64,000 nt of DNA, taken from the NCBI GenBank assembly GCA_046292385.1, contig JBKBRF010000023.1:1-64000 (forward strand), read 5' to 3'. Shown here piece by piece: positions 1-64,000 of the stretch. Below the pieces are notes generated by a model. The model did not search any database. It was not told the origin of the DNA and was given only the letters and a program-made list of their open reading frames with translations. The position numbers were made by a program, and so were the translations under genes. The number at the start of each line of letters is the position of its first letter. Position 1 is the stretch's first letter. Origin of the DNA: Armatimonadota bacterium (GTDB lineage Bacteria; Armatimonadota; SYMT01).

Positions 1-201
1 ATTCACCGCGTGGCGGGCCAAATCATGCCCCCGCTCCCTGCTTCTTCATCAAGGGAGTTTGTTGCGCACAGCGCAACAAGCGATACCGTAACTCCATCTG
101 CGAAATGTGAGCGTACGGGGGCTGTACCTGCGCGGGCTCAGACCTTCCGGTCTAAAAGGCTGGCGTTACTTATTCCTACTCCATGGACCGGCGCGGGGTC
201 T

Positions 202-1419
202 CTACTGCTTGGCCGGTTCACCGCTTCCGGTGGCGGCGCGAATGAGCGCGGCGCCCTCCTTCGCGAACGCCCGGATGCGCGCTTCGGGATCGGTCCACTC
301 AGGGTTGAGCGCCCCCTCCCCATCGACGAAGCCCGGCTTGCCGCGCGAGACGCGGTGCTGGTGGGCGGCGACCACGCAGGCGCCCTCCCAGAAGATCCGG
401 CGCAGCTCCTCCGGCACCGGCTTGCCGCCGAGGCAAGTGGGCTCCATCGGCAGGAGGTCCGGCGTGTTGTGCTCGGTGCCGGCGGTGACCGGCAGCCCGG
501 CTTCCCGGAAGGCCAGGACGTAGCGACGCAGCACGTCCGGCCGGTTCCGGATCGGGATCAACTCCGCGATCGAGATCCGCCGGCGAACGATGTCTTCGAT
601 CAGCGCCTCGACCGGCGTCTCGTACTCGCAGATCGGGTCGGTGCCGTCCGCGAGGGTCGCGTAGCAGGGAATACCCCCGAGAGCGAGCACCAGGCGGTGC
701 GCGTGCTCGAACGGGACGAACGTCTCCTCCACGTAGGCCTGCTTCCCCGCCTTCATCAGGTGGGAGCGGATCTCCGCCTGCACCTGGAGCGAGTCCTCCG
801 GCCGGCGGGAAGGCGACTCGAAGAGGCGGGCCAGCACCTCGGCCCGGTCTACCTCCGGCACGCGCGCGAAGAGCGCTTCCTGGAACGCCTGCGCCACGTG
901 GCGCTCCTGGAGGTAGACGGTGTCCCGGTCGCAGCCGTGGCGGCGGACCACCCCCGCCTTCACCGCCGCCTCGTCCAGCCCCAGCTCGAGTCCCGCGGCG
1001 GCGAATACCTCCGCCAGCCGGTCCGTCATGCGCGCCATCCTCGCGGAGTCGTTCCGGCGAATCGTCTCCAGGAGCGCGACCGCCTCCGCCGGCATCGGAT
1101 CGATCCGTCCCAGGCCCTTGCCGCAGACGTAGTACTTGCCCGGGTTGCCCGGGTCGTTCACCCGGATCCCCGCGCGGCGCAGCCCCTCGTCGAGGGAGAT
1201 GATCTCGATCCCGAAGAGCGGGTAGATCCCCGCGCCGCGGGCACGGTCTGCGAGCTCGCGGTAGACCCGGTAGTCGTAGTAGTTGCTGGCGCCCAGCACC
1301 GAGAGCCCCTGCTCCGCGGCGAGCCGGACCGCCTGCTCCACCGTGTCGAACGCGGAGAAGTTCGGCGGCAGATGGACGTGGGAGTTGGTACGGGGAACGG
1401 TGACTTCAGCAGTGGACAC
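202..1419 (-). CDS. PHP-domain protein (polymerase/histidinol phosphatase-like metallohydrolase)
   Basis: N-terminal NSHVHLPPN (HxH), GIEI and C-terminal GTEHN motifs; GTG start at 1419 chosen inside ORF 202..1551. Confidence 0.7.
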   Translation of the reverse strand: MSTAEVTVPRTNSHVHLPPNFSAFDTVEQAVRLAAEQGLSVLGASNYYDYRVYRELADRARGAGIYPLFGIEIISLDEGLRRAGIRVNDPGNPGKYYVCGKGLGRIDPMPAEAVALLETIRRNDSARMARMTDRLAEVFAAAGLELGLDEAAVKAGVVRRHGCDRDTVYLQERHVAQAFQEALFARVPEVDRAEVLARLFESPSRRPEDSLQVQAEIRSHLMKAGKQAYVEETFVPFEHAHRLVLALGGIPCYATLADGTDPICEYETPVEALIEDIVRRRISIAELIPIRNRPDVLRRYVLAFREAGLPVTAGTEHNTPDLLPMEPTCLGGKPVPEELRRIFWEGACVVAAHQHRVSRGKPGFVDGEGALNPEWTDPEARIRAFAKEGAALIRAATGSGEPAKQ

Positions 1420-1613
1420 GAGGGCGACTCCGGGCCGGCAGAAGGGGCGGTACTGGCGAGCCGAGGACGGACACCCGACTTCTCCCGTGACATTTAGCAT
1501 ATTAGGGCTACGACCGGCCGTACGGGCTGCCGGAGGAGATATGGCAACCACGAAAGATTAGGGCAGAGGTTTCTGGAATGTTGGTAATCGTCTGGACCAG
1601 GTAAGGAGTACAG

Positions 1614-2192
1614 TTGGACGCGGGAAGGACTCGAAACGCTTTGGACCAGCACCTGCTAATCCTGGACCTGGACGAAACCCTGATCTACGGAACGGAAGCG
1701 CCGCTGGAGCGTCCGCACGACTTCCGCATCGGGCCCTACTTCGTCTATCGGCGTCCCTATCTCACGGACTTCCTGTCCACAGTTGACGACTGGTTCGAGC
1801 TCGCCGTCTGGTCCTCTGCCAGCCCCGGCTACGTGGCGGGGGTGGTCGGAGGAGTCTTTCCGGACCCGGGCCGGCTCCGGTTCATCTGGGCGAGCGACCG
1901 CTGTACGCAGCGCTTCGACGCCGACCGGCGCGGCTACTATTGGCTCAAAAACCTGAACAAGGCGAAGCGCGCCGGCTATCCGCTGGAGCGGATCCTGGTC
2001 GTCGACGACTCCGCGGAGAAGCTGGAGCTGCATTACGGCAACCTGCTGCGCGTGCGCCCCTTCACGGGACAGGCGGACGACACGGAGTTGCGGGACCTGC
2101 TGCCCTTCCTTGATCGGCTGCGGAGCGTCGAGAACGTCCGCAGGGTGGAGAAGCGCTTCTGGCGGGAGTTCGGTAGAACCGGTTACGAATAA
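1614..2192 (+). CDS. HAD-family NIF/FCP1-like phosphatase
   Basis: LILDLDETL (DxDxT), RRPYL, WSSA, KNL and VVDDS motifs; AGGAG RBS before TTG. Confidence 0.85.
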   Translation: MDAGRTRNALDQHLLILDLDETLIYGTEAPLERPHDFRIGPYFVYRRPYLTDFLSTVDDWFELAVWSSASPGYVAGVVGGVFPDPGRLRFIWASDRCTQRFDADRRGYYWLKNLNKAKRAGYPLERILVVDDSAEKLELHYGNLLRVRPFTGQADDTELRDLLPFLDRLRSVENVRRVEKRFWREFGRTGYE

Positions 2193-2401
2193 TCGCTGCC
2201 GTAGCGGGAACTTTCCAACTTCTCCGCTATCTGGAGGAGCCGGTCGAACTCGACCTTACAGCCCTCAATCCGGGAGCTTCGGAGCGCCTGTCGCGCGATG
2301 ATCTCCGGTGATTTCCCCCGGCGGGCGAAGACCTCCGGATCGGCATCCCTTGCCTCGCTAATCCGTTCATACAGCCTTCGGCGGCGATCTCTGGCGTTCA
2401 T
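2183..2401 (-). CDS. Small hypothetical protein, possible VbhA-like Fic antitoxin
   Basis: 72 aa, likely helical, contains ARQALRSSRIEG matching (S/T)xxxE(G/N). Confidence 0.4.
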   Translation of the reverse strand: MNARDRRRRLYERISEARDADPEVFARRGKSPEIIARQALRSSRIEGCKVEFDRLLQIAEKLESSRYGSDYS

Positions 2402-2486
2402 CTCACGGTCCTCACCCGGACGGTACTGCGGCGCTCTCACCCTGCCAAGGAGCCTTCCGCTCGGGTCGAACTTGTAATTCGGCCTC

Positions 2487-3377
2487 TCACCTCAGGTGCT
2501 TCTTCAGGAACGCCGCCATCAGGTCGCAGCGCTCTGCGTCGGTGAACACCTCCCCACCGTGGCCGGCGCCGTGGAGCACCACCAGGCGGCACGGGCGCTT
2601 CACCGCCTCGTAGCGGCCCTGCAGCTCGTGGGCCTGGTTGATCGGCGCCTGCGGGTCCTGGTCGCCGTGGAGCTGGAGGAGCGGCGGGTCGGCGGCGTCG
2701 ACGTGGAACACCGGGCTGGCGAGGCGCGCGAGCTCCGGCTGCTCTTCCGGTCCGCCGCCGAGGAGAAGCTGGAGTGCGGGGATGCGGACGTTCAGGCCGT
2801 GCGGGGTCGACTGCGCCAGGATCGTGGTGAGGTTCGACATCCCGTAGAGGCTCACGATCGCCTGCACGTCGGACGACTGCCCCCGGTGCTCGCCGACCTC
2901 CCCCTCCAGCTCCCGGTGACCGCTGGTGACGCCTACCAGCGCCGCCAGGTGCCCGCCGGCGGAGTTTCCGGCGATGGCGATCCGGGACGCGTCGATCCCC
3001 AGCTCGCCCTGCCTGGCGCGCAGGTACCGGATCGCCGCCTTGAGGTCGTGGACCTGCGCCGGAAAGCGCGCCACCGGCGAGAGGCGGTAGTCGACACTCG
3101 CCACCGCATAACCCCGCTCGACGAGCCCGCCCAACGGCATCTGCTTCCGGCTCCCGCTGCGCCAGGCGCCGCCGTGAACCCACACGATCAGCGGCGGACG
3201 TGCGGCTCCTTTCGGGAGGTGGAGGTCCAGCGCGAGGGCGTGGTCGCCAACCCGGGCGTACTCCAGATCCGAGACGGCCCGCGCCTCCGAGCCGGTCTGC
3301 ACGGGTCCCGCCCGGCTGCCCGTCAGCAGCAGCACGCACCCGATCAAGGCCGTCGCCAGACCCAACACCAGCCTCAT
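2487..3377 (-). CDS. Secreted alpha/beta hydrolase (HSL-type esterase/lipase)
   Basis: Signal peptide, HGGAW, GNSAGG nucleophile motif, HGDQD, GAGHG. Confidence 0.9.
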   Translation of the reverse strand: MRLVLGLATALIGCVLLLTGSRAGPVQTGSEARAVSDLEYARVGDHALALDLHLPKGAARPPLIVWVHGGAWRSGSRKQMPLGGLVERGYAVASVDYRLSPVARFPAQVHDLKAAIRYLRARQGELGIDASRIAIAGNSAGGHLAALVGVTSGHRELEGEVGEHRGQSSDVQAIVSLYGMSNLTTILAQSTPHGLNVRIPALQLLLGGGPEEQPELARLASPVFHVDAADPPLLQLHGDQDPQAPINQAHELQGRYEAVKRPCRLVVLHGAGHGGEVFTDAERCDLMAAFLKKHLR

Positions 3378-3557
3378 CTTTTCGTTTCCTATTCAGTTCG
3401 GCGATGGCGTTCGTCGCGGTAACCGGAGTTGACGGCCGGTTGCGGTTAGCAGTGTGCCCCGCTGGCGCGGGGCGCGAAAGCAAGCATTCGCACTCCACAG
3501 GCTAGCCCGGAAGAGATTCCCTCTCGTCGAAAGGGAGACTGCCTCGGGGCAGTCTGT

Positions 3558-3582
3558 GGAGTGCGGTGGCTTGCCACCGCTT
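3558..3582. repeat. REP-like palindrome GGAGTGCGGTGGCTTGCCACCGCTT
   Basis: GCGGTGGC/GCCACCGC hairpin with GGAGT foot in an intergenic region. Confidence 0.5.
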
Positions 3583-3712
3583 CCCCGCCAGGGGAATCTC
3601 GCCGAAGGGGTCGGCCACGAAGATCCTCCTCCCCCGCTGATTTCGCCAGCAGTATCTGGCGCGGGGTGGACCCTCGGCGAGATCCCGGCGCCGCTAAGAA
3701 TGAATCTCACCC

Positions 3713-5875
3713 CTACTCCAACAGCCACTTCGCAGCCGCAGCCTCCTTCCGAGAAGCATCCCCGCTGAACGTCGTGAGCAGCTTGCCCTGTCCCGCAGCA
3801 CGGTAGACGCCCGAGACCAACTCTACCTGTTCCCCCTCTCCCGCCAGCCAGAGCGGCTGCGGCGCCGCGGCGGTCAGGAAGCCGGGGAGGTCGAGATACT
3901 TCGCGCCGCCCGGCAGGAACTGCGGATGGCGGAAGTCGAGCAGCTTGCCGAACCGGAAGCCGCCGGTATCCAGGGCGGCGCGGTCGATCCCCTCCCCCGC
4001 CACGGCGCGGGCGGCGGCAGCGATCGGACCGGCCTCGCCGAACGCAGCCACGGAGACGGAGCTCGGCTTGAGGCCGAGGCCTTCGTCGCGCAGGTGCTTC
4101 ACCAGGGTGAGCACGTCGTGAGCGCGCTGCGCGAAGAGCGCGTGGTTGTAGCCGAAGGTGTAGCCGGCGAACTCGCGCGGGTTGGCGACCTTCCGCGTCT
4201 GGCCGACCGGCGCGCCCCCGTTGAAATCGCCCTGGAAGAGGAGGTCGGCCCCTATCACGGTGGCGCCGCCTTTCAGGAGCTGCTCGACCGCCGGGCGGAG
4301 CGCCCCGTTCGGCTGGAAGAGCGCCGACTTGCCGGCAGTATCCAGCCACAGCACCACGCGTCCCCCGGTCTGCTTCGGCTGCAGCACCGTCACCGGCAGC
4401 TCTTCGCCGTGGGTCCGGTTGCGGACCACCCCACTCCGCTGCAGGTAGGTGCCGCGGTCAAGCTGCTCCCTTTGCTGCCACTCGGTCTCACCCGCGGTGG
4501 CGAGCGTTCGGCCGATCACCACCTCCAGCGCCTTGCCCAGCACCTCGCGGCGGCTCTCCGGTGAGGCGGCCGCAGCGCGCAGCTGCTTCTCGGCGTCGTC
4601 CGCGAGCCACTTCAGCACGCGCCGCTCCAGGTCGGGGTCGTCCGCTTTCGGCTTCGGGTGCTCCGCGTCCCACACCGTGAGCTGCGCCGGGGAGAGCGTC
4701 TCGTAGTCTTTCTCGATCACCGGCTCGGGGAAACCGAGCTTGAAGTGGCGGTTGAGCCAGGTGTAGAAGGCGGAGCGGGAGACGGCGTTGTAGTTGTGCG
4801 GGAAGTGCTCCCCGCGGTGGAGCATCACGTGGTCGGGCGCTCCCAGCAGCGCGTAGAGCTGCTTCAACTGCGGGAAGCCCTTCGTCGCCATCTCCTTCGT
4901 CCAGTCGTCCGCGGTCGTCATCCCCTGCGGCTTCGGGGCGAAGAGGCCGGCGAACTCGACGTTGCCGGTGCCGACCCGCAGCAGCGAGGCGTTCTCGCAG
5001 GTGCAGCCGCCCTGCATCGCGGTGCTCACCATCACCGCCGGGAACGAGAGCTTCACGCGCGGATCGATCGCCGCCAGGAGCATCGTCTGCGTGCCGCCGC
5101 CGCTGGCGCCGGTGATGGCGGTGCGCTCCGGGTCGACCTCCGGCAGGCTCAGCAGGAAGTCGAGCGAGCGGACCGCGTTCCAGGTCTGCAGCCCCATCAC
5201 GCTCTGCAGGTGCGCCTCCGCCTGCGGGCTGTAGAGGCCCCAGTTCTCGGTGGTGTTCATCTCGGGCCGCTGCTTGGCGAAGCGATGGACCACCGTCTTG
5301 GAGAGCTGGACCGCGTCCGAGTCGCTCAGCATGTCCCACTGCCACACCACGCAGCCCATCCGCGCGAGCTGGACGCACATCGACTGGAACCGGCTCTTGC
5401 CGCCCTGCTCGAACCGCTCCTGGCCGGTGGCAATCTCCTGACGCAGGTTCTGATCGGTCTCCAGGGAGAGCCGCGCGTCCTGCCAGTGGCCGTGGGCGAA
5501 GAGCACGCCGGGCACCTTGCCGGTCACCTTCTTCGGCCGGTAGAGATTGCCGGTCACGAAGAGCCCGGGCACGCTTTCGAAGTAGACCTTCTCGACCGTG
5601 TAGTCCGGCCGCTCGATCTTGCCGTGGATCACCGCGTTGAGCGGCGTCCTGGTCGGCAGCGGCCAGAGCCCCTGGGAGACGAGGACCTGTCGCCGCACGT
5701 ACTCCGCGCGCTGATCCCACTCCGCCTTCGTCTTCGGCGGGGTGAACGGGAAGTAGCCGTCCAGGTCCTTGAGCGGCTGGAGCCGCACGTCGTTCGGCGG
5801 TGCGGCCGCATGCACGGCGACGGAGAGCGGCAGAAACAGCGCGGCAAGCGCGAGAAGGGGAATACGCAGCTGCAT
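3713..5875 (-). CDS. Secreted acetylxylan-esterase-like alpha/beta hydrolase
   Basis: Signal peptide MQLRIPLLALAA, HGH, TGASGGGTQT, GGCTCEN, HNY motifs. Confidence 0.8.
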   Translation of the reverse strand: MQLRIPLLALAALFLPLSVAVHAAAPPNDVRLQPLKDLDGYFPFTPPKTKAEWDQRAEYVRRQVLVSQGLWPLPTRTPLNAVIHGKIERPDYTVEKVYFESVPGLFVTGNLYRPKKVTGKVPGVLFAHGHWQDARLSLETDQNLRQEIATGQERFEQGGKSRFQSMCVQLARMGCVVWQWDMLSDSDAVQLSKTVVHRFAKQRPEMNTTENWGLYSPQAEAHLQSVMGLQTWNAVRSLDFLLSLPEVDPERTAITGASGGGTQTMLLAAIDPRVKLSFPAVMVSTAMQGGCTCENASLLRVGTGNVEFAGLFAPKPQGMTTADDWTKEMATKGFPQLKQLYALLGAPDHVMLHRGEHFPHNYNAVSRSAFYTWLNRHFKLGFPEPVIEKDYETLSPAQLTVWDAEHPKPKADDPDLERRVLKWLADDAEKQLRAAAASPESRREVLGKALEVVIGRTLATAGETEWQQREQLDRGTYLQRSGVVRNRTHGEELPVTVLQPKQTGGRVVLWLDTAGKSALFQPNGALRPAVEQLLKGGATVIGADLLFQGDFNGGAPVGQTRKVANPREFAGYTFGYNHALFAQRAHDVLTLVKHLRDEGLGLKPSSVSVAAFGEAGPIAAAARAVAGEGIDRAALDTGGFRFGKLLDFRHPQFLPGGAKYLDLPGFLTAAAPQPLWLAGEGEQVELVSGVYRAAGQGKLLTTFSGDASRKEAAAAKWLLE

Positions 5876-6062
5876 CGGTTGGGTGCTCGCGGTAGGAGTG
5901 GACTTGAAGATGGGATGAAGTGCGGTGGGTGCCGGATGTAATTGCGCCGTCCGCTTACAGATCATCCTGCCGGCAAGAGAAGTTAAGCTGCGTTCCGGCC
6001 AGGACGACGCGCGGGTTCATGTAAACCATCGGAGGTGCCGCATGGATCAACGGCACCGGGAG

Positions 6063-6869
6063 TCATTCACCGTAACTGAACCTGGCGATGCGGTAACCGT
6101 CTTCGTGCTCGGTGATCCACAGGTTGCCGGGGCTGCCCGTCCCGCCGGCTTCGTTTCGGATCCAGAACCCGTACACCATCGCCCGGCGGCAGTCTTTAGG
6201 CACGTAGCGCGGCCAGATGATCCGGCCCACTTCGGCATTGTTCCGGGCCTCCTGATCGGGAAAGATCCAGTTGAACCCGTAGAATTGAAAGCGGACCGCG
6301 GCCCCGCCGAATTGCTCCGCGGCGCGCTCTTGCTCGTGGATGAAGTGGGAGAGCGTCATCCACTCCTTGAGCTCCGGCGACGCCAGCGCGTAGGCCGCCC
6401 CCCAGTCTTTCGAGAGAATCGCGTCGCGATATCGCTTCACCACGTCTACCGCACGCTCGAAGATGAGGGGCAGGTTCTCGGGGCTCCCGAGATAGCGGAT
6501 GCTGTGCTCTTCGATCTCTTCGCTGCCGGGCCACCCTTCGGCGGAGGTGTAGTGGTCGATGAAGCGGGGCGGATAGATCACGTCGTTCAGGCTTCGAAAG
6601 GCCTCGTTGAACTCCTCGGCAAGCTCCTCCTGGCCGGGCCACGGTTCCCGGAGCCCGTCGGAGAAAACCCGACTGCGAAGGGCCAGGTAGGCGCGGTCGG
6701 ACGCGTTCTTCACGGCACTCTGCAGGAGTTTCAGGGTCGGCTTTTCCGTGTGGAAGCGCTCCCGAAAGGCTGCGAGCGGCTGAACCTCCGGCGCCATCCC
6801 GAGGCGATGACCCACCCCGATCACCCTCTCCAGCGCGGCCACTACCACTTGCGGATCTGGTCTCGGCAT
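6063..6869 (-). CDS. Hypothetical protein
   Basis: 268 aa protein-like ORF with AGGAG RBS. Confidence 0.65.
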   Translation of the reverse strand: MPRPDPQVVVAALERVIGVGHRLGMAPEVQPLAAFRERFHTEKPTLKLLQSAVKNASDRAYLALRSRVFSDGLREPWPGQEELAEEFNEAFRSLNDVIYPPRFIDHYTSAEGWPGSEEIEEHSIRYLGSPENLPLIFERAVDVVKRYRDAILSKDWGAAYALASPELKEWMTLSHFIHEQERAAEQFGGAAVRFQFYGFNWIFPDQEARNNAEVGRIIWPRYVPKDCRRAMVYGFWIRNEAGGTGSPGNLWITEHEDGYRIARFSYGE

Positions 6870-6928
6870 CGATTCTCCTGGTGCGTGGCTTCAGGGAGTC
6901 CCGAGCGCTCGCCGAACCCTACCCGTTG

Positions 6929-8329
6929 TCAGGCGAACAGCTCGTCCACCGGGCGGAAGCCGACGTACTTCGTCCCGGAGGCCGGCTCCACGTAGTGGAA
7001 GGCGCGGCCTGAGGGGGTGTTCTGGATCGTCTTGCTCCAGTCGATGCCGAGCGCGGAATAGAGCGTGCAGGCGATGTCTTCCATGTAGACCGGGCGGCTG
7101 CCGGACCAGCCCGGGTCGACGATCTTTCCGCCCAGCTCGTCGGTCTTGCCGATCACGCCACCGCGCCGGATGCCGCCTCCCGCGAGCAGGCCGGAATGGC
7201 AGTGGATGTAGTGCTCCCGGCCCTGGCGGGTGGCGCTGATCGTCCCGGGCGTGCGGCCGAACTCGCTCATCGCTACGATCAGGGTCTCGTCGAGCAGCGA
7301 CTTGCCGGGGGTGTGGCGGGAAGGAGTGCTCTCCAGGTCGCGGATCAGGCTGGAGAGCGCCGCGTCGAGCTCGCGGATCAGCACGGGATGGCTGCGGGTC
7401 TGGTCTTTGTAAATGTCGCCGTGGTGGTCCCAGCCGCCGTGGCTCGCCAGCACGAAGCGGGTGCCGGCGTCGGCACGAAACAGATTCCGCGCCAGCACCA
7501 GGGAGTTGCCGATCGAGGTGGCACCGTAGCGCCGGCGGTCTTCGTCGGACACGGAGAAGATCTCGGCGACCCGCGGATCGTTCATGATCGCCCACGCGCT
7601 CCGGTAGTACTCGTGGTAATCCGCAAAGCTGCGGTCCAGCTCCGGGCTGCCGCCGCGCAGCACGCCGTCGAGCTGCTGCAGCCGCTCCCACCGGCGCCGC
7701 ATCGCCGCCGCCTCTCCCTGCTCGGGCGCCAGCTTCGGCGGTCCGCCCCCGCCCACGTCGAGGCTCAGCGGCCCGAACTCCGCGGAGAGAAAGCCGTTGT
7801 TGATCAACCCGGCCTGGTTGCCGGCCATGTTCATCGCGATGTAGGCCGGAAGGGAGTCGGACGGCTTGCGGCTCTTTGCCAGCTCGTGGCAGACCACCGC
7901 GCCGATGGCGGGCACCTCCCGCGCCAGCGCCAGGTTGAGCGGGTGGCCGGTCTGGATGTAGTACTGCGCGCGGCCGTGGACCGCGTCCCACGCCGCCATG
8001 GAGCGGACCACCGTCACGCGGTCCATGAGCCCCGCCAGGTTCGGCATCAGGCCGTACGGCAGCTTCAGCTCGTTCCCACAGGGGCGGATGTCGAAGTAGT
8101 CGGGCGTCCACGGGCCTTCCTTCGCGTCGAGGGTGTCGACCTGGCTCATGCCGCCGTCGATGTTCAGGAAGAGCACCTGGCGCGCCGTGCCCCTCGGCTC
8201 CGCCTTTTCCGCGGCGCGCACCTGCCGCGGCTGGAACGCGCCGAGGAAGCCGCCGACCACGTTCACGCCGGCCACCTGAAGCAGGCGGCGCCGGGTCATG
8301 CAGAGCAGGTTGCGGTCGGTAGGTGTCAT
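6929..8329 (-). CDS. DUF1501 family Tat-exported protein
   Basis: TRRRLL Tat motif, GGMSQVDTLD, GGWDHH, SEFGRTP motifs. Confidence 0.9.
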   Translation of the reverse strand: MTPTDRNLLCMTRRRLLQVAGVNVVGGFLGAFQPRQVRAAEKAEPRGTARQVLFLNIDGGMSQVDTLDAKEGPWTPDYFDIRPCGNELKLPYGLMPNLAGLMDRVTVVRSMAAWDAVHGRAQYYIQTGHPLNLALAREVPAIGAVVCHELAKSRKPSDSLPAYIAMNMAGNQAGLINNGFLSAEFGPLSLDVGGGGPPKLAPEQGEAAAMRRRWERLQQLDGVLRGGSPELDRSFADYHEYYRSAWAIMNDPRVAEIFSVSDEDRRRYGATSIGNSLVLARNLFRADAGTRFVLASHGGWDHHGDIYKDQTRSHPVLIRELDAALSSLIRDLESTPSRHTPGKSLLDETLIVAMSEFGRTPGTISATRQGREHYIHCHSGLLAGGGIRRGGVIGKTDELGGKIVDPGWSGSRPVYMEDIACTLYSALGIDWSKTIQNTPSGRAFHYVEPASGTKYVGFRPVDELFA

Positions 8330-8340
8330 CGCTTCCGGTC

Positions 8341-10218
8341 TCAGTAGTTGAAGACGAAGTCGAGCTTGTTGAGCAGGGTCCACGCCAGGTCTTCCGCGCC
8401 CTCGCGGCGGTCGGTCTCCAACCAGGAAACGGCGACCTGCTTCTCCGCCGCCGTCGGCGGGCGGGAGAGGACCGCCAGGTAGAGCGCTTCGACAACTTCG
8501 GGGTTCGACATCTCGGAGCGGACCAGCCGCGCGACCCGGCTCTCCCCCTCCGCCTTGACGCGCCGGGTCACGAACGGGCTGTTCATCAGCGCCATCGCCT
8601 GCAGGATCGACCCCTCCGGCTGGCGGTCGCCCTGCTCCCGGTTCGACTGTCCGAAGGTGCGCAGGAACGCCCTCGCCTGGCCGTCGTTGATCTCCTCCGG
8701 AGTCGGCGCTTCGGTGCAGAACCGGAGCGGCGGCAGCTCCGTGCCGTAGACCATGTCTCGCCGCGGGTAGTTGCCGAAGACCCCCGTCGCCTGCGAGATC
8801 GCGTCGTGCGCCTGCTCCGCGGTGAGCCGCCGCACGTAGTGGCGCGCGAAGAACGGCGTGTAGCGGTCCTTCCACTCCCCCGGGAACCGGGAGGAGAGCT
8901 GGTACGCGCTGGACCGGCAGATCGTCCGCATCAGGTGCTTCAACCGGTAGCCGCTGACGGTGAAGTCCCGGGCCAGCGCGTTCAGCAGCGCGGGGTGGGT
9001 CGGCTGGACCGTCCACGGCGCGGAGGGCGGGCTCTTTGGGTCCTGCCGAGCCAGGTCGAACGAGTCGACCGGGTCGACGATCCCCAGGCCGAAGAACTGC
9101 TTCCAGACCAGGTTCACCGTCGCGCGGGCGAACTGCGGATGGCGCGTCAGCATCCGCGCGAGCTGCGGGCGCAGCGGCTTCTCCGGGTCCGCCTTCTCTC
9201 CGGTGAGGATAAAGGTCGGCTCCACCGGGTTGCCGCGGCGCTGCAGCCGGACCGAGCTGGCGGAATTGGTGTCGTAGCCGCTGCCGTCGTCCGTGATGGT
9301 GAAGCGGTCCTGAAACGGCACGATCCGCACGCGCGTCTTGCCGAAGAACGCCGCCATCGCCCAGAGGTCGGACCGCCGCTGCGGCACCAGCCCCAGGTTC
9401 ACCTTCTCCAGGAACCCGCGGCCGTCGTGGCAGGAGATGCACTGGTAGTTGAGTCCCAGGAAGAGGCGCCCGGATTGGACCACGATCTCGTCCGCCGTAT
9501 CCTCGTGGCGGTTGGAATACATCGTGTCGCCGGCGACGTGCCAACGCGCCAGGAAACCGCCCGGCGCCGCGTCCGGCATCCAGACGCTGTTCGGCGCGGA
9601 GGCGGTGAGCATCTCCGTCACCATCCGGTCGTACGGCCGGTCGGCCCGCAGGGAGGCGCGGATCCACTGGTCGAAGTGCTTGGTGGTGGGGTTGCCGATC
9701 CGGTTGGCGCAGTTCCGCACCAGGTCGCCGTACCAGTAGCTCCAGTGGTCCACCCAGGCGGGGCTGGCGAGCAGCTCGTCGATCAGGCGGTTCCGCTTGT
9801 CCGGTGCGCGCTCGTTCACGAAGGCGAGCAGCCGCTCCGGCGCCGGGATGCGGCCGGTCAGGTCGAGGTGCACCCGGCGGCAGAACTCGTAGTCGTCCGA
9901 GAGCGGCGCGTGCGGCACCCCCGCCTCCGCCATCGCGCCGAAGAGGTGCCGGTCGATCAGGTTGCGGTAGGCGAGCTCTCCGCTGCCCGCCGCACCCGGC
10001 GGGAGGCGGTCTGCCACCTCTCGCGTCAGGTCGCTCACCTGCTTGTCCGGACGCAGCGTCTTCAGCTTCTCCGGCGCGTGCTCCTCCGGAAACGGCTTCG
10101 CCGGCGCGGCGGTGCCGGAGGCGGCGGCGAGCCCGGCCACCGCGGCGAGCAGGAGCGCGCCGCCCAGCACGTGCCGGCGTCCCGTGAAAGCCAGGTTGGA
10201 GGACTGCCGTCCGCTCAT
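8341..10218 (-). CDS. DUF1549/DUF1553 domain protein
   Basis: RRVHLDLTGRIP, QCISCHD, FARATVNLVWKQFFGLGIVDPVD, QAMALMN, EDLAWTLLN motifs. Confidence 0.9.
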   Translation of the reverse strand: MSGRQSSNLAFTGRRHVLGGALLLAAVAGLAAASGTAAPAKPFPEEHAPEKLKTLRPDKQVSDLTREVADRLPPGAAGSGELAYRNLIDRHLFGAMAEAGVPHAPLSDDYEFCRRVHLDLTGRIPAPERLLAFVNERAPDKRNRLIDELLASPAWVDHWSYWYGDLVRNCANRIGNPTTKHFDQWIRASLRADRPYDRMVTEMLTASAPNSVWMPDAAPGGFLARWHVAGDTMYSNRHEDTADEIVVQSGRLFLGLNYQCISCHDGRGFLEKVNLGLVPQRRSDLWAMAAFFGKTRVRIVPFQDRFTITDDGSGYDTNSASSVRLQRRGNPVEPTFILTGEKADPEKPLRPQLARMLTRHPQFARATVNLVWKQFFGLGIVDPVDSFDLARQDPKSPPSAPWTVQPTHPALLNALARDFTVSGYRLKHLMRTICRSSAYQLSSRFPGEWKDRYTPFFARHYVRRLTAEQAHDAISQATGVFGNYPRRDMVYGTELPPLRFCTEAPTPEEINDGQARAFLRTFGQSNREQGDRQPEGSILQAMALMNSPFVTRRVKAEGESRVARLVRSEMSNPEVVEALYLAVLSRPPTAAEKQVAVSWLETDRREGAEDLAWTLLNKLDFVFNY

Positions 10219-11339
10219 CGTCCGTTCCCCTCCGCGCGGTTCCGCGGACCCTCGGGGCCGATCACCGTCTCGATGCGGCCCGTGGGGTCGATCCGGCGCA
10301 CCCGGCGCCCCGGGCGGTCCGCCACGTAGAGGCTGCCGTCCGGACCGAGCGCGATCTTCTGCGGCGCGTAGAGCGAGGCCGCGGCCGCGGCTCCCCCATC
10401 GCCGGAGGCGGCGGCGGTCCCGTTCCCCGCGATCGTCTCGATCACCCCGTGAGAGACCCGGCGGAGACGATGGTTTCCGGTGTCGGCGATGAAGAGGTCG
10501 AGCGAAGGGCCGACCTCCACGTCCGCGGCCGCGAAGAGCTTCGCCTTCTCCGCCGGCCCGCCGTCGCCCGCGAACCCCGCGCCCGCGGTCCCGGAGCCGG
10601 GACCGGTCCCCGCCACCGTCTCCATCGTGCCGTCCGGCTTCACCCGGCGGACGCGGTTGTTGCCGGAGTCGCTGATATAGACGCTGCCGTCCGGCGCCAC
10701 CGCCACCCCGGTCGGCAGGCTGATCTGCGCGCGGACCGCGGGGCCGCCGTCGCCTGCCAGCCCCGCCTCGGTGCCGGCGAAGGTGGAGATCCGCCCCTGG
10801 GGATCGACACGCCGCACCACGTGGTTGTAGGTGTCCGCGATGTAGAGCGTTCCGTCGCTATCGACGGCCAGCCCCTGCGGGCTGTTGAGCGTAGCCCGGA
10901 CAGCCGGCCCGCCGTCCCCGGAGTAGCCGTCGCGTCCGGTCCCCGCGACGGTGGCGATGACGCCTCGCCGATCGATCCGGCGTATGCGGTGGTTGTAGCT
11001 GTCCGCGACGAAGAGGCTGCCCCCGGCGTCGAGCGCCACGTCGTGGGGAGCGTGCAGCCGCGCCTTCACGGCGGGGCCGCCGTCGCCGCCGAAGCCGCCC
11101 TCCCCCGTGCCGGCTGCGACCGCCAGAAGCCCTCCCCGCTCCAGCTTCAGCAGGCGGTGCGTGCCGAGGTCGGTCACGTAGAGCGCGCCGTCGTCGTCGA
11201 CCGCCACTCCGTTCGGCTGCTCCAGCCGGAGCGACCCCGCGGCTGCGGACGGGGCTGCGGGGAGCGCCGCGCCGAGGCCCGCCGCCACTGCAGGTATAGC
11301 GATGAGCGCGATGGCCGCACGACGTGCGATTCGAGGCAT
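10215..11339 (-). CDS. Secreted NHL-repeat beta-propeller protein
   Basis: Signal peptide; repeated GDGGPA...P.GVAVD.DG.LYIAD..NHRIRR units. Confidence 0.9.
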   Translation of the reverse strand: MPRIARRAAIALIAIPAVAAGLGAALPAAPSAAAGSLRLEQPNGVAVDDDGALYVTDLGTHRLLKLERGGLLAVAAGTGEGGFGGDGGPAVKARLHAPHDVALDAGGSLFVADSYNHRIRRIDRRGVIATVAGTGRDGYSGDGGPAVRATLNSPQGLAVDSDGTLYIADTYNHVVRRVDPQGRISTFAGTEAGLAGDGGPAVRAQISLPTGVAVAPDGSVYISDSGNNRVRRVKPDGTMETVAGTGPGSGTAGAGFAGDGGPAEKAKLFAAADVEVGPSLDLFIADTGNHRLRRVSHGVIETIAGNGTAAASGDGGAAAAASLYAPQKIALGPDGSLYVADRPGRRVRRIDPTGRIETVIGPEGPRNRAEGNGR

Positions 11340-11435
11340 AGGGACCGCTCCAGACCCGCCGGGACTGCAGATCGAAGGCAGGCGACGGTAACCAGTTAAG
11401 ACGTGAGGCCGGCGATCCCTTCGCCGCGGGACGGT

Positions 11436-12584
11436 CTATCTCCCCCCGGACGACCGCCGCGACTCCGCGTCGACCGCCGCCCTGGCGACCAGGTAGGTCG
11501 CAATTCCTACGACGAGACCGGCGGCGAGAGGAACCGCACGGGAGCGGCGCCGGGAGCGGCCTGCCAGGTGGGCGGCGCCCGCGGCCGCCCCGCCCGCGAG
11601 GAGCGCCAGGGTGACCGGCGGAAGCTGCCGCGCCACCTCCGCGGGGTCGAGCAGCCCGTGCGCGGGCTCGGAGCCGGCCGGGTGGCCGACCAGGCCGAGC
11701 GATCCCGGCTCGACGCGGACTTCCAGGCGGGTGGTGCTCTCGACCTCGTTCCCGTCCACCTGGACCGGCTGCGGGAGCTCGGTTTCGATGGTGATCTCCC
11801 GTCCCCGGTAGACCTCCAGGAAGTCGCGCCGCTGCGGTCTTCCGAGCAGCGCGTCGAGCGCCATCAGCGCCAGCTCGCGGGGGGTCCGCGCCCGCAGGAT
11901 CGCCACTTCCAACAAGCCGTCGGCCGGATCGGCGCCCGGGACCAGCTCCACCCCACCCGTGATCCGGCCGAGGTTCGCTACCAGCACCGTCTGCGCGTGG
12001 CGGCGCACGGAGCGGCCGTCGATGGTGATCCGGTACTCCGCCCGGGCGCGGCGGCGGTTCTTCCACGCCGCGATGAAGTAGGCGAGCGGCCCGAACCGGC
12101 TCTTCAGCTCCCGGTCCGCGTCCCGGATCATCCGCGCGTCGGCGCCCATGCCCGCCATGATCAGGAACGCGTGTCCGTTGGCGCGCCCGACGTCGATCCG
12201 CCGCACGGGACCGGTCAGGGCCAGGCGCATCGCTTCCTCGGCGTCGGTCGGCAGGCCCAGGTTCACCGCCAGCAGGTTGCCGGTGCCCCCGGGGATCACC
12301 GCCAGCGCGGCGTCCGTGCCCGCCACTACCCCCGCGGCCTCCATCACGGAGCCGTCGCCGCCGCAGACGATCACCCGCTCCATGCGGTCGCGCAGCGCGG
12401 CCTCCGCCAGCGGCGCCGCCCCGGCCAGCTCTTCCGTCTCCTGCAGCTCGCAGGGTAGCCCCGCCGCGCGCGCGAGCGACTCGACGCGGGCGCGCCGCGT
12501 CTCCAGGGTCTCCGTCCCGGACGCGGGGTTGAAGATCACCGCAACGCGCTCCAGGTTACAGCTCGATTCGAGCAGCTCCGGCAT
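11436..12584 (-). CDS. Diacylglycerol/lipid kinase family protein (YegS/DagK-like)
   Basis: FNPASG, CGGDGS, PGGTGNLLA, GMGADA, QVDGNE motifs. Confidence 0.9.
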   Translation of the reverse strand: MPELLESSCNLERVAVIFNPASGTETLETRRARVESLARAAGLPCELQETEELAGAAPLAEAALRDRMERVIVCGGDGSVMEAAGVVAGTDAALAVIPGGTGNLLAVNLGLPTDAEEAMRLALTGPVRRIDVGRANGHAFLIMAGMGADARMIRDADRELKSRFGPLAYFIAAWKNRRRARAEYRITIDGRSVRRHAQTVLVANLGRITGGVELVPGADPADGLLEVAILRARTPRELALMALDALLGRPQRRDFLEVYRGREITIETELPQPVQVDGNEVESTTRLEVRVEPGSLGLVGHPAGSEPAHGLLDPAEVARQLPPVTLALLAGGAAAGAAHLAGRSRRRSRAVPLAAGLVVGIATYLVARAAVDAESRRSSGGR

Positions 12585-12837
12585 CGAACTCTCCGGCCGC
12601 CGCCGGCGCGGCCTGCGCCATCCAGGGACGAAAGCGCTCTCTTGCTTCCGACGCACTACCCTTTTGCTACCCACGCGCGCGCGCCGTCACTCCCTAGACG
12701 CTCCCGACCCCACCCCCACCGCCACCTCGGCTCTCCGCCTTCCAGGGTTCCACGCCGCTGGATTCCTGCTGACTAGCGCGACGCAGCCTGCTAGAGTCGG
12801 GGGGCCGGTCTTTTCAGTTCGTTGACCCACAGTCCAT

Positions 12838-13497
12838 ATGCCCCGCATCATCGACCTTACCCTCCCCCTCCGGCACGGGATGCGCGGGGTGGCGTTCGAG
12901 ACAGCCACCACGCTCGAGCGGGACGGCTGGAACACACGGACGCTGCACCTCTACTCCCACGCGGGGACGCACGTCGACGCGCAGACCCACTTCGCGGCGG
13001 GACCGGGGACCATCGACGCGCTTCCGCTGGAGCGCTGCGCCGGCTGGGCGTGGGTGGTCGACCTGCGCCACCTCCCGGACCGCGCGTCGATCTCGACCGC
13101 CGATCTCGGCGGCGTGGCTCAGCGCTTCGGTGCCGGGGAGTCGCTCCTGCTGCGGACCGGGTGGTCGCGTCACGTAGACGAACCCCAGCGCTATCGCTCG
13201 GCGTTCCCCCGCATCTCGGAGGAGCTGGCGCGCTGGTGCGTCGAGCGCAGGGTCAACGTCCTGGGAGTAGAGTCGCCCAGCGTGGCCGACGTGCACAACC
13301 GCGAGGAAGTCACGTTGATCCACCGCTTGCTGCTCGAAGGAGGCGTTACGATCGTCGAGGGGCTGACGGGGCTGGAGGCGCTCACGCAGGAGCGGGTCTA
13401 CTTCGTCGCCGCGCCGCTCAAGATCGCCGGCGGGGACGGCGCCCCGTGCCGCGCCTTCGCGCTGGAGGGGATCGTGCCGGAGTCGGCCCTCCCGTGA
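12838..13497 (+). CDS. Cyclase family protein (kynurenine formamidase-like)
   Basis: HAGTHVDAQTHF (HxGTHxDAxxH), LLLRTGW, GGDGAPCRA. Confidence 0.9.
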   Translation: MPRIIDLTLPLRHGMRGVAFETATTLERDGWNTRTLHLYSHAGTHVDAQTHFAAGPGTIDALPLERCAGWAWVVDLRHLPDRASISTADLGGVAQRFGAGESLLLRTGWSRHVDEPQRYRSAFPRISEELARWCVERRVNVLGVESPSVADVHNREEVTLIHRLLLEGGVTIVEGLTGLEALTQERVYFVAAPLKIAGGDGAPCRAFALEGIVPESALP

Positions 13498-13547
13498 TCC
13501 TCCCGCGCGGCCGCGGGGGGAGGCGCCCCGCGCGCCGGTCCGAAGGC

Positions 13548-14324
13548 CTACCGTCGTTCGGCGTCGGGATGCGACGGAAGCTTGCGCCGCTCGCCGCCGT
13601 TGTCCGGCGGCAGTCCGGGAAGGTAGAACGGACAGCCGCTCCGCTGGTAAGCCCGGTATTGCTCCCCGTGCTCCGCCTCCAGGCGTGCCTCCTCGTGGCG
13701 GGAGCCGAGGAAGAAGTAGCAGGTCGCCACGGCATTGAAGGCGGCGAGGCGGGTCGTCATCCGCGGTGACAGCCAGAGCAGCGGCACGGGGGCGAAGTTC
13801 AGCGGGTGGCGGCTCCAGCGGAACGGGCCGGTGATCCGGAGCGCGCCGTCTTCGCCGGGCGCGGGTCCCTGCCCCTCCGGCGGCGGACGGACCTCGTCTT
13901 CGCCGGAGAGCCATACCGCCAGGCTCCGGAGGCCGCTCAGCTCTCCCATGCCGGCGGAAACCGCCGCCCAGGCGGTATAGCCCAGCGCCGCAGCCTGGCC
14001 TGCCCGCATCGCCCCGGCGAGCGGGCCGCGCACGCGGTAGAGCTCCCGATCGGGCTGGCGGCGGGCGCAGCTCCAGAGCGCCCCCAGGGAGAGCAGCGTC
14101 TGGCCGTTGTAGAGGATCCGGTAGAGACCCGCGTGACGGCGCTCCCCCAGGAGCTGCGCCGACTTCTGCTTGGCCGGCCGCGACGCCAGCGCGCTGTGGA
14201 GCAGCGCGAACGCCAGGGTGGCCCCCGCCACCCGCGCGGCGCCGGCGGCAGCCTCACCCCAGGATGCCTCTCGCGCACTCACCGGAGGGCTTGCGGCCTC
14301 CGTCACCGTCTCGAGGTCTGTCAC
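13548..14324 (-). CDS. Membrane methyltransferase family protein (ICMT/NnrU/MddA-like)
   Basis: FALLHS, TGPFRWSRHP, EEARL..EHGEQYRAYQ motifs with TM segments. Confidence 0.75.
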   Translation of the reverse strand: MTDLETVTEAASPPVSAREASWGEAAAGAARVAGATLAFALLHSALASRPAKQKSAQLLGERRHAGLYRILYNGQTLLSLGALWSCARRQPDRELYRVRGPLAGAMRAGQAAALGYTAWAAVSAGMGELSGLRSLAVWLSGEDEVRPPPEGQGPAPGEDGALRITGPFRWSRHPLNFAPVPLLWLSPRMTTRLAAFNAVATCYFFLGSRHEEARLEAEHGEQYRAYQRSGCPFYLPGLPPDNGGERRKLPSHPDAERR

Positions 14325-14420
14325 CGCTGGTCGTCAGAACCCGGGTCGTCGCCGCCGGAGCGGCCGCCAGCGCCGGGGCTCAGGGCCAGGACTCGCCACC
14401 GGGTCCCGGCCCCCCCGCCG

Positions 14421-14675
14421 TTAGCGCGTGCCTCCATAGAGGTCGCTCGTCATCTGTACCCGCTGCTCCGGGCAGAGGTGCTGCGGCCGGAAGTCTTCCA
14501 GGTTCAGCAGCAGACGCCCGCGCGCCTCGTAGTCGAGGTGCCGGTCCACCAGGCGGCACAGCCGGTCCGCCTTCGCCACCTGCTCATCCCAGTCCGGGAC
14601 CACGTGGAGCGGCAGCTCCTCGGTCTCTACGGTGGGGTGATGCAGCGTCTTTCGCTCCAGGTGATCCGTATACAT
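14421..14675 (-). CDS. Small hypothetical protein
   Basis: 84 aa ORF with GAGGA RBS. Confidence 0.55.
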   Translation of the reverse strand: MYTDHLERKTLHHPTVETEELPLHVVPDWDEQVAKADRLCRLVDRHLDYEARGRLLLNLEDFRPQHLCPEQRVQMTSDLYGGTR

Positions 14676-14941
14676 CGCTTTTCCTCTTCCTAACTCTCCA
14701 GATCCCGCTCTCTGCCGGCACTACGGGGGTGCCCCTGGGCGGGTCCCGCCCACCGGCGGGCTTGTGCCTTCACTAGTCGCTTACCCGGCCAGGTCCGGAG
14801 CCACACAACCGAATTGAGGGGCCGGCGGGGTGGCCGGTGTCGATCCCGGCGCGTAGCCGGCGGGGCGGCGCGGGTAGAGACAACCGGTGCGGCCGGGAGA
14901 GCGCCCGGCATGCAGTGAAGCCTCGCGAGGAGAGCAGCCGA

Positions 14942-16285
14942 ATGAGCGAAAAGATAATGTCCGGCGCGCCCAGCTTCGGCACCCGGAGAGAGCCGCCGGG
15001 AATCTCGTACCGCAGCTTCTACAAGGTTCACAACCCGCACAACCCCGCTACCCAGCGCTTTATGTTCTCCACCGGTATCGAGTGCAGCTACCCCACCGTC
15101 GAGTGGGAAGGCCGCCGGGTCCGCCAGGACGAGCTGGAAAAGACGAAGCACTACGACTACTGGCGCGAGGATCTCCAGCTCACGCAGGAGCTCGGGATCC
15201 GCTACCTGCGGTACGGCCCGCCCTACTACCGCATGCACCTGGGCCCGGGGAAGTACGACTGGTCCTGGACCGACCAGGTGTTCCCGGAGATGCAGCGGCT
15301 CGATCTCGTCCCGATCATCGACCTCTGTCACTTCGGAGTGCCGGACTGGATCGAGAACTTCCAGAACCCGGAATTCCCGCGGCACTTCGCCGACTTCGCC
15401 CGGGCCTTTGCCCAGCGGTATCCCTGGGTGCGGCTCTACACTCCCGTGAACGAGATGTACATCGCGGCCGAGTTCAGCGGGCTCCTCGGCTGGTGGAACG
15501 AGCGGGGCACCAGTCACGAGGCGTTCGTGACCGCGCTCAAGCACCTCGTGCGCGCCAACATGGAGGCGATGATGGCGATCCTGGAGGTGCGGAGGGATCC
15601 GCTCTTCATCCAGAGCGAGTCGTCGGAGTACATGCACGCCAGCAATCCGGAGCTGCTGGACGAAGCGGAGATGTTCAACGAGCGCCGCTTCCTCTCGCTC
15701 GATCTGAACTACGCCCGCCGGGTGAGCAGCGGGATGTATCAGTACCTGCTGGACAACGGGATGACCGCGGAGGAGTACGACTGGTTCCTGACCCACAACC
15801 TGCGCGAGCACTGCGTGATGGGGAACGACTACTACGTCACCAACGAGCACCTGCTGGTGGAAGAAGACCGCTACGAGGCGGCCGGTGAGATCTTCGGCTA
15901 CTACGTGGTGACGAGGGACTACTACGACCGCTACCACCTGCCGGTGATGCACACCGAGACGAACCGGGACGAGCCGCACTCGGAGCGGTGGCTCTGGAAG
16001 ACCTGGACCAACATCCTCCGCCTCCGCCAGGACGGCGTTCCGGTAGTGGGGATGACCTGGTACAGCCTGCAGGACCAGGTCGACTGGGACACTGCCCTCC
16101 GGGAGAACAACGGCCGGCTCAACCCGCGCGGGCTGGTGGATCTCGACCGGAACTGGCGGCCGGTGGGAAAAGCCTACCGGCGCCTGATCCAGCAGTGGAG
16201 CTTCATCTCCCTGCTCCCGAACGGACCGCTGACGCTGATCGGCGACTGGCGTGAGGCGCAGCGCCAGGTGGAGCAGGCCAGGTAG
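14942..16285 (+). CDS. GH1-like glycoside hydrolase
   Basis: TGIECSYP, HYDYWREDL, DLCHFGVP, TPVNE acid/base and HTETN nucleophile motifs. Confidence 0.85.
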   Translation: MSEKIMSGAPSFGTRREPPGISYRSFYKVHNPHNPATQRFMFSTGIECSYPTVEWEGRRVRQDELEKTKHYDYWREDLQLTQELGIRYLRYGPPYYRMHLGPGKYDWSWTDQVFPEMQRLDLVPIIDLCHFGVPDWIENFQNPEFPRHFADFARAFAQRYPWVRLYTPVNEMYIAAEFSGLLGWWNERGTSHEAFVTALKHLVRANMEAMMAILEVRRDPLFIQSESSEYMHASNPELLDEAEMFNERRFLSLDLNYARRVSSGMYQYLLDNGMTAEEYDWFLTHNLREHCVMGNDYYVTNEHLLVEEDRYEAAGEIFGYYVVTRDYYDRYHLPVMHTETNRDEPHSERWLWKTWTNILRLRQDGVPVVGMTWYSLQDQVDWDTALRENNGRLNPRGLVDLDRNWRPVGKAYRRLIQQWSFISLLPNGPLTLIGDWREAQRQVEQAR

Positions 16286-16519
16286 CGGCGCGGCGAGTGG
16301 AGGGCCGCCGCTGCCGAAAAAATGGCCGGCCCTCGCCACTCCTGACAAAGACCGGCCCAGGTCACTCGGCTAACGAACGAGACGTTCGCAAGGAGGTGTA
16401 TGCCCGGTCGAAAGGGGCTTGAATAGCTTTTTCCCGACCGGCCGCCGCACCTCGCCCTCGTCCGGCGCCATCCGCGAGTCCTCCCGATCACTTGCTCTCT
16501 CGACCGGATCTCTGCCGAA

Positions 16520-16554
16520 GCTACTTTCGATAATTCGAAAATAGCGGTTATACT
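16520..16554 (+). promoter_or_regulatory. Putative ArsR operator inverted repeat plus -10 element
   Basis: GCTACTTTCGA-taat-TCGAAAATAGC (10/11 dyad) followed by TATACT, just upstream of the ArsR gene. Confidence 0.6.
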
Positions 16555-16595
16555 AAAGCAGGCGCCGCCGGAGCGGCGCGGGAGGATGCGATACC

Positions 16596-16991
16596 GTGCC
16601 GATGCGAGATGCGCTGCGACAGTTCAAGGCGGACGTGTTCCAGGCGCTGGCGCACCCCACCCGGGTCGCCATCGTGGAGATTCTCTGCGACGGGGAGCAG
16701 TCGGCGGGCTCCCTGGTCGAGCGCCTCGGCGTGGAGCCGGCCAACGCCTCCCAGCACCTCGCCGTGCTGCGCTCCCGGCGGATCGTGGAGGGCCGGCGCG
16801 AGGGGAACCAGGTGATCTACTCCCTGCGCGATCCGCTGCTGATGGAAGTGCTGGAGGTGATGCGCCGCTACTTCCAGGCGCACCTGACGGAGGCGACCGC
16901 CATGCTCCAGGACCTGCACGACGAGCGCCCGGCGTCCTCCCCAGCCGGGAGTGGTGAGGAGAGCGAGGCAACGGTGGAGGCAGCCCAGTGA
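16596..16991 (+). CDS. ArsR/SmtB family transcriptional regulator
   Basis: FQALAHPTRVAIVEIL, SQHLAVLR, RREGNQVIYSL winged HTH. Confidence 0.92.
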   Translation: MPMRDALRQFKADVFQALAHPTRVAIVEILCDGEQSAGSLVERLGVEPANASQHLAVLRSRRIVEGRREGNQVIYSLRDPLLMEVLEVMRRYFQAHLTEATAMLQDLHDERPASSPAGSGEESEATVEAAQ

Positions 16992-18700
16992 TCGCGGACC
17001 TGCGCCGGTGGAGCCCTCGCCTGCTGGAGGCGCTGCGCGGCTACCACGCCGGTCTGCTCGGCCGCGACCTGATCGCCGGCCTGACGGTGGGCCTCGTCGC
17101 GCTGCCGCTGGCGATGGCGTTCGGGATCGCCAGCGGGGTGACTCCCCAGGCGGGCATCTACACCGCGATCGTGGCCGGCTTCCTGATCTCCGCGCTCGGC
17201 GGCTCGCGGGTGCAGATCGGCGGCCCGACCGGCGCTTTCGTGGTCATCGTCTCCGGCATCATCGCGAAGTTCGGCCTCTCCGGCCTGCTGATGGTCACGC
17301 TGATGGCGGGGCTGATGCTGATCGCGATGGGACTGACCGGGCTCGGCACTGCGATCCGCTTCATCCCCCGCCCCGTCATCATCGGCTTTACCAACGGCAT
17401 CGCGGTCCTGATCGCCTCCACGCAGATCAAAGACTTCCTCGGGCTGCAGACCGGCCCCCTCCCCGGCGAGTTCCTGGAGCGGATGGAGGTCTACCTTCAC
17501 GCGCTCGGTACCACCCACCTGCCGACCCTGCTGGTCGGCGGTGCCTCCCTGGCGACGATCCTGCTCTGGCCGCGCGTGACCCGGCGGGTCCCCGGTTCGA
17601 TCGTGGCGCTGCTGGTCGCCACCGCGCTCACGCCGCTGCTGCAGCTGCCGGTGGAGACGATCGGCACCCGCTTCGGCGGGATCCCGTTGGGGCTGCCCGC
17701 GTTCGCGATGCCCGAGCTCCGGCCGGAGCTGATCCCGGTCCTGCTCCCCTCCGCGGTGACGGTCGCGCTGCTCGCCGCCATCGAGAGCCTGCTCTCCGCC
17801 GTGGTCGCGGATGGGATGAGTGGAGACAAGCACAACTCCAACGTGGAGCTGGTGGCGCAGGGAGTGGCGAACGTGGCGGTCCCCTTCATCGGCGGCATCC
17901 CGGCCACCGGCGCCATCGCCCGCACCGCCACCAACATCCGCTCCGGAGCGGTGTCGCCGGTCGCCGGCATCGTCCACGCGCTCACCCTGCTCCTGATCAT
18001 CCTGGTCGCGGCGCCGCTGGCGCGCTACATCCCGCTCGCCACGCTCGCCGCCGTGCTGTTCGTGGTCGCCTACAACATGGGCGAGTGGCGGGAGATCGGC
18101 TCGATCCTGCGCCTCGGCAAGGCGGACAAGGCGGTCTGGGCCGCCACCTTCGCCCTCACCGTGCTCGCCGACCTCACGATTGCGGTGGAAGTCGGCATCG
18201 CCATGGCGGCGCTCCTCTACATCTACCGCGTCGCGGAGACGACCACCGTCGCCGCCGTCACCCCGGACTACGTGGAAGAGAGCCGCGTCCACAGCCTTCA
18301 GGATCAGGAGATCCCTCCGTACGTGACGATCCTGCGCATCCACGGCCCGTTCCTGTTCGGCACCACCGAAAAGCTCGCCCAGGAGACGGAAGACCTGTCG
18401 CGCCTGGCGCCGGTGGTGGTGCTGCGGCTGCGGAACATGACCGCCATCGACGCCACCGGGCTCCACGCGCTGGAAGTCTTCGCGGAGCAGCTCCGCAAGA
18501 CCGGCAAGACGCTGCTGCTCTGCGGCGCGCGGGACCAGCCCGCCCGGCTCCTGGCGCGGTCCGACTTTGTCCGCCACATCGGGCCGGAGAACATCCTGCC
18601 GCACGTCCAGGCCGCCATGCGGCGGGCCCGCGAGATCGGCGCCCCATTCGAGGGGCTCGCCCTCGAGCGCGCCGAGGACCTGGCACACGCCTCGCTCTAG
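16988..18700 (+). CDS. SulP/SLC26 anion (likely bicarbonate) transporter with STAS domain
   Basis: DLIAGLTVGLVALPLAMAF, QIGGPTGAF, ESLLSAVVAD, TGAIARTATN, STAS IDATG. Confidence 0.95.
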   Translation: MIADLRRWSPRLLEALRGYHAGLLGRDLIAGLTVGLVALPLAMAFGIASGVTPQAGIYTAIVAGFLISALGGSRVQIGGPTGAFVVIVSGIIAKFGLSGLLMVTLMAGLMLIAMGLTGLGTAIRFIPRPVIIGFTNGIAVLIASTQIKDFLGLQTGPLPGEFLERMEVYLHALGTTHLPTLLVGGASLATILLWPRVTRRVPGSIVALLVATALTPLLQLPVETIGTRFGGIPLGLPAFAMPELRPELIPVLLPSAVTVALLAAIESLLSAVVADGMSGDKHNSNVELVAQGVANVAVPFIGGIPATGAIARTATNIRSGAVSPVAGIVHALTLLLIILVAAPLARYIPLATLAAVLFVVAYNMGEWREIGSILRLGKADKAVWAATFALTVLADLTIAVEVGIAMAALLYIYRVAETTTVAAVTPDYVEESRVHSLQDQEIPPYVTILRIHGPFLFGTTEKLAQETEDLSRLAPVVVLRLRNMTAIDATGLHALEVFAEQLRKTGKTLLLCGARDQPARLLARSDFVRHIGPENILPHVQAAMRRAREIGAPFEGLALERAEDLAHASL

Positions 18701-18736
18701 CTAACGCTTTCTACCGCCTTCCCAGGAGAACGACCG

Positions 18737-19462
18737 ATGAAGCTTCCCCTGACCGCCGCCTTGCTGGCCGGCAGCCTCGCCGCGGCCCAGCTCGCCGCCG
18801 GCGCCGCGCCGCACGCCGGCAGTCCCGCTCCGGACGCCCAGGAGGTGCTCGCCGCCCTCACCGCCGGCAACCACCGTTTCGCCGCGGGCCGCGCCGCTCG
18901 GCCCCACGCAGAGCCCGCGCGGGTACGGGAGACCGGGACGCGCGGCCAGCACCCGCGGGCGGTGGTGCTCGCCTGCGCCGACTCGCGCGTCTGTCCGGAG
19001 ATCCTCTTCGACCAGGGTGTGGGCGACCTCTTCACCATCCGCGTGGCCGGCAACGTAGCCAATGAGGACGAGGCCGCATCGGTGGAGTACGCCGCGGAGC
19101 ACCTGGGGGTGCCGGTCTGCGTGGTGCTGGGGCATGCCGGCTGCGGCGCGGTCACCGCCGTGGTGAAGGGCGAGGAGCTGCATGGGAGCTTCGACCACCT
19201 CCTCGCCCCCACGCGGGAGGCGGTGGCCGCCCTGCGGAAGTCACGACCGGAGCTTTCCGGGCAGGTGCTGCTGGACGAGGCGATCCGCGCCAACGTGTGG
19301 GAGGCGATCCAGGACCTCCTGCGGGAGAGCCCGGCGGTCGCCGCGCGGCTCCGTGCGGGCAAGCTGCGGATCGTCGGCGCTCTCTACGACACGCGCACCG
19401 GCACCGTCCGCTGGCTGGGACGCCATCCGCGCGAGGCGTCATTGTTGAAGGCGGCCGGGTAA
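18737..19462 (+). CDS. Beta-class carbonic anhydrase with signal peptide
   Basis: GQHP, CADSR, RVAGN, HAGCGAV zinc ligands; hydrophobic N-terminus. Confidence 0.92.
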   Translation: MKLPLTAALLAGSLAAAQLAAGAAPHAGSPAPDAQEVLAALTAGNHRFAAGRAARPHAEPARVRETGTRGQHPRAVVLACADSRVCPEILFDQGVGDLFTIRVAGNVANEDEAASVEYAAEHLGVPVCVVLGHAGCGAVTAVVKGEELHGSFDHLLAPTREAVAALRKSRPELSGQVLLDEAIRANVWEAIQDLLRESPAVAARLRAGKLRIVGALYDTRTGTVRWLGRHPREASLLKAAG

Positions 19463-19523
19463 TCGGCGCCTCCAGAGTTGGTGCCGGCGCCCACCGCTCC
19501 GGCAGCGGGCGCCGGCGCTCGGA

Positions 19524-20186
19524 TCAATCGGGGAAGCCGAGCGTCGCGATGCCGGGCGGCGGCTCGAAGCCCGCCGCTGCGGCGAACGCCACTGCTTCGT
19601 CCTGGTCCACGCCGTCGCCGCTGACGCCCACGCCGCCCACCAGGACCCCGTTCTTGTAGAGCGGCACCCCGCCCGGGAAGACGATGATCCCGTTGCGGAA
19701 CTGGCTGCTGCCGCTGATCCCTACCTGGTTGGAGGCCCAGATGCCCCAGAGCGGTCCGGCGCCGCCGGAGCCGTCGTTGGCGTGCGCTTCCGACAGCTCG
19801 CCGATCACCCGGCTCGTCAGCGCGTTCTCGTTGCTGGAAAAGAAGGCGGCGGTGCGCGCCTTGGCGATGGCGATGTCGATGCTTCCGACCCAGGCATCTT
19901 CCATCGAGGCGAGGTCGAGAAAGCGGCCGTCGCGCGCTGCCACGGCGACGTGCATGCGGGTGGGACGCGCCTGGCCGCCGACACTCCGCAGTCCGGAGAG
20001 GGTCTCCTCCGCCGCGTCGACGCCCTGTCTCAGGATCGTCTGGATCTCCTGGCGGGTGAGCCCCCCGGGCGGGCGACGGCGGGTAATCCGCGGGTCACCC
20101 TCTCCCGACTGCGCGTGGGCTTGCTGAACCAGAGAGAGCGCACCGGCCCCCACCAGGCCGGCGAGCACGTTTCGACGCGAATCCAT
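19524..20186 (-). CDS. Tat-exported GlcG/HbpS-like haem-binding protein
   Basis: SRRNVL Tat signal, SIDIAIAKARTA, FPGGVPL, GGVGVSGD. Confidence 0.85.
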   Translation of the reverse strand: MDSRRNVLAGLVGAGALSLVQQAHAQSGEGDPRITRRRPPGGLTRQEIQTILRQGVDAAEETLSGLRSVGGQARPTRMHVAVAARDGRFLDLASMEDAWVGSIDIAIAKARTAAFFSSNENALTSRVIGELSEAHANDGSGGAGPLWGIWASNQVGISGSSQFRNGIIVFPGGVPLYKNGVLVGGVGVSGDGVDQDEAVAFAAAAGFEPPPGIATLGFPD

Positions 20187-20457
20187 CTTGGCAGCTCCTT
20201 TGAGATCAAGAAGAGCAGGCCCTGCGGCTGCAGGTGCTTTCTCTTCAGGCAGGCTGCCCCTGGAGTGCGGATCAGAAACTGAGAATCACCGGAGGGCAGA
20301 CAGTTGCTCCGGTCCGCATGGCACTCGCGAAGTGATTCGCGTCACAATCACCCAACACCGCCGCACGGAGAACTGAACCAACCACTCCCCCGCCTCCGCA
20401 ACTCACCTCTCCGTCTGTCCGCAGCCGGTATCGGGCGGCCGTCCGAAAGTTCACGCC

Positions 20458-21183
20458 ATGCAGGTCGACCTCTCGCAGCCGCTCGTCACTCCGCCGGCTC
20501 CGCCGCCGGTGGAAGCGCCGTTTGAAACGAAGCTCCTGATCCCGGGTGCGCTGGCGGAGGCGGCGGCGGCCTGGATCGAGGCGCGCATCCCGCGGGATCC
20601 GCACGCCGTCGGTCCGGAAGGGACGTACACCGTCGGCAGCCTTTACTTCGACACGCCGCACCTGGAGATTTACCGGCGGGCGCACGCCGCCAGCGTGGCG
20701 AAGTACCGGATCCGGCGGTACGGGGCGGAGGAGCGGCTCTTCCTCGAATGCAAGGAGAAGCTCTCCGGGCGAGTGGTCAAGCGCCGCAGCCCGATCGCGC
20801 CGTCGGATCTCTCCGCACTGGCAGAGCTGGCCACCCACGACGGCTGGCCGGCCACCTGGTTCGCGGCGGCGGTGCGGGAGCGGGACCTCCGGCCGGTCTG
20901 CCGCGTCTCCTACGTGCGACGGGCCTGGATCGGGGAGCTGGACGGGCAGCGAGTGCGAGTGACACTCGACCGCGACCTCCGCGCCGGACCCGCCGCCGGC
21001 CTGGAGCTCCCCGGGATGCTGGATGGCGGCCGGCTGCTTTTCCGGGGCTGCGTGCTGGAGATCAAGCATGCCGGCGGGCTGCCGCCCTCCGTGCAGGAGT
21101 GGCTGGCGGAGCTCGGATGCTCGCCGCAGCCGCTCTCCAAGTACCGGACCGCGGTGGAGGTCTGTGGGGTCGCCGCGGCCTAA
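20458..21183 (+). CDS. VTC/polyphosphate polymerase domain protein (CYTH-like)
   Basis: ETK, SLYFDTP, KYRIRRY, FLECK, RVTLD, VLEIK, SKY motifs. Confidence 0.85.
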   Translation: MQVDLSQPLVTPPAPPPVEAPFETKLLIPGALAEAAAAWIEARIPRDPHAVGPEGTYTVGSLYFDTPHLEIYRRAHAASVAKYRIRRYGAEERLFLECKEKLSGRVVKRRSPIAPSDLSALAELATHDGWPATWFAAAVRERDLRPVCRVSYVRRAWIGELDGQRVRVTLDRDLRAGPAAGLELPGMLDGGRLLFRGCVLEIKHAGGLPPSVQEWLAELGCSPQPLSKYRTAVEVCGVAAA

Positions 21184-21244
21184 CTGGAATCATGCTTCCG
21201 GGTCGGCCATTAACCGCATCGAACGGCGTTACCGAGCTTTGTCC

Positions 21245-23041
21245 ATGATCGCCGCGACCGACCGCACCGACATCAGCCTCATCCGGCGCATGCTCGGCGA
21301 GTCGCGGCCGTACCTGCCGCACCTGCTGGTGCTGCTGATGGTGGAGCTGCTCGCCGCGCCGCTCGCGCTGCTCGCCCCGGTGCCGCTGAAGCTGGCGGTC
21401 GACAGCGTCATCCACTCCCGCCCGCTTCCCGCGCCGCTCGACTCCTGGTGGGACGGCGCGGCCGGGCAGCCGCAGCAGCTCCTCCTCTGGGTCTGCGGCC
21501 TCTCGCTGCTGATCGCCCTCGTGACGCAGGCGCAGAGCCTTCTCGGCTCCGTCCTGACCGTCTCCACCAGCCAGCGCCTGCTGCGCGACTTCCGCTCCCG
21601 GCTCTTCCGCCACGCGGAGCGGCTCTCGCTGGCGTACCACACGCAGAAGGGCACCGCCGACACCCTCTACCGGATCCAGAACGACGCCACCGCGCTCGAG
21701 TGGATCTACGTCGACGGCGCGATCCCGCTGCTGAAGTCGTCGTTCTCCCTCGGCACGATGCTCTTCGTGGTGCTGCAGCTCAACTGGAAGATCGGCTGCA
21801 CCGCGCTGCTGATCTGCCCCGCGCTCTTCCTCCTCACGCGCGCCACGCGGCCGCTGCTGCGGACGCGCTCCAAGGAGCTGAAGAAGCAGGAGAGCGCGAC
21901 CCTGGGCATCATCCACGAGGTGCTCGGCGTGCTGCGGGTGGTGAAGGCGTTCGGGCAGGAAGACCGGGAGCAGCAGCGCTTTACGGAGGCGGCCGACCGC
22001 TGCGTGCGGGGGCGCGTGAGCCTGGCGCTGGCGGACGGCACCCTGGGGCTGCTGATCAACTTCATCGCGGCGATCGGGCTGGCGGCGGTGCTCTACTTCG
22101 GCGTCAGCGACGTCCTCCGCGGTGCGCTGACCCTGGGCGAGCTGCTGCTGATCTCCAGCTACGTGACCCAGCTCTACGCGCCGCTCAAGACGCTCAGCCG
22201 CAAGACGGTGACGCTCCAGGCACAGCTTGCCGGGGCGGAGCGGGCGTTCGCGCTGCTCGACCGCGCGCCGGACGTGCCGGAGCCGGAGGCGCCGAAGCCG
22301 CTCTCCCGGAGCCGCGGCGCCCTCGCCTTCCGGAACGTCTCCTTCTCCTACGACGGCAAGCGGCCGGTGCTCCGGAACGTCTCGTTCGAGATTCCCTCCG
22401 GCGCCCGCGTGGGGATCGTCGGCGCCACCGGCGCGGGGAAGACGACGCTCACCTTCCTGATGTCGCGCCTGGGCGACCCGGACGCGGGCGTGGTGCTGCT
22501 GGACGGGGTCGATATCCGGGAGCACTCGGTCGCCGACCTGCGCCGCCAGTTCGCCGTGGTGTTCCAGGAGCCGGTCCTCTTCGCCACCAGCATCGCGGAG
22601 AATATCGCCTACGCGCGCCCCGGCGCCGGGATGGACGAGATCGAGGCGGCGGCACGCGCGGCGAACGTCCACGACTTCATTGCGGGCCTGCCGGACGGCT
22701 ACGAGACGCGGGTCGGCGAGCGGGGGCTGTCTCTCTCCGGCGGCGAGCGCCAGCGCATCGGGCTCGCGCGCGCCTTCCTGCGGGACGCGCCGGTCCTGAT
22801 CCTGGACGAGCCGACCAGCTCGGTCGACATGGAGACGGAAGCGGCGATCATGGAGGCGGTGGAGCGGCTGATGGAAGGCCGCACCACGCTCATCATCGCG
22901 CACCGGTTGAACACCCTCGCCGGCTGCGACCGGGTGCTGCGCGTGGAAGGCGGTCAGGTGGTGCAGGAGAGCCCCTCCGCGGTGACGGGCCTTCCGCTGG
23001 AGAGCATTCTCCCGCCGGTCGCTCCCCTTCAGTCAGGCTAA
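21245..23041 (+). CDS. ABC exporter, fused TMD and ATPase
   Basis: TM domain; GATGAGKT, LSGGERQR, ILDEPTS, IAHRL. Confidence 0.95.
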   Translation: MIAATDRTDISLIRRMLGESRPYLPHLLVLLMVELLAAPLALLAPVPLKLAVDSVIHSRPLPAPLDSWWDGAAGQPQQLLLWVCGLSLLIALVTQAQSLLGSVLTVSTSQRLLRDFRSRLFRHAERLSLAYHTQKGTADTLYRIQNDATALEWIYVDGAIPLLKSSFSLGTMLFVVLQLNWKIGCTALLICPALFLLTRATRPLLRTRSKELKKQESATLGIIHEVLGVLRVVKAFGQEDREQQRFTEAADRCVRGRVSLALADGTLGLLINFIAAIGLAAVLYFGVSDVLRGALTLGELLLISSYVTQLYAPLKTLSRKTVTLQAQLAGAERAFALLDRAPDVPEPEAPKPLSRSRGALAFRNVSFSYDGKRPVLRNVSFEIPSGARVGIVGATGAGKTTLTFLMSRLGDPDAGVVLLDGVDIREHSVADLRRQFAVVFQEPVLFATSIAENIAYARPGAGMDEIEAAARAANVHDFIAGLPDGYETRVGERGLSLSGGERQRIGLARAFLRDAPVLILDEPTSSVDMETEAAIMEAVERLMEGRTTLIIAHRLNTLAGCDRVLRVEGGQVVQESPSAVTGLPLESILPPVAPLQSG

Positions 23042-23079
23042 ATCGTTCGGTCAGGTTCGAGTTTCGGGAGTCGCTGCGT

Positions 23080-24828
23080 ATGAAACGAGCATCCGGTTGG
23101 CGAAGACGGGTTCCTGCGGCCGTCCTCCTCCTCGGCATTTCCGTGGGGCTGCTGCCGCTCACCGCCGCGCCGGCGCAGGAGAAGCCCCCCACCGATGCCG
23201 CCGCTCCGGCGAAGAAGCCGGAGGCGAAACCGGCAGCCAAACCGGCGCCGAAGCCCGCGGCGTCCGCGCCTAAGCCGGCCACTCCGCCGAAGCCCGCCCC
23301 CAGGCCGGACGCCAGCGTCGCCTTCTTCCGCGACGGCGTCGTGCCGCGGATCAAGATCCAGGTGTCGGACGCGGATCTCAACCTCCTGCGCCAGAAGCCC
23401 CGGGAGTACGTCCGCTGCACGGTAGTGGAGAACGACAAGACCACCTACGAGCACGTCGCCATCAAGCTCAAGGGCGCGGCGGGCAGCTTCCGCGGGGTGG
23501 ATGACCGCCCCGCGCTCACGCTCAACTTCGACAAGTTCAAGGACGGGCAGGCGTTCCACGACCTGGACAAGCTCCACCTGAACAACTCCGTCCAGGACCC
23601 CACCTACCTGAACGAGCTGATCTCCAGCGAGCTCTTCCTGGCGGCCGGGGTGCCCGCCGCGCGGACCACCCACGCGCGCGTCTGGCTCAACGGCCGCGAC
23701 CTCGGCTTCTACGTGCTGAAGGAGGGCTTCGGGAAAGACTTCCTGAAGCGCAACGGCCTCGACCCGAAGGGGAACCTCTACGAGGGGCCGTTCGTGCAGG
23801 ACATCGACGGCAACGCGGAGCTGGACAGTGGTGCCGGCGTCGGCGACCGCAGCGACGTGAAGGCGGTGGTCGACGCCTGCCGCGAAGGCGACACCGCCAA
23901 ACGGTGGCAGCGCCTGGAGCAGCTGGTCGACATCGACAAGTTCCTCACCTTCATGGCGATGGAGCTGATGACCGCCCACTGGGACGGCTATTGCCGGAAC
24001 CGGAACAACTACCGCTTCTACTTCGATCCGAAGACCGGCAAGGTGCAGTTCTTTCCGCACGGCATGGACCAGATGTTCCACGACCCCAACTCCGACATCC
24101 TCGGCGGGCACGGCGCCATGCTGGCCCAGGCCGTGATGAGCAACCCGGAGTGGCGCGGACGCTACCGGGACCGCGTCTCCGACCTGATGAAGCTGTTCGT
24201 GCCGCCGGACAACCTCCTCAAGCGGATCGACCAGCACCACCAGCGGCTCCGCCCCGTGCTGGCCGAGATGGGTGGGAACCGCGCCAACGAGTTCGACGGC
24301 CAGGTGCGGACCGTCAAGGACCGCGTCACCGCGCGGGCGCAGAGCCTGACCCGCCAGAACGCGGTGGTGGAGCCCCGCCCGCTGCGCTTCAGCTCCTCCG
24401 GCGTGGCCCAGATCACCACGTGGGCGCCGCGCCTGGAGACGCAGGACGCCAAGCTGGAGAAGCAGCCCGGCCCCGCCGGTAAGCCGAACGCCGGCACCCT
24501 CTCCATCGCGGCGGGTCCCAGCGGCCGGTGCGTCGCCTCCTGGCGGACGAAGGTGATCCTCCCCGCCGGCAAGTACCGCCTCGAGGCCCGCGCGCGCACC
24601 CAGGGAGTAAAGGCGCTGCAGGAAGGCTCCGGTACCGGGGCGGGCCTCCGCATCTCCGGCGGGAGCCGCACCAACAAGCTGGACGGCACCGCCGACTGGA
24701 CCCTCCTCTCCCACGAGATCCAGATCCAGGCACCCCAGCAGGAAGTAGAGCTGGTCGCGGAGCTCCGCGCCACCGCCGGTCAGGTCCTCTTCGACCTCGC
24801 GTCCCTGCGGCTGGTGAAGGTGCCGTAG
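23080..24828 (+). CDS. CotH kinase family secreted protein
   Basis: Signal peptide, Pro/Ala/Lys linker, IKLKG, LHLNN..QDP, GNLYE, WDGY..NRNNY, PHGMD. Confidence 0.85.
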   Translation: MKRASGWRRRVPAAVLLLGISVGLLPLTAAPAQEKPPTDAAAPAKKPEAKPAAKPAPKPAASAPKPATPPKPAPRPDASVAFFRDGVVPRIKIQVSDADLNLLRQKPREYVRCTVVENDKTTYEHVAIKLKGAAGSFRGVDDRPALTLNFDKFKDGQAFHDLDKLHLNNSVQDPTYLNELISSELFLAAGVPAARTTHARVWLNGRDLGFYVLKEGFGKDFLKRNGLDPKGNLYEGPFVQDIDGNAELDSGAGVGDRSDVKAVVDACREGDTAKRWQRLEQLVDIDKFLTFMAMELMTAHWDGYCRNRNNYRFYFDPKTGKVQFFPHGMDQMFHDPNSDILGGHGAMLAQAVMSNPEWRGRYRDRVSDLMKLFVPPDNLLKRIDQHHQRLRPVLAEMGGNRANEFDGQVRTVKDRVTARAQSLTRQNAVVEPRPLRFSSSGVAQITTWAPRLETQDAKLEKQPGPAGKPNAGTLSIAAGPSGRCVASWRTKVILPAGKYRLEARARTQGVKALQEGSGTGAGLRISGGSRTNKLDGTADWTLLSHEIQIQAPQQEVELVAELRATAGQVLFDLASLRLVKVP

Positions 24829-24841
24829 TGGTTGAAAGGCA

Positions 24842-25246
24842 GTGATGGAGATCCGAATCTATCCCGAACTCTGGCCACTCTATCTCTTCATCGTGCTGTT
24901 AGTCGTGGGGATTCTCTTTCGCGCCGCAGGCGGCCGAGCCGTTTTCGGCCACCACGAGCGTCCGGAACGGGTGCTCGGGAAGTGGATCACGATCAGCAAT
25001 ATCGACGGCCTGGGTGCCGATCCGCCGGGCCTTCCCCCCGTGCAGCTGCAGGGGTTCGCCGGCGATCACTATCTTGCGACCTTCGGCGAACCGGCACTAA
25101 TCGCCGAGAAGCGGGTTCGCGAGCTAAGGCTTTGGGCTCGCCACACCGGGCGACCCATTTCGAGTGCGAGCCGCCGGGGCATTCTCGCGGTGAATGTGGA
25201 GCTTGACTCCGGCCATAGCTTCATGGCCGAGATGAATCTGGCCTGA
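24842..25246 (+). CDS. Hypothetical membrane-anchored protein
   Basis: 134 aa with an N-terminal TM helix. Confidence 0.55.
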   Translation: MMEIRIYPELWPLYLFIVLLVVGILFRAAGGRAVFGHHERPERVLGKWITISNIDGLGADPPGLPPVQLQGFAGDHYLATFGEPALIAEKRVRELRLWARHTGRPISSASRRGILAVNVELDSGHSFMAEMNLA

Positions 25247-25309
25247 CCACCGATTCGCTGCGAATGGGCGGCGACTAACGTCTGCGTGGGCAGAGGTTCG
25301 GAAACAGCA

Positions 25310-25810
<501 letters not shown>

Positions 25811-25951
25811 CTGCCCCAATCTCACGCCAGGACGGCGCTCATCCTCAGGACGAGTTACCATCCCCCACTCCCCCTCTCCGGGCACACTGAGTCGAGAACC
25901 TCGTCCGTGTGCGGAACCAGCCGCGCGGGTATGGCGAAGGGGGAGAGCTCG

Positions 25952-26536
25952 ATGGGCAAGCGAATCGCGATCATCCAGGGGCATCCGGACCCGGACGGGT
26001 CCCACTTCGGGCACGCGCTCGCGCGGGCCTACGCCGAGGGCGCGGAACAGGTCGGCCACGAGGTCCGGCGGATCGAGGTGGCGCGGCTCGAGTTCCCCTT
26101 ACTGCGAAGCAAGGCCGACTTCGAGCTGGGCGAGCCGCCGGAGGCGATCCGGAGGGCCCAGGAGACGGTCCGCTGGGCCGAGCACCTCGTCTTCCTCTAC
26201 CCGCTCTGGCTCGGCGACATGCCGGCGCTGCTGAAAGGCTTCCTGGAGCAGCTCTTCCGGCCGGAGTTCGTGACCGGTGAGAAGGGCGCCGCCACCGCCC
26301 CGGTGCGGACGCTGAAGGGGAAGTCCGCGCAGGTGGTCGTGACGATGGGCATGCCCGCCGCGGCCTACAAGTGGTTCTACGGCGCCCACAGCCTCAAGAG
26401 CATGGAGCGGAACATCCTCGCCTTTTGCGGGATCGGGCCGATCCACGATACTCTGATCGGGATGGTGGAGGCGAGCGAGGCGGCGCGCGAGCGCTGGCTG
26501 GAGAAGCTGCGAGAGATGGGCCGTGCCGGAAAGTAG
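25952..26536 (+). CDS. NAD(P)H-dependent oxidoreductase (flavodoxin-2 family)
   Basis: IIQGHPD, YPLWLGDMPALLKGF, LKGKSA..TMG. Confidence 0.9.
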   Translation: MGKRIAIIQGHPDPDGSHFGHALARAYAEGAEQVGHEVRRIEVARLEFPLLRSKADFELGEPPEAIRRAQETVRWAEHLVFLYPLWLGDMPALLKGFLEQLFRPEFVTGEKGAATAPVRTLKGKSAQVVVTMGMPAAAYKWFYGAHSLKSMERNILAFCGIGPIHDTLIGMVEASEAARERWLEKLREMGRAGK

Positions 26537-27260
26537 CCGCGGAAACGGAGAGGCCTCCGGACTGGCGCGCCGCGGCCCCGGGCAGCAGTCGCTGCTCACG
26601 TATGCCGTGCTCACCGGCCTGACGCCGCTGATCCCGATCCCGTTCGTGGACGACCTCGCCAAGGCCTACTTCCGGCGGCGGCTGGTGCGCAAGCTGGCGG
26701 CCGGGCACGGCGTCCCGCTCTCCCGTGAGGAGGTGGAGGCGCTCACCGCGGAGCCGGGCGGCTGCCTCCTGTCCGGGTGCCTCGGCCAGCTCGTCCTCTA
26801 CCCGCTCAAGAAGATCTTCCGCAAGATTTTCTACTTCCTGGAGTGGAAGCGCGCGCTCGACCTCACCAGCCAGTCGTACCATTTTGGCTACCTGGTCGAC
26901 TGCGCCCTGGCGGACGGCTACCTCGGCCCGTCGTCTCCCCATCGCGTGGAGGCGGTCCGCCAGGCTATCCACACCGTCTGCGCGCAGACCCCGATCAAGC
27001 CAATCGAGGGAGCGGTCGGCGGCGCGTTCCGGCAGTCGAAGTCGGCCATCCGGAACACCCTCTCGCTGCTGGAGCGGACCCTGCGCCGGCTCACCGGCCG
27101 CCCGCAGCCGGCCGAGGTGAGTGCCGCGCTGAACGAGGTGGAGGCCCAGGAGTCGGAGGCGGTCCGCGGAGTGGTGGAAAACCTGCAGCGGCGAATGCAG
27201 ACGATCCCGCAGGCTCACTTCGACCGCATGCGCCAGCTTCTGCGCCAGCACCTCGCGTAG
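26523..27260 (+). CDS. Hypothetical protein
   Basis: Protein-like ORF with GLTPLIPIPFVDD hydrophobic motif; start uncertain. Confidence 0.6.
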   Translation: MPESSRGNGEASGLARRGPGQQSLLTYAVLTGLTPLIPIPFVDDLAKAYFRRRLVRKLAAGHGVPLSREEVEALTAEPGGCLLSGCLGQLVLYPLKKIFRKIFYFLEWKRALDLTSQSYHFGYLVDCALADGYLGPSSPHRVEAVRQAIHTVCAQTPIKPIEGAVGGAFRQSKSAIRNTLSLLERTLRRLTGRPQPAEVSAALNEVEAQESEAVRGVVENLQRRMQTIPQAHFDRMRQLLRQHLA

Positions 27261-27443
27261 GATCGAGGGACGGCGGGCGTTCGTCGGGAGGCACCCGGCG
27301 GCCGCGTCCAAAACGACGCGCCCTCCGCGCCAGGAAGGGATTGCCGGCCCGTTAAGCCGATGTTAATTTGCCGGTGGCCGAGCGGCTGACCGGGAATCAA
27401 TAGCACGCGGTCGATCACCGCGGCCACAAGAGGTAGCAGATCC

Positions 27444-29123
27444 ATGCCTTTCGGCACTTCCCGTGCCCAGCGCCTCCGCGAAGCACTGCAACGCCCCACT
27501 CCGCTGCTGGTTGCCGGCGCCCACAACCCGCTCAGCGCCCGGCTGGTCGAAGAGGCCGGGTTCGACGCCATCTGGGCGAGCGGGTTCGAGATCTCCGCCA
27601 GCCAGGGCGTTCCCGACGCCAACATCCTCACCTTTAGCGAGAACCTGGAGATCGCCCGCGGCATCGCCCGCGCCAGCTCGCTGCCGGTCATTGCGGACTG
27701 CGACAGCGGCTTCGGCAACGCGATCAACGTCGTCCGGACGGTGCGGGAGTACGAAGACGCCGGCATCGCCGGCATCTGCCTGGAAGACAACATCTTTCCG
27801 AAGCGCTGCAGCTTCTACAGCGGCTCGCGGCGGGAGCTGGTCTCTCCGGAGGAGCACGCGGGCAAGATCCGCGCCGCCAAGGGCGCCCAGCGGGATCCGG
27901 ACACCTTCATCATCGCCCGCACGGAGGCGCTCATCGCCGGCTGGGGCGAGGCGGAGGCCCTCCACCGCGCCCGGATGTACGCCGACGCCGGCGCGGACGG
28001 CGTGCTGATCCACTCGAAGTCGAAGACGCTCGACGAGCTCGCCCACGCGGCGAAGCAGTGGGACCGGGATACCCCGCTGGTGATCGTCCCGACGATCTTC
28101 CCGGAAGCAAGCGCCGACCAGTGCTACGCGGCCGGCTTCAGGATCGTGATCTTCGCCAACCACGGGCTCCGCTCCGCGATCAAGGCGATGCAGGAGACGC
28201 TGGGCGAGCTGCGGCGGAGCGCGTGCATCGCGGCGGTGCAGGACCGGCTGGTGCCGCTGAAGGAGGTTTACCGGCTGGTCGGCGTGGACGAGATGAACCG
28301 CCAGGAGGCGGAGTACCTTCCGGCCGGGGGCGAGAAGACGACGGCGGTGATCATCGCGGCCGGGTTCGAGCCGGAGATGCTCCCGCTCACCAAAGACCGC
28401 CCGAAGGCGCTGCTCGACATCAAGGGCAAGACGATCCTGGAGCGCCAGATCGAGTTGCTGAACTCGTGCGGGGTCAAAGATATCGCCGTCGTCCGCGGCT
28501 ACAAGAAGGAGGCGTTCACGCTCACCACGCCGCGCTACTACGACAACGACGAGTACGAGCGGACCGGAGAGCTCTACTCCCTCTTCCAGGCGGAGCCGGA
28601 GTTGAACGGCCGCGTGGTGGTGCTCTACGGCGACGTGCTCTTCGATCAGGGCGTGCTGGAGAAGCTGCTGAAAGCGGAGGGTGACGTGAACGTGGTGGTC
28701 GACCGCGCCTGGCACGATCACCAGAGCAACGGCCACGCCCCGGCCCGCCCGCAGGAGGACCTGGTCGCTACCACGGCGCGCCGCCCGGCGGGATATCGTT
28801 ATCTGCCGGGGGAAAGCTCCGCGGAGGTGCTGCGGATCGGTCAGAAGCTGCCGCGCCAGGAGTGCGACGGCGAGTTCGCCGGGCTGATGATGCTCTCCCG
28901 CGAGGGGTGCATCGCGGTTCGGGAAGCGCTGCAGAGCGCCCGCGACCGGGGCTCGGACGCGCCGTACCACGAGGCGCCGGCGCTGACGCAGGCGAAGCTG
29001 ACCGACCTGCTCCAGGACCTGATCGACCGCGGTACCGGGGTGCGTGCCGTCGAGATCTACAAGGGCTGGTCGGAAGTCGACACCTTTGAGGACTACCAGC
29101 GCGCGTGGGCGGATCTCGCATAG
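27444..29123 (+). CDS. pepM: Phosphoenolpyruvate mutase-like enzyme fused to C-terminal nucleotidyltransferase (PntC-like)
   Basis: ICL/PEPM fold (GAHNPLSA, WASGF, DCDSGFG, EDNIFPKRCS, IARTEALIAG, IHSK, FANHG); C-terminal IIAAG..DRPKALL, VRGYK, YGD, EVDT; operon context with Ppd and AEP transaminase. Confidence 0.82.
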   Translation: MPFGTSRAQRLREALQRPTPLLVAGAHNPLSARLVEEAGFDAIWASGFEISASQGVPDANILTFSENLEIARGIARASSLPVIADCDSGFGNAINVVRTVREYEDAGIAGICLEDNIFPKRCSFYSGSRRELVSPEEHAGKIRAAKGAQRDPDTFIIARTEALIAGWGEAEALHRARMYADAGADGVLIHSKSKTLDELAHAAKQWDRDTPLVIVPTIFPEASADQCYAAGFRIVIFANHGLRSAIKAMQETLGELRRSACIAAVQDRLVPLKEVYRLVGVDEMNRQEAEYLPAGGEKTTAVIIAAGFEPEMLPLTKDRPKALLDIKGKTILERQIELLNSCGVKDIAVVRGYKKEAFTLTTPRYYDNDEYERTGELYSLFQAEPELNGRVVVLYGDVLFDQGVLEKLLKAEGDVNVVVDRAWHDHQSNGHAPARPQEDLVATTARRPAGYRYLPGESSAEVLRIGQKLPRQECDGEFAGLMMLSREGCIAVREALQSARDRGSDAPYHEAPALTQAKLTDLLQDLIDRGTGVRAVEIYKGWSEVDTFEDYQRAWADLA

Positions 29124-29139
29124 CCTTCCGCTCCGGCAC

Positions 29140-29339
29140 CTCCTACTCCTACTCGTAATCCTACTCTTATTCGAAAGCCCGCCGGGTTCCGGACCCGCTT
29201 TCGACGAGAAGTTCGCGCTTCGGCGGGGCCTCACCCCCTGCCCCTCTCCTGGGAGGAGAGGGGAGCTAACGGTGTGATGCTGACCTAACTCCCCCTTCCA
29301 CTTCAGGAGAGGGGCCGGGGGAATGCCGGGGGTGAGGCC
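29140..29339. repeat. Intergenic degenerate hexamer repeat plus CCTCACCCC/CCCCTCTCC-type REP-like inverted repeat
   Basis: CTCCTA CTCCTA CTCGTA ATCCTA CTCTTA (29140-29169); GGCCTCACCCCCTGCCCCTCTCCTG (29227) mirrored by CAGGAGAGGGGC...GGGGGTGAGGCC (to 29339). Confidence 0.65.
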
Positions 29340-29372
29340 GCGTGTTAGATCAAGTTAGCTAAGGAACCGTTC

Positions 29373-29894
29373 GTGTCACACGCCAGCTCGTTTTCCGTTC
29401 CGCCGGTCCCGCCCGCGGAGTTTCTCTCCGCCCTTTCCGCGCAGGGGTATGACTTCTTCACCGGGGTTCCCTGCTCCCTCGTGAGCGGCCTGATCGCCGA
29501 GCTGGAGGCGCATCCGGAGACTCGCTACTACGCGGAGACGCGGGAGGATGCCGCGATCGGTCTCGCCTGCGGCGCCTCGATGGCGGGCCGGCAGCCGGTG
29601 GTGGTGATGCAGAACTCCGGCCTCGGGGTCAGCATCAACGCCCTCTCCTCGCTCACGCTGATGTACCGCACGCCCTGCCTGCTGCTGATCACCTGGCGCG
29701 GCTACGAGCCGAACGACGCGCCGGAGCATATCCTGATGGGCCAGGTCTGCGGCAGCCTGCTGGAGACGCTCGGCATCCCCTACCGCGCGCCGGAGCCGGC
29801 GACGCTGCTGGACGACCTCGCCTGGGCGACCGACTACCAGCGCACCCACTCCGAGCCGGCCGCGCTGCTGCTCCGCTCCGGAGTCACCCTCTAA
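29373..29894 (+). CDS. Phosphonopyruvate decarboxylase alpha subunit (split, ComD-like)
   Basis: FTGVPCS, REDAAIGLACG, MQNSGLG, WRG..DAPEH. Confidence 0.85.
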   Translation: MSHASSFSVPPVPPAEFLSALSAQGYDFFTGVPCSLVSGLIAELEAHPETRYYAETREDAAIGLACGASMAGRQPVVVMQNSGLGVSINALSSLTLMYRTPCLLLITWRGYEPNDAPEHILMGQVCGSLLETLGIPYRAPEPATLLDDLAWATDYQRTHSEPAALLLRSGVTL

Positions 29895-30463
29895 TGACAC
29901 TCGAGCAATCCATCACCGCCCTCCAGCCGCTCCTGGGAGACGCGCTGGTCGTCCACGCCAACGGCTACATCTCCCGCCGCTCGTTTACGGCGGAAGACCG
30001 CCCCGGCAACTTTTACATGATCGGTTCGATGGGCCTCGCCTCGTCGATCGCCCTCGGCGTGGCGCTCTCGCGACCGGACCGGCGCGTGGTGGTCTACGAC
30101 GGCGACGGCAACCTGCTGATGAACCTGGGCGGGGCGGCGATGATCGCCGCGACGGCTCCGCCGAACCTGGTCCACCTCGTTTTCGACAACGGCGCCTACG
30201 CCAGCACCGGCAACCAGCCGGCGATCAGCCGCGCCGTGGCTCTGGAGCGGATCGCCGAGGCCGCCGGCTACCGCCGCAGCGTGCGGGCGCGGACGCCGGA
30301 GGAGCTGGCGGCGGCGTTCCGGGAGTGCCTGGAGACCGAGGGGCCGACCTTCATCCTGGCGGAGCTGGAGCTGGAGACCGGCAAGTTCACGGCGGGTCGG
30401 GTGACGCACACGCCGGAGGAGATCCGCGATCGCTTCTCCGCGGCGATCCAGGGAGCCGCCTGA
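29894..30463 (+). CDS. Phosphonopyruvate decarboxylase beta subunit (TPP-binding, ComE-like)
   Basis: NFYMIGSMG, DGDGNLLM...FDNG TPP motif, STGNQ; TAATG coupling. Confidence 0.85.
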   Translation: MTLEQSITALQPLLGDALVVHANGYISRRSFTAEDRPGNFYMIGSMGLASSIALGVALSRPDRRVVVYDGDGNLLMNLGGAAMIAATAPPNLVHLVFDNGAYASTGNQPAISRAVALERIAEAAGYRRSVRARTPEELAAAFRECLETEGPTFILAELELETGKFTAGRVTHTPEEIRDRFSAAIQGAA

Positions 30464-31566
30464 TGGGTGAAGAGCCGCAGCCGCTCATCCTGCTCAATCC
30501 CGGCCCGGCCGGCACCACGCCGACCGTCCGCCAGGCGCTGCTGACTCCCGATCTCTGCCACCGGGAGCCGGAGTTCTTCGCGGTGATGCGGGAGGTGCGC
30601 GACCAGATCACCGACCTGGCCGGCGGCGGCTCGGAGTGGTCGACCGTCGTCTTCACCGGTTCCGGCACCGCCGCGGTGGAGGCGACCGTCACCTCCGTGG
30701 TGCCGCCGGACCGCAAGCTGCTGGTGATCGACAACGGCGTCTACGGCGACCGCATCCGCCGCATGGCCGTTGCTTCCGGCATCCCCCACCGGACGCTGCG
30801 ATACGAGTGGACGGAGCCGCCGCGCCTGGACGACGTGGAAGCGGCGCTGGCGGAGGACCCGACGATCAGCCACCTGGCGGTAATTCACCACGAGACCACC
30901 ACCGGGCTGCTCAACCCGGTCGCGGAGCTCGCCGCGCTCTGCCGCCGCTGCGGGCGCGAGATCATCGTCGACGCGATGAGCTCCTTCGGCGGGGAGCCGC
31001 TGAACGTGCGGGAGCACGAGATCACTTACCTCGTCTCCAGCTCCAACAAGTGCCTGCAGGGAATGCCGGGCCTCGCGTTCGTGGTCGCGCGCCGCTCCGC
31101 TCTGGAGGGGCTCGCCTCCGTCCCCGCCCGCTCCGTCTACCTCGACCTCCACGCCCAGTGGCAGGCCGAAGAGGCGGACAACACCCCCTTTACCCCGGCG
31201 ATCCAGGTCTTCTTCGCGCTGCGGCAGGCGATCCGGGAGACATACGCGGAAGGCCTGGAGAACCGGTGGCGCCGCTACCGGGAGGCGGCTCTTGCGCTGC
31301 GCGCCGGAATGGCGGAGCTGGGTCTGGAGCCGATCGTGGCGCCGGAGTGGCGGTCGAATACCCTCACCACCTTTCCGCTGCCGGATGGAGTCACCTACGA
31401 CGCGCTCCACGACGCGATGCGCCGGCGCGGCTACGTGATCTACGCGGGCCAGGGTGACCTGAAGAAGTGGGCGTTCCGTATCGCGAACCTTGGCACCCTT
31501 ACGGCCGGGGACATGGCGGGCGTCGTCTCCGCCCTCGGCGACTCGTTCCGGGAGCTGGCTCGATGA
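30463..31566 (+). CDS. 2-aminoethylphosphonate aminotransferase (PhnW/AepZ family)
   Basis: LLNPGP, GSGTAAVE, HHETTTGLLN, VDAMSSFG, SSNKCLQGMPG PLP lysine; TGATG coupling. Confidence 0.9.
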   Translation: MGEEPQPLILLNPGPAGTTPTVRQALLTPDLCHREPEFFAVMREVRDQITDLAGGGSEWSTVVFTGSGTAAVEATVTSVVPPDRKLLVIDNGVYGDRIRRMAVASGIPHRTLRYEWTEPPRLDDVEAALAEDPTISHLAVIHHETTTGLLNPVAELAALCRRCGREIIVDAMSSFGGEPLNVREHEITYLVSSSNKCLQGMPGLAFVVARRSALEGLASVPARSVYLDLHAQWQAEEADNTPFTPAIQVFFALRQAIRETYAEGLENRWRRYREAALALRAGMAELGLEPIVAPEWRSNTLTTFPLPDGVTYDALHDAMRRRGYVIYAGQGDLKKWAFRIANLGTLTAGDMAGVVSALGDSFRELAR

Positions 31567-32282
31567 AAGCGATCATTCTGGCGGCCGGCCGGGGCCGGCG
31601 CCTCGGCGACAGCGTGACCGAGCACCCGAAGTGCCTGCTGGAGATCGGCGGGCGGACGCTGCTCGACCGCATGCTCGCCTCCCTCTCGGCGGCAGGCGTG
31701 GAGGAGGTGACGGTCGTGATCGGACATCTGGGGGAGCAGATCGAGGCGGCGGTCGCCGGACGCCCCGGCGTCAGGACCCGGCTCAACCCGGACTTCCAGA
31801 AAGGCGCGATCCTCTCGCTCTGGACCGCGCGCGAGGAGCTGGACGGGCCGGTGCTGGTGATGGACGCCGACGTGCTCTTTCCGGACGAGATGCTGCGGCG
31901 GCTGGTCGACTCCCCGCACGGCAACTGCTTCCTGATGGATACCCGCTCGGCGGACGACGGCGAGGCGATGATGCTGATGGCCCGCGACGGGCGCGTCTGG
32001 GACATCACCCGCGGCCTGCGCGGCGACTGGGACACGCGCGGCGAGTCGGTCGGCTTCCTGAAGCTCGACGCGGACGGCGCGCGCGCGCTGCGCCGGCTGC
32101 TGGAAGAGGCGATTGCCCGCGGCGAGGACGGCGGCGAGCACGAGGAGCTCTACCCCGCGCTGATGCGGGAGTGCGTGATCGGCTTCGAGACGGCGGACGA
32201 CTTCCCGTGGCTGGAGATCGACTTCCCGGAAGACGTAGAGCGCGCCCGGGAGTTGGTGGCGGGTGAGGGGCAGCGTTCGTGA
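31563..32282 (+). CDS. Phosphocholine/phosphonate cytidylyltransferase (LicC/PntC-like)
   Basis: MKAIILAAGRGRRL, PKCLL, MDADV, GESVG, WLEIDFPED. Confidence 0.88.
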   Translation: MKAIILAAGRGRRLGDSVTEHPKCLLEIGGRTLLDRMLASLSAAGVEEVTVVIGHLGEQIEAAVAGRPGVRTRLNPDFQKGAILSLWTAREELDGPVLVMDADVLFPDEMLRRLVDSPHGNCFLMDTRSADDGEAMMLMARDGRVWDITRGLRGDWDTRGESVGFLKLDADGARALRRLLEEAIARGEDGGEHEELYPALMRECVIGFETADDFPWLEIDFPEDVERARELVAGEGQRS

Positions 32283-33556
32283 TTAGAGCCTGGATCTTCG
32301 ACACCGATCTCCCCTTCCTGCCCGCCGGCGCCGCCGCCTCCACCGTCCCGCCCGAGACCCGGATGGCCGGGCTCACGCTGCTGCGGCGGATGATCCTGAT
32401 GGCGCGCCACGAAGGCGCGGAGCAGGTGACGGTGATTGCGCGCGATGAGACCGCGCGGCAGTGCTGGGTCGCGTCGGAAGGGCATCACCCCGTCGCGATC
32501 GCCAGCGTGACCGACGCCGCGTCGGCGCCGCTGGACGAGGACGACCAGGTCCTGCTCCTCTCCACCCACCTGCTCCCGGAGCGCGGTCTGCTGCGCCGGA
32601 TCCTCGGCGAGGCTCGAGAGCGGGAGATGCCGGTTTCCGCCGCTCCCGAGGAAGGCGGCGCGTGCGGACCCGCGCTCGTTCCCGCCGGGTGGCTCCTCCC
32701 CGCCCTGCGCGCCGGCGCTGCTCCCGCCGAGGCGGCCCGGCAGGCGCTCCGGTCCGGGAGACTCGTCCCGCTGGAGGTGAACCCGGGAGCGGTCCGCCAC
32801 CTCACCTCCCCCGAGGCGGTGCGCGCGGCCGATCGGAGCCTCTACGAAGGGCTCACTTCGGTGGCGGACGGCTACATCGACCGCACCTTCAACCGCCGCC
32901 TCTCGAAGTGGTTCACCCGCGCGATCATCAACCTGCCGATCACGCCGAACGCCGTCACCGGCCTTCACTTCTCCCTCGGGCTGGTGGCGGCGTGGCTCTT
33001 CGGAACCGGCGAGTACTGGCAGCAGGCGCTCGGCGCGGTGCTGCTGCAGCTTGCGGTGGCGCTCGACTGCTCCGACGGGGAGGTCGCGCGCCTGAAGTAC
33101 CAGTTCAGCAAGGCGGGCGGCTGGCTCGACGTCTGGGCGGACGTGCTGGTCACCATCGCGGTGTTCATCGGCGTGGCGAAGTCGGCCACGGGCATCCTCG
33201 GCACTTCCACGGCGCTCACCCTGGGCGCGCTGGCAGCCAGCGGCGTGCTGATGTGCATCGTCGTGATCTACTCGCTCGCGCAGGTGCAGTCGCGCCGCGG
33301 AGAGGCGGCCCGGCTCGCCGCCACCAGCCGACTCGGCTCCGGCACCGCGCCCGCCGCCGGGGGGAACGCGCTGATCGACGCCGTGATGAACGAGGCGACC
33401 TCTCGCGACTTCACGGTGCTGATCGTCGGCTGCGCGCTGATCGGCCGCCTGGAATGGATCGCCTGGATGGCCGGCGTCGGCTCCCACCTCTTCTGGATGG
33501 TCTTCGCCGCCATCCAGCTCGCCCTCTTCCGCACCGCTCGCACGGAGCCGCGATAG
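32279..33556 (+). CDS. CDP-alcohol phosphatidyltransferase with degenerate N-terminal soluble domain
   Basis: ITPNAVT and DCSDGEVARLKYQFSKAGGWLDVWAD matching DxxDGxxAR..GxxxDxxxD; multiple TM helices. Confidence 0.9.
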   Translation: MIRAWIFDTDLPFLPAGAAASTVPPETRMAGLTLLRRMILMARHEGAEQVTVIARDETARQCWVASEGHHPVAIASVTDAASAPLDEDDQVLLLSTHLLPERGLLRRILGEAREREMPVSAAPEEGGACGPALVPAGWLLPALRAGAAPAEAARQALRSGRLVPLEVNPGAVRHLTSPEAVRAADRSLYEGLTSVADGYIDRTFNRRLSKWFTRAIINLPITPNAVTGLHFSLGLVAAWLFGTGEYWQQALGAVLLQLAVALDCSDGEVARLKYQFSKAGGWLDVWADVLVTIAVFIGVAKSATGILGTSTALTLGALAASGVLMCIVVIYSLAQVQSRRGEAARLAATSRLGSGTAPAAGGNALIDAVMNEATSRDFTVLIVGCALIGRLEWIAWMAGVGSHLFWMVFAAIQLALFRTARTEPR

Positions 33557-33562
33557 CCAGTT

Positions 33563-33717
33563 CCGAACGAACGCGAAGGCGCGAAGTTCACGCGAAGGAC
33601 GCGAAGGAAAGCCCGTGGAGAAACCCGAAGCGCTGCGTCAGCATCCGGTTTCCGCGGCAGCGTTTACCCAATCCCTTTCGCGTTCTTCCTTCCCTTCGCG
33701 CCTTCGCGTTCGTTCGG
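33563..33717. repeat. Perfect 24-bp inverted repeat with CGCGAAGG subrepeats between convergent genes
   Basis: CCGAACGAACGCGAAGGCGCGAAG (33563-33586) and exact reverse complement (33694-33717); further degenerate units to ~33755. Confidence 0.8.
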
Positions 33718-33753
33718 GAGTGCCTTCGCGTTCGCTCGGAAGCGCCTTTGCGT

Positions 33754-34527
33754 TCAGCGGCGCTTCTTCTTCAGCAGGCCCTTGATGCCGAAGTAGGCGA
33801 AGGCGTCCTTCAGGTTGGAGAAGATCCGCTGGAAGCGGCCCATCTCCTGGTTGGTGACGTACTCCAGGGTGAGCACGATCCGCTCCTCGCCCGCGGCGAG
33901 CGGCGTGACGGCGTGCCAGAGCTTGTCGCCGTTGAAGACCACTAGCGAGCCGGGCTCGGTCGCCAGGCGCACCTCCTCGGTCTCCCGGTGGGGGTCGTCC
34001 TTGTAGAGCTGGCAGACCAGCCGGCACGAGGGGGAGCGCTCGACGATGCCGAGCAGCACCGTGTAGCGGGCGCCCTTGTAGTAGGACGTGTCGTAGTGGA
34101 AGCCGATGTGGTCTCCCGGCTCCGTGTAGTAGTAGAGAGCGCAGGAATGCGGATCGTCCTCGGGACAGGTCATCAGCTCGGCGCCGACAAGCCGGCTCAG
34201 GAAGTCGATGAACGCCGGGGACCGGTAGAGCTCGATGTATGCCGGCGCGTGCTCCTGGAGCTGGTAGTAGCTGACGCTGCCGCCCTTCTTGTGCCCGGGG
34301 ATGAAGTTGCGGTTCATCTCCGAGCGCAGGCGCTGCGCCGCCGGCACCAGCTCCGCCTCCACCGCGTCTCGCGGCAGGAACGGGTCGAGAAAGAGGCACT
34401 CGTTCTGGTCCCAGTAAGTCTTCCGCACCTCCTCGAAGCTCCGCGCCGCCACCGCCGAACGGACCGCCTCCTCCAGGCCGGTAGAACTGGGTGCGTTAGC
34501 GGAAAGTCGGGATTCGGGGGCGATCAT
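33754..34527 (-). CDS. 2OG-Fe(II) oxygenase superfamily protein
   Basis: HIGFHYD (HxD), LWHAVTPL distal His, ERIVL Arg. Confidence 0.85.
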   Translation of the reverse strand: MIAPESRLSANAPSSTGLEEAVRSAVAARSFEEVRKTYWDQNECLFLDPFLPRDAVEAELVPAAQRLRSEMNRNFIPGHKKGGSVSYYQLQEHAPAYIELYRSPAFIDFLSRLVGAELMTCPEDDPHSCALYYYTEPGDHIGFHYDTSYYKGARYTVLLGIVERSPSCRLVCQLYKDDPHRETEEVRLATEPGSLVVFNGDKLWHAVTPLAAGEERIVLTLEYVTNQEMGRFQRIFSNLKDAFAYFGIKGLLKKKRR

Positions 34528-34681
34528 CCTCAAGGCTCCTGCGGCGGCACGGCGGTCCGGAAAGGCGACCCGGTACACGCACCGGACCTCTTCGCCCCTT
34601 CAGCCCGCTTCCCCTTCCACGAGACCGATACCGGTTCTCGCGGCTCGGGCTCCAGGGAGGCGGCTGACGTCTGCGGTTACT

Positions 34682-34804
34682 CGGAACCCGAGGCGTCCGG
34701 AGGCGCAGCCGGAGCGTGAGACGCTTGTCCCCCGCACGGGGGAGCCGCGGAGGGTAAACGCCGGGTGAGGGCCGACACCCGGCATCAGGGGGCGCAGGGG
34801 TCGG
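34682..34804 (+). ncRNA. Short, internally deleted copy A of an unassigned structured repeat/RNA
   Basis: Matches 52890-52918 and then 53103-53199 of copy B (e.g. GCTTGTCCCCCGcACGGGGG, GAGGGCcGA, GGGCGCaGGGGTCGG). Confidence 0.5.
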
Positions 34805-34917
34805 ACTCGCGATAACGGTACACCACCGTGAGAGACGGCAACCGACCTCGGCCGAAGGGCACGGGGTCGGCCCCGCGGTTTCAACGCTGCTCAACGACAA
34901 CCAAACCCCACCCCCTG

Positions 34918-36498
34918 ATGTCCCACTACGACACCATCATCGTCGGCGCCGGCCATAACGGCCTCGTCTGCGCCGCCTACCTGGCGCGGGCCGGCCGCCG
35001 CGTCCTCGTGCTGGAGCGGCGAGAGGTAATCGGCGGCGCCTGCGTGACGGAGGAGCTCTGGCCGGGCTTCAAGGTCTCCACCGCTTCCTACGTCAACAGC
35101 CTGCTGCGGCCGGAGATCATCCGCGAGCTGGAGCTGAAGCGGCACGGATTCCAGATGCTGCCGCGGAACCCGTCGTCGTTCACCCCGTTTCCGGACGGCC
35201 GCTCCCTGCTCCTGGGCCCGGATGCCGCGGCGAACCACCGGGAGGTGAGCAAGTTCTCCGCGCGCGACGCCGACGCGCTGCCCCGCTACGAGCGGATGCT
35301 GGAGCGGGTGGCCGACCTGGTCGAGCCGACGCTGATGGAGCCGCCGCCCGACCCGTGGTCCGGCCGTCCCGCCGACCTCCTCCGGCTGGCGCGCCTTGCC
35401 TGGAAGCTCTCCCGGATGGGCGCCGACGGCCCCCGCGCGCTCGAGGTGCTCACCGGCGCCGCGCGGGAGATCCTGGACCGCTGGTTCGAGTCGGAGGAGC
35501 TGAAGGCGACCCTCGCCACCGACGCCGTGATCGGCGCGATGGCGGCCCCGTCGATGCCCGGAACCGCCTACGTCCTCTTCCACCACGTGATGGGCGAGTG
35601 CGACGGCGCGCGCGGCGTGTGGGGATACGTCCGCGGCGGGATGGGCGGCATCACGCAGGCGCTCGCCTCCGCGGCGCGGGCCCACGGCGCCGAGATCCGC
35701 ACGAACGCGCCCGTGGCGCGGATCCGGGTCCGCGGTGGCCGCGCGGACGGCGTGGTGCTGGAAGACGGCACCGAGATCGCCGCCGACCGCGTCGCCTCCA
35801 ACGCCGATGCCCACGTCACCTTCGTGAAGCTGACCGACCCCGCGGAGCTGCCGCCCGAGTTCCTCCAGGCGGTGCGCGGAATCGACTACACCAGCCCCTC
35901 GCTCAAGATCAACCTGGCGCTCAGCGAGGTGCCGGACTTCACCGCGCTGCCTGGCCGGGTGCCCGGTCCGCAGCACCGGGGCACGATCCACCTCTGCCCC
36001 ACGCTCGACACGATCGAGCGCGCCTACGACGACGCGAAGTACGGCCGCCCTTCCTCGACGCCGATCCTCGAGTGCACGCTTCCGAGCGCCGTCGACGACA
36101 CCCTGGCCCCTCCCGGGCAGCACGTGATGTCGATGTTCGTCCAGTATGCCCCCACGAATCTCCGCGAGGGCTCCTGGGACGACGTGAAGGAGGCGTTCGC
36201 CGACCGCTGCTTCGAGATCATGGACCAGTACGCGCCAAACTTCAGCCGGTCCGTGCTGCACCGGGAGGTGCTCTCGCCTCTCGATATCGAGCGCCGCTAC
36301 GCGCTCACCGGCGGCAACATCTTCCAGGGCGCGATGACGCTGAGCCAGCTCTTCTTCCTGCGTCCGGTCGCCGGCTACGCGCAGTACCGCACCCCCATTC
36401 GCGGTCTCTATCTCTGCGGAGCGGCCGCGCATCCCGGCGGGGGCGTGATGGGCGCCTGCGGCTACAACGCCGCGCGGGTGATCCTCCGCGACCGCTGA
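34918..36498 (+). CDS. Phytoene dehydrogenase-like FAD-dependent oxidoreductase (PYROXD2-like)
   Basis: IIVGAGHNGL, LERR..GGAC, GGMG, GGNIFQG, LCGAAAHPGGGVMG. Confidence 0.9.
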   Translation: MSHYDTIIVGAGHNGLVCAAYLARAGRRVLVLERREVIGGACVTEELWPGFKVSTASYVNSLLRPEIIRELELKRHGFQMLPRNPSSFTPFPDGRSLLLGPDAAANHREVSKFSARDADALPRYERMLERVADLVEPTLMEPPPDPWSGRPADLLRLARLAWKLSRMGADGPRALEVLTGAAREILDRWFESEELKATLATDAVIGAMAAPSMPGTAYVLFHHVMGECDGARGVWGYVRGGMGGITQALASAARAHGAEIRTNAPVARIRVRGGRADGVVLEDGTEIAADRVASNADAHVTFVKLTDPAELPPEFLQAVRGIDYTSPSLKINLALSEVPDFTALPGRVPGPQHRGTIHLCPTLDTIERAYDDAKYGRPSSTPILECTLPSAVDDTLAPPGQHVMSMFVQYAPTNLREGSWDDVKEAFADRCFEIMDQYAPNFSRSVLHREVLSPLDIERRYALTGGNIFQGAMTLSQLFFLRPVAGYAQYRTPIRGLYLCGAAAHPGGGVMGACGYNAARVILRDR

Positions 36499-36516
36499 GC
36501 CCGGTGGAGGATCGCG

Positions 36517-37248
36517 ATGCCCGACCTCTCCCCAGCCACCCGCGCCGCCGTCGAAGGTTATTGGGCGAGCTTCCTCGGTCTCCCCGCCTCCACCTGGTGC
36601 CACAGTGGGGTCCGCGTGGTGCGGCACGGGCCCGAGCTGGCGGACTATCGGGGCGTCTACTCGCTGCTGGTGCCGGGTCTGGCGATCCTCTCCGCTCCCG
36701 CGTCTCGACTGTCGCAGGTGGAGCGCCTGGCCGCTCGCGCGTCGCCGGAGTCCCTGCGCGACTCGACCTTCTGGAGCGACGCGCTGCAGGTCCCGCTAGC
36801 ACGCGTGATCGGTCCCGCCGTCCTCGGGTACGCGGACGCCGAGCACCTCCGCGAGCTCCCCGGTGACGCAAGGCTTCTGGACGCTTCCGACTTCCCGGCC
36901 GCGCAGGCACTGCGCGAAGTGTGCCCGCCACAGGAGTGGGCCCATGGCGGCAGCGACCCCGCGGAAGTGCCGGCCGCCGGCGTCTTCCGCGGAGACACGC
37001 TGGCAGCGCTGGCCGGGTACGAGGTCTGGGGGAACGTCCTCGCGCACCTCTGCGTCGTCACCCACCCGGGATACCGGGGCCGGGGTCTCGGGCGGCAGGC
37101 GGTGAGCCGGATCGCGCTCCACGCGCTGGGGCTCGGCTTCGTCCCGCAGTACCGCACACTCGAATCGAACCGCGCCTCGATGGCGATCGGAAAGGCGCTC
37201 GGGTTCCGTACCTGGGGCCGCAGCATCGCAGTGCGTCTACCGCCCTGA
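36517..37248 (+). CDS. GNAT family acetyltransferase
   Basis: VVTHPGYRGRGLG acetyl-CoA motif, N.AS...LGF. Confidence 0.85.
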   Translation: MPDLSPATRAAVEGYWASFLGLPASTWCHSGVRVVRHGPELADYRGVYSLLVPGLAILSAPASRLSQVERLAARASPESLRDSTFWSDALQVPLARVIGPAVLGYADAEHLRELPGDARLLDASDFPAAQALREVCPPQEWAHGGSDPAEVPAAGVFRGDTLAALAGYEVWGNVLAHLCVVTHPGYRGRGLGRQAVSRIALHALGLGFVPQYRTLESNRASMAIGKALGFRTWGRSIAVRLPP

Positions 37249-37301
37249 TAGGGCCGAGCTTCCCCAGGCCTGAAGAGAGAGCTCGCGGCCTGGGTCAGAA
37301 T

Positions 37302-37329
37302 TCATCCCTCATCCCTCATCCCTCATCCC
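37302..37329. repeat. Heptamer tandem repeat (TCATCCC)x4
   Basis: Read directly from intergenic sequence. Confidence 0.85.
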
Positions 37330-37396
37330 TCAGAACCGGGCATCCTGATCTCAGAGGCGGGATGGAGCGCCTCCGTAGTGGAGAGGGGAAAGCGGT

Positions 37397-37810
37397 ATGA
37401 CACCCCCGACAGGGAGCCTCGGATGGTGGTGCGGAGCGGAGACGCCTCCGCTGCTGCCGGGAGAGTGGGCGTTTCGGATCGATGCGGGGTGCCCTGCCGC
37501 CGTCTCACCCCTCAACCCCCGGGGCATTCCCACGTTGGCGCCGTTCCAGAGCAGCCCGTGGTCCGCCGAGATCAGCCTCGATGACGTAGTCGGGATACCG
37601 TCGGGCGCGCGGGTCGTCCTTTCCCTCACCGGGCCCGGCTTCGAGCACCGGCTGCGCGGCCGGGTCGATACCGTCCACGAGGGAGCTTCCGGACCGGTCG
37701 CCGTCATCTCCGGCACCACCTGGGAGCCGCTCGGGATCCCGAGCCCGATGCACGCGGGCGACGATGGCGTGCGGCTCCGGCTGGAGCGTTGGATCGGTGA
37801 ATCGCTGTGA
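37397..37810 (+). CDS. Hypothetical protein
   Basis: 137 aa ORF, GTGA overlap with next ORF. Confidence 0.5.
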   Translation: MTPPTGSLGWWCGAETPPLLPGEWAFRIDAGCPAAVSPLNPRGIPTLAPFQSSPWSAEISLDDVVGIPSGARVVLSLTGPGFEHRLRGRVDTVHEGASGPVAVISGTTWEPLGIPSPMHAGDDGVRLRLERWIGESL

Positions 37811-38193
37811 GTGTCGAGACGACGAGCACCACGACGATCGAGTCGCTGACGCGTCGACTGGCGCTCTACGAGGAGCTGCAGGGCCAGGTCCGCCAGGCCG
37901 AATCGCTCGCGCAGCGGATCCGCCACCACCTGGGAGCCGCCCGCCGCGACTACCCTGGCCTGCCGCTGATGGAGCCGATCCGCGAACTGGAGATGCTGAA
38001 GCAGCTCCTGCGCAGCGCGGACCTGATGCTGGCGGACCTGATGGCGCTCGACAGCGCCACGCCGGGCGTTGATGCGCACGCCGCGGAGCCGCTGACCGGC
38101 CCGGCGGCGGCGCAGCGCGCGTCGGAAGAGCAGCGGAGCCGCACCCTCCGCATGCTCCGACACCTCGCCGAAGAGTCGCGATCGGGGGGCTGA
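37807..38193 (+). CDS. Hypothetical helical protein
   Basis: 128 aa coiled-coil-like ORF with genome-typical codon usage. Confidence 0.6.
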   Translation: MSVETTSTTTIESLTRRLALYEELQGQVRQAESLAQRIRHHLGAARRDYPGLPLMEPIRELEMLKQLLRSADLMLADLMALDSATPGVDAHAAEPLTGPAAAQRASEEQRSRTLRMLRHLAEESRSGG

Positions 38194-38275
38194 TCGAAAG
38201 CCAATACGGCGAGGTGGCGGCGAGGTGTATTCCTCAAAAGTGAACGGCATCCGTGCGAAACGCCACCATGCTCGC

Positions 38276-39940
38276 ATGTCACGCCGTGTCTCCACCCTCA
38301 ACCGCAGGCGGCTGCTTCAGGCTCTGCCCGGGGCCGCAGCCTCCATGGCCGTTCTCCCGGCGTGGGCAGGCATTAGGAACGAAAGGAGCAGGTTCGATCT
38401 CTCCGCCTCCGGGCATTCGCTGGGGGAAGTCCTGGCGGCACTCGGTCGCGCTTCCGGGGTCACCCTGACCGCTTCTGCCGGGATCGCGGAGGAGCGGATT
38501 GGCCTGCAGCTCCGCGGTCAGCCGCTCCCCCAGCTCATGCGGAGCGTCGCCCGGCTCTTCGGCTACACGTGGAAGGAGAGCTCGTCGGGCGAGCTCCGGC
38601 AGTACCGCCTGGAGCCGACGCGGCGGACCCGCGGCCTGGAGGCTTATCTGCGGCGCATCCAGCTCCGCGACGGCCTGCCGGAGCTGCGTCAGAGCGCCCT
38701 CCGATCGCTCGACGCGCTGAATGGCTCCCCCTTCACCCGTCAGGAAGCTACGGAGCACCACTTCGGCGACTCTGCCCGAGCAGGCCTCTTCCTTTCCGCG
38801 CTCACGGAGGCGCAGGCGGAGGCCATGCTTCACCGTGGATCGCTCCAGCTCGCGCCGACCCAGCTCTCCCCGCTGCAGCGAGAGCTGCTCCAGGAGTACG
38901 TGCGGGTCTGCCTGGCCCGGAACCTCGACCTCACCCCGGAGGAGCGGGAGCGGCAGATCGAACGGCTCGCAGTCGAGGGGCTGGGTACCCGCAGTGTGTT
39001 TCTTCGTGCTGCACCGACTCGCCACGGCGTCGAGCTGGCGATGCACGTTCCTGACAGTGGGCAAGAGACGGTGGCTCTCCGCTCGAGCCGCCTGGAGTGG
39101 CCCCCGGGCCTTTGCCCCTACGACTACGCCGAGCCTGCCCACCAGGAGCGGGCAAGACCCGTTCGGACCGGAGGGGCGGTCCATGCTGAAGTGCCGGGCG
39201 ACTGGTCGGAAGTAGTGGTCCTGATCGCGCGGCTCTTCGGCAAGCCGGTCCTCTGTGACTGGCTGACCAGCGACCCGTACACCGCGGTACTCCGCTCGAA
39301 GGCGCGGGGAGCCTACCAGGCGCCGGACCGCGAGGCGTTTCTCACCGCACTCTGCGAGCGGTGGCTGATGCTCTGGTGGGAGGACGAGGAGGCCCTCTAC
39401 CTGCAAGACCGTGCCTGGTATCTCGCCAGATTGCAGGAGCCGCCGCTCTCCGTCCGTCGACGCCTGGAGCTGGACGTGCGCTCCGGCCGCCTCCGACGCG
39501 CCACCCTCGACGCCCTGGCCGATCTCCCACGGCCTCAGCTCCGCACCCTGGTGGAGCAGATGGAGGCGGAAGAGCTCTTCGCGGTCAGCGAGAGCGGACT
39601 GGCTGACTGGCTCTCCATCTACCGCCTGGGGAGTCTTGCGCAGAGAGAAGCAGTGCTCCGACAGGGCATCGGCCCGCACCAGCTCACTCCGAGCCAATGG
39701 CAGCTCCTGCGCGCCCTACCTCCGGACAGCATCTTCTATCCGGCGGGCGAGGTGCCTCCGGACCGATGGGTATTCCGGCTCACCCAGAATCCCGAGCCTC
39801 CCGACACGGACGAACATGGGAAGCGGGCTCATCTTCGCATTACCTGCTCCGCGGGGGGCGAGGCGGTGGTGATCAGGGTCTTTCGCACGTCAGCGCGCCC
39901 CTTGAACCCAGCGCTGGTCTGCAGACTCTCCGGCGAGTAA
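38276..39940 (+). CDS. Tat-exported hypothetical protein with secretin-N/STN-like segments
   Basis: NRRRLL signal; SLGEVLAALGRASGVTL..L.G.PL..LM...ARLFGYTW pattern. Confidence 0.55.
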   Translation: MSRRVSTLNRRRLLQALPGAAASMAVLPAWAGIRNERSRFDLSASGHSLGEVLAALGRASGVTLTASAGIAEERIGLQLRGQPLPQLMRSVARLFGYTWKESSSGELRQYRLEPTRRTRGLEAYLRRIQLRDGLPELRQSALRSLDALNGSPFTRQEATEHHFGDSARAGLFLSALTEAQAEAMLHRGSLQLAPTQLSPLQRELLQEYVRVCLARNLDLTPEERERQIERLAVEGLGTRSVFLRAAPTRHGVELAMHVPDSGQETVALRSSRLEWPPGLCPYDYAEPAHQERARPVRTGGAVHAEVPGDWSEVVVLIARLFGKPVLCDWLTSDPYTAVLRSKARGAYQAPDREAFLTALCERWLMLWWEDEEALYLQDRAWYLARLQEPPLSVRRRLELDVRSGRLRRATLDALADLPRPQLRTLVEQMEAEELFAVSESGLADWLSIYRLGSLAQREAVLRQGIGPHQLTPSQWQLLRALPPDSIFYPAGEVPPDRWVFRLTQNPEPPDTDEHGKRAHLRITCSAGGEAVVIRVFRTSARPLNPALVCRLSGE

Positions 39941-40039
39941 AGACCCTTGCTCGGCGTGCCGAGAGGTCGTCTCCAGGGCTGCCGTTCGGCCGCGTAGACC
40001 CACAGACGACCTCTCGATCGGCGGAGTACACCGCTGAGC

Positions 40040-40225
40040 TTACTCTGCGCCGCGCGCACCCGTGCGCTCCTCGCTCCCGGCGGCTTCTTCGTCCGCGTCC
40101 GGCGGCGGCTCCCGGTGCAGCCGGCCCTCCTTGTCCTGCCACGCGTCCGCGTCCATTCCCTCCGGCGCCACCCGGTCCGGCTGGCGCTCCGTCTGCCACT
40201 CGCGGCGGCTGTCGTTCTGCTCCAC
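40040..40225 (-). CDS. Small acidic hydrophilic protein
   Basis: GTG start after GGAGGAGGAG RBS; 61 aa. Confidence 0.5.
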   Translation of the reverse strand: MEQNDSRREWQTERQPDRVAPEGMDADAWQDKEGRLHREPPPDADEEAAGSEERTGARGAE

Positions 40226-40345
40226 GGCTCCTCCTCCTGGTCGATTGCCGGTGGTACATTCCCACCGGCACGGCATTCCACGCGCCGGCTTCGCCGTTTC
40301 GGTGGCCAGGAGTGCGGGGAAGATGCCGGGTGGGAGGAATGGGCG

Positions 40346-40783
40346 ATGTCACGCAACCGAATCGAGCAGCATCCGGACGAATACCGGGACGACCTGAACC
40401 CGAACTATACCGCCGGGGAGAACTACGGCCAGCCGACCTACGACACCCTGCCGGCTTCCGAGAATAAGGAGATCGTGGAGGCGCTGTCGTTCCTGCGGGT
40501 AGACCAGCTCCGCCAGATCCCGATCATCCAGTCCGGCGGGCGCCTGGAGCAGGGCGCGGTCTACTTCGACCTCCGCCACCCGGAGCGCGGCGAGCTGAAG
40601 GCGCTCGGCTGCATGGAGGCGGGACGGGACAACTGGTACGTCCCCAAGAGCGAGACCGACTATGAGCTCTGGAACCTGCTGATCGGAGTGGATAACTGGG
40701 ACCGCCTGGGCCGCCTCGTCCCCGAAGCGGAGAACGAGGAGGAGACGGCGCCCGCGGGAATGGGGCCCGGCGGCGGCCGGTAG
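40346..40783 (+). CDS. Hypothetical protein
   Basis: GGAGG RBS; protein-like sequence (RLEQGAVYFDL, YVPKSETDYELWN). Confidence 0.7.
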   Translation: MSRNRIEQHPDEYRDDLNPNYTAGENYGQPTYDTLPASENKEIVEALSFLRVDQLRQIPIIQSGGRLEQGAVYFDLRHPERGELKALGCMEAGRDNWYVPKSETDYELWNLLIGVDNWDRLGRLVPEAENEEETAPAGMGPGGGR

Positions 40784-40795
40784 AGTGACGACACG

Positions 40796-41542
40796 ATGCC
40801 GCGCCGCGGACTGACGACCGGAGAGCGGGAGGACGGCGCCGGGGCGGCGCTCCGGGGGCCGTCCTCCGAGCCTCGCGAAGAGAAACAGCCGCTCGATATC
40901 CACCGCATGCTGGAGCTGATCCGCGCGGCGGTGGAGCCGTTCCCAAAGGCGGCGCTGTTCGAGCTGGCGGACGAGGGTCACGCGACGGCCTTCGAGCAGC
41001 TCGTCGCCTGCGTCCTCTCGATCCGCACCCGGGACGAGGTGATGCTCCCGACCGCGCGCCGTCTCTTCGAGCGCGCCCGCACACCCCAAGAGCTCTCCGC
41101 GCTCGACGTCGAGGAGATCGACACCCTCATCCGCGCCTGCTCGTTCCACGAAGCGAAGGCGGCACAGCTCCGGGAGATTGCGCAGCGCGTGGTCGCGGAA
41201 CACGGCGGCGAGCTGCCGTGCGACCGGGAGGTGCTCACCGGCTTTCGCGGCGTCGGTCCCAAGTGCGCCCACCTGGTGCTCGGGATCGCCTGCGGGCAGC
41301 CGTACATCGGGGTCGACATCCACGTGCACCGCGTCACCAACCGGTGGGGCTACGTCAGCGCGACCTCCCCCGAAAGGACGATGGAGGCGCTGGAGGCCCG
41401 GCTGCCCAAAGAGTATTGGATTGAAATAAATCGACTACTCGTACCGTTCGGCAAGCAGATCTGCACCGGAACCCTACCCCGGTGCTCCACCTGCCCCGTC
41501 GAGCCGATGTGCCGGCAGGTCGGCGTCGAGCGTCACCGGTAG
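40796..41542 (+). CDS. nth: Endonuclease III
   Basis: HhH FRGVGPKCA, VDIHVHR, C-x6-C-x2-C-x5-C 4Fe-4S motif. Confidence 0.9.
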   Translation: MPRRGLTTGEREDGAGAALRGPSSEPREEKQPLDIHRMLELIRAAVEPFPKAALFELADEGHATAFEQLVACVLSIRTRDEVMLPTARRLFERARTPQELSALDVEEIDTLIRACSFHEAKAAQLREIAQRVVAEHGGELPCDREVLTGFRGVGPKCAHLVLGIACGQPYIGVDIHVHRVTNRWGYVSATSPERTMEALEARLPKEYWIEINRLLVPFGKQICTGTLPRCSTCPVEPMCRQVGVERHR

Positions 41543-41653
41543 CCGTGAGCGGGATAAGATGCGAAGGAGCTCACGCGCACGGGGATTGGCGTAGACTCCT
41601 CGTAGAGTGCGCGTTGCGTCCAGAGAGCTGCTCCTGAAGACGGAGAACGGCCG

Positions 41654-42025
41654 GTGCGAGTCCTGATCGTAGATGATCACGAAGATTACGCGAACATGTT
41701 CGCGGAGATGCTCCAGCTCTGGGGGTACACGGTTCGGGTCGCCTATTCCGGAGGCGAAGCGCTCACTGCGGCGCGAGAGTTCGCGCCGGAGGTAGTGCTG
41801 TGCGACCTGGTGATGCCGGAGATCGACGGCTGCCAGGTCGCCGAGCAGCTCTGCCGGGAGGCAACCTTCACCGAGACCCGCTTCGTAGCGCTCACCGGCA
41901 TGACGACCAGCGAAGTCCGGGACCGCGCCCTGGCCGCCGGCTTCGAGCGCGTCCTGCTCAAGCCTTTCGACCTCCACGACCTCCGCCGCCTCTTGGAAAA
42001 CCCGGGTGCTGAGGAGCCTGTGTAA
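41654..42025 (+). CDS. Single-domain response regulator (receiver)
   Basis: VLIVDD, CDLVMPEIDG, ALTG, KPF. Confidence 0.9.
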   Translation: MRVLIVDDHEDYANMFAEMLQLWGYTVRVAYSGGEALTAAREFAPEVVLCDLVMPEIDGCQVAEQLCREATFTETRFVALTGMTTSEVRDRALAAGFERVLLKPFDLHDLRRLLENPGAEEPV

Positions 42026-42212
42026 GAAAGGGAGATAAGGAGATGTGTTGGGGATAGGGGGATGAAGTTAAGGACGGAGTAGAGAGGACGGAGTGCAGAG
42101 GACCGAACCTGCCATTCACAACAGGTTCGGAATTCCGCCCTCTGCCCTCATCCCTCTGCCCTTCTAACATCCCCTTATCCCCAGCGCCATCCCCTTATCT
42201 CCTTTTCTTACA
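42022..42212. repeat. Long imperfect inverted repeat of GGGATAAG-like units between convergent genes
   Basis: GTAAGAAAGGGAGATAAGGAGATG..GGGGATAGGGGGATG mirrored by CATCCCCTTATCCCC..CATCCCCTTATCTCCTTTTCTTAC. Confidence 0.7.
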
Positions 42213-42225
42213 CTTCCTATAGGAG

Positions 42226-43044
42226 CTACGCGGCGAGCTTCTCGGCGGGGGTGTCCCAGTAGCGGGCGCGGTGGTAGTGGCGGCAGAGCTGTTCCTCGTA
42301 CTCGCGCGTAGGCGGCGTATTGCCGCTCCATTCCGGCGCCAAGCGCACTGCGTCGCGGGTGAGGCAAACGGTCAGCACGCCTTCGGGACCGATCGTGTTC
42401 TGGATCCAGTCCGGCGAGAGCAGCACCTTGCGTCCGCTCCACCAGGAGCCGGTGTCGATCGCCAGGTAGCGGACCCTGCCGTCGGCGTCGTCCACCAGCA
42501 GGTCGTCCACGTTCCCGATCTCCTGGCCGTCCTCCGCCACCACCGTGAAAGTCTTCAGGGTCTCTCCGCTCTTGATCCGCGGCTCGTCCGGCAGCTCCTC
42601 CTCCGGCCAGCGAGACCGGTCGTCTTCTCCGGGGGTCGCGTCAGAGGGGATCGGACCCATGGCCGCCGCCGGGCCCATCGGCCAACCCCACACCCCCGCC
42701 GCCCCCCAGGCACTCGCAGGCCCCCAGTAGAATGGGAAGCCATAGTAGCGGTGGTAGTCCGCCTCCCAACGCCGCGTAACCGGCGCGCTCAGGTCTACGG
42801 CCGGCGCGTTCTTTACCTGCTCGCGCGTCAGCTTCACGCGGAGCTGCTTCCGCGCCCAGTCGCACCCCTCCACGGACCGCGGGGAGAGCAGCACCCTCCG
42901 GCCGAAGAGCCACGGCCCGGTGCTCACCGCCCAGTAGCGGATCGTCCAGCTCTCGTCGTCCACGTAGACGTCGTCCACCTGACCGATCTCGCCGTCGGTC
43001 GCCAGGATCGAGAGCTCTCGAAAGTGCTGTAATGATCGCAGCAT
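42226..43044 (-). CDS. Tandem PRC-barrel domain protein
   Basis: Two ATDGEIG.VDD..DD.W.RY..TG.W..GR.VLLSP repeats. Confidence 0.9.
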   Translation of the reverse strand: MLRSLQHFRELSILATDGEIGQVDDVYVDDESWTIRYWAVSTGPWLFGRRVLLSPRSVEGCDWARKQLRVKLTREQVKNAPAVDLSAPVTRRWEADYHRYYGFPFYWGPASAWGAAGVWGWPMGPAAAMGPIPSDATPGEDDRSRWPEEELPDEPRIKSGETLKTFTVVAEDGQEIGNVDDLLVDDADGRVRYLAIDTGSWWSGRKVLLSPDWIQNTIGPEGVLTVCLTRDAVRLAPEWSGNTPPTREYEEQLCRHYHRARYWDTPAEKLAA

Positions 43045-43084
43045 CGCTTGCCTCCCGTCCTGACTTACCCCTCCCGGCTGAGGC

Positions 43085-44428
43085 TCACACGCCGGACGGG
43101 TAGGTCTCGGGTGCTTCCCGGGTATGCTTCGCGCGCATGTGCAGCGGCCGGACGGCATGCGACTCCTCGACGTAGAGGAGCGCGTCGTAGCGGCGCGGCA
43201 GCACGGTCGGCACGTAATTGCCGAACGCCTCCCATTCCGGGTGGTAGACCACGCCGATCGCCCGGTGCCCCCGCTCTCGCTGGAGCGGCGCTGCCGCCTG
43301 CTCCCCCTCCAGCAGCAGCAGCGAGTCGCGCCCGGTCGCCTCGTGCAGCGCGTGCTCCCAGCTTCCGGGGCGTCCCGGCGGCACCGGCAGCTCTTCCATC
43401 GGCGCTTCCCAGGCGTTGGCGGCGATGACGGAGCCCCGGTGGGTGCCGAAGCCGACCAGCACCACGCCTTCCCGCCCGCGCGCTTCCCGGCAGAGCTGGC
43501 CGATATTCACCATGCCGCTCGCCGCCATGTCGGTAAAGCGGGCGTCGCCGATGTGGGTGTTGTGCTCCCAGACGATCGCCTTCGCCCGCGGACCGTGGAA
43601 GTCGGTCAGCCGCTCCAGCGTCTGCATCATGTGGCGGTCCCGCACGTTCCAGGAGTCGGGCCCGCCCATCACCATGGTGCGGTAGTAGTGCTCCGCGTTC
43701 CGCGCCACCAGCGCGTTCTGCTCCGCGTCGAAGTAGGCCTCGCGGGTGCCGTCCAGGTACTGAGGCGCGTTGCGGCGCAGCTCCAGCAGCACGGAGACGA
43801 CCTCCCGCTCGCAGCCCCCCGGCACCCAGCGGGTGGAGCGGGCGTACTCCTGCACGTCGCCGCGGAAGGCGTCGAAGCAGCCGTACGCCTCCCGTGCCCG
43901 CTGCACCGCGTCCGGCGACTGTTCCTGCAGATACTGGATCACTTCCGCCATGGAGCTCCAGAGGCTGTAGACGTCCAGGCCGTAGAACCCGATCCGCTGC
44001 GCTTCCGGCAGCTCGTCGTTCAGCTCCCGCAGCCACTCCGCCAGCTCCACGATCTCCTCGTTCGCCCACATCCAGGTCGGCCAGCGGTCGAAGGCGTGGA
44101 GCACCTCCTGCGCGCTGTTGCCGGAGTCGTGGCAGGCTTTCACGTACCGGTTCACCCGGTAGCAGTCCGGCCAGTCCCCCTCCACGGCGATGAACGAGAA
44201 GCCCTTCTCCTCGATCAACCGCTTGCTGATCTCCGTCCGCCAGGTGTAGAACTCGGAGGTCCCGTGGGTCGCCTCTCCCAGCAGGACGAACCGGGAGTCT
44301 CCGATCCGCTCCATCAGCGGGTCGAGATCGCTCGGGTCCCGCAGCGGGCGCGCAATCTCGCGGATCGCCGGGACCAGCTCGGAAAGGTCGCTGGTGCCCG
44401 GCTCGTGGCTCAGGTGCATCCGTCGCAT
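43085..44428 (-). CDS. Erythromycin esterase family protein
   Basis: LLGEATHGTSEFY, AVEGDWPD, SWNVRDRHM, VWEHNTHIGDAR, RAIGVVY. Confidence 0.9.
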   Translation of the reverse strand: MRRMHLSHEPGTSDLSELVPAIREIARPLRDPSDLDPLMERIGDSRFVLLGEATHGTSEFYTWRTEISKRLIEEKGFSFIAVEGDWPDCYRVNRYVKACHDSGNSAQEVLHAFDRWPTWMWANEEIVELAEWLRELNDELPEAQRIGFYGLDVYSLWSSMAEVIQYLQEQSPDAVQRAREAYGCFDAFRGDVQEYARSTRWVPGGCEREVVSVLLELRRNAPQYLDGTREAYFDAEQNALVARNAEHYYRTMVMGGPDSWNVRDRHMMQTLERLTDFHGPRAKAIVWEHNTHIGDARFTDMAASGMVNIGQLCREARGREGVVLVGFGTHRGSVIAANAWEAPMEELPVPPGRPGSWEHALHEATGRDSLLLLEGEQAAAPLQRERGHRAIGVVYHPEWEAFGNYVPTVLPRRYDALLYVEESHAVRPLHMRAKHTREAPETYPSGV

Positions 44429-44430
44429 CG

Positions 44431-45117
44431 TTACTCCTTGGCTGAGTCCTCGCTGCCGAGGTGCCGCACGAACCACTCGCCGGCGAGCCGCGCCACCTCT
44501 TCTAGGGTGCCGGGCTCCTCGAACAGGTGCGTGGCGCCCGGCACGATCACCATCTCCTTGTCGCAGGTGAGCTGTGCCAGCGCTTCCTCGTTGAGCCGGA
44601 TCACCGGCGAGTCGTGTCCACCCACGATCAGCAGGGTCGGCGCCTGCACCCGCGGCAGAAACTCTCCCGCCAGGTCCGGACGCCCCCCCCGAGAGACGAC
44701 GGCATGGATCAGTCCCGGATGCTGCGCCGCGGCAACCAGCGCCGCCCCACCACCGGTGCTCGCTCCGAAGCAGCCGACCTGCAGCGCGGCGGTCTGCCGC
44801 TGGCTGCGCAGCCAGGCCGCGGCCTCCCCGAGCCGCGAGGCGAGGAGACCGATATCGAACCGGAGTGCGCGAGTGCGCAGGTCGACCGTTTCCTCTTCTC
44901 GGGTCAACAGGTCCATCAGCAGCGTGCCCAGGCCCCGCCGCTGCAGCTCCTGGGCCACGAAACGGTTCCTCGGGCTGTGGCGGCTGCTGCCGCTGCCGTG
45001 GGCGAAGAGCACCAGACCGCGCGCGCCGGGAGGGACGATCAGGCTGCCTTCGAGCAGCTGGTCCTCCACGGGAATCTGGACCTCGCGATTGATGGCGAGG
45101 CCGGTTGAAGTCATCAT
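44431..45117 (-). CDS. Dienelactone hydrolase family protein
   Basis: FAHGSGSSRHSPRN, FGASTG, SRGGRPDLA, GATHLFEE. Confidence 0.9.
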   Translation of the reverse strand: MMTSTGLAINREVQIPVEDQLLEGSLIVPPGARGLVLFAHGSGSSRHSPRNRFVAQELQRRGLGTLLMDLLTREEETVDLRTRALRFDIGLLASRLGEAAAWLRSQRQTAALQVGCFGASTGGGAALVAAAQHPGLIHAVVSRGGRPDLAGEFLPRVQAPTLLIVGGHDSPVIRLNEEALAQLTCDKEMVIVPGATHLFEEPGTLEEVARLAGEWFVRHLGSEDSAKE

Positions 45118-45312
45118 CGGGTCAGCCCTCCAGCCAGTAGTTACCCGTCCCGGCCCCGACCGAAAAGGTCACGCCCAGATTCGGGCGCGCCGCGGCGGGG
45201 CCGGAAGGATGCCGGCACGGTTCGGCCCGGAGAATTGCCGAGGGCATGGCGGCCCGGGGGGCGAAGGAGTAGATAAGCCTGGCGGCGCCGGCCGCGAGCC
45301 CGGGAGGAGACG

Positions 45313-45555
45313 ATGGCTGAGAAGACCGAGACTGTCCCCCTCAAAGAGCGCCGCATCCTCGGCCGCACCATTCCGCAGCTCGTGACCCAGGGCGCCGCGG
45401 TGGCGCTGCTCGCCACCTTCATCTTTCAGAACCAGGAGCGCGTGGCGGTGCGCTTCCTCGTCTGGGAGATCGGCGGCGCGCTCGTCTGGGCCCTCACCGC
45501 CTCCGCCGGGCTCGGCTTCCTGATCGGTTACCTCACCCGCGGCCAGAAGGGCTGA
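45313..45555 (+). CDS. LapA/DUF1049-like small membrane protein
   Basis: Two TM helices, FIFQN..V.VRFL.W motif, GGAGG RBS. Confidence 0.65.
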   Translation: MAEKTETVPLKERRILGRTIPQLVTQGAAVALLATFIFQNQERVAVRFLVWEIGGALVWALTASAGLGFLIGYLTRGQKG

Positions 45556-47184
45556 TTAGGAGCCGGTACCGCTCCGGAGCGACCCCACGGCGTCGGCGGC
45601 ATGCGGAGCGACGACGGCGGTGAGTCGGTCGCCCGCGGCGAGACGCATCTCGGCGGTCGGGATGATGTCACGGAGACCGCGGCGCACCGTGATCAGCAGG
45701 CAGCCGGGGGGCAGACCCAGCTCCCGAATCTTCCGGCCGTCGAAAGGCGCGCCAGGTAGGAGCGGCATCTCCACCAGGAGCGACTCCTCCAGCTCCGGCG
45801 ACGACTGGCTCCGCAGCAGGTCGCGCTCCAACAGTGCCTCGTAGACGGGGCGGTCGCCCAGGAGGTCGGCTACCCCGTAGGCTGCCAGGCAGGCCACCAG
45901 CAGCGGCAGCATCTGCTCGTGGCTGCCGGTCATCTCCACGATCATCACGATCCCAGTCAGCGGCGCCCGCACCACGGCGGTGAAGAACGCCGCCATCCCC
46001 ACTACGGCAAAGGCGCCGGGGTGTCCTACCATCCCCGGGGCAACGTGGTCTGCCACCAGGCCTACCCCGAGCCCGACCTGCGCCCCCAGCACCAGCATCG
46101 GCGCGAAGATGCCGCCGGGCGCGCCGGTGCCGTAGCTGACCATCGTCAGGACGAAGCGCAGCACAAAGTAGAATGGGATGAGCGCCAGCGCCACCCGGCC
46201 GGAGAGCGTCTCCTCCACCAGCGGATGCCCGCCGCCCAGCATCTCCGGGGCGAACCACCCGACCAGCCCCACCCCCGCCCCGACTACCGCCGCGCGCGCC
46301 GCGGGCGCCAAACTCGTGGTACGCTGCGTGAAGGAGAGCGTCCGCAGCAGCATCCGGTTGAAGAGAACGCCGAGCACCCCCGCCACCGCTCCGAGCACTA
46401 GAAAGGCGGGAATGGAGGCGAGCGGAGGGATCGGATAGGCCGTGACGTGAAAGACGGGGAGCTGACCTAACAGCCCGCGCGCCACGATGTCGGCGGTTAC
46501 CGCGGCCACGAACGCCGCGGTGAAAACGCCTGCGGAGAAATCGCGCTGCAGCTCCTCCAGCACGAAGACGAGCCCCGCCAGCGGCGCGTTGAACGCCGCC
46601 GCCAGCCCCGCTCCGGCACCGGCGGCGACCAGTGTCTGTCGCTCCCGCGGCGTGCTCCTGAACCACTGGGCCACCGCCTGTCCGGCGGCACCCCCCATCT
46701 GAACGGTGGGGCCCTCCCGCCCCAGGACCAGCCCGCCGCCGATCGCCGTAACCCCTCCCAGGAATTTCACCGCGATGATCCGCGCGCCGATCATCCCGCG
46801 GAGCCGGTGCAGCACCGCCTTGAGGTGCGGGATCCCGCTCCCCGAGGTCTCCGGCGCGAACCGGCGGACCATCCAGACCGAGACGGCGGCGCCGAACGCC
46901 GAGTAGAGCATCGGCAGCAGCCAGCCCCACGCCGGGTAGCCGTAAGCGAGCTCGGTCAGCCGTTCCCGCAGCAGGTCCGCCGCCCGCAGGGACCAGCGAA
47001 ACGCCACCGCCACCAGGCCCGCCAGGAGACCGACCATGAGGGCGCGCGGCAGGAGGTGGCGGCGCTGCTCGTGGGAGCGGATAAAGTCCCGCACCTCCCC
47101 CACGACTGCCCGCGCCGCCTCCAGCGACGATCGCTCCTCTCCCGCCCCGCCCGTCGGTTCGAGCTCGTTCGCTTTTTCCGGCAC
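45556..47184 (-). CDS. clcA: ClC H+/Cl- exchange transporter with C-terminal TrkA-C domain
   Basis: GSGIP, GREGP, AFNAP..FVLEE, GGIFAP, EMT; C-terminal RCK-C-like segment. Confidence 0.9.
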   Translation of the reverse strand: MPEKANELEPTGGAGEERSSLEAARAVVGEVRDFIRSHEQRRHLLPRALMVGLLAGLVAVAFRWSLRAADLLRERLTELAYGYPAWGWLLPMLYSAFGAAVSVWMVRRFAPETSGSGIPHLKAVLHRLRGMIGARIIAVKFLGGVTAIGGGLVLGREGPTVQMGGAAGQAVAQWFRSTPRERQTLVAAGAGAGLAAAFNAPLAGLVFVLEELQRDFSAGVFTAAFVAAVTADIVARGLLGQLPVFHVTAYPIPPLASIPAFLVLGAVAGVLGVLFNRMLLRTLSFTQRTTSLAPAARAAVVGAGVGLVGWFAPEMLGGGHPLVEETLSGRVALALIPFYFVLRFVLTMVSYGTGAPGGIFAPMLVLGAQVGLGVGLVADHVAPGMVGHPGAFAVVGMAAFFTAVVRAPLTGIVMIVEMTGSHEQMLPLLVACLAAYGVADLLGDRPVYEALLERDLLRSQSSPELEESLLVEMPLLPGAPFDGRKIRELGLPPGCLLITVRRGLRDIIPTAEMRLAAGDRLTAVVAPHAADAVGSLRSGTGS

Positions 47185-47273
47185 CCGGTCCCAACCTTCA
47201 CCACACGCGCAAGACGCCCGACCGAAACTCCGGCCGGGCGTCGCGCAACACGCGAGTCCGCTCTATACCGCTG

Positions 47274-49238
47274 CTACTTCTTCTCCGCGGGCGGCGCGGG
47301 CTTTACGGTGAGCGCCACGGCGGGCGCGGCGACCACCACATTCTTGCCGTTCCCCTGGACCACCACCGAGGAGGGACCAACGGCCGCGTTCCCCGCCGCT
47401 TCCAGCACCAGCTTGCCCTCGGTCTGGTCCTTCTTGATCGTCAGGCCTGCCGCCTTCACGTTCCCCGGCAGCCCCAGCACGGTGACCGCCACGTCTTCCT
47501 TGAAGTCGTCCTGGCGCTTCACCCGGACCGTGAGCTCCACCTTCTGGCCCGCCTGCACCTCCGCGGCGTCGCCCGTCACCTCCAGCACGTACTTCGGCGC
47601 GGCGCCGACCGCTCCCACCAGCAGCTCCGTCTCGCGCGTCTTCTGCTGGTTGGGCTGGTTCGTCAGCGGCGGCTGGTACTTCTCGGTGCCGGCGGCGCGG
47701 CGCTCCACGGTCTGCTCGCCCATCTTCGCGCTGCCGACTACGCTGATCCGCGAGTGGACCGGGGCCGTGCCGGCCGGCGCAAAGAGAGTCACCAGCGTGG
47801 AGCCCTGACCCTTGCGGATCGCCGCGGGGCTGGCCACCACCCCGGCGGGAAGCCCCTCGATCCGGAGCGGAATCTCCTCGTTGAAGCCGCCGCGGCGCTC
47901 GGCCGTAACGGTGATCACCGCGGCGGCGCCGGGCGGGATCGTCGGATTATCCGGGGCGACGGTGAGCCGGTAGTCCGGCCCCTCCGGCGGCGAGAGGCGG
48001 AGCCGGTAGTAGTAGCCGTCGCCGCCCCGTCCGCTCAGGCTCGACACCTCCGCCAGGTAGTCGCCGTCCGCGGGCGGGGTGAAGTTGAGCGCGGAGTCCT
48101 TCCCCGCGTCGTCGTCGTTCCTCGCCAGCTCTTTGCCGGACGAGTCGAGCACCCGGAGAACGGAGTCGAGCCGGGAGCCCAGCCGCCGTGCCGCGACCTC
48201 GATCCGGACCGGCTGCTTCCCTTTCGCGGAGAAGCGGTAATAGTCCCGATCTCCCATCCGGCCGATCCAGCCGCTAACGCCGCCCGGGATCTCCCCGACC
48301 TCCCCGGCTTTCGCTGCCTCGTCGTTCGGCTCGGCTTCCGAGCGCCCGGCTCCACCGGGGAAGACGGGGAACGGCGCGGACGGTCCCGTGGGTGTGGAGA
48401 CGGTGACCAGCGCCGGCTCCTCGCTGCCGCCGGGGAGCTTCACCTCGGCTTCCCGCATTGCGCCGAGGTTCACGCCCTGCACCGCCAGCTTGACCGTGCT
48501 GCCCGGCGCACCGCCCAGGGGGCTCCACCGGGTCACCACCGGCAGCTTGCCCATCGAGAGCCGGTAGGTGTACTGCGGCCCACCCCGGAAGAGGCTGTCC
48601 CGCACCTGGAGCACGTAGCGCCCCGCCTTCTTGAAGGTGTGGACCAGCCGCGGATCCCGCTCGAAGTTGTCCATCGCGAACTTCACCACGCGTCCTTCGG
48701 CGTCGTGAAGACTCAGATAGCCGTCGAGGGCGGAGTGGTGGCCGGCGGCGTTGAGCGAGAAGACCCAGGTCTCCCCCGCCTGGGCCCGGAAGACGTACGA
48801 ATCGATATCCTGTCCCTTGTCCGCGCGCCCGCTAAGTGTCACCGGGAAGGAGCTCACTTCCTGCGGCTGCTTGAGCGCGTCGTTCGGCTCCTTCTCCAGC
48901 GCGTCGGGGTACAGTCCCACCCAGATCCGCCCCGCGTTGGAGACCCCTTTCGCGGTGACGACCCGTATCTCCCGCGGTCCGACCGGGGCGTCCGCCGCGA
49001 TCGTGAGTTGGATCGGCAGACTCGCCGCCGCGCCGCCCATACCCGGTGAGGCGGAGACTCCGCTGCCGCTGACCAGCACCTCCCGGACCTCCGTCAGCGC
49101 GGCGCCCGAGACCGCGGCCGTCACCTCCGTCCCGGCCTTTCCCCCCGGGGGATAGACCGCGTTGAGACTGGGGGCCTGTGCCGCCGCCGGCAACGGGCCC
49201 AGCGCCAGACACACCGCACCCAGCAGCAGCCGTTTCAT
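47274..49238 (-). CDS. Secreted PPC (pre-peptidase C-terminal) domain protein
   Basis: Signal peptide, YPPGG..GT, EKEPND and EAEPND repeats, GSRLDS..NDD, YRL motifs. Confidence 0.8.
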   Translation of the reverse strand: MKRLLLGAVCLALGPLPAAAQAPSLNAVYPPGGKAGTEVTAAVSGAALTEVREVLVSGSGVSASPGMGGAAASLPIQLTIAADAPVGPREIRVVTAKGVSNAGRIWVGLYPDALEKEPNDALKQPQEVSSFPVTLSGRADKGQDIDSYVFRAQAGETWVFSLNAAGHHSALDGYLSLHDAEGRVVKFAMDNFERDPRLVHTFKKAGRYVLQVRDSLFRGGPQYTYRLSMGKLPVVTRWSPLGGAPGSTVKLAVQGVNLGAMREAEVKLPGGSEEPALVTVSTPTGPSAPFPVFPGGAGRSEAEPNDEAAKAGEVGEIPGGVSGWIGRMGDRDYYRFSAKGKQPVRIEVAARRLGSRLDSVLRVLDSSGKELARNDDDAGKDSALNFTPPADGDYLAEVSSLSGRGGDGYYYRLRLSPPEGPDYRLTVAPDNPTIPPGAAAVITVTAERRGGFNEEIPLRIEGLPAGVVASPAAIRKGQGSTLVTLFAPAGTAPVHSRISVVGSAKMGEQTVERRAAGTEKYQPPLTNQPNQQKTRETELLVGAVGAAPKYVLEVTGDAAEVQAGQKVELTVRVKRQDDFKEDVAVTVLGLPGNVKAAGLTIKKDQTEGKLVLEAAGNAAVGPSSVVVQGNGKNVVVAAPAVALTVKPAPPAEKK

Positions 49239-49396
49239 GGGATCCTCCGAAGATCGCGCAGGGACGTAGTCGTTTCGCGGGGAATCGTAATGAGTGTAAT
49301 GTAACCGCGGAGCGAGGGCTCGCAGGCCGGGGAGAGTGACCGCTGTCACTCCTGCCGGGAGCCTCTCACTCGACTCTCGGCGACTCGGAGGGTACG

Positions 49397-49663
49397 ATGA
49401 CGCACGCGAAGACCGCCGGACTGGCGCTCCTGGCAGTGGCGGCTGTGGGGCTGATGGTGTTTAGCCTGAAGCAGAGCTTCTTCAACGAGCCGGAACGCGC
49501 GGGCGCGCGCGAAGCCGCCATCATGAAGGCGTCGATGGAAGCCGCGATCCGCGCCGCCAAGGAGCGCGAGGCGCGAGGCGAGCGCACGGAAGGCACCTCC
49601 GCCGCCGCGAGCGCCAAGAAGGACGCCAACACGCCGGGAAAGGCGCCCGCCCCGGCGCGGTAG
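49397..49663 (+). CDS. Small membrane-anchored hypothetical protein
   Basis: GGAGG RBS, N-terminal TM helix. Confidence 0.6.
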
Positions 49664-49772
49664 AGCCTCGCGAGGCCGAAACCGAGGGTCGGAAGGCACG
49701 TCCCGGGCAGCCGTTGAACCTGCGTGGGGACGCATCCGCGCGTACTCCCAACCTCGAGAAGGCAATCCCCCG

Positions 49773-50513
<741 letters not shown>

Positions 50514-50601
50514 CGCCGGTGGCAGGTTGGCAGGTCCACAGGTGGGCACCCCGATAGACAGGGCTGGAAACCTGAGGCCTGCAACCTGCTAACGCAGGGA
50601 G

Positions 50602-52767
50602 CTACTTCCCGCGGAGAGCGGTGAGCGAGCCGTCCATTCCGGTCACGTAGACCACGCCGCCGGCCGGCACCGGGTCGGAGAAGACGTAGAGCCGCGGCGT
50701 CACCTGGTACTCCCAGAGCCGGCGCCCGTCCGCCGCGGCGAGCGCGACGATCCGTCCCGTCCCGCCGGCGGAGTAGACGATCCTGTCCTGCTCCGCCGGG
50801 GCGGAGGGGATGAAGCCGGTCCCCGCGGCCGCCGTCCAGAGTGGGGTGCCGTCGGCCGCCAGTTTGCGCAGGTTGCCGTCGGTGCCGCGCAGGTAGACCG
50901 CCGAGCCGTCCTCCGAGCGGGCGACGCTGGAGACCTTCTCCTGCTGCTCGCCCAGCGTGCCGGTCTCGGGGTCGAGGAGCGACAGGCGGTACATCCGGTC
51001 GGCGATCCAGACCCGGCGCCCGGCGACCACCGGCCCCGCGTCGGCCGGGCTGTAGTAGCGCGCCACCCCCGGCAGCGAGGCGGCGCTCCCGGCGCCCTTC
51101 GCCTTCCAGCGGATCTCGCCGGTGGCGGCGTCGAGCGCGTAGACGTGGCTGTCCCACGCGCCGTAGTAGAGCGTCCCCTGCTCCAGCCAGGGGCGGCTCT
51201 CGATCGAGTAGTCCGCCACGGCGCGCTCCCAGAGCTTCCGCCCGTCCGCTGCGGCCAGCGCGTAGACCCGGCCGTTGTTGGCGGCGAAGACGATGGTGTC
51301 GCCGACGGCGACCGCCGCGGAGTAGACCGGGTCGCCGACTTCGAACGACCAGCGCTGCCGCCCGCGGCGGTCGACCGCATAGAAGCGGCAGTCTCCCGAG
51401 CCGACGTAGAACGCGTCGCCGTGCGCCAGCGGCTGCGCCAGGATCTCGCCGCCGGTCCGGAAGAGCCACCGGCGCTTTCCGCTCTCCCGGCTGAAGGCGT
51501 AGAGGCCGCCATCGCCCGCGCCGGCGACCACCAGGTCTCCCGCTGCCGCCGGAGAGCCTTTGCCGGAGCCGCCCATCCGCGCGCGCCAGAGGACTCGCTT
51601 CTCCGGCGCCTCTACGTAAAAGCGAGTGGTGCGCTGGAGCTCCTCGCCGTCTTTCGCGCGGAAGGTGACCCGCAGGTAGTGACAGCCCGGCTCCCACGCG
51701 GAGGTATCCACGCTCGCGCGCCACTCGCGCCGGTCCCGCTGCAGCGTGCCGGTCCGTCCTTCCACGTCGTCCGCCTGCCAGGTCGCCGACTCCAGGTCGT
51801 CCCGGTCGATCCGGACCCGCAGCGTCGTCAGGCCGGCCTCGACGTTCGCCGAGTCGCGCGGCGCCTGGAACGTGATGCGGGGATAGCGACTCGCCTTCCG
51901 CAGGGGACGCTCCAGCAGCGGCTGGCGCGGCGCCGGCTCCCAGGCCCGGCGGTAGGCGACCCGCAGCACGCCGTCCTTTACGGAGACGACCGAGTAGCCC
52001 GGCGCATTCCCGAAGGTGCTGCCGCCCATCACCTGGTCCACCCCGGCCACCACCCGGTGCTGCGCCGCGTGGCCGTGACCCACCAGGATCAGCGCCACGT
52101 TGTAGGGGCGGAGCAGGTCGAGCAGCCGGTCGCGCTCGTAGAGCGAGGCGAGCTCGTTACTGTCGATCGGGTGATGGCAGAAGAGGAAGATCGGGGTGCT
52201 GCGGGAGACCCGCTTCAGGTCCTCCTTCAGCCAGCGGATCCCCTCTTCCCCGAACGACGGGCGCGGATCCTGCGGCGTGGCGGAGTCCCACCCGATGAAG
52301 TGACAGCCGTGCGCGTCGAAGGAGTAGTAGGGCGAGCCATGCAGCTTCCGGATCTCGTGGCGCTGGCAAGCCCAGGTGGAGTCGTGGTTGCCGGACTGGT
52401 GGTAGACCGGGAACGGCGCCCCCTTCCAGAGGTCGAGATACTGCTGCCACCAGCCCGAAAGCCCGCCGAACTCGGTGAGGTCGCCGGTCGCAATGGCGAA
52501 CGACGGCGCCGGGACCTCCACCCCGTAGCCCGGCAGCGAGATCGGCTGCGTCAGCGTCTTGATCTGCGCGATCACCTCGGTCGAGCCGAACTGCCGCTCC
52601 GGGTCCGGCCCCGTCCTGCGCGTGACACCCGGTGGGACGTGGACGTCGCTGCAGTGGATGAAGCTGAAGTCCCCCGGCCCGCCGGGCTCCGCCGCGGAGA
52701 CGAGAGAGACGAGCGTCGACGCCGCCAGCACAGCGGCGAGAGTGGTGAGCGCGCGGAGGAATCGCAT
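50602..52767 (-). CDS. Secreted metallophosphoesterase with C-terminal PQQ-like beta-propeller
   Basis: SDVH, TGDLTE, GNHD, HHP, GHGH; BamB-like repeats. Confidence 0.88.
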   Translation of the reverse strand: MRFLRALTTLAAVLAASTLVSLVSAAEPGGPGDFSFIHCSDVHVPPGVTRRTGPDPERQFGSTEVIAQIKTLTQPISLPGYGVEVPAPSFAIATGDLTEFGGLSGWWQQYLDLWKGAPFPVYHQSGNHDSTWACQRHEIRKLHGSPYYSFDAHGCHFIGWDSATPQDPRPSFGEEGIRWLKEDLKRVSRSTPIFLFCHHPIDSNELASLYERDRLLDLLRPYNVALILVGHGHAAQHRVVAGVDQVMGGSTFGNAPGYSVVSVKDGVLRVAYRRAWEPAPRQPLLERPLRKASRYPRITFQAPRDSANVEAGLTTLRVRIDRDDLESATWQADDVEGRTGTLQRDRREWRASVDTSAWEPGCHYLRVTFRAKDGEELQRTTRFYVEAPEKRVLWRARMGGSGKGSPAAAGDLVVAGAGDGGLYAFSRESGKRRWLFRTGGEILAQPLAHGDAFYVGSGDCRFYAVDRRGRQRWSFEVGDPVYSAAVAVGDTIVFAANNGRVYALAAADGRKLWERAVADYSIESRPWLEQGTLYYGAWDSHVYALDAATGEIRWKAKGAGSAASLPGVARYYSPADAGPVVAGRRVWIADRMYRLSLLDPETGTLGEQQEKVSSVARSEDGSAVYLRGTDGNLRKLAADGTPLWTAAAGTGFIPSAPAEQDRIVYSAGGTGRIVALAAADGRRLWEYQVTPRLYVFSDPVPAGGVVYVTGMDGSLTALRGK

Positions 52768-52889
52768 GGGGTTTCCGGGAGAGAGCTCGCTGGGCCGGCA
52801 AACGGCCGCACCCGTTCACTCTCCACCCCCGGACCGCAGGGCTCCTCCCTGCGGCTTCAGAACCCCGCCACAGACGTACACGCCACCGC

Positions 52890-53240
52890 CGGAACCCGGG
52901 CGTCCGGAGGCGCTGCCGCAGGCAGAGCCGGAGGGCGGCATTTGTGACCACCCGTTGGCGGAGGGGTGGTCGCTCGAAGGTTTACCACCCGTACGGGTGG
53001 GTCGGGAATCAGCCCGTGAGCTCCGCTCCTGTGGGGGTAGGGCGGAGTGGCGCGGGAAGAGCCTATCGGAGCGCACTCCCGGAGCGGCCCGCTAACGGAG
53101 CGAAGCGGAGTGTGAAAGGCTTGTCCCCCGAACGGGGGGGGCCGGCGGAGGGCCCACGTCGCGGGAGGGCTGATTCCCGACACAAGGGCGCGGGGTCGGG
53201 GCGACGGTCTCGAGGCCGGTCACCGGAAGAAGGGCGAGAC
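52890..53240 (+). ncRNA. Candidate structured non-coding RNA, full copy B (family unassigned)
   Basis: Perfect 15-bp stem 53001-53015/53167-53181 enclosing several hairpins; G-U pairs favour + strand; homologous to 60775-61016 and 34682-34804. Confidence 0.65.
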
Positions 53241-53519
53241 TTACGACCCGGTAAGCTCCGCCAGTCGCGCCTGGAGTCCCTCCGCGTCGAGGCCGGTGAT
53301 CCGGAAGCGCTTGTCGCGAGACTTCTCGCCGCCGATCAGCTCCACGTCCGCCCGCTTCACGCCCAGCACGTCGGCGAGGAAGTCGCGGCACGCGCGGTTG
53401 GCGGCCCCCTCGACGGGCGGGGCCGTGAGACGGATCGCGAGGACGCCCTCCCGCCAGCCGACTACCTCGCTCTTCGACGCGCGCGGCTGCACCCGGACTC
53501 GCAGCTCCGTCTGGCGCAT
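53241..53519 (-). CDS. DUF167/YggU family protein
   Basis: VRVQPRAS, TAPPVEGAAN, GEKSRDK. Confidence 0.9.
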   Translation of the reverse strand: MRQTELRVRVQPRASKSEVVGWREGVLAIRLTAPPVEGAANRACRDFLADVLGVKRADVELIGGEKSRDKRFRITGLDAEGLQARLAELTGS

Positions 53520-53896
53520 CAGCCGAACAGCAGGTGGCGATAGAACTCGACGACCCGGCCCGAGTGCGCGAAGACGCCGGCCACGTAGCCGACCAGGTAG
53601 CAGACGATGACCCAGCGCATCACCTTGGTGATCAGGACCGGGTTGCGGGGCCGGTACCACTCCGCGGCGATGACGGCGGGCACGAACGTCACCATCTTGG
53701 CGACGATGAACGGCACCGTTCCCATCTCCAGAAACCGCACCAGGACCGGGTTGCCTTCCCAGGCGATTCCCTGCCAGACCCAGTAGAGGGTGGTGATGAG
53801 ATCCGCGAGGCAGATAAAGGTGATCAGCGTCCCTTCCCCGCTGACGGTACGGTGGAGGAGGGGTTTTCCAGTAGGTCCGAGGGAAGTCGCTTCCAT
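53519..53896 (-). CDS. DUF5658-like membrane protein
   Basis: ADLITT, EGNP, F..K motif with TM helices. Confidence 0.65.
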   Translation of the reverse strand: MEATSLGPTGKPLLHRTVSGEGTLITFICLADLITTLYWVWQGIAWEGNPVLVRFLEMGTVPFIVAKMVTFVPAVIAAEWYRPRNPVLITKVMRWVIVCYLVGYVAGVFAHSGRVVEFYRHLLFG

Positions 53897-53988
53897 GCAC
53901 TGCGTCCTGCCGCCCGCTGCGGCTTCCGTGCCGCCGGGCGCTGATGGGGAAGGCTACAGGAGTAGTATTCCAGATTATCGCCGATTCG

Positions 53989-54834
53989 TTAGGCTAGTTG
54001 CCGCGTGCTCGTTTGCGTGCACTCTTCTATGACGACCGTGGAGCGCCGGAGGATCGCCGCCTCCGCTCCGGGTCGCCATCGGGCGGCGCCGGAGAGCCAC
54101 TCCGCCGCGCGCTCCCGGGCGAACCCGACCTCCTCCGGCGCGTGAGAGTCCGACCCGTACGTCAGCGGCACCCCCGCGTCGACGCAGCGGCGCAGCAGCC
54201 TCTCGTCCGGGAACGGCGCGCTGCCGCCCTTCCGGATGGCGGAGGTGTTGATCTCGATGCCGACTCCCGCCCCGGCGAGGACTCGGGCCGTCTCCGCAAA
54301 CTCCTCCTCCAGGAGCGCGGGGTCGGGCGCAGGCCCAAAAGCAAGGATTCCGGTGATGTGACCCAGCACGTCGAAGAGCCCGCTCCGCGCGGAGTCCCGC
54401 ACCAGCCGGAAGTACTCGCGGTGCTGCTCCTCCGCCGGCTTCCCCTCCCGCCAGCGGCGCTGGTCGTAGATGTGGACGTCGCCCACGAAGTGCACGGAGC
54501 CGATCAGGTAGTCGAACGGGTAGGCGGAGAGCACCTCCCGGTAGAGCTCCTCGAACCCGGGGGCGTAGTCGACCTCCAGCCCGAGCAGCACGTCGATGCG
54601 CCCGGCATAGCGGCGCTTCAGCTCCAGCACCTCGTCCACGTAGCGCGGCAGCTCGCTGCGGGCCATCGCCGTGCCGGGGAGCACGTGGTCGCCGTCCCAG
54701 AAGTAGATCGGCGCGTGGTCGGTCACCCCGATCTCCCGCATGCCCAGCGAGAGCGCGGCCTCCACGTACTCCTCGATCGTGCCGCGGGCGTGGCCGCACC
54801 GCTCGTGATGGGTATGGTGGTCGAACGTCAGCAT
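53989..54834 (-). CDS. Histidinol-phosphatase HisJ/HisK-type PHP family
   Basis: DHHTH..CGHA, TDHAP, GLEVD, IGSVH, EINT, GSDSH. Confidence 0.85.
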   Translation of the reverse strand: MLTFDHHTHHERCGHARGTIEEYVEAALSLGMREIGVTDHAPIYFWDGDHVLPGTAMARSELPRYVDEVLELKRRYAGRIDVLLGLEVDYAPGFEELYREVLSAYPFDYLIGSVHFVGDVHIYDQRRWREGKPAEEQHREYFRLVRDSARSGLFDVLGHITGILAFGPAPDPALLEEEFAETARVLAGAGVGIEINTSAIRKGGSAPFPDERLLRRCVDAGVPLTYGSDSHAPEEVGFARERAAEWLSGAARWRPGAEAAILRRSTVVIEECTQTSTRQLA

Positions 54835-55012
54835 AGATCTCCGGTACTTCGGCGCCCCGGCAAACCAGCCGGTGCTGAGCTGTTGTACCACGTTCGCCGC
54901 CTTCGCCAACGGCGTTCTCCGAGGTGCCCCCTCTCGCGGGCCTTGCGGTGGGAGACGCGAGTGTAACCCGCGGAAGCCGGGGAGCATCCTAGTGGCGGAG
55001 GTGCAGCCAGCG

Positions 55013-57385
55013 ATGTTCCGATCTCTCCGAAACCTGATTCTCTTCTCCGTACTCGGAGCGCTGCTCTCGGCGGCAGCGCCCGCGGCGGCGCAGGGGTTGA
55101 TCCTGCCCGACCGCCGCCTGCCGATCCCCAACCCGAGGGCGGTCTCGGTGAAGTCGCAGCACATCACCATGCAGGTCAACAGCGGCGCGATGCGGGTGGA
55201 AGTCGAGCAGGTGTTCTACAACCCCAACCCGGTGCCGGTGGAGGGGACCTACCTCTTCCCGCTGCCGGAGGGTGCCGTGCCCTCCAACTTCCGGCTGCTG
55301 ATCGATAAGGAGCCGGTCGACGGCAAGATCCTCACCACGCAGGAAGCGCGGCGGATCTACGAGGCGTACCTCCGGCAGAACATCGACCCGGCGATCCTGG
55401 AGTACGCCGGCCGCAACACCTTCCGGGCGCGGGTCTTCCCGATTGCCGCGGGCGGAGAGCGGCGGATCTGGATGGGCTACTCCCAGGCGCTGGAGTTCAA
55501 CAACGGCATCTACCGCGCGGTCTACCCGCTCGATTCGGAGCGGGTGACGCAGGCGAGCGCGGGCGACGTCACCATCGACTGCACCATCCGCAGCCCGCAG
55601 CCGCTCAAGGCGGTTTACAGCCCCACGCACGAGATCCACGTGAAGCGGGAGAGCGACCACCTGGCGCGGGTCACGTTCGAGGCGAAGGAGCTGCGCGCCA
55701 ATCGGGACTTCGTGCTCTACTACACCACCTCGGAGAAGGCGTTCGGCGTGAACCTTCTCGCCCACCGGAAGGCGGGGCAGCCCGGGTACGCCATGCTGAT
55801 GCTCGCCCCGAAGCGGGAGGTGGACTCTGCCGACGTCTTGCCGAAGGACGTCGTCTTCGTGGTCGACACCTCCGGCAGCATGCAGGGCGACAAGATCGAG
55901 CAGGCGCGCAAGGCGCTCCAGACCGTGGTCGGCGCGCTGAACGACAAGGACCGCTTCAACATCATCCGGTTCAGCAGCGACGTGGTGCCGTTCCGTGAGA
56001 GCGTGGTTCCCGCCAGCCCGGAGAACCGGGCCGCCGCGTCCGCCTTCGTGGACCAGATCAAGGCGGTGGGCGGCACCGCGATCGACGACGCGCTCCAGGC
56101 CGGCCTCGCTTCTCTGCCGAAGCCGGAAGACCGCGTCGGCCGCGCGCCGTTCCTCGTCTTCGTGACCGACGGCCTGCCGACGATCGGCACGACCGACGTC
56201 GACCAGATCCTGAAGAACGCCGCGAAGGCAGCTCCGGCCGACCTGCGCCTCTTCTCGTTCGGGGTCGGCGCGGACGTGAACACGCTGCTGCTCGACCGCC
56301 TCGCCCGGGACAACCGCGGCGCGGCCGACTACATCTCCCCGTCCGAGGACCTGGAGACGGAGATCGGCAGCTTCTACGCCAAGATCGCCAACCCGGTGCT
56401 CTCCAACGTGAAGGTCTCCGTCGAAGGCGCGAAGCTGACGGAGGTCTACCCCAGCAAGGTCCCGGACCTCTTCGCCGGCACGCAGCTTCTGCTGCTGGGC
56501 CGCTACGAGGGCAGCGGCAAGGGGAGCGTGGTGCTCACCGGCGAGGTGAACGGCAAGCCGCAGCGCTACAGCTTCCCGGTGGAGCTGCCGGAGCGGAACG
56601 CGGGCGAGGAGTTCATCCCCCGGCTCTGGGCCGGCCGCCGCATCGGCTTCCTGCTGGAAGAGATCCGCCTGAACGGCGAAAAGGAAGAGCTGAAGGACGA
56701 GGTGATCCGCCTGAGCAAGGAGTGGGGCATCGTGACTCCCTACACGTCCTACCTGGTGGAAGAGCCTGGCGCGCTCGGCGCGGGATTCAGAACCCATTTC
56801 TCCATTGGTGGCGCAGAAGCTCTCGGTGGGGGTGTTGGCGGTGGCGGATTTGGCGGCGCGGCCGGCCGCCCCGGCGAGCGCGGTCCCGCGGGTCCGCCGG
56901 GACTTCCGGGGCCGGCCGGACCTCCCGGAGCCCGCGGCGCCACTCCGCCCGCGGCTTCCAAGCCCGAGGCGGAGCGGGTGCGACGCGAGACCGCGCAGAC
57001 CCGGGCGCGGCAGCAGGTGGACGGCTACTTCAACCGCTCCACCGGCTGGAACGCCGTCGAGGCGAGCAAGCGGGTGCGGGAGCTGAAGGACCGGAGCGTG
57101 GCGGAAGGCGACGTGGAGGTCCGCCGCACGGTAGAGGGCCGCGCCTTCGAGCTCCAGGGCGAAGTGTGGCGGGACCGCACCCTCCCCGCCAAGGCGAAGC
57201 CGGTGGAAGTACAGTACGGCTCGGAAGCCTATTTCCAGCTCCTGCGCGCCAAGCCGGAGTGGGCAAAGTTCCTGGCGCTCGGGCGGCAGGTCGCCTTCCG
57301 CACCGGCAAGACGGCCGCGGTGGTGATCGGCCCCAAGGGCAAGACGAAGCTCACCGAGGCCGAGCTGAAGGCGCTGGAGAAGTAA
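55013..57385 (+). CDS. Secreted VIT plus vWA domain protein with collagen-like insert
   Basis: Signal peptide, VIT (EG.YLFPLP), MIDAS DTSGSM, TDG, VTPYTSYLV; (GXY)9 segment. Confidence 0.9.
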   Translation: MFRSLRNLILFSVLGALLSAAAPAAAQGLILPDRRLPIPNPRAVSVKSQHITMQVNSGAMRVEVEQVFYNPNPVPVEGTYLFPLPEGAVPSNFRLLIDKEPVDGKILTTQEARRIYEAYLRQNIDPAILEYAGRNTFRARVFPIAAGGERRIWMGYSQALEFNNGIYRAVYPLDSERVTQASAGDVTIDCTIRSPQPLKAVYSPTHEIHVKRESDHLARVTFEAKELRANRDFVLYYTTSEKAFGVNLLAHRKAGQPGYAMLMLAPKREVDSADVLPKDVVFVVDTSGSMQGDKIEQARKALQTVVGALNDKDRFNIIRFSSDVVPFRESVVPASPENRAAASAFVDQIKAVGGTAIDDALQAGLASLPKPEDRVGRAPFLVFVTDGLPTIGTTDVDQILKNAAKAAPADLRLFSFGVGADVNTLLLDRLARDNRGAADYISPSEDLETEIGSFYAKIANPVLSNVKVSVEGAKLTEVYPSKVPDLFAGTQLLLLGRYEGSGKGSVVLTGEVNGKPQRYSFPVELPERNAGEEFIPRLWAGRRIGFLLEEIRLNGEKEELKDEVIRLSKEWGIVTPYTSYLVEEPGALGAGFRTHFSIGGAEALGGGVGGGGFGGAAGRPGERGPAGPPGLPGPAGPPGARGATPPAASKPEAERVRRETAQTRARQQVDGYFNRSTGWNAVEASKRVRELKDRSVAEGDVEVRRTVEGRAFELQGEVWRDRTLPAKAKPVEVQYGSEAYFQLLRAKPEWAKFLALGRQVAFRTGKTAAVVIGPKGKTKLTEAELKALEK

Positions 57386-57418
57386 GGTAAGAGGTACGCT
57401 GGAGCGATTGGCCGCTTT

Positions 57419-57473
57419 CGCCTCGGACTAGAATCGAGGCTACACGGAGCGAAGCCCGCCTGCGCGGGCTCAG
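57419..57473. repeat. Left 55-bp REP-like inverted repeat
   Basis: 52/55 identical to reverse complement of 58369-58423. Confidence 0.85.
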
Positions 57474-57570
57474 AACTCCACCGGTAAGCGTGTCAGTGAC
57501 TTCCCGCAACCCCTTCAAGTGAGGGCGGGTCCGCGCGGACCCGCCCCCGCTTCTCCGGAGGCGTTTTACC

Positions 57571-58203
57571 GTGGCTACGCTCGAGCTAATGGTCGAGATT
57601 CGGAGGCTCGTGGACGATGGTTTTCCGCCCGCCGTTGAGTGCGCCTTCGCGGATGCCGCAGGCCGCGAGTGGCGGTTTATAGGGAAATGCATCGATTTCA
57701 CCTCTGACATCCTCACTCTGGACAGTTCGTTTCCGCAGCCGGGATCGCTCGCCTGCGAACTGGTCTCGGTCCACGTCGATGATGAGGATCAGCCCCGGGT
57801 AGAGATTGACACCGCCTTTCCGTGGTACACCGAGGCGGTAGATGGAGAGACTCGCTTCGTCGTCCGCCCTGAGCAGCTCGAGGGCCTTGAGGCCGCGGTA
57901 GACCAGCAGCGGCGCTGGCGTGAATACCTTGCCATTCACTCCGCTCTACTCGTGCGCGCCGGAGTGCCAGACGCCTTTCTGTCTCAACAAGGAGCGTTCG
58001 TCTCGGTGCTTTGCAATGGCTCATTGCCTGATTGGAGCTGTCGAGTGGCGGATCTGTCGAGAGATCAGCAGGCGCAGCTCGAAGAGGCGGTGGTTCAGTA
58101 TCTCTACGCTGGGCTGGAGCATATGGCGATCCAGTTGTTCGACCGTGCTCGCGTTCGGGAGATCTTCCGCCGAGTTGATGAGCTGAAATCGCTTGAGAAG
58201 TAG
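57571..58203 (+). CDS. Hypothetical protein inside the inverted repeats
   Basis: 210 aa, visibly lower GC than flanks, GGAGG RBS. Confidence 0.65.
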   Translation: MATLELMVEIRRLVDDGFPPAVECAFADAAGREWRFIGKCIDFTSDILTLDSSFPQPGSLACELVSVHVDDEDQPRVEIDTAFPWYTEAVDGETRFVVRPEQLEGLEAAVDQQRRWREYLAIHSALLVRAGVPDAFLSQQGAFVSVLCNGSLPDWSCRVADLSRDQQAQLEEAVVQYLYAGLEHMAIQLFDRARVREIFRRVDELKSLEK

Positions 58204-58368
58204 ACGTCGCGGGGGCGGCGCTCGCGTTTACCGGGTCATTGCCCCGCGTCCGAACCACTGAGGAGTTGCCAGGTGGGGTATCGGCAGAGCAAGTCGACCG
58301 CCCAGGACCAGGCTCCTGCGGACTAAGGTACAAGAAGTAAGTAACACCAGCTTCTCGGTCCGCCGGGT

Positions 58369-58423
58369 CTGAGCCCGCGCAGGCGGGCTTCGCTCCCTGT
58401 AGCCTCGACTTTAGTCCGAGGCG
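58369..58423. repeat. Right 55-bp REP-like inverted repeat
   Basis: Contains GTAGCCTCGACTTTAGTCCGAGGC and AGCCCGCGCAGGCGGGCT palindromes. Confidence 0.85.
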
Positions 58424-58468
58424 CGAAGCCGGCAGTACTTCTTGCCTACCCCTTAATAGTGGTGAGGA

Positions 58469-59737
58469 TCAGCGCCGCAGTGTCAGCGTAATCCGGTCGA
58501 GGGCCAGGGCCTCGCCGGCGGGGGCGCGGAGCTCCAGCAGATGCCAGGCGGCGCTCTGGTCAGGCAGGAGCACGTCCCAGCCTCCGGAAGCCTCTCCCTT
58601 CGTCAGCGCCGCTCCATCCAGCGCGAGCGCGGTGTCTTTCGGCATGCGGCCCTCCGGCTGGATCTGCCAGCTCCCGCCGGGGAGCAGCAGCCGGTAGGTC
58701 GCGCGGCGGAAGCCGTTCTCCACCCGCTCCGTGCGCGACGGAACGAACGCGTCGGCGGCGACGGTGAGCCGCACCGGGTCGAGCTCCCGGAAGGCGCGCG
58801 CCACGTAGCCGGGCAGGTTGAGCGGCCGGGGGGTATCGAACCGGCGCCAGACCGCCCGCAGCGCGGAAGGCCCATAGATCGCCTCCAGCGCCAGCACCTG
58901 GCCGATGAACGAGTACATCCCCACGGCGTCGCCGCGCGCCAGGAGCGGCGTGCCGCCCGGATCGGCGGCGTCCGGCCCGCGCTCCAGGAACCGCTCCCGC
59001 AGCGGGGCGATCTGGTGGGTCACGTAGCCGGCGGCGTCGATCGGCTCGCCCCAGATCCCGCTCTGGCCGTTGTCTGCCAGCAGCCACTTGAGGTAGAGGC
59101 GCTCGCCCAGGTAGCCCTCTCCCCACTCCTCCGGCTCCGAGTAGGGACCGACCCGCGGCAGCACCAGGTGCGCGTACTCGTGGGCCAGCTCTCGCAGCCA
59201 TTCCGCCGGGGCGCGCTCGGTGCGGATCGCGTGCAGGTAGATGTTGCCGCGATACTCCTCCCCGCTCGGCTCTCCGCCGCGGTGGAGCCAGATGCTGGTG
59301 TAGCGGGGGGCCGGCGGCGCGTAGGCGAGGTAGTCGACCGAAATCCAGTAGAGCCGCGCCATCACGGCGCCGACCTTCCGCGCCAGCGGCTCGTCTTCCG
59401 GGGTGAGGAAGTGGACCACGAACCGCCGCTCCCGCCGCTCGCCGGAGACGCACTCCACCTGCAGGCGGTGCGGATAGTGGACGTTCAGCTTCGGGTCGCG
59501 GGCCGGGCCGTAGTCGTAGTCCCGTCCGAGCTCGCGGGAGACGTAGGTGAGCCAGCCCCGCTTCGGCGGCTTCGGCAGCAGCCGCGGATCGGAATAGACG
59601 AGCGAGCCCTCCTCCGAGATGCCGGCCTGCACACCGGTCCGCGCCTGCGCATCTCCCCGCCGGGAGATCGCCGTGGTCAGTCCGATTCCGAGCGCGCGCC
59701 GCAGCAGCGTGCGGCGTTTCCAGGCATTCCCCACCAT
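58469..59737 (-). CDS. Exported hypothetical protein with HExxH zinc-metallopeptidase motif
   Basis: KRRTLL Tat-like signal; ELAHEYAH followed by W..EG. Confidence 0.65.
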   Translation of the reverse strand: MVGNAWKRRTLLRRALGIGLTTAISRRGDAQARTGVQAGISEEGSLVYSDPRLLPKPPKRGWLTYVSRELGRDYDYGPARDPKLNVHYPHRLQVECVSGERRERRFVVHFLTPEDEPLARKVGAVMARLYWISVDYLAYAPPAPRYTSIWLHRGGEPSGEEYRGNIYLHAIRTERAPAEWLRELAHEYAHLVLPRVGPYSEPEEWGEGYLGERLYLKWLLADNGQSGIWGEPIDAAGYVTHQIAPLRERFLERGPDAADPGGTPLLARGDAVGMYSFIGQVLALEAIYGPSALRAVWRRFDTPRPLNLPGYVARAFRELDPVRLTVAADAFVPSRTERVENGFRRATYRLLLPGGSWQIQPEGRMPKDTALALDGAALTKGEASGGWDVLLPDQSAAWHLLELRAPAGEALALDRITLTLRR

Positions 59738-60045
59738 GGGCGGCGTCCGTTCCTTCCGTGCGACCCGCGATCGAGTCCCCTCCAAGATATCGGTCACCTG
59801 GCGCTTGCTACGTTGGGAATCCGTTGGATCGATTCGAATCTGCGGCTCTACGGGAGGGAAATACGCAAGCTACCCACCAACTGCGTCATTGAAACCCAAT
59901 AACGCCGGGGCGTCTTCCCCGCTAAAGCTAAGACAGCTTGCTACCGACATCCATGGGTAAGCAAGTCGCTCACTACGCCGGTGCCCGGACCCCCAGCCGG
60001 AGCCACCGCAAGTAATCAATTCACACGCTACGCAGGAGTTCGCGC

Positions 60046-60675
60046 ATGCGTTTTGCCGTCCACTACGGTTGCTACCTCGCCATCGGAGGGGCCGCTCTCG
60101 CCCTTACCGCCGTCCCGTCGGTCTTCGCCGAGGAGATGGTGCCGCCGGCCCCGGTCCAGGCCCCGGCCGTCCCGACCCCCAGCACCGCCAAGGCGCTCCC
60201 GGCGGCGCAGGGAGAGGTTCTTCCCACTCCGGAAGAAGTCCGCTTCGTGGAGCTGGCGAACCAGGAGCGAGCCCGCCGCGGCCTCGGAAAGCTAACGATC
60301 GATCCGCTGCTGATCCGGATCGCTCGGAAGCACAGCCAGGAGATGATGGAGAAGGACTACTTCAGCCACACCTCCCCCACCCGTGGCAGCGAGACGCCGC
60401 TGGACCGGTACCGGGTAGCAGTGCCGACCCCTCCGAACGACTACGCCTGCGTGGGCGAGAACCTCTACTACTGCACCGTGGTCGACGTGCAGCGCGGGCA
60501 CTCCGCCTTCATGACCAGCCCCAAGCACCGGGAGAACGTGCTCTTCCCGCGCTTCGAGAAGATCGGCGTGGGGATCATCACGGATCAGCACGGCAAGTTC
60601 TGGGTGACGCAGATGTTCCTGACGAACACGCCCCCGGAAGTGGTAGCGAAGAACCGCAAGGTCTCCAAGCGTTAA
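60046..60675 (+). CDS. CAP/SCP domain secreted protein
   Basis: NQERARRGL, ARKHSQEM..YFSH, GENL, SPKHRENVL, GVG, VTQMF. Confidence 0.92.
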   Translation: MRFAVHYGCYLAIGGAALALTAVPSVFAEEMVPPAPVQAPAVPTPSTAKALPAAQGEVLPTPEEVRFVELANQERARRGLGKLTIDPLLIRIARKHSQEMMEKDYFSHTSPTRGSETPLDRYRVAVPTPPNDYACVGENLYYCTVVDVQRGHSAFMTSPKHRENVLFPRFEKIGVGIITDQHGKFWVTQMFLTNTPPEVVAKNRKVSKR

Positions 60676-60774
60676 CCGCTCGACATCTGTCGAATCCGAG
60701 CGCGGGAAGGCAGCAACCGGAGGGGACACTGGGTAAAGGCAACTCCTGGCGAGATCGTCATCTCACCGGGGTTC

Positions 60775-61016
60775 CACCCCCCGCCCTCCCCGAACGGAGC
60801 GGCCCTCCCGCGTGATCGGCCCTCCCGCAGTCCTTTCACGCTCCGGCTTCGCCTTCGCTAGCGGACTGCTCCGGGCGTGCGCCCCGGCAGGCCGCGCTCC
60901 GCGACCGAGAGCTGCGTCGCAAACCGTCACTGCGAATCACGGGCCGCGCCGTCCGGCTCAAGCGAGGCCCCCGCGCTTGGGGCCTCACAAGGGGACCCCT
61001 CCGCCTCCGCCTCCGG
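60775..61016 (-). ncRNA. Candidate structured non-coding RNA, copy C (family unassigned)
   Basis: Minus strand has the same motif order as copy B (TTGTGA-hairpin-TCGCT, GCCCGTGA, GCGCAC.CCCGGAGC, GCGAAGC.GGAG.GTGAAAGG, CGCGGGAGGGC) with different but pairing stems. Confidence 0.65.
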
Positions 61017-61090
61017 GCTCCGCAGGTACCCACGCGCGGCGACCGCGGCGCAATCATCGCGTGACGAGTAGAGTCCCCCGGCAGGGAATA

Positions 61091-61129
61091 CAAAACGGCC
61101 CCGGATCGCAGCTCTCGATCCGGGGCCGT
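61091..61129 (-). terminator. Intrinsic terminator downstream of the Gfo/Idh/MocA gene
   Basis: 14-bp perfect stem ACGGCCCCGGATCG/CGATCCGGGGCCGT followed by a short T run on the minus strand. Confidence 0.65.
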
Positions 61130-61146
61130 GCTGTCGGTTCGGGAGC

Positions 61147-61224
61147 TCCAGGTTAGCAAGTTGCGGGTTCCGAACCCCGCCTATCGTGGAGCCAACCTGT
61201 AACCTGCCAACTTGCTAACCTGGA
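61147..61224. repeat. 17-bp perfect inverted repeat with AACCTG-type subrepeats
   Basis: TCCAGGTTAGCAAGTTG / CAACTTGCTAACCTGGA; related element at ~50521-50593. Confidence 0.7.
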
Positions 61225-61248
61225 ACAAGCATCTCCGGCCGGTGCGAG

Positions 61249-62199
61249 CTAGCCCACTCCGTTGCCGTAAGCCTGGTAGACCACCTCGACGGCGCGGACC
61301 CCGTCCTCCGCGGTCACGCGCGGCTGCGCCTCGCCCCGGATCACGGCGGCGAAGTGGCGGAGCTCCTCCACGAAGCGGCTGCGGGAGTCGGTCTCGATCG
61401 CGGTCCAATCGGCGTCTTCCGCGAGACGGAAGCGGGTGGCGCCGGTATCGTAGTCGATCACCGCGGCGCCGTGCTCGCCGTAGAGCTCCACCACGTTGGC
61501 GGACCATGGGGAGACCCAGCTCGCCTCGATGACGCCGATGGCGCCGTCCACGCCGCGGAGCAGCATCGCGGCGCTGTCCTCCACTTCTCGGATCTCCGGA
61601 TGGAAGCTCTGGGTAGCGCCCGCCGCCGTAGAGACCTCGCCCACCAGGTAGCGGAAGAGGTCGACGCTGTGGATCGCCGTGTCCATCAGCGCTCCGCCCC
61701 CCGCCATCTCCTGCCGGCTGAACCACTTGCTCTCCATGCCCTTCAGGAGTCCGCCGAAGCGGTTGCGGAACATCAGGATCCGCCCGAGCCGACCCTCCCG
61801 GATGAGGTCGCGCACCGCCTCGACCGGGGGGTGGAAGCGGTGGCAGAACGCCGTCATCAGCAGCACGCCGGCGTCGCTCGCCGCGCGCGCCATCTCCCGC
61901 GCTTCCTCCGGGCTGCGGGCCAGCGGCTTCTCGCACAGCACCGGCAGCCCGGCGGCGATCGCCGCCCGCGCGGCAGAGGCGTGGAACCGGGGCGGCGTGC
62001 AGATATCGACGGCGTCGAGCTGCTCCGCCGCCAGCATCTCCTCGATGCCGGGGTAGGCGGCCGCGCCCGCCGCCTCGGCGCGGGCCTGGTCCGGGTCGCA
62101 CGCGGCAACCACCCGCGTGGCCTCCACCTGGGCCCACGACCGCAGGTGCACGGCGCCGATCCCGCCGCATCCCACCACTCCAATTCGCAGTTCACTCAT
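61249..62199 (-). CDS. Gfo/Idh/MocA family oxidoreductase
   Basis: GVVGCGGIG, CEKPLA, GGGALMDTAIHSVD. Confidence 0.92.
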   Translation of the reverse strand: MSELRIGVVGCGGIGAVHLRSWAQVEATRVVAACDPDQARAEAAGAAAYPGIEEMLAAEQLDAVDICTPPRFHASAARAAIAAGLPVLCEKPLARSPEEAREMARAASDAGVLLMTAFCHRFHPPVEAVRDLIREGRLGRILMFRNRFGGLLKGMESKWFSRQEMAGGGALMDTAIHSVDLFRYLVGEVSTAAGATQSFHPEIREVEDSAAMLLRGVDGAIGVIEASWVSPWSANVVELYGEHGAAVIDYDTGATRFRLAEDADWTAIETDSRSRFVEELRHFAAVIRGEAQPRVTAEDGVRAVEVVYQAYGNGVG

Positions 62200-62378
62200 A
62201 GTGAGCAATTGTCTCACGACCGCCTGCACCTCCGGCAGTGAGCCGGACTGCGTTCTCTCCAGCGTTCAGTGAAACGGAGCGCTCCCGGAGGCGTCTCGAT
62301 GAGAGGCACGGCGCCTCCTCGCAGGTGACGGGAGAACCAGGGAGGCCACTGCGCCCCGGTACGAGCCAGGTACGACGA

Positions 62379-62684
62379 ATGGCTGCCCACTTCAGAGATG
62401 CGGCGATGCTGCTGGTGATGACCGGGATTCTCGCCTACTTCGCGGGCGGATTCGTGGCGGGCGTCGTCTGGTGCCGCGACTGCCACGGGCTGATTGGCAA
62501 TACGCTCGGGCGGCTCTTCATCGGGATCGTGATGGCGGTCCTCTCCGCTCTCTCCGGCGGCTTTCCACCTCAGAACGAGGCGGGAGTCGGCGAGCCCCGC
62601 AACGCCTGGCCGTTCATCCTCGGCTGCTGGGCCGTCTTCTTCGTCGGCTCCTTCCTCTGGCTCCGCCGCCAGCGGGGATCGTGA
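62379..62684 (+). CDS. Small membrane protein
   Basis: Three hydrophobic segments; a CRDCH (CxxCH) motif. Confidence 0.5.
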   Translation: MAAHFRDAAMLLVMTGILAYFAGGFVAGVVWCRDCHGLIGNTLGRLFIGIVMAVLSALSGGFPPQNEAGVGEPRNAWPFILGCWAVFFVGSFLWLRRQRGS

Positions 62685-63658
62685 ACGCGCTTCGCTCCGC
62701 TGACCGCTCGATCGTCATCCGCCACATGTTCACGCGGCGCGAGTTAGCACGGGTCGACGCTCCGACGCTGCGTGGTGCGGAGCTTCGCGGCCAGAGCCTG
62801 CGGCGGGCGAACCTGCGCGGCCACTCCCCTCTCGGGGCGCTGTGGGTCTTCTGCACGTTCGGACCGGCGCTGTGGGCGATGCTCACGCTGCGAACGGAAT
62901 TGCTCCCGTCAGGAGCCGGGACGAGTCCGGTGGAGAGGGCTGTCGTGAGCGCGGTTCCGGCTGCGTTCGCGGCTTTGCTCACCTTGATTACGCCTTCCAT
63001 CGCCCGGCCCGTGATCTGGACCACGGCGGCAATTCTCCTCGGCTTCGTGGGCGGGGTGCTGGCCATCGCGGCCGGAGTGAGCCTCGGTGGGTGGGCGTGG
63101 CTGCCTGCTCTAATCTGCTGCGGCGGGTGCGCCTGGATCTTGCTGCGGACGCCCAAATGGTGGTGGTATTCCGGCTTCGACCGGCTCTGCGACCTGCGTG
63201 AAGCCGATCTGCGCGAGGCGGACCTCACCCGCGCGAACCTGGCGCGGGCTAACATGGCGCACGCCCGTCTGGATGATGCGACCCTCTCTCGTGCCAGCCT
63301 CTACAGCACAGCACTGGACGGAACCTGTCTTCGACGCTGCCTGCTGGAGGGCGCGGACCTGTCGCTGGGCCGGATCGACAACAGCGACCTGCGCCAGGCC
63401 TCATTGCGTAGGGCGCAGGCCTACCATCTCCGCCTCCGGCACTCGGATCTCGGCGGCTGTGATCTCACCGGCGCCATCCTGCGGGACGCTCGGCTGGAGG
63501 AAGTGGATCTCCGCGACGCGGTGCTCGATGGGGCGGATCTCCGCGGCTGCCGGCTGGAGCGGGTCCGGTTGGAGGGGGCGCGGTACTCTTCGAAGACGCG
63601 CTTCCCGCAAGGGTTCGACCCGGCGGCGGCCGGGATGCGCCTCTCCCACGCCGGCTGA
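62681..63658 (+). CDS. Pentapeptide-repeat membrane protein
   Basis: A(D/N)LxxA repeats flanking ~4 TM helices; C-terminal TRFPQGFDP. Confidence 0.8.
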   Translation: MNALRSADRSIVIRHMFTRRELARVDAPTLRGAELRGQSLRRANLRGHSPLGALWVFCTFGPALWAMLTLRTELLPSGAGTSPVERAVVSAVPAAFAALLTLITPSIARPVIWTTAAILLGFVGGVLAIAAGVSLGGWAWLPALICCGGCAWILLRTPKWWWYSGFDRLCDLREADLREADLTRANLARANMAHARLDDATLSRASLYSTALDGTCLRRCLLEGADLSLGRIDNSDLRQASLRRAQAYHLRLRHSDLGGCDLTGAILRDARLEEVDLRDAVLDGADLRGCRLERVRLEGARYSSKTRFPQGFDPAAAGMRLSHAG

Positions 63659-63813
63659 GGGAGCTGCCGTCTGCGGCTCGGCACTCCCCCCCCGCGCCAT
63701 CCAAAGTTCATCCTCCGGTTACCTCGGGTTAACCGGCGCTTAATGAGGCGCGGTTACGCTAACCCTGCGACGCATTCAGGGGCCGAGGTTGGTTTCTCGG
63801 CCCAACGCTCCAA

Positions 63814-63866
63814 CGGCGGAGCTCCGGATCCTCACTGGATCTCCGGAGCGTCCGCCGATTTTTTTT
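63814..63866 (+). terminator. Intrinsic terminator in the 5' leader of the next gene
   Basis: CGGCGGAGCTCCGGA...TCCGGAGCGTCCGCCG hairpin plus 8 T, directly before GGAGG RBS. Confidence 0.75.
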
Positions 63867-63879
63867 GTTGGAGGCAAAC

Positions 63880-64000
63880 GTGCAGTCAGTACGGTGCTGG
63901 GATTCGTTGGCGGGGAAGCGGGTCACATCGTCCCGGTGGACGCTCTGCGTGGCCGCGGTGGCGCTGCTGGGGGCTGTCGCCGCGGCGCCGGTGCGAGTTG
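63880..64000 (+). CDS. 5' fragment of a secreted protein (truncated by window end)
   Basis: GGAGG RBS, GTG start, signal-peptide-like LCVAAVALLGAVAAAP. Confidence 0.55.
   Translation, partial: MQSVRCWDSLAGKRVTSSRWTLCVAAVALLGAVAAAPVRV

Follow-up and report, generated by a model that had tools for sequence, protein, structure and literature searches.

The stretch at positions 52,890 to 53,240 raises the question of what a long, intricately folding, non-coding unit is doing between two genes that both run the other way, and of whether the strand that folds does so as RNA or as DNA. The window, i.e., the whole stretch of DNA that was analyzed, comprises the initial 64 kb of contig C23 in an Armatimonadota genome (G000), and the searches were extended to the whole genome, which measures 7.04 Mb in 91 contigs, has a G+C content of 69% and is 98.45% complete. 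A sequence-only reading had recognized three copies of the unit in the window and offered three identities for it: an independently transcribed large non-coding RNA, a ribozyme-like RNA, or a non-autonomous mobile element. The scale turned out to be quite different, because copy B, which occupies this stretch, is one of ~139 copies of a non-coding interspersed repeat of ~290 nt that is lineage-restricted in Armatimonadota. The family is high-copy, non-coding and situated between unrelated genes, and it behaves like a jumping element rather than a fixed RNA gene. A limited search of the literature returned no description of an Armatimonadota repeat like this one or of a multicopy structured mobile RNA, and within that search the family is undescribed in print.

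Results

Copy number and organization of the repeat

An nhmmer profile of 294 positions, made from 73 full-length matches after BLAST, gave 152 matches with E values below 1e-3 in the whole genome, 134 of which cover at least 200 of the 294 model positions, and a covariance model (R1) of the 181-position core of the unit gave 139 matches. The family takes up ~0.5% of the genome, and its copies are locally dense on some contigs, e.g., ~21 within 124 kb of C8. Pairwise identity between copies, calculated over match columns, has a median of 67% and a 5–95% range of 58–81%. The most similar pair is 95.5% identical, so very recent movement is not visible, although near-identical copies could be missing from a 91-contig assembly. 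From 5′ to 3′, the ~290-nt unit is composed of two small hairpins, a hairpin designated H1, a 15-bp closing stem (P1) around a multi-helix core, and a conserved tail. The core, within which unpaired motifs are conserved, is the best conserved part, and the ends are modular and heterogeneous. Subfamilies and inserted modules also occur in the family. The copies in the window, the parts of copy B and the genes next to it are listed below; gene calls throughout this study come from a crude GC3-based ORF filter.

52894..53218, plus strand: copy B, whole unit, subtype T1, solo (nhmmer E 4.4e-64, model positions 5–287 of 294)
52913..52939, plus strand: 5′ module, hairpins CTGCC-GCA-GGCAG then GCCG-GAGGG-CGGC, read from the sequence
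52942..52974, plus strand: hairpin H1 with TTGTGA and TCGCT flanks, a 12-bp helix with 7 covarying pairs among 124 copies
52980..53000, plus strand: extra hairpin, in only 2 of 40 aligned copies (L040, L072)
53001..53015, plus strand: 5′ arm of P1, the 15-bp closing stem, from the sequence and the plus-strand minimum-energy fold
53021..53047, plus strand: variable hairpin P2, CTCCGCTC/GGGCGGAG in copy B, read from the sequence
53084..53146, plus strand: P4 (GCGGCC with GGCCG-GC) around hairpin P5, the GTGAAAGG motif and an inserted hairpin, from P4 covariation
53120..53139, plus strand: copy-specific inserted hairpin inside P4, only in copy B among the 40 aligned
53160..53170, plus strand: motif CGCGGGAGGGC, which runs into P1, present in 108 of 124 copies
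53167..53181, plus strand: 3′ arm of P1, from sequence, fold and covariation
53182..53218, plus strand: conserved 3′ tail, ACAAGGGCGCGGGGTCGG and the following bases, from conservation past the stem to about model position 290
60752..61016, minus strand: copy C, T2-like subtype, solo (nhmmer E 1e-30)
34702..34819, plus strand: partial copy, 3′ part only (nhmmer E 4.8e-5, model positions 191–283)
50602..52767, minus strand: neighboring gene, PQQ/BamB-like beta-propeller protein with a metallophosphatase domain (GC3-based call)
53519..53896, minus strand: neighboring gene, DUF5658 protein (GC3-based call)

Copy B thus sits in a 750-nt gap between two minus-strand genes, as far as the GC3-based calls define them. 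The covariance model matches its core at 52997–53199 with 136 bits and that of copy C at 60773–60959 with 123 bits, and the partial copy at 34702–34819 is probably the one that the earlier reading had named copy A. The 5′ module is made of G+C-rich hairpins, the first of which ends in a C-GNA-G triloop in copy B, and its place is held by hairpins of other sequence in the copies of a related genome, G005. P2 varies in both sequence and length among the aligned copies. The CGCGGGAGGGC motif is retained in the copies of G005 and of another relative, G006. At other loci, the loop of H1 is the insertion site of an IS110-family element.

Compensatory changes maintain the fold of one strand

The case for structure had been built on a perfect 15-bp stem, a TTGTGA-CCACCC/GGGTGG-TCGCT hairpin preceding it, several helices enclosed by the stem, and a second copy on the minus strand in which the stem sequences differ and still pair. 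The arms of the stem lie exactly at 53001–53015 and 53167–53181 and are paired in the minimum-energy fold of the plus strand, the hairpin is found at 52942–52974, and nhmmer places copy C at 61016–60752 on the minus strand. The exchange of stem sequences is a property of the whole family: in a set of 40 aligned copies, 11 of the 15 pairs of P1 show changes on both sides. The enclosed helices fared unevenly. GCGGCC/GGCCGC, i.e., P4, has both-side changes in 5 of 5 pairs, whereas CGCACTCC/GGAGTGTG, GAGCCT/AGGCTT and CCCCG/CGGGG did not hold up; only 77.7% of the cells of CGCACTCC/GGAGTGTG are paired, with two positions unpaired in 26 and 19 of the 40 copies, and the latter two helices depend on a 21-nt insertion found only in copy B among the 40 aligned.

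A column-pair scan of 124 near-full copies yielded three helices with several pair types per position, namely H1 of 12 bp, P1 of 15 bp, where a single position has as many as 5 pair types, and P4 as a 7-bp inner helix. For the alignment A1, 40 of these 124 copies were taken, each less than 80% identical to the others. With the structure composed of P1, P4 and P5, 95.3% of the cells of A1 are paired, 17 of 25 pairs are altered on both sides, and the covariation score is 0.503, as compared with 0.184 for shuffled alignments (none of 500 reached the observed value) and 0.05–0.14 for slid partners. A second set, consisting of 24 distinct outside copies that come from two further genomes and from two contigs of metagenomes, gave 89.5% paired cells against 73.1% when shuffled, with 13 of the 15 P1 pairs altered on both sides, in an alignment that was fitted to the model and therefore favors the structure. 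At least 13 of the 15 pairs of P1 are kept in 112 of the 124 copies, among which 58 distinct outer arms of P1 occur, and 11 or 12 of the 12 pairs of H1 are likewise kept in 112 of 124. Hairpins of variable length and copy-specific insertions are confined to loop positions and leave the core undisturbed.

The earlier proposal that G-U wobbles favor the plus strand of copy B is also supported. In P1, 75 G-U pairs stand against 11 A-C combinations; H1 has 156 and 14, respectively, a count that comes partly from inherited conserved wobble pairs, and the corresponding numbers for P4 are 9 and 11. From the excess in P1 and H1, it follows that one strand is the folded strand. Single-sequence z-scores fail to separate the strands (plus, −2.92; minus, −3.91). 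Covariation in both sets, together with the wobble bias, bears out the view that selection acts on the structure of one strand, whether as RNA or as single-stranded DNA.

Known RNA families and transcription signals

The sequence-only reading could not match the unit by eye to a known structured RNA, and a search of the whole window with the Rfam 15 covariance models, among which we take the HEARO model to be included, gave no matches at the gathering score. With a permissive threshold (E up to 10), the region 52750–53300 gave only two noise matches (E 2.4 and 9), both outside the element, and no match was obtained for 11 other copies at E up to 1. HEARO, the IscB omega RNA, was therefore not matched by these copies even at permissive thresholds. 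The suggestion of an independently transcribed non-coding RNA gene found no support at copies B and C, the two copies that were examined for such signals: neither has a sigma-70-like promoter or an intrinsic terminator. The oxidoreductase gene next to a window copy has a clear terminator at 61129–61095.

Doublets, subtypes and genomic context

In the gaps between GC3-based gene calls, 80 copies stand alone and another 52 are paired head to head in 26 doublets. One diagnostic column distinguishes two subtypes, T1 and T2; by it, all 24 typable doublets join one T1 with one T2 unit, and the solo copies comprise 41 T1 and 28 T2. The two units of a doublet are separated by a set spacer and are ~60–68% alike. 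By the same gene calls, all copies are intergenic. The gene upstream of the 80 solo copies runs in the same direction in 39 cases and in the opposite direction in 35 (missing in 6), and the downstream gene does so in 34 and 46 cases, respectively. The types of the host intergenic regions (29 convergent, 25 divergent and 52 tandem) follow the genome background (614, 703 and 1750). There is no recurrent neighbor family, the largest cluster among 203 flanking proteins having 2 members. This absence and the random orientation to adjacent genes agree with the earlier judgment that the unit is not a riboswitch. The orientation of solo copies against the sign of the GC skew gives cells of 18, 27, 21 and 14 (Fisher p 0.11; the skew is weak in the draft assembly), and no significant relation to gene-strand bias was found (p 0.25).

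Several associations were considered and set aside. Eight same-strand copies on C40 evoke an integron, but the intervening genes run both ways. In G005, four units face the initial repeats of two CRISPR arrays head-on; this link is limited to G005, since the CRISPR-like arrays of G000 (C28 and C58) have no adjoining unit. The small IS110 contig C91 has no sequence in common with the rest of the contigs, and a role as bridge RNA was dropped, as inspection by eye showed nothing in the conserved loops that is complementary to the CACAG target or the doublet ends.

Distribution among genomes and evidence of movement

In a covariance-model search of 151 genomes in total, the family was found in two of six other genomes of the same bacterial family, G005 (14 matches) and G006 (6 matches), which represent two other genera. 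No match was obtained in the remaining four family members, which include G001, a congener of G006, or in any of 144 genomes of other Armatimonadota families. BLAST with copy B found nothing in 40 relatives, and only the covariance model reached the other genera. A loose motif pattern applied to one genome per species (185,579 species) picked out only the record of G005 and one Acidobacteriota stretch (L103), and in metagenome contigs it found two true members, with 102 and 106 bits, and one false one. Both L103 and the metagenome stretch L101 were rejected as members by the covariance model, with at most 8.4 bits. A strict pattern matched no stretch in genome contigs, being too strict, as it missed G005 also.

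Head-to-head doublets recur in G005, yet no site shared between genera was found: of the 17 neighbor proteins from G005 and G006 that have a G000 homolog, none lies within 1.5 kb of an element in both genomes. In G005, for example, a doublet lies beside a NIF3 gene, whereas the G000 orthologs, adjacent on C55, have no such doublet between them. One site is polymorphic between strains. In a soil sequencing run of another study (X3), a 671-nt contig matches the window up to 60677, continues with 24 other letters and resumes at 61095, so that the strain lacks a 417-bp segment holding copy C, as judged from reads placed at 88% likeness. A contig of another run spans the 5′ junction of copy B. The doublet at C8:6883–7682 lies inside a member of a different hairpin-repeat family, 62 bp of which are directly duplicated on either side of the doublet (92% identity). 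This is the sole case among 103 loci and therefore not the rule: flanking direct repeats of at least 30 bits were found at 1 of 103 loci and at 0 of 103 controls, in a test for which duplications shorter than ~10 bp are beyond reach at most copies. Long target duplications can thus be dismissed as a general feature. Pairing of left and right flanks gave 17 candidates for empty paralogous sites, most of which are shared sub-modules, and only the C8 locus was informative. Among the three identities first offered, the non-autonomous mobile element fits best, given the 134–139 copies, the patchy distribution, the lack of sites common to genera and the one strain without copy C.

Ends of the doublets and candidate enzymes

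About a dozen doublets of ~800 bp, 77–88% identical to each other, have common ends that are sharp and asymmetric, and 14 left-right end pairs, 401–890 bp apart, enclose no gene. Derivatives of ~400 bp have lost the T1 unit and kept both ends, a pattern that would be expected if the ends were the part required in cis. The left end begins with CACAG in 20 of 26 junctions, and the right end stops with CAGA in 14 of 16. As 7 of the 26 left junctions lie in ACAGAGG-like 7-mer tracts, CACAG may belong to the target. No terminal inverted repeat was found by eye in this subfamily, and the ends of other subfamilies are different and less well defined. The hairpin at the left end of the doublet starts 2 nt after CACAG, a spacing that differs from those in IS608 and ISDra2.

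None of the copies has a transposase gene linked to it. TnpB (PF07282 and PF01385) gave no match in the genome, with controls matched in 8 genomes each, and neither did reverse transcriptase (PF00078, RVT_1), the enzyme to be expected for a retron, a group II intron or a SINE-like retroelement, with controls matched in 3 genomes; the IscB-type RRXRR domain (PF14239) and Y2_Tnp were also without matches, but their control genomes were blank as well. No TnpB or IscB gene was recognized next to a unit in three genomes. Y1_Tnp is present, with five matches in this genome. The carriers have 5, 9 and 6 matches and the non-carriers 4, 1, 1 and 0, a correlation that is only suggestive because the non-carrier G002 has 4. 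Two typical Y1 genes (on C51 and C22) are flanked, in the manner of RAYT genes, by inverted hairpin repeats of their own rather than by this unit. No full unit lies within 2 kb of a Y1 gene in the genome, and the Y1 flanks have no significant unit match except for a partial 3′ fragment 2.4 kb from a weak Y1 match on C83. In G005 and G006, none of the listed Y1 matches is close to a listed unit.

Discussion

The family is very probably a mobile interspersed repeat that is under selection for a single-strand fold. The best explanation overall, to which we give a probability of about 0.5, is that the repeat is mobile but non-autonomous and that selection favors the folded form of one of its strands, probably as single-stranded DNA. 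The folded strand would act as single-stranded DNA, and a structure-reading enzyme, e.g., an HUH/Y1 transposase of the IS200/IS605-RAYT kind, would recognize the fold and move it in trans, so that only the copies keeping the fold would remain mobile; this would explain why the stems vary yet always pair. The route itself is more tentative, and movement through single-stranded DNA and an HUH enzyme is possible at somewhat less than even odds. The tilt toward folded single-stranded DNA comes from the C-GNA-G loops, taken together with the absent transcription signals and the random orientation. The apex of P5 is a C-GNA-G triloop in 74 of 96 scored copies (GAA 43, GCA 22, GGA 8 and GTA 1), with ~20 cases mis-scored by the simple hairpin finder, and the 5′ hairpin is such a triloop in 25 of 29 scored copies, the pattern having caught only those 29 of 124. 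When closed by C-G, d(GNA) loops are reported to be very stable as DNA and to form exceptionally stable mini-hairpins (PMC3201870); another report describes the RNA versions of the mini-hairpins tested as considerably less stable and places mini-hairpins of the same type in primase-recognized single-strand origins, or replication signals (PMC13037366). The argument from C-GNA-G would carry the chemistry of loops in the literature over to this organism by analogy.

Several observations run counter to a DNA/HUH route, among them the lack of a linked transposase gene, the different repeats around the typical Y1 genes and the spacing between CACAG and the left-end hairpin. IS200/IS605-type elements are usually biased in orientation with GC skew or gene strand, and no significant relation to either was found for this repeat. 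In addition, it is the internal branched core with its conserved unpaired bases that is most conserved, which would be more usual in a functional RNA than in the substrate of a transposase.

It is, accordingly, worth weighing the unlikely alternative that the units, carried along by mobile DNA, are expressed as structured RNAs, either scaffold or guide RNAs, as HEARO and omega RNAs are for IscB, or self-processing RNAs, with the fold being selected as RNA. The multi-helix junction and its conserved unpaired motifs are retained across three genera, variable hairpins and insertions are placed at loops with the core intact, the core is conserved better than the ends, and the wobble pairs favor one strand, all of which an expressed RNA would account for; head-to-head doublets could have a common central divergent promoter, and the four G005 units head-on to CRISPR first repeats are located where a leader promoter is expected. 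However, the window copies have neither a sigma-70-like promoter nor an intrinsic terminator, although a neighboring gene has a clear terminator, and the 5′ module is made of G+C-rich hairpins. Sense read-through is not favored either, with 39 upstream genes in the same and 35 in the opposite direction. TnpB and reverse transcriptase were undetected with working controls, as was RRXRR with a blank control, there is no Rfam match (E up to 10 for the window copy and up to 1 for 11 other copies), and C-GNA-G triloops are the DNA-stable form. A broader conjecture, which seems quite improbable, sees the conserved branched core as the working part of a nucleic-acid machine of a new kind, i.e., an orphan scaffold or guide RNA or a folded single-stranded DNA for an unrecognized effector, or a new self-processing element, which spreads as heterotypic doublets and is targeted by an IS110-family element.

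Recruitment by the host, in the manner of REP/BIME sequences, would make the copies protein-binding sites, stabilizers of mRNA ends, insulators, or single-strand priming signals on the lagging-strand template. The BIME-like traits of the family (extragenic position, high copy number, two unit types alternating with a set spacer, and use as a landing site by a site-specific IS) agree with this idea, as does the intact fold of nearly all copies, which fits selection in place, and the same loop type is reported in primase-recognized single-strand origins (PMC13037366). We nevertheless regard it as very doubtful: the family is absent from four of six sister genomes, including the congener of a carrier, so a core cellular role is unlikely, different genera do not have the sites in common, strains differ at one of them, and there is no positional rule with respect to gene ends or intergenic type. 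A SINE-like retroelement, copied via RNA by a reverse transcriptase acting in trans, would likewise have a strand-specific fold and dispersed copies without a gene of their own, but RVT_1 is missing from a 98.45%-complete genome while control genomes matched, and neither an A-rich or other 3′ tail nor target duplications of variable length are present, which makes this explanation exceedingly improbable.

The preferred reading, a mobile repeat selected for its fold probably as single-stranded DNA, can be set against known systems. In behavior, the repeat is closest to REP/BIME sequences and IS200/IS605-derived elements, but it is far larger and more complex. As in the REP/BIME/REPIN-RAYT group, it is extragenic, high-copy and hairpin-forming, occurs as inverted doublets of two unit types with a set spacer, is targeted by a site-specific IS in a genome that carries Y1_Tnp genes, and is probably read as a folded single strand. 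In contrast with a REP, which is a palindrome of 20–40 nt, the unit has ~290 nt, a multi-helix junction and conserved unpaired motifs; the arms of its doublets are only ~60–68% alike, unlike those of a BIME; and, unlike in REPIN-RAYT systems, no RAYT gene flanked by these units was found, the Y1 genes examined having short repeats of their own. The doublet subfamily resembles the PATEs of IS200/IS605 elements in that no terminal inverted repeat or target duplication was found, its ends are sharp and asymmetric with hairpins near both and with a CACAG, which may be target-derived, at most left junctions (20/26), and internally deleted derivatives retain both ends. It differs from PATEs in that no tnpA or tnpB is linked to the repeat and no TnpB was detected in the genome, no significant orientation bias with GC skew was seen, and the other subfamilies have different, ill-defined ends; nor was a Y1 transposase found whose own element carries the ends of the repeat, as would be the case for an IS200/IS605-type element.

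HEARO occurs as numerous copies scattered over a genome, and many of these have no gene beside them. The repeat is similar to HEARO and the TnpB omega RNAs in being large, covarying, multi-stem and non-coding, with many dispersed copies of which many have no neighboring gene, but it has no Rfam match, and no IscB or TnpB domain was detected (with the PF14239 control blank). ERIC, Correia, BOX and MITE-like sequences share with it a lineage-specific, intergenic occurrence, a strong fold and a modular make-up that includes subfamilies and inserted modules; the repeat is, however, much larger, has a more branched fold and showed neither terminal inverted repeats nor target duplications, and its copies are far more diverged (median 67%) and yet keep the fold. 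Nor was the combination of terminal inverted repeats and a fixed-length target duplication found that characterizes a classical MITE mobilized by a DDE transposase; the two units of a doublet are inverted but only ~60–68% alike. Single-strand initiation signals, i.e., G4-type origins and ssiA of RSF1010, have branched folds with C-GNA-G mini-hairpins (PMC13037366), but those are single sites in phage and plasmid origins, whereas the repeat has ~139 chromosomal copies.

For annotation, the family carries the warning that strong covariation by itself is insufficient to call an RNA gene. Bacterial interspersed repeats are usually short palindromes, and here a branched unit of ~290 nt keeps its fold by compensatory changes at a median identity of 67%. 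Through its C-GNA-G loops, the family lends itself to the question of whether folded DNA, rather than RNA, is under selection, and the repeat is a defined natural target for an IS110-family recombinase. The more than 150 diverged copies constitute a natural data set for what a mobilization enzyme or an RNA partner recognizes.

Insertion of an IS110-family element into the large structured repeat

The loop of H1, the 12-bp hairpin near the 5' end of the large structured repeat, is exactly the insertion point of an IS110-family element, by which units of the repeat are cut into 5' and 3' halves. Six junctions between the element and the H1 loop were observed directly, and ten half-units have their break at model positions 64-74. 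The element is a site-specific IS that uses the large structured repeat as its landing pad. Around 50 short derivatives with internal deletions, or solo ends, are present in the source genome (G000), where the element also forms the terminus of many contigs (~35 contig ends).

G000 contig C6, ~73890-75370: IS110-family element, encoding a 362-aa DEDD_Tnp_IS110 ORF
Window 3454-3582: short copy of the IS110-family element

Insertions in copy B and its 3' neighborhood

Copy B (window 52894-53218, plus strand) carries two additional small hairpins, inserted at loop positions.

Window 52980-53000: extra hairpin 1, shared with one other of the 40 aligned copies (C18:61312-61507)
Window 53120-53139: extra hairpin 2, found in copy B only among the 40 aligned copies

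About 300 nt (window 53219-53518) separate the end of copy B from the DUF5658 gene, and a 219-aa ORF that overlaps this interval (window 53241-53900) failed the GC3 coding test.

Arrangement of units at other loci

One head-to-head doublet of the large repeat on G000 contig C8 is nested inside a palindromic host repeat, the arms of which are built of tandem 7-8-base units. On its two sides stand the copies of a 62-bp direct duplication derived from the host repeat (C8:6815-6876 and 7681-7742), the sole long duplication in 103 loci. On contig C40, eight units lie on one common strand (C40:13665-40016), the first five regularly spaced, ~3.5 kb apart; a cassette array was ruled out for this series because the intervening genes run in both directions.

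In G005, a genome of another genus of the same family, large-repeat units adjoin CRISPR arrays in stretch L093 (G005:C3:824000-842000), within L093 6500-14900.

L093 ~7733-10490: CRISPR array 1, type I-E-like, 29-nt repeat, 61-bp period
L093 10510-10974: cas2, between the two arrays
L093 11223-12173: cas1, between the two arrays
L093 ~12926-14850: CRISPR array 2, type I-E-like, 29-nt repeat, 61-bp period

Four minus-strand units face the first repeat of each array head-on; they occupy the leader position, and the arrangement is that of a duplicated two-unit module. This association was absent from G000.

Other interspersed repeats of G000

Two Y1_Tnp genes (145-149 aa across the pair) each have their own type of inverted hairpin repeat on both sides, and these loci look like REP/RAYT systems distinct from the large structured repeat.

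G000 contig C51, 25843-26414: Y1_Tnp gene
G000 contig C22, 55627-56474: Y1_Tnp gene; one 20-mer of its hairpin repeat type occurs 17 times across G000
G000 contig C51, ~28570-28710: unrelated ~130-bp repeat, also at ~100 other loci

The ~130-bp repeat shows 72-92% identity over roughly 100 sites. The number of distinct interspersed-repeat families in G000 is unusually high.
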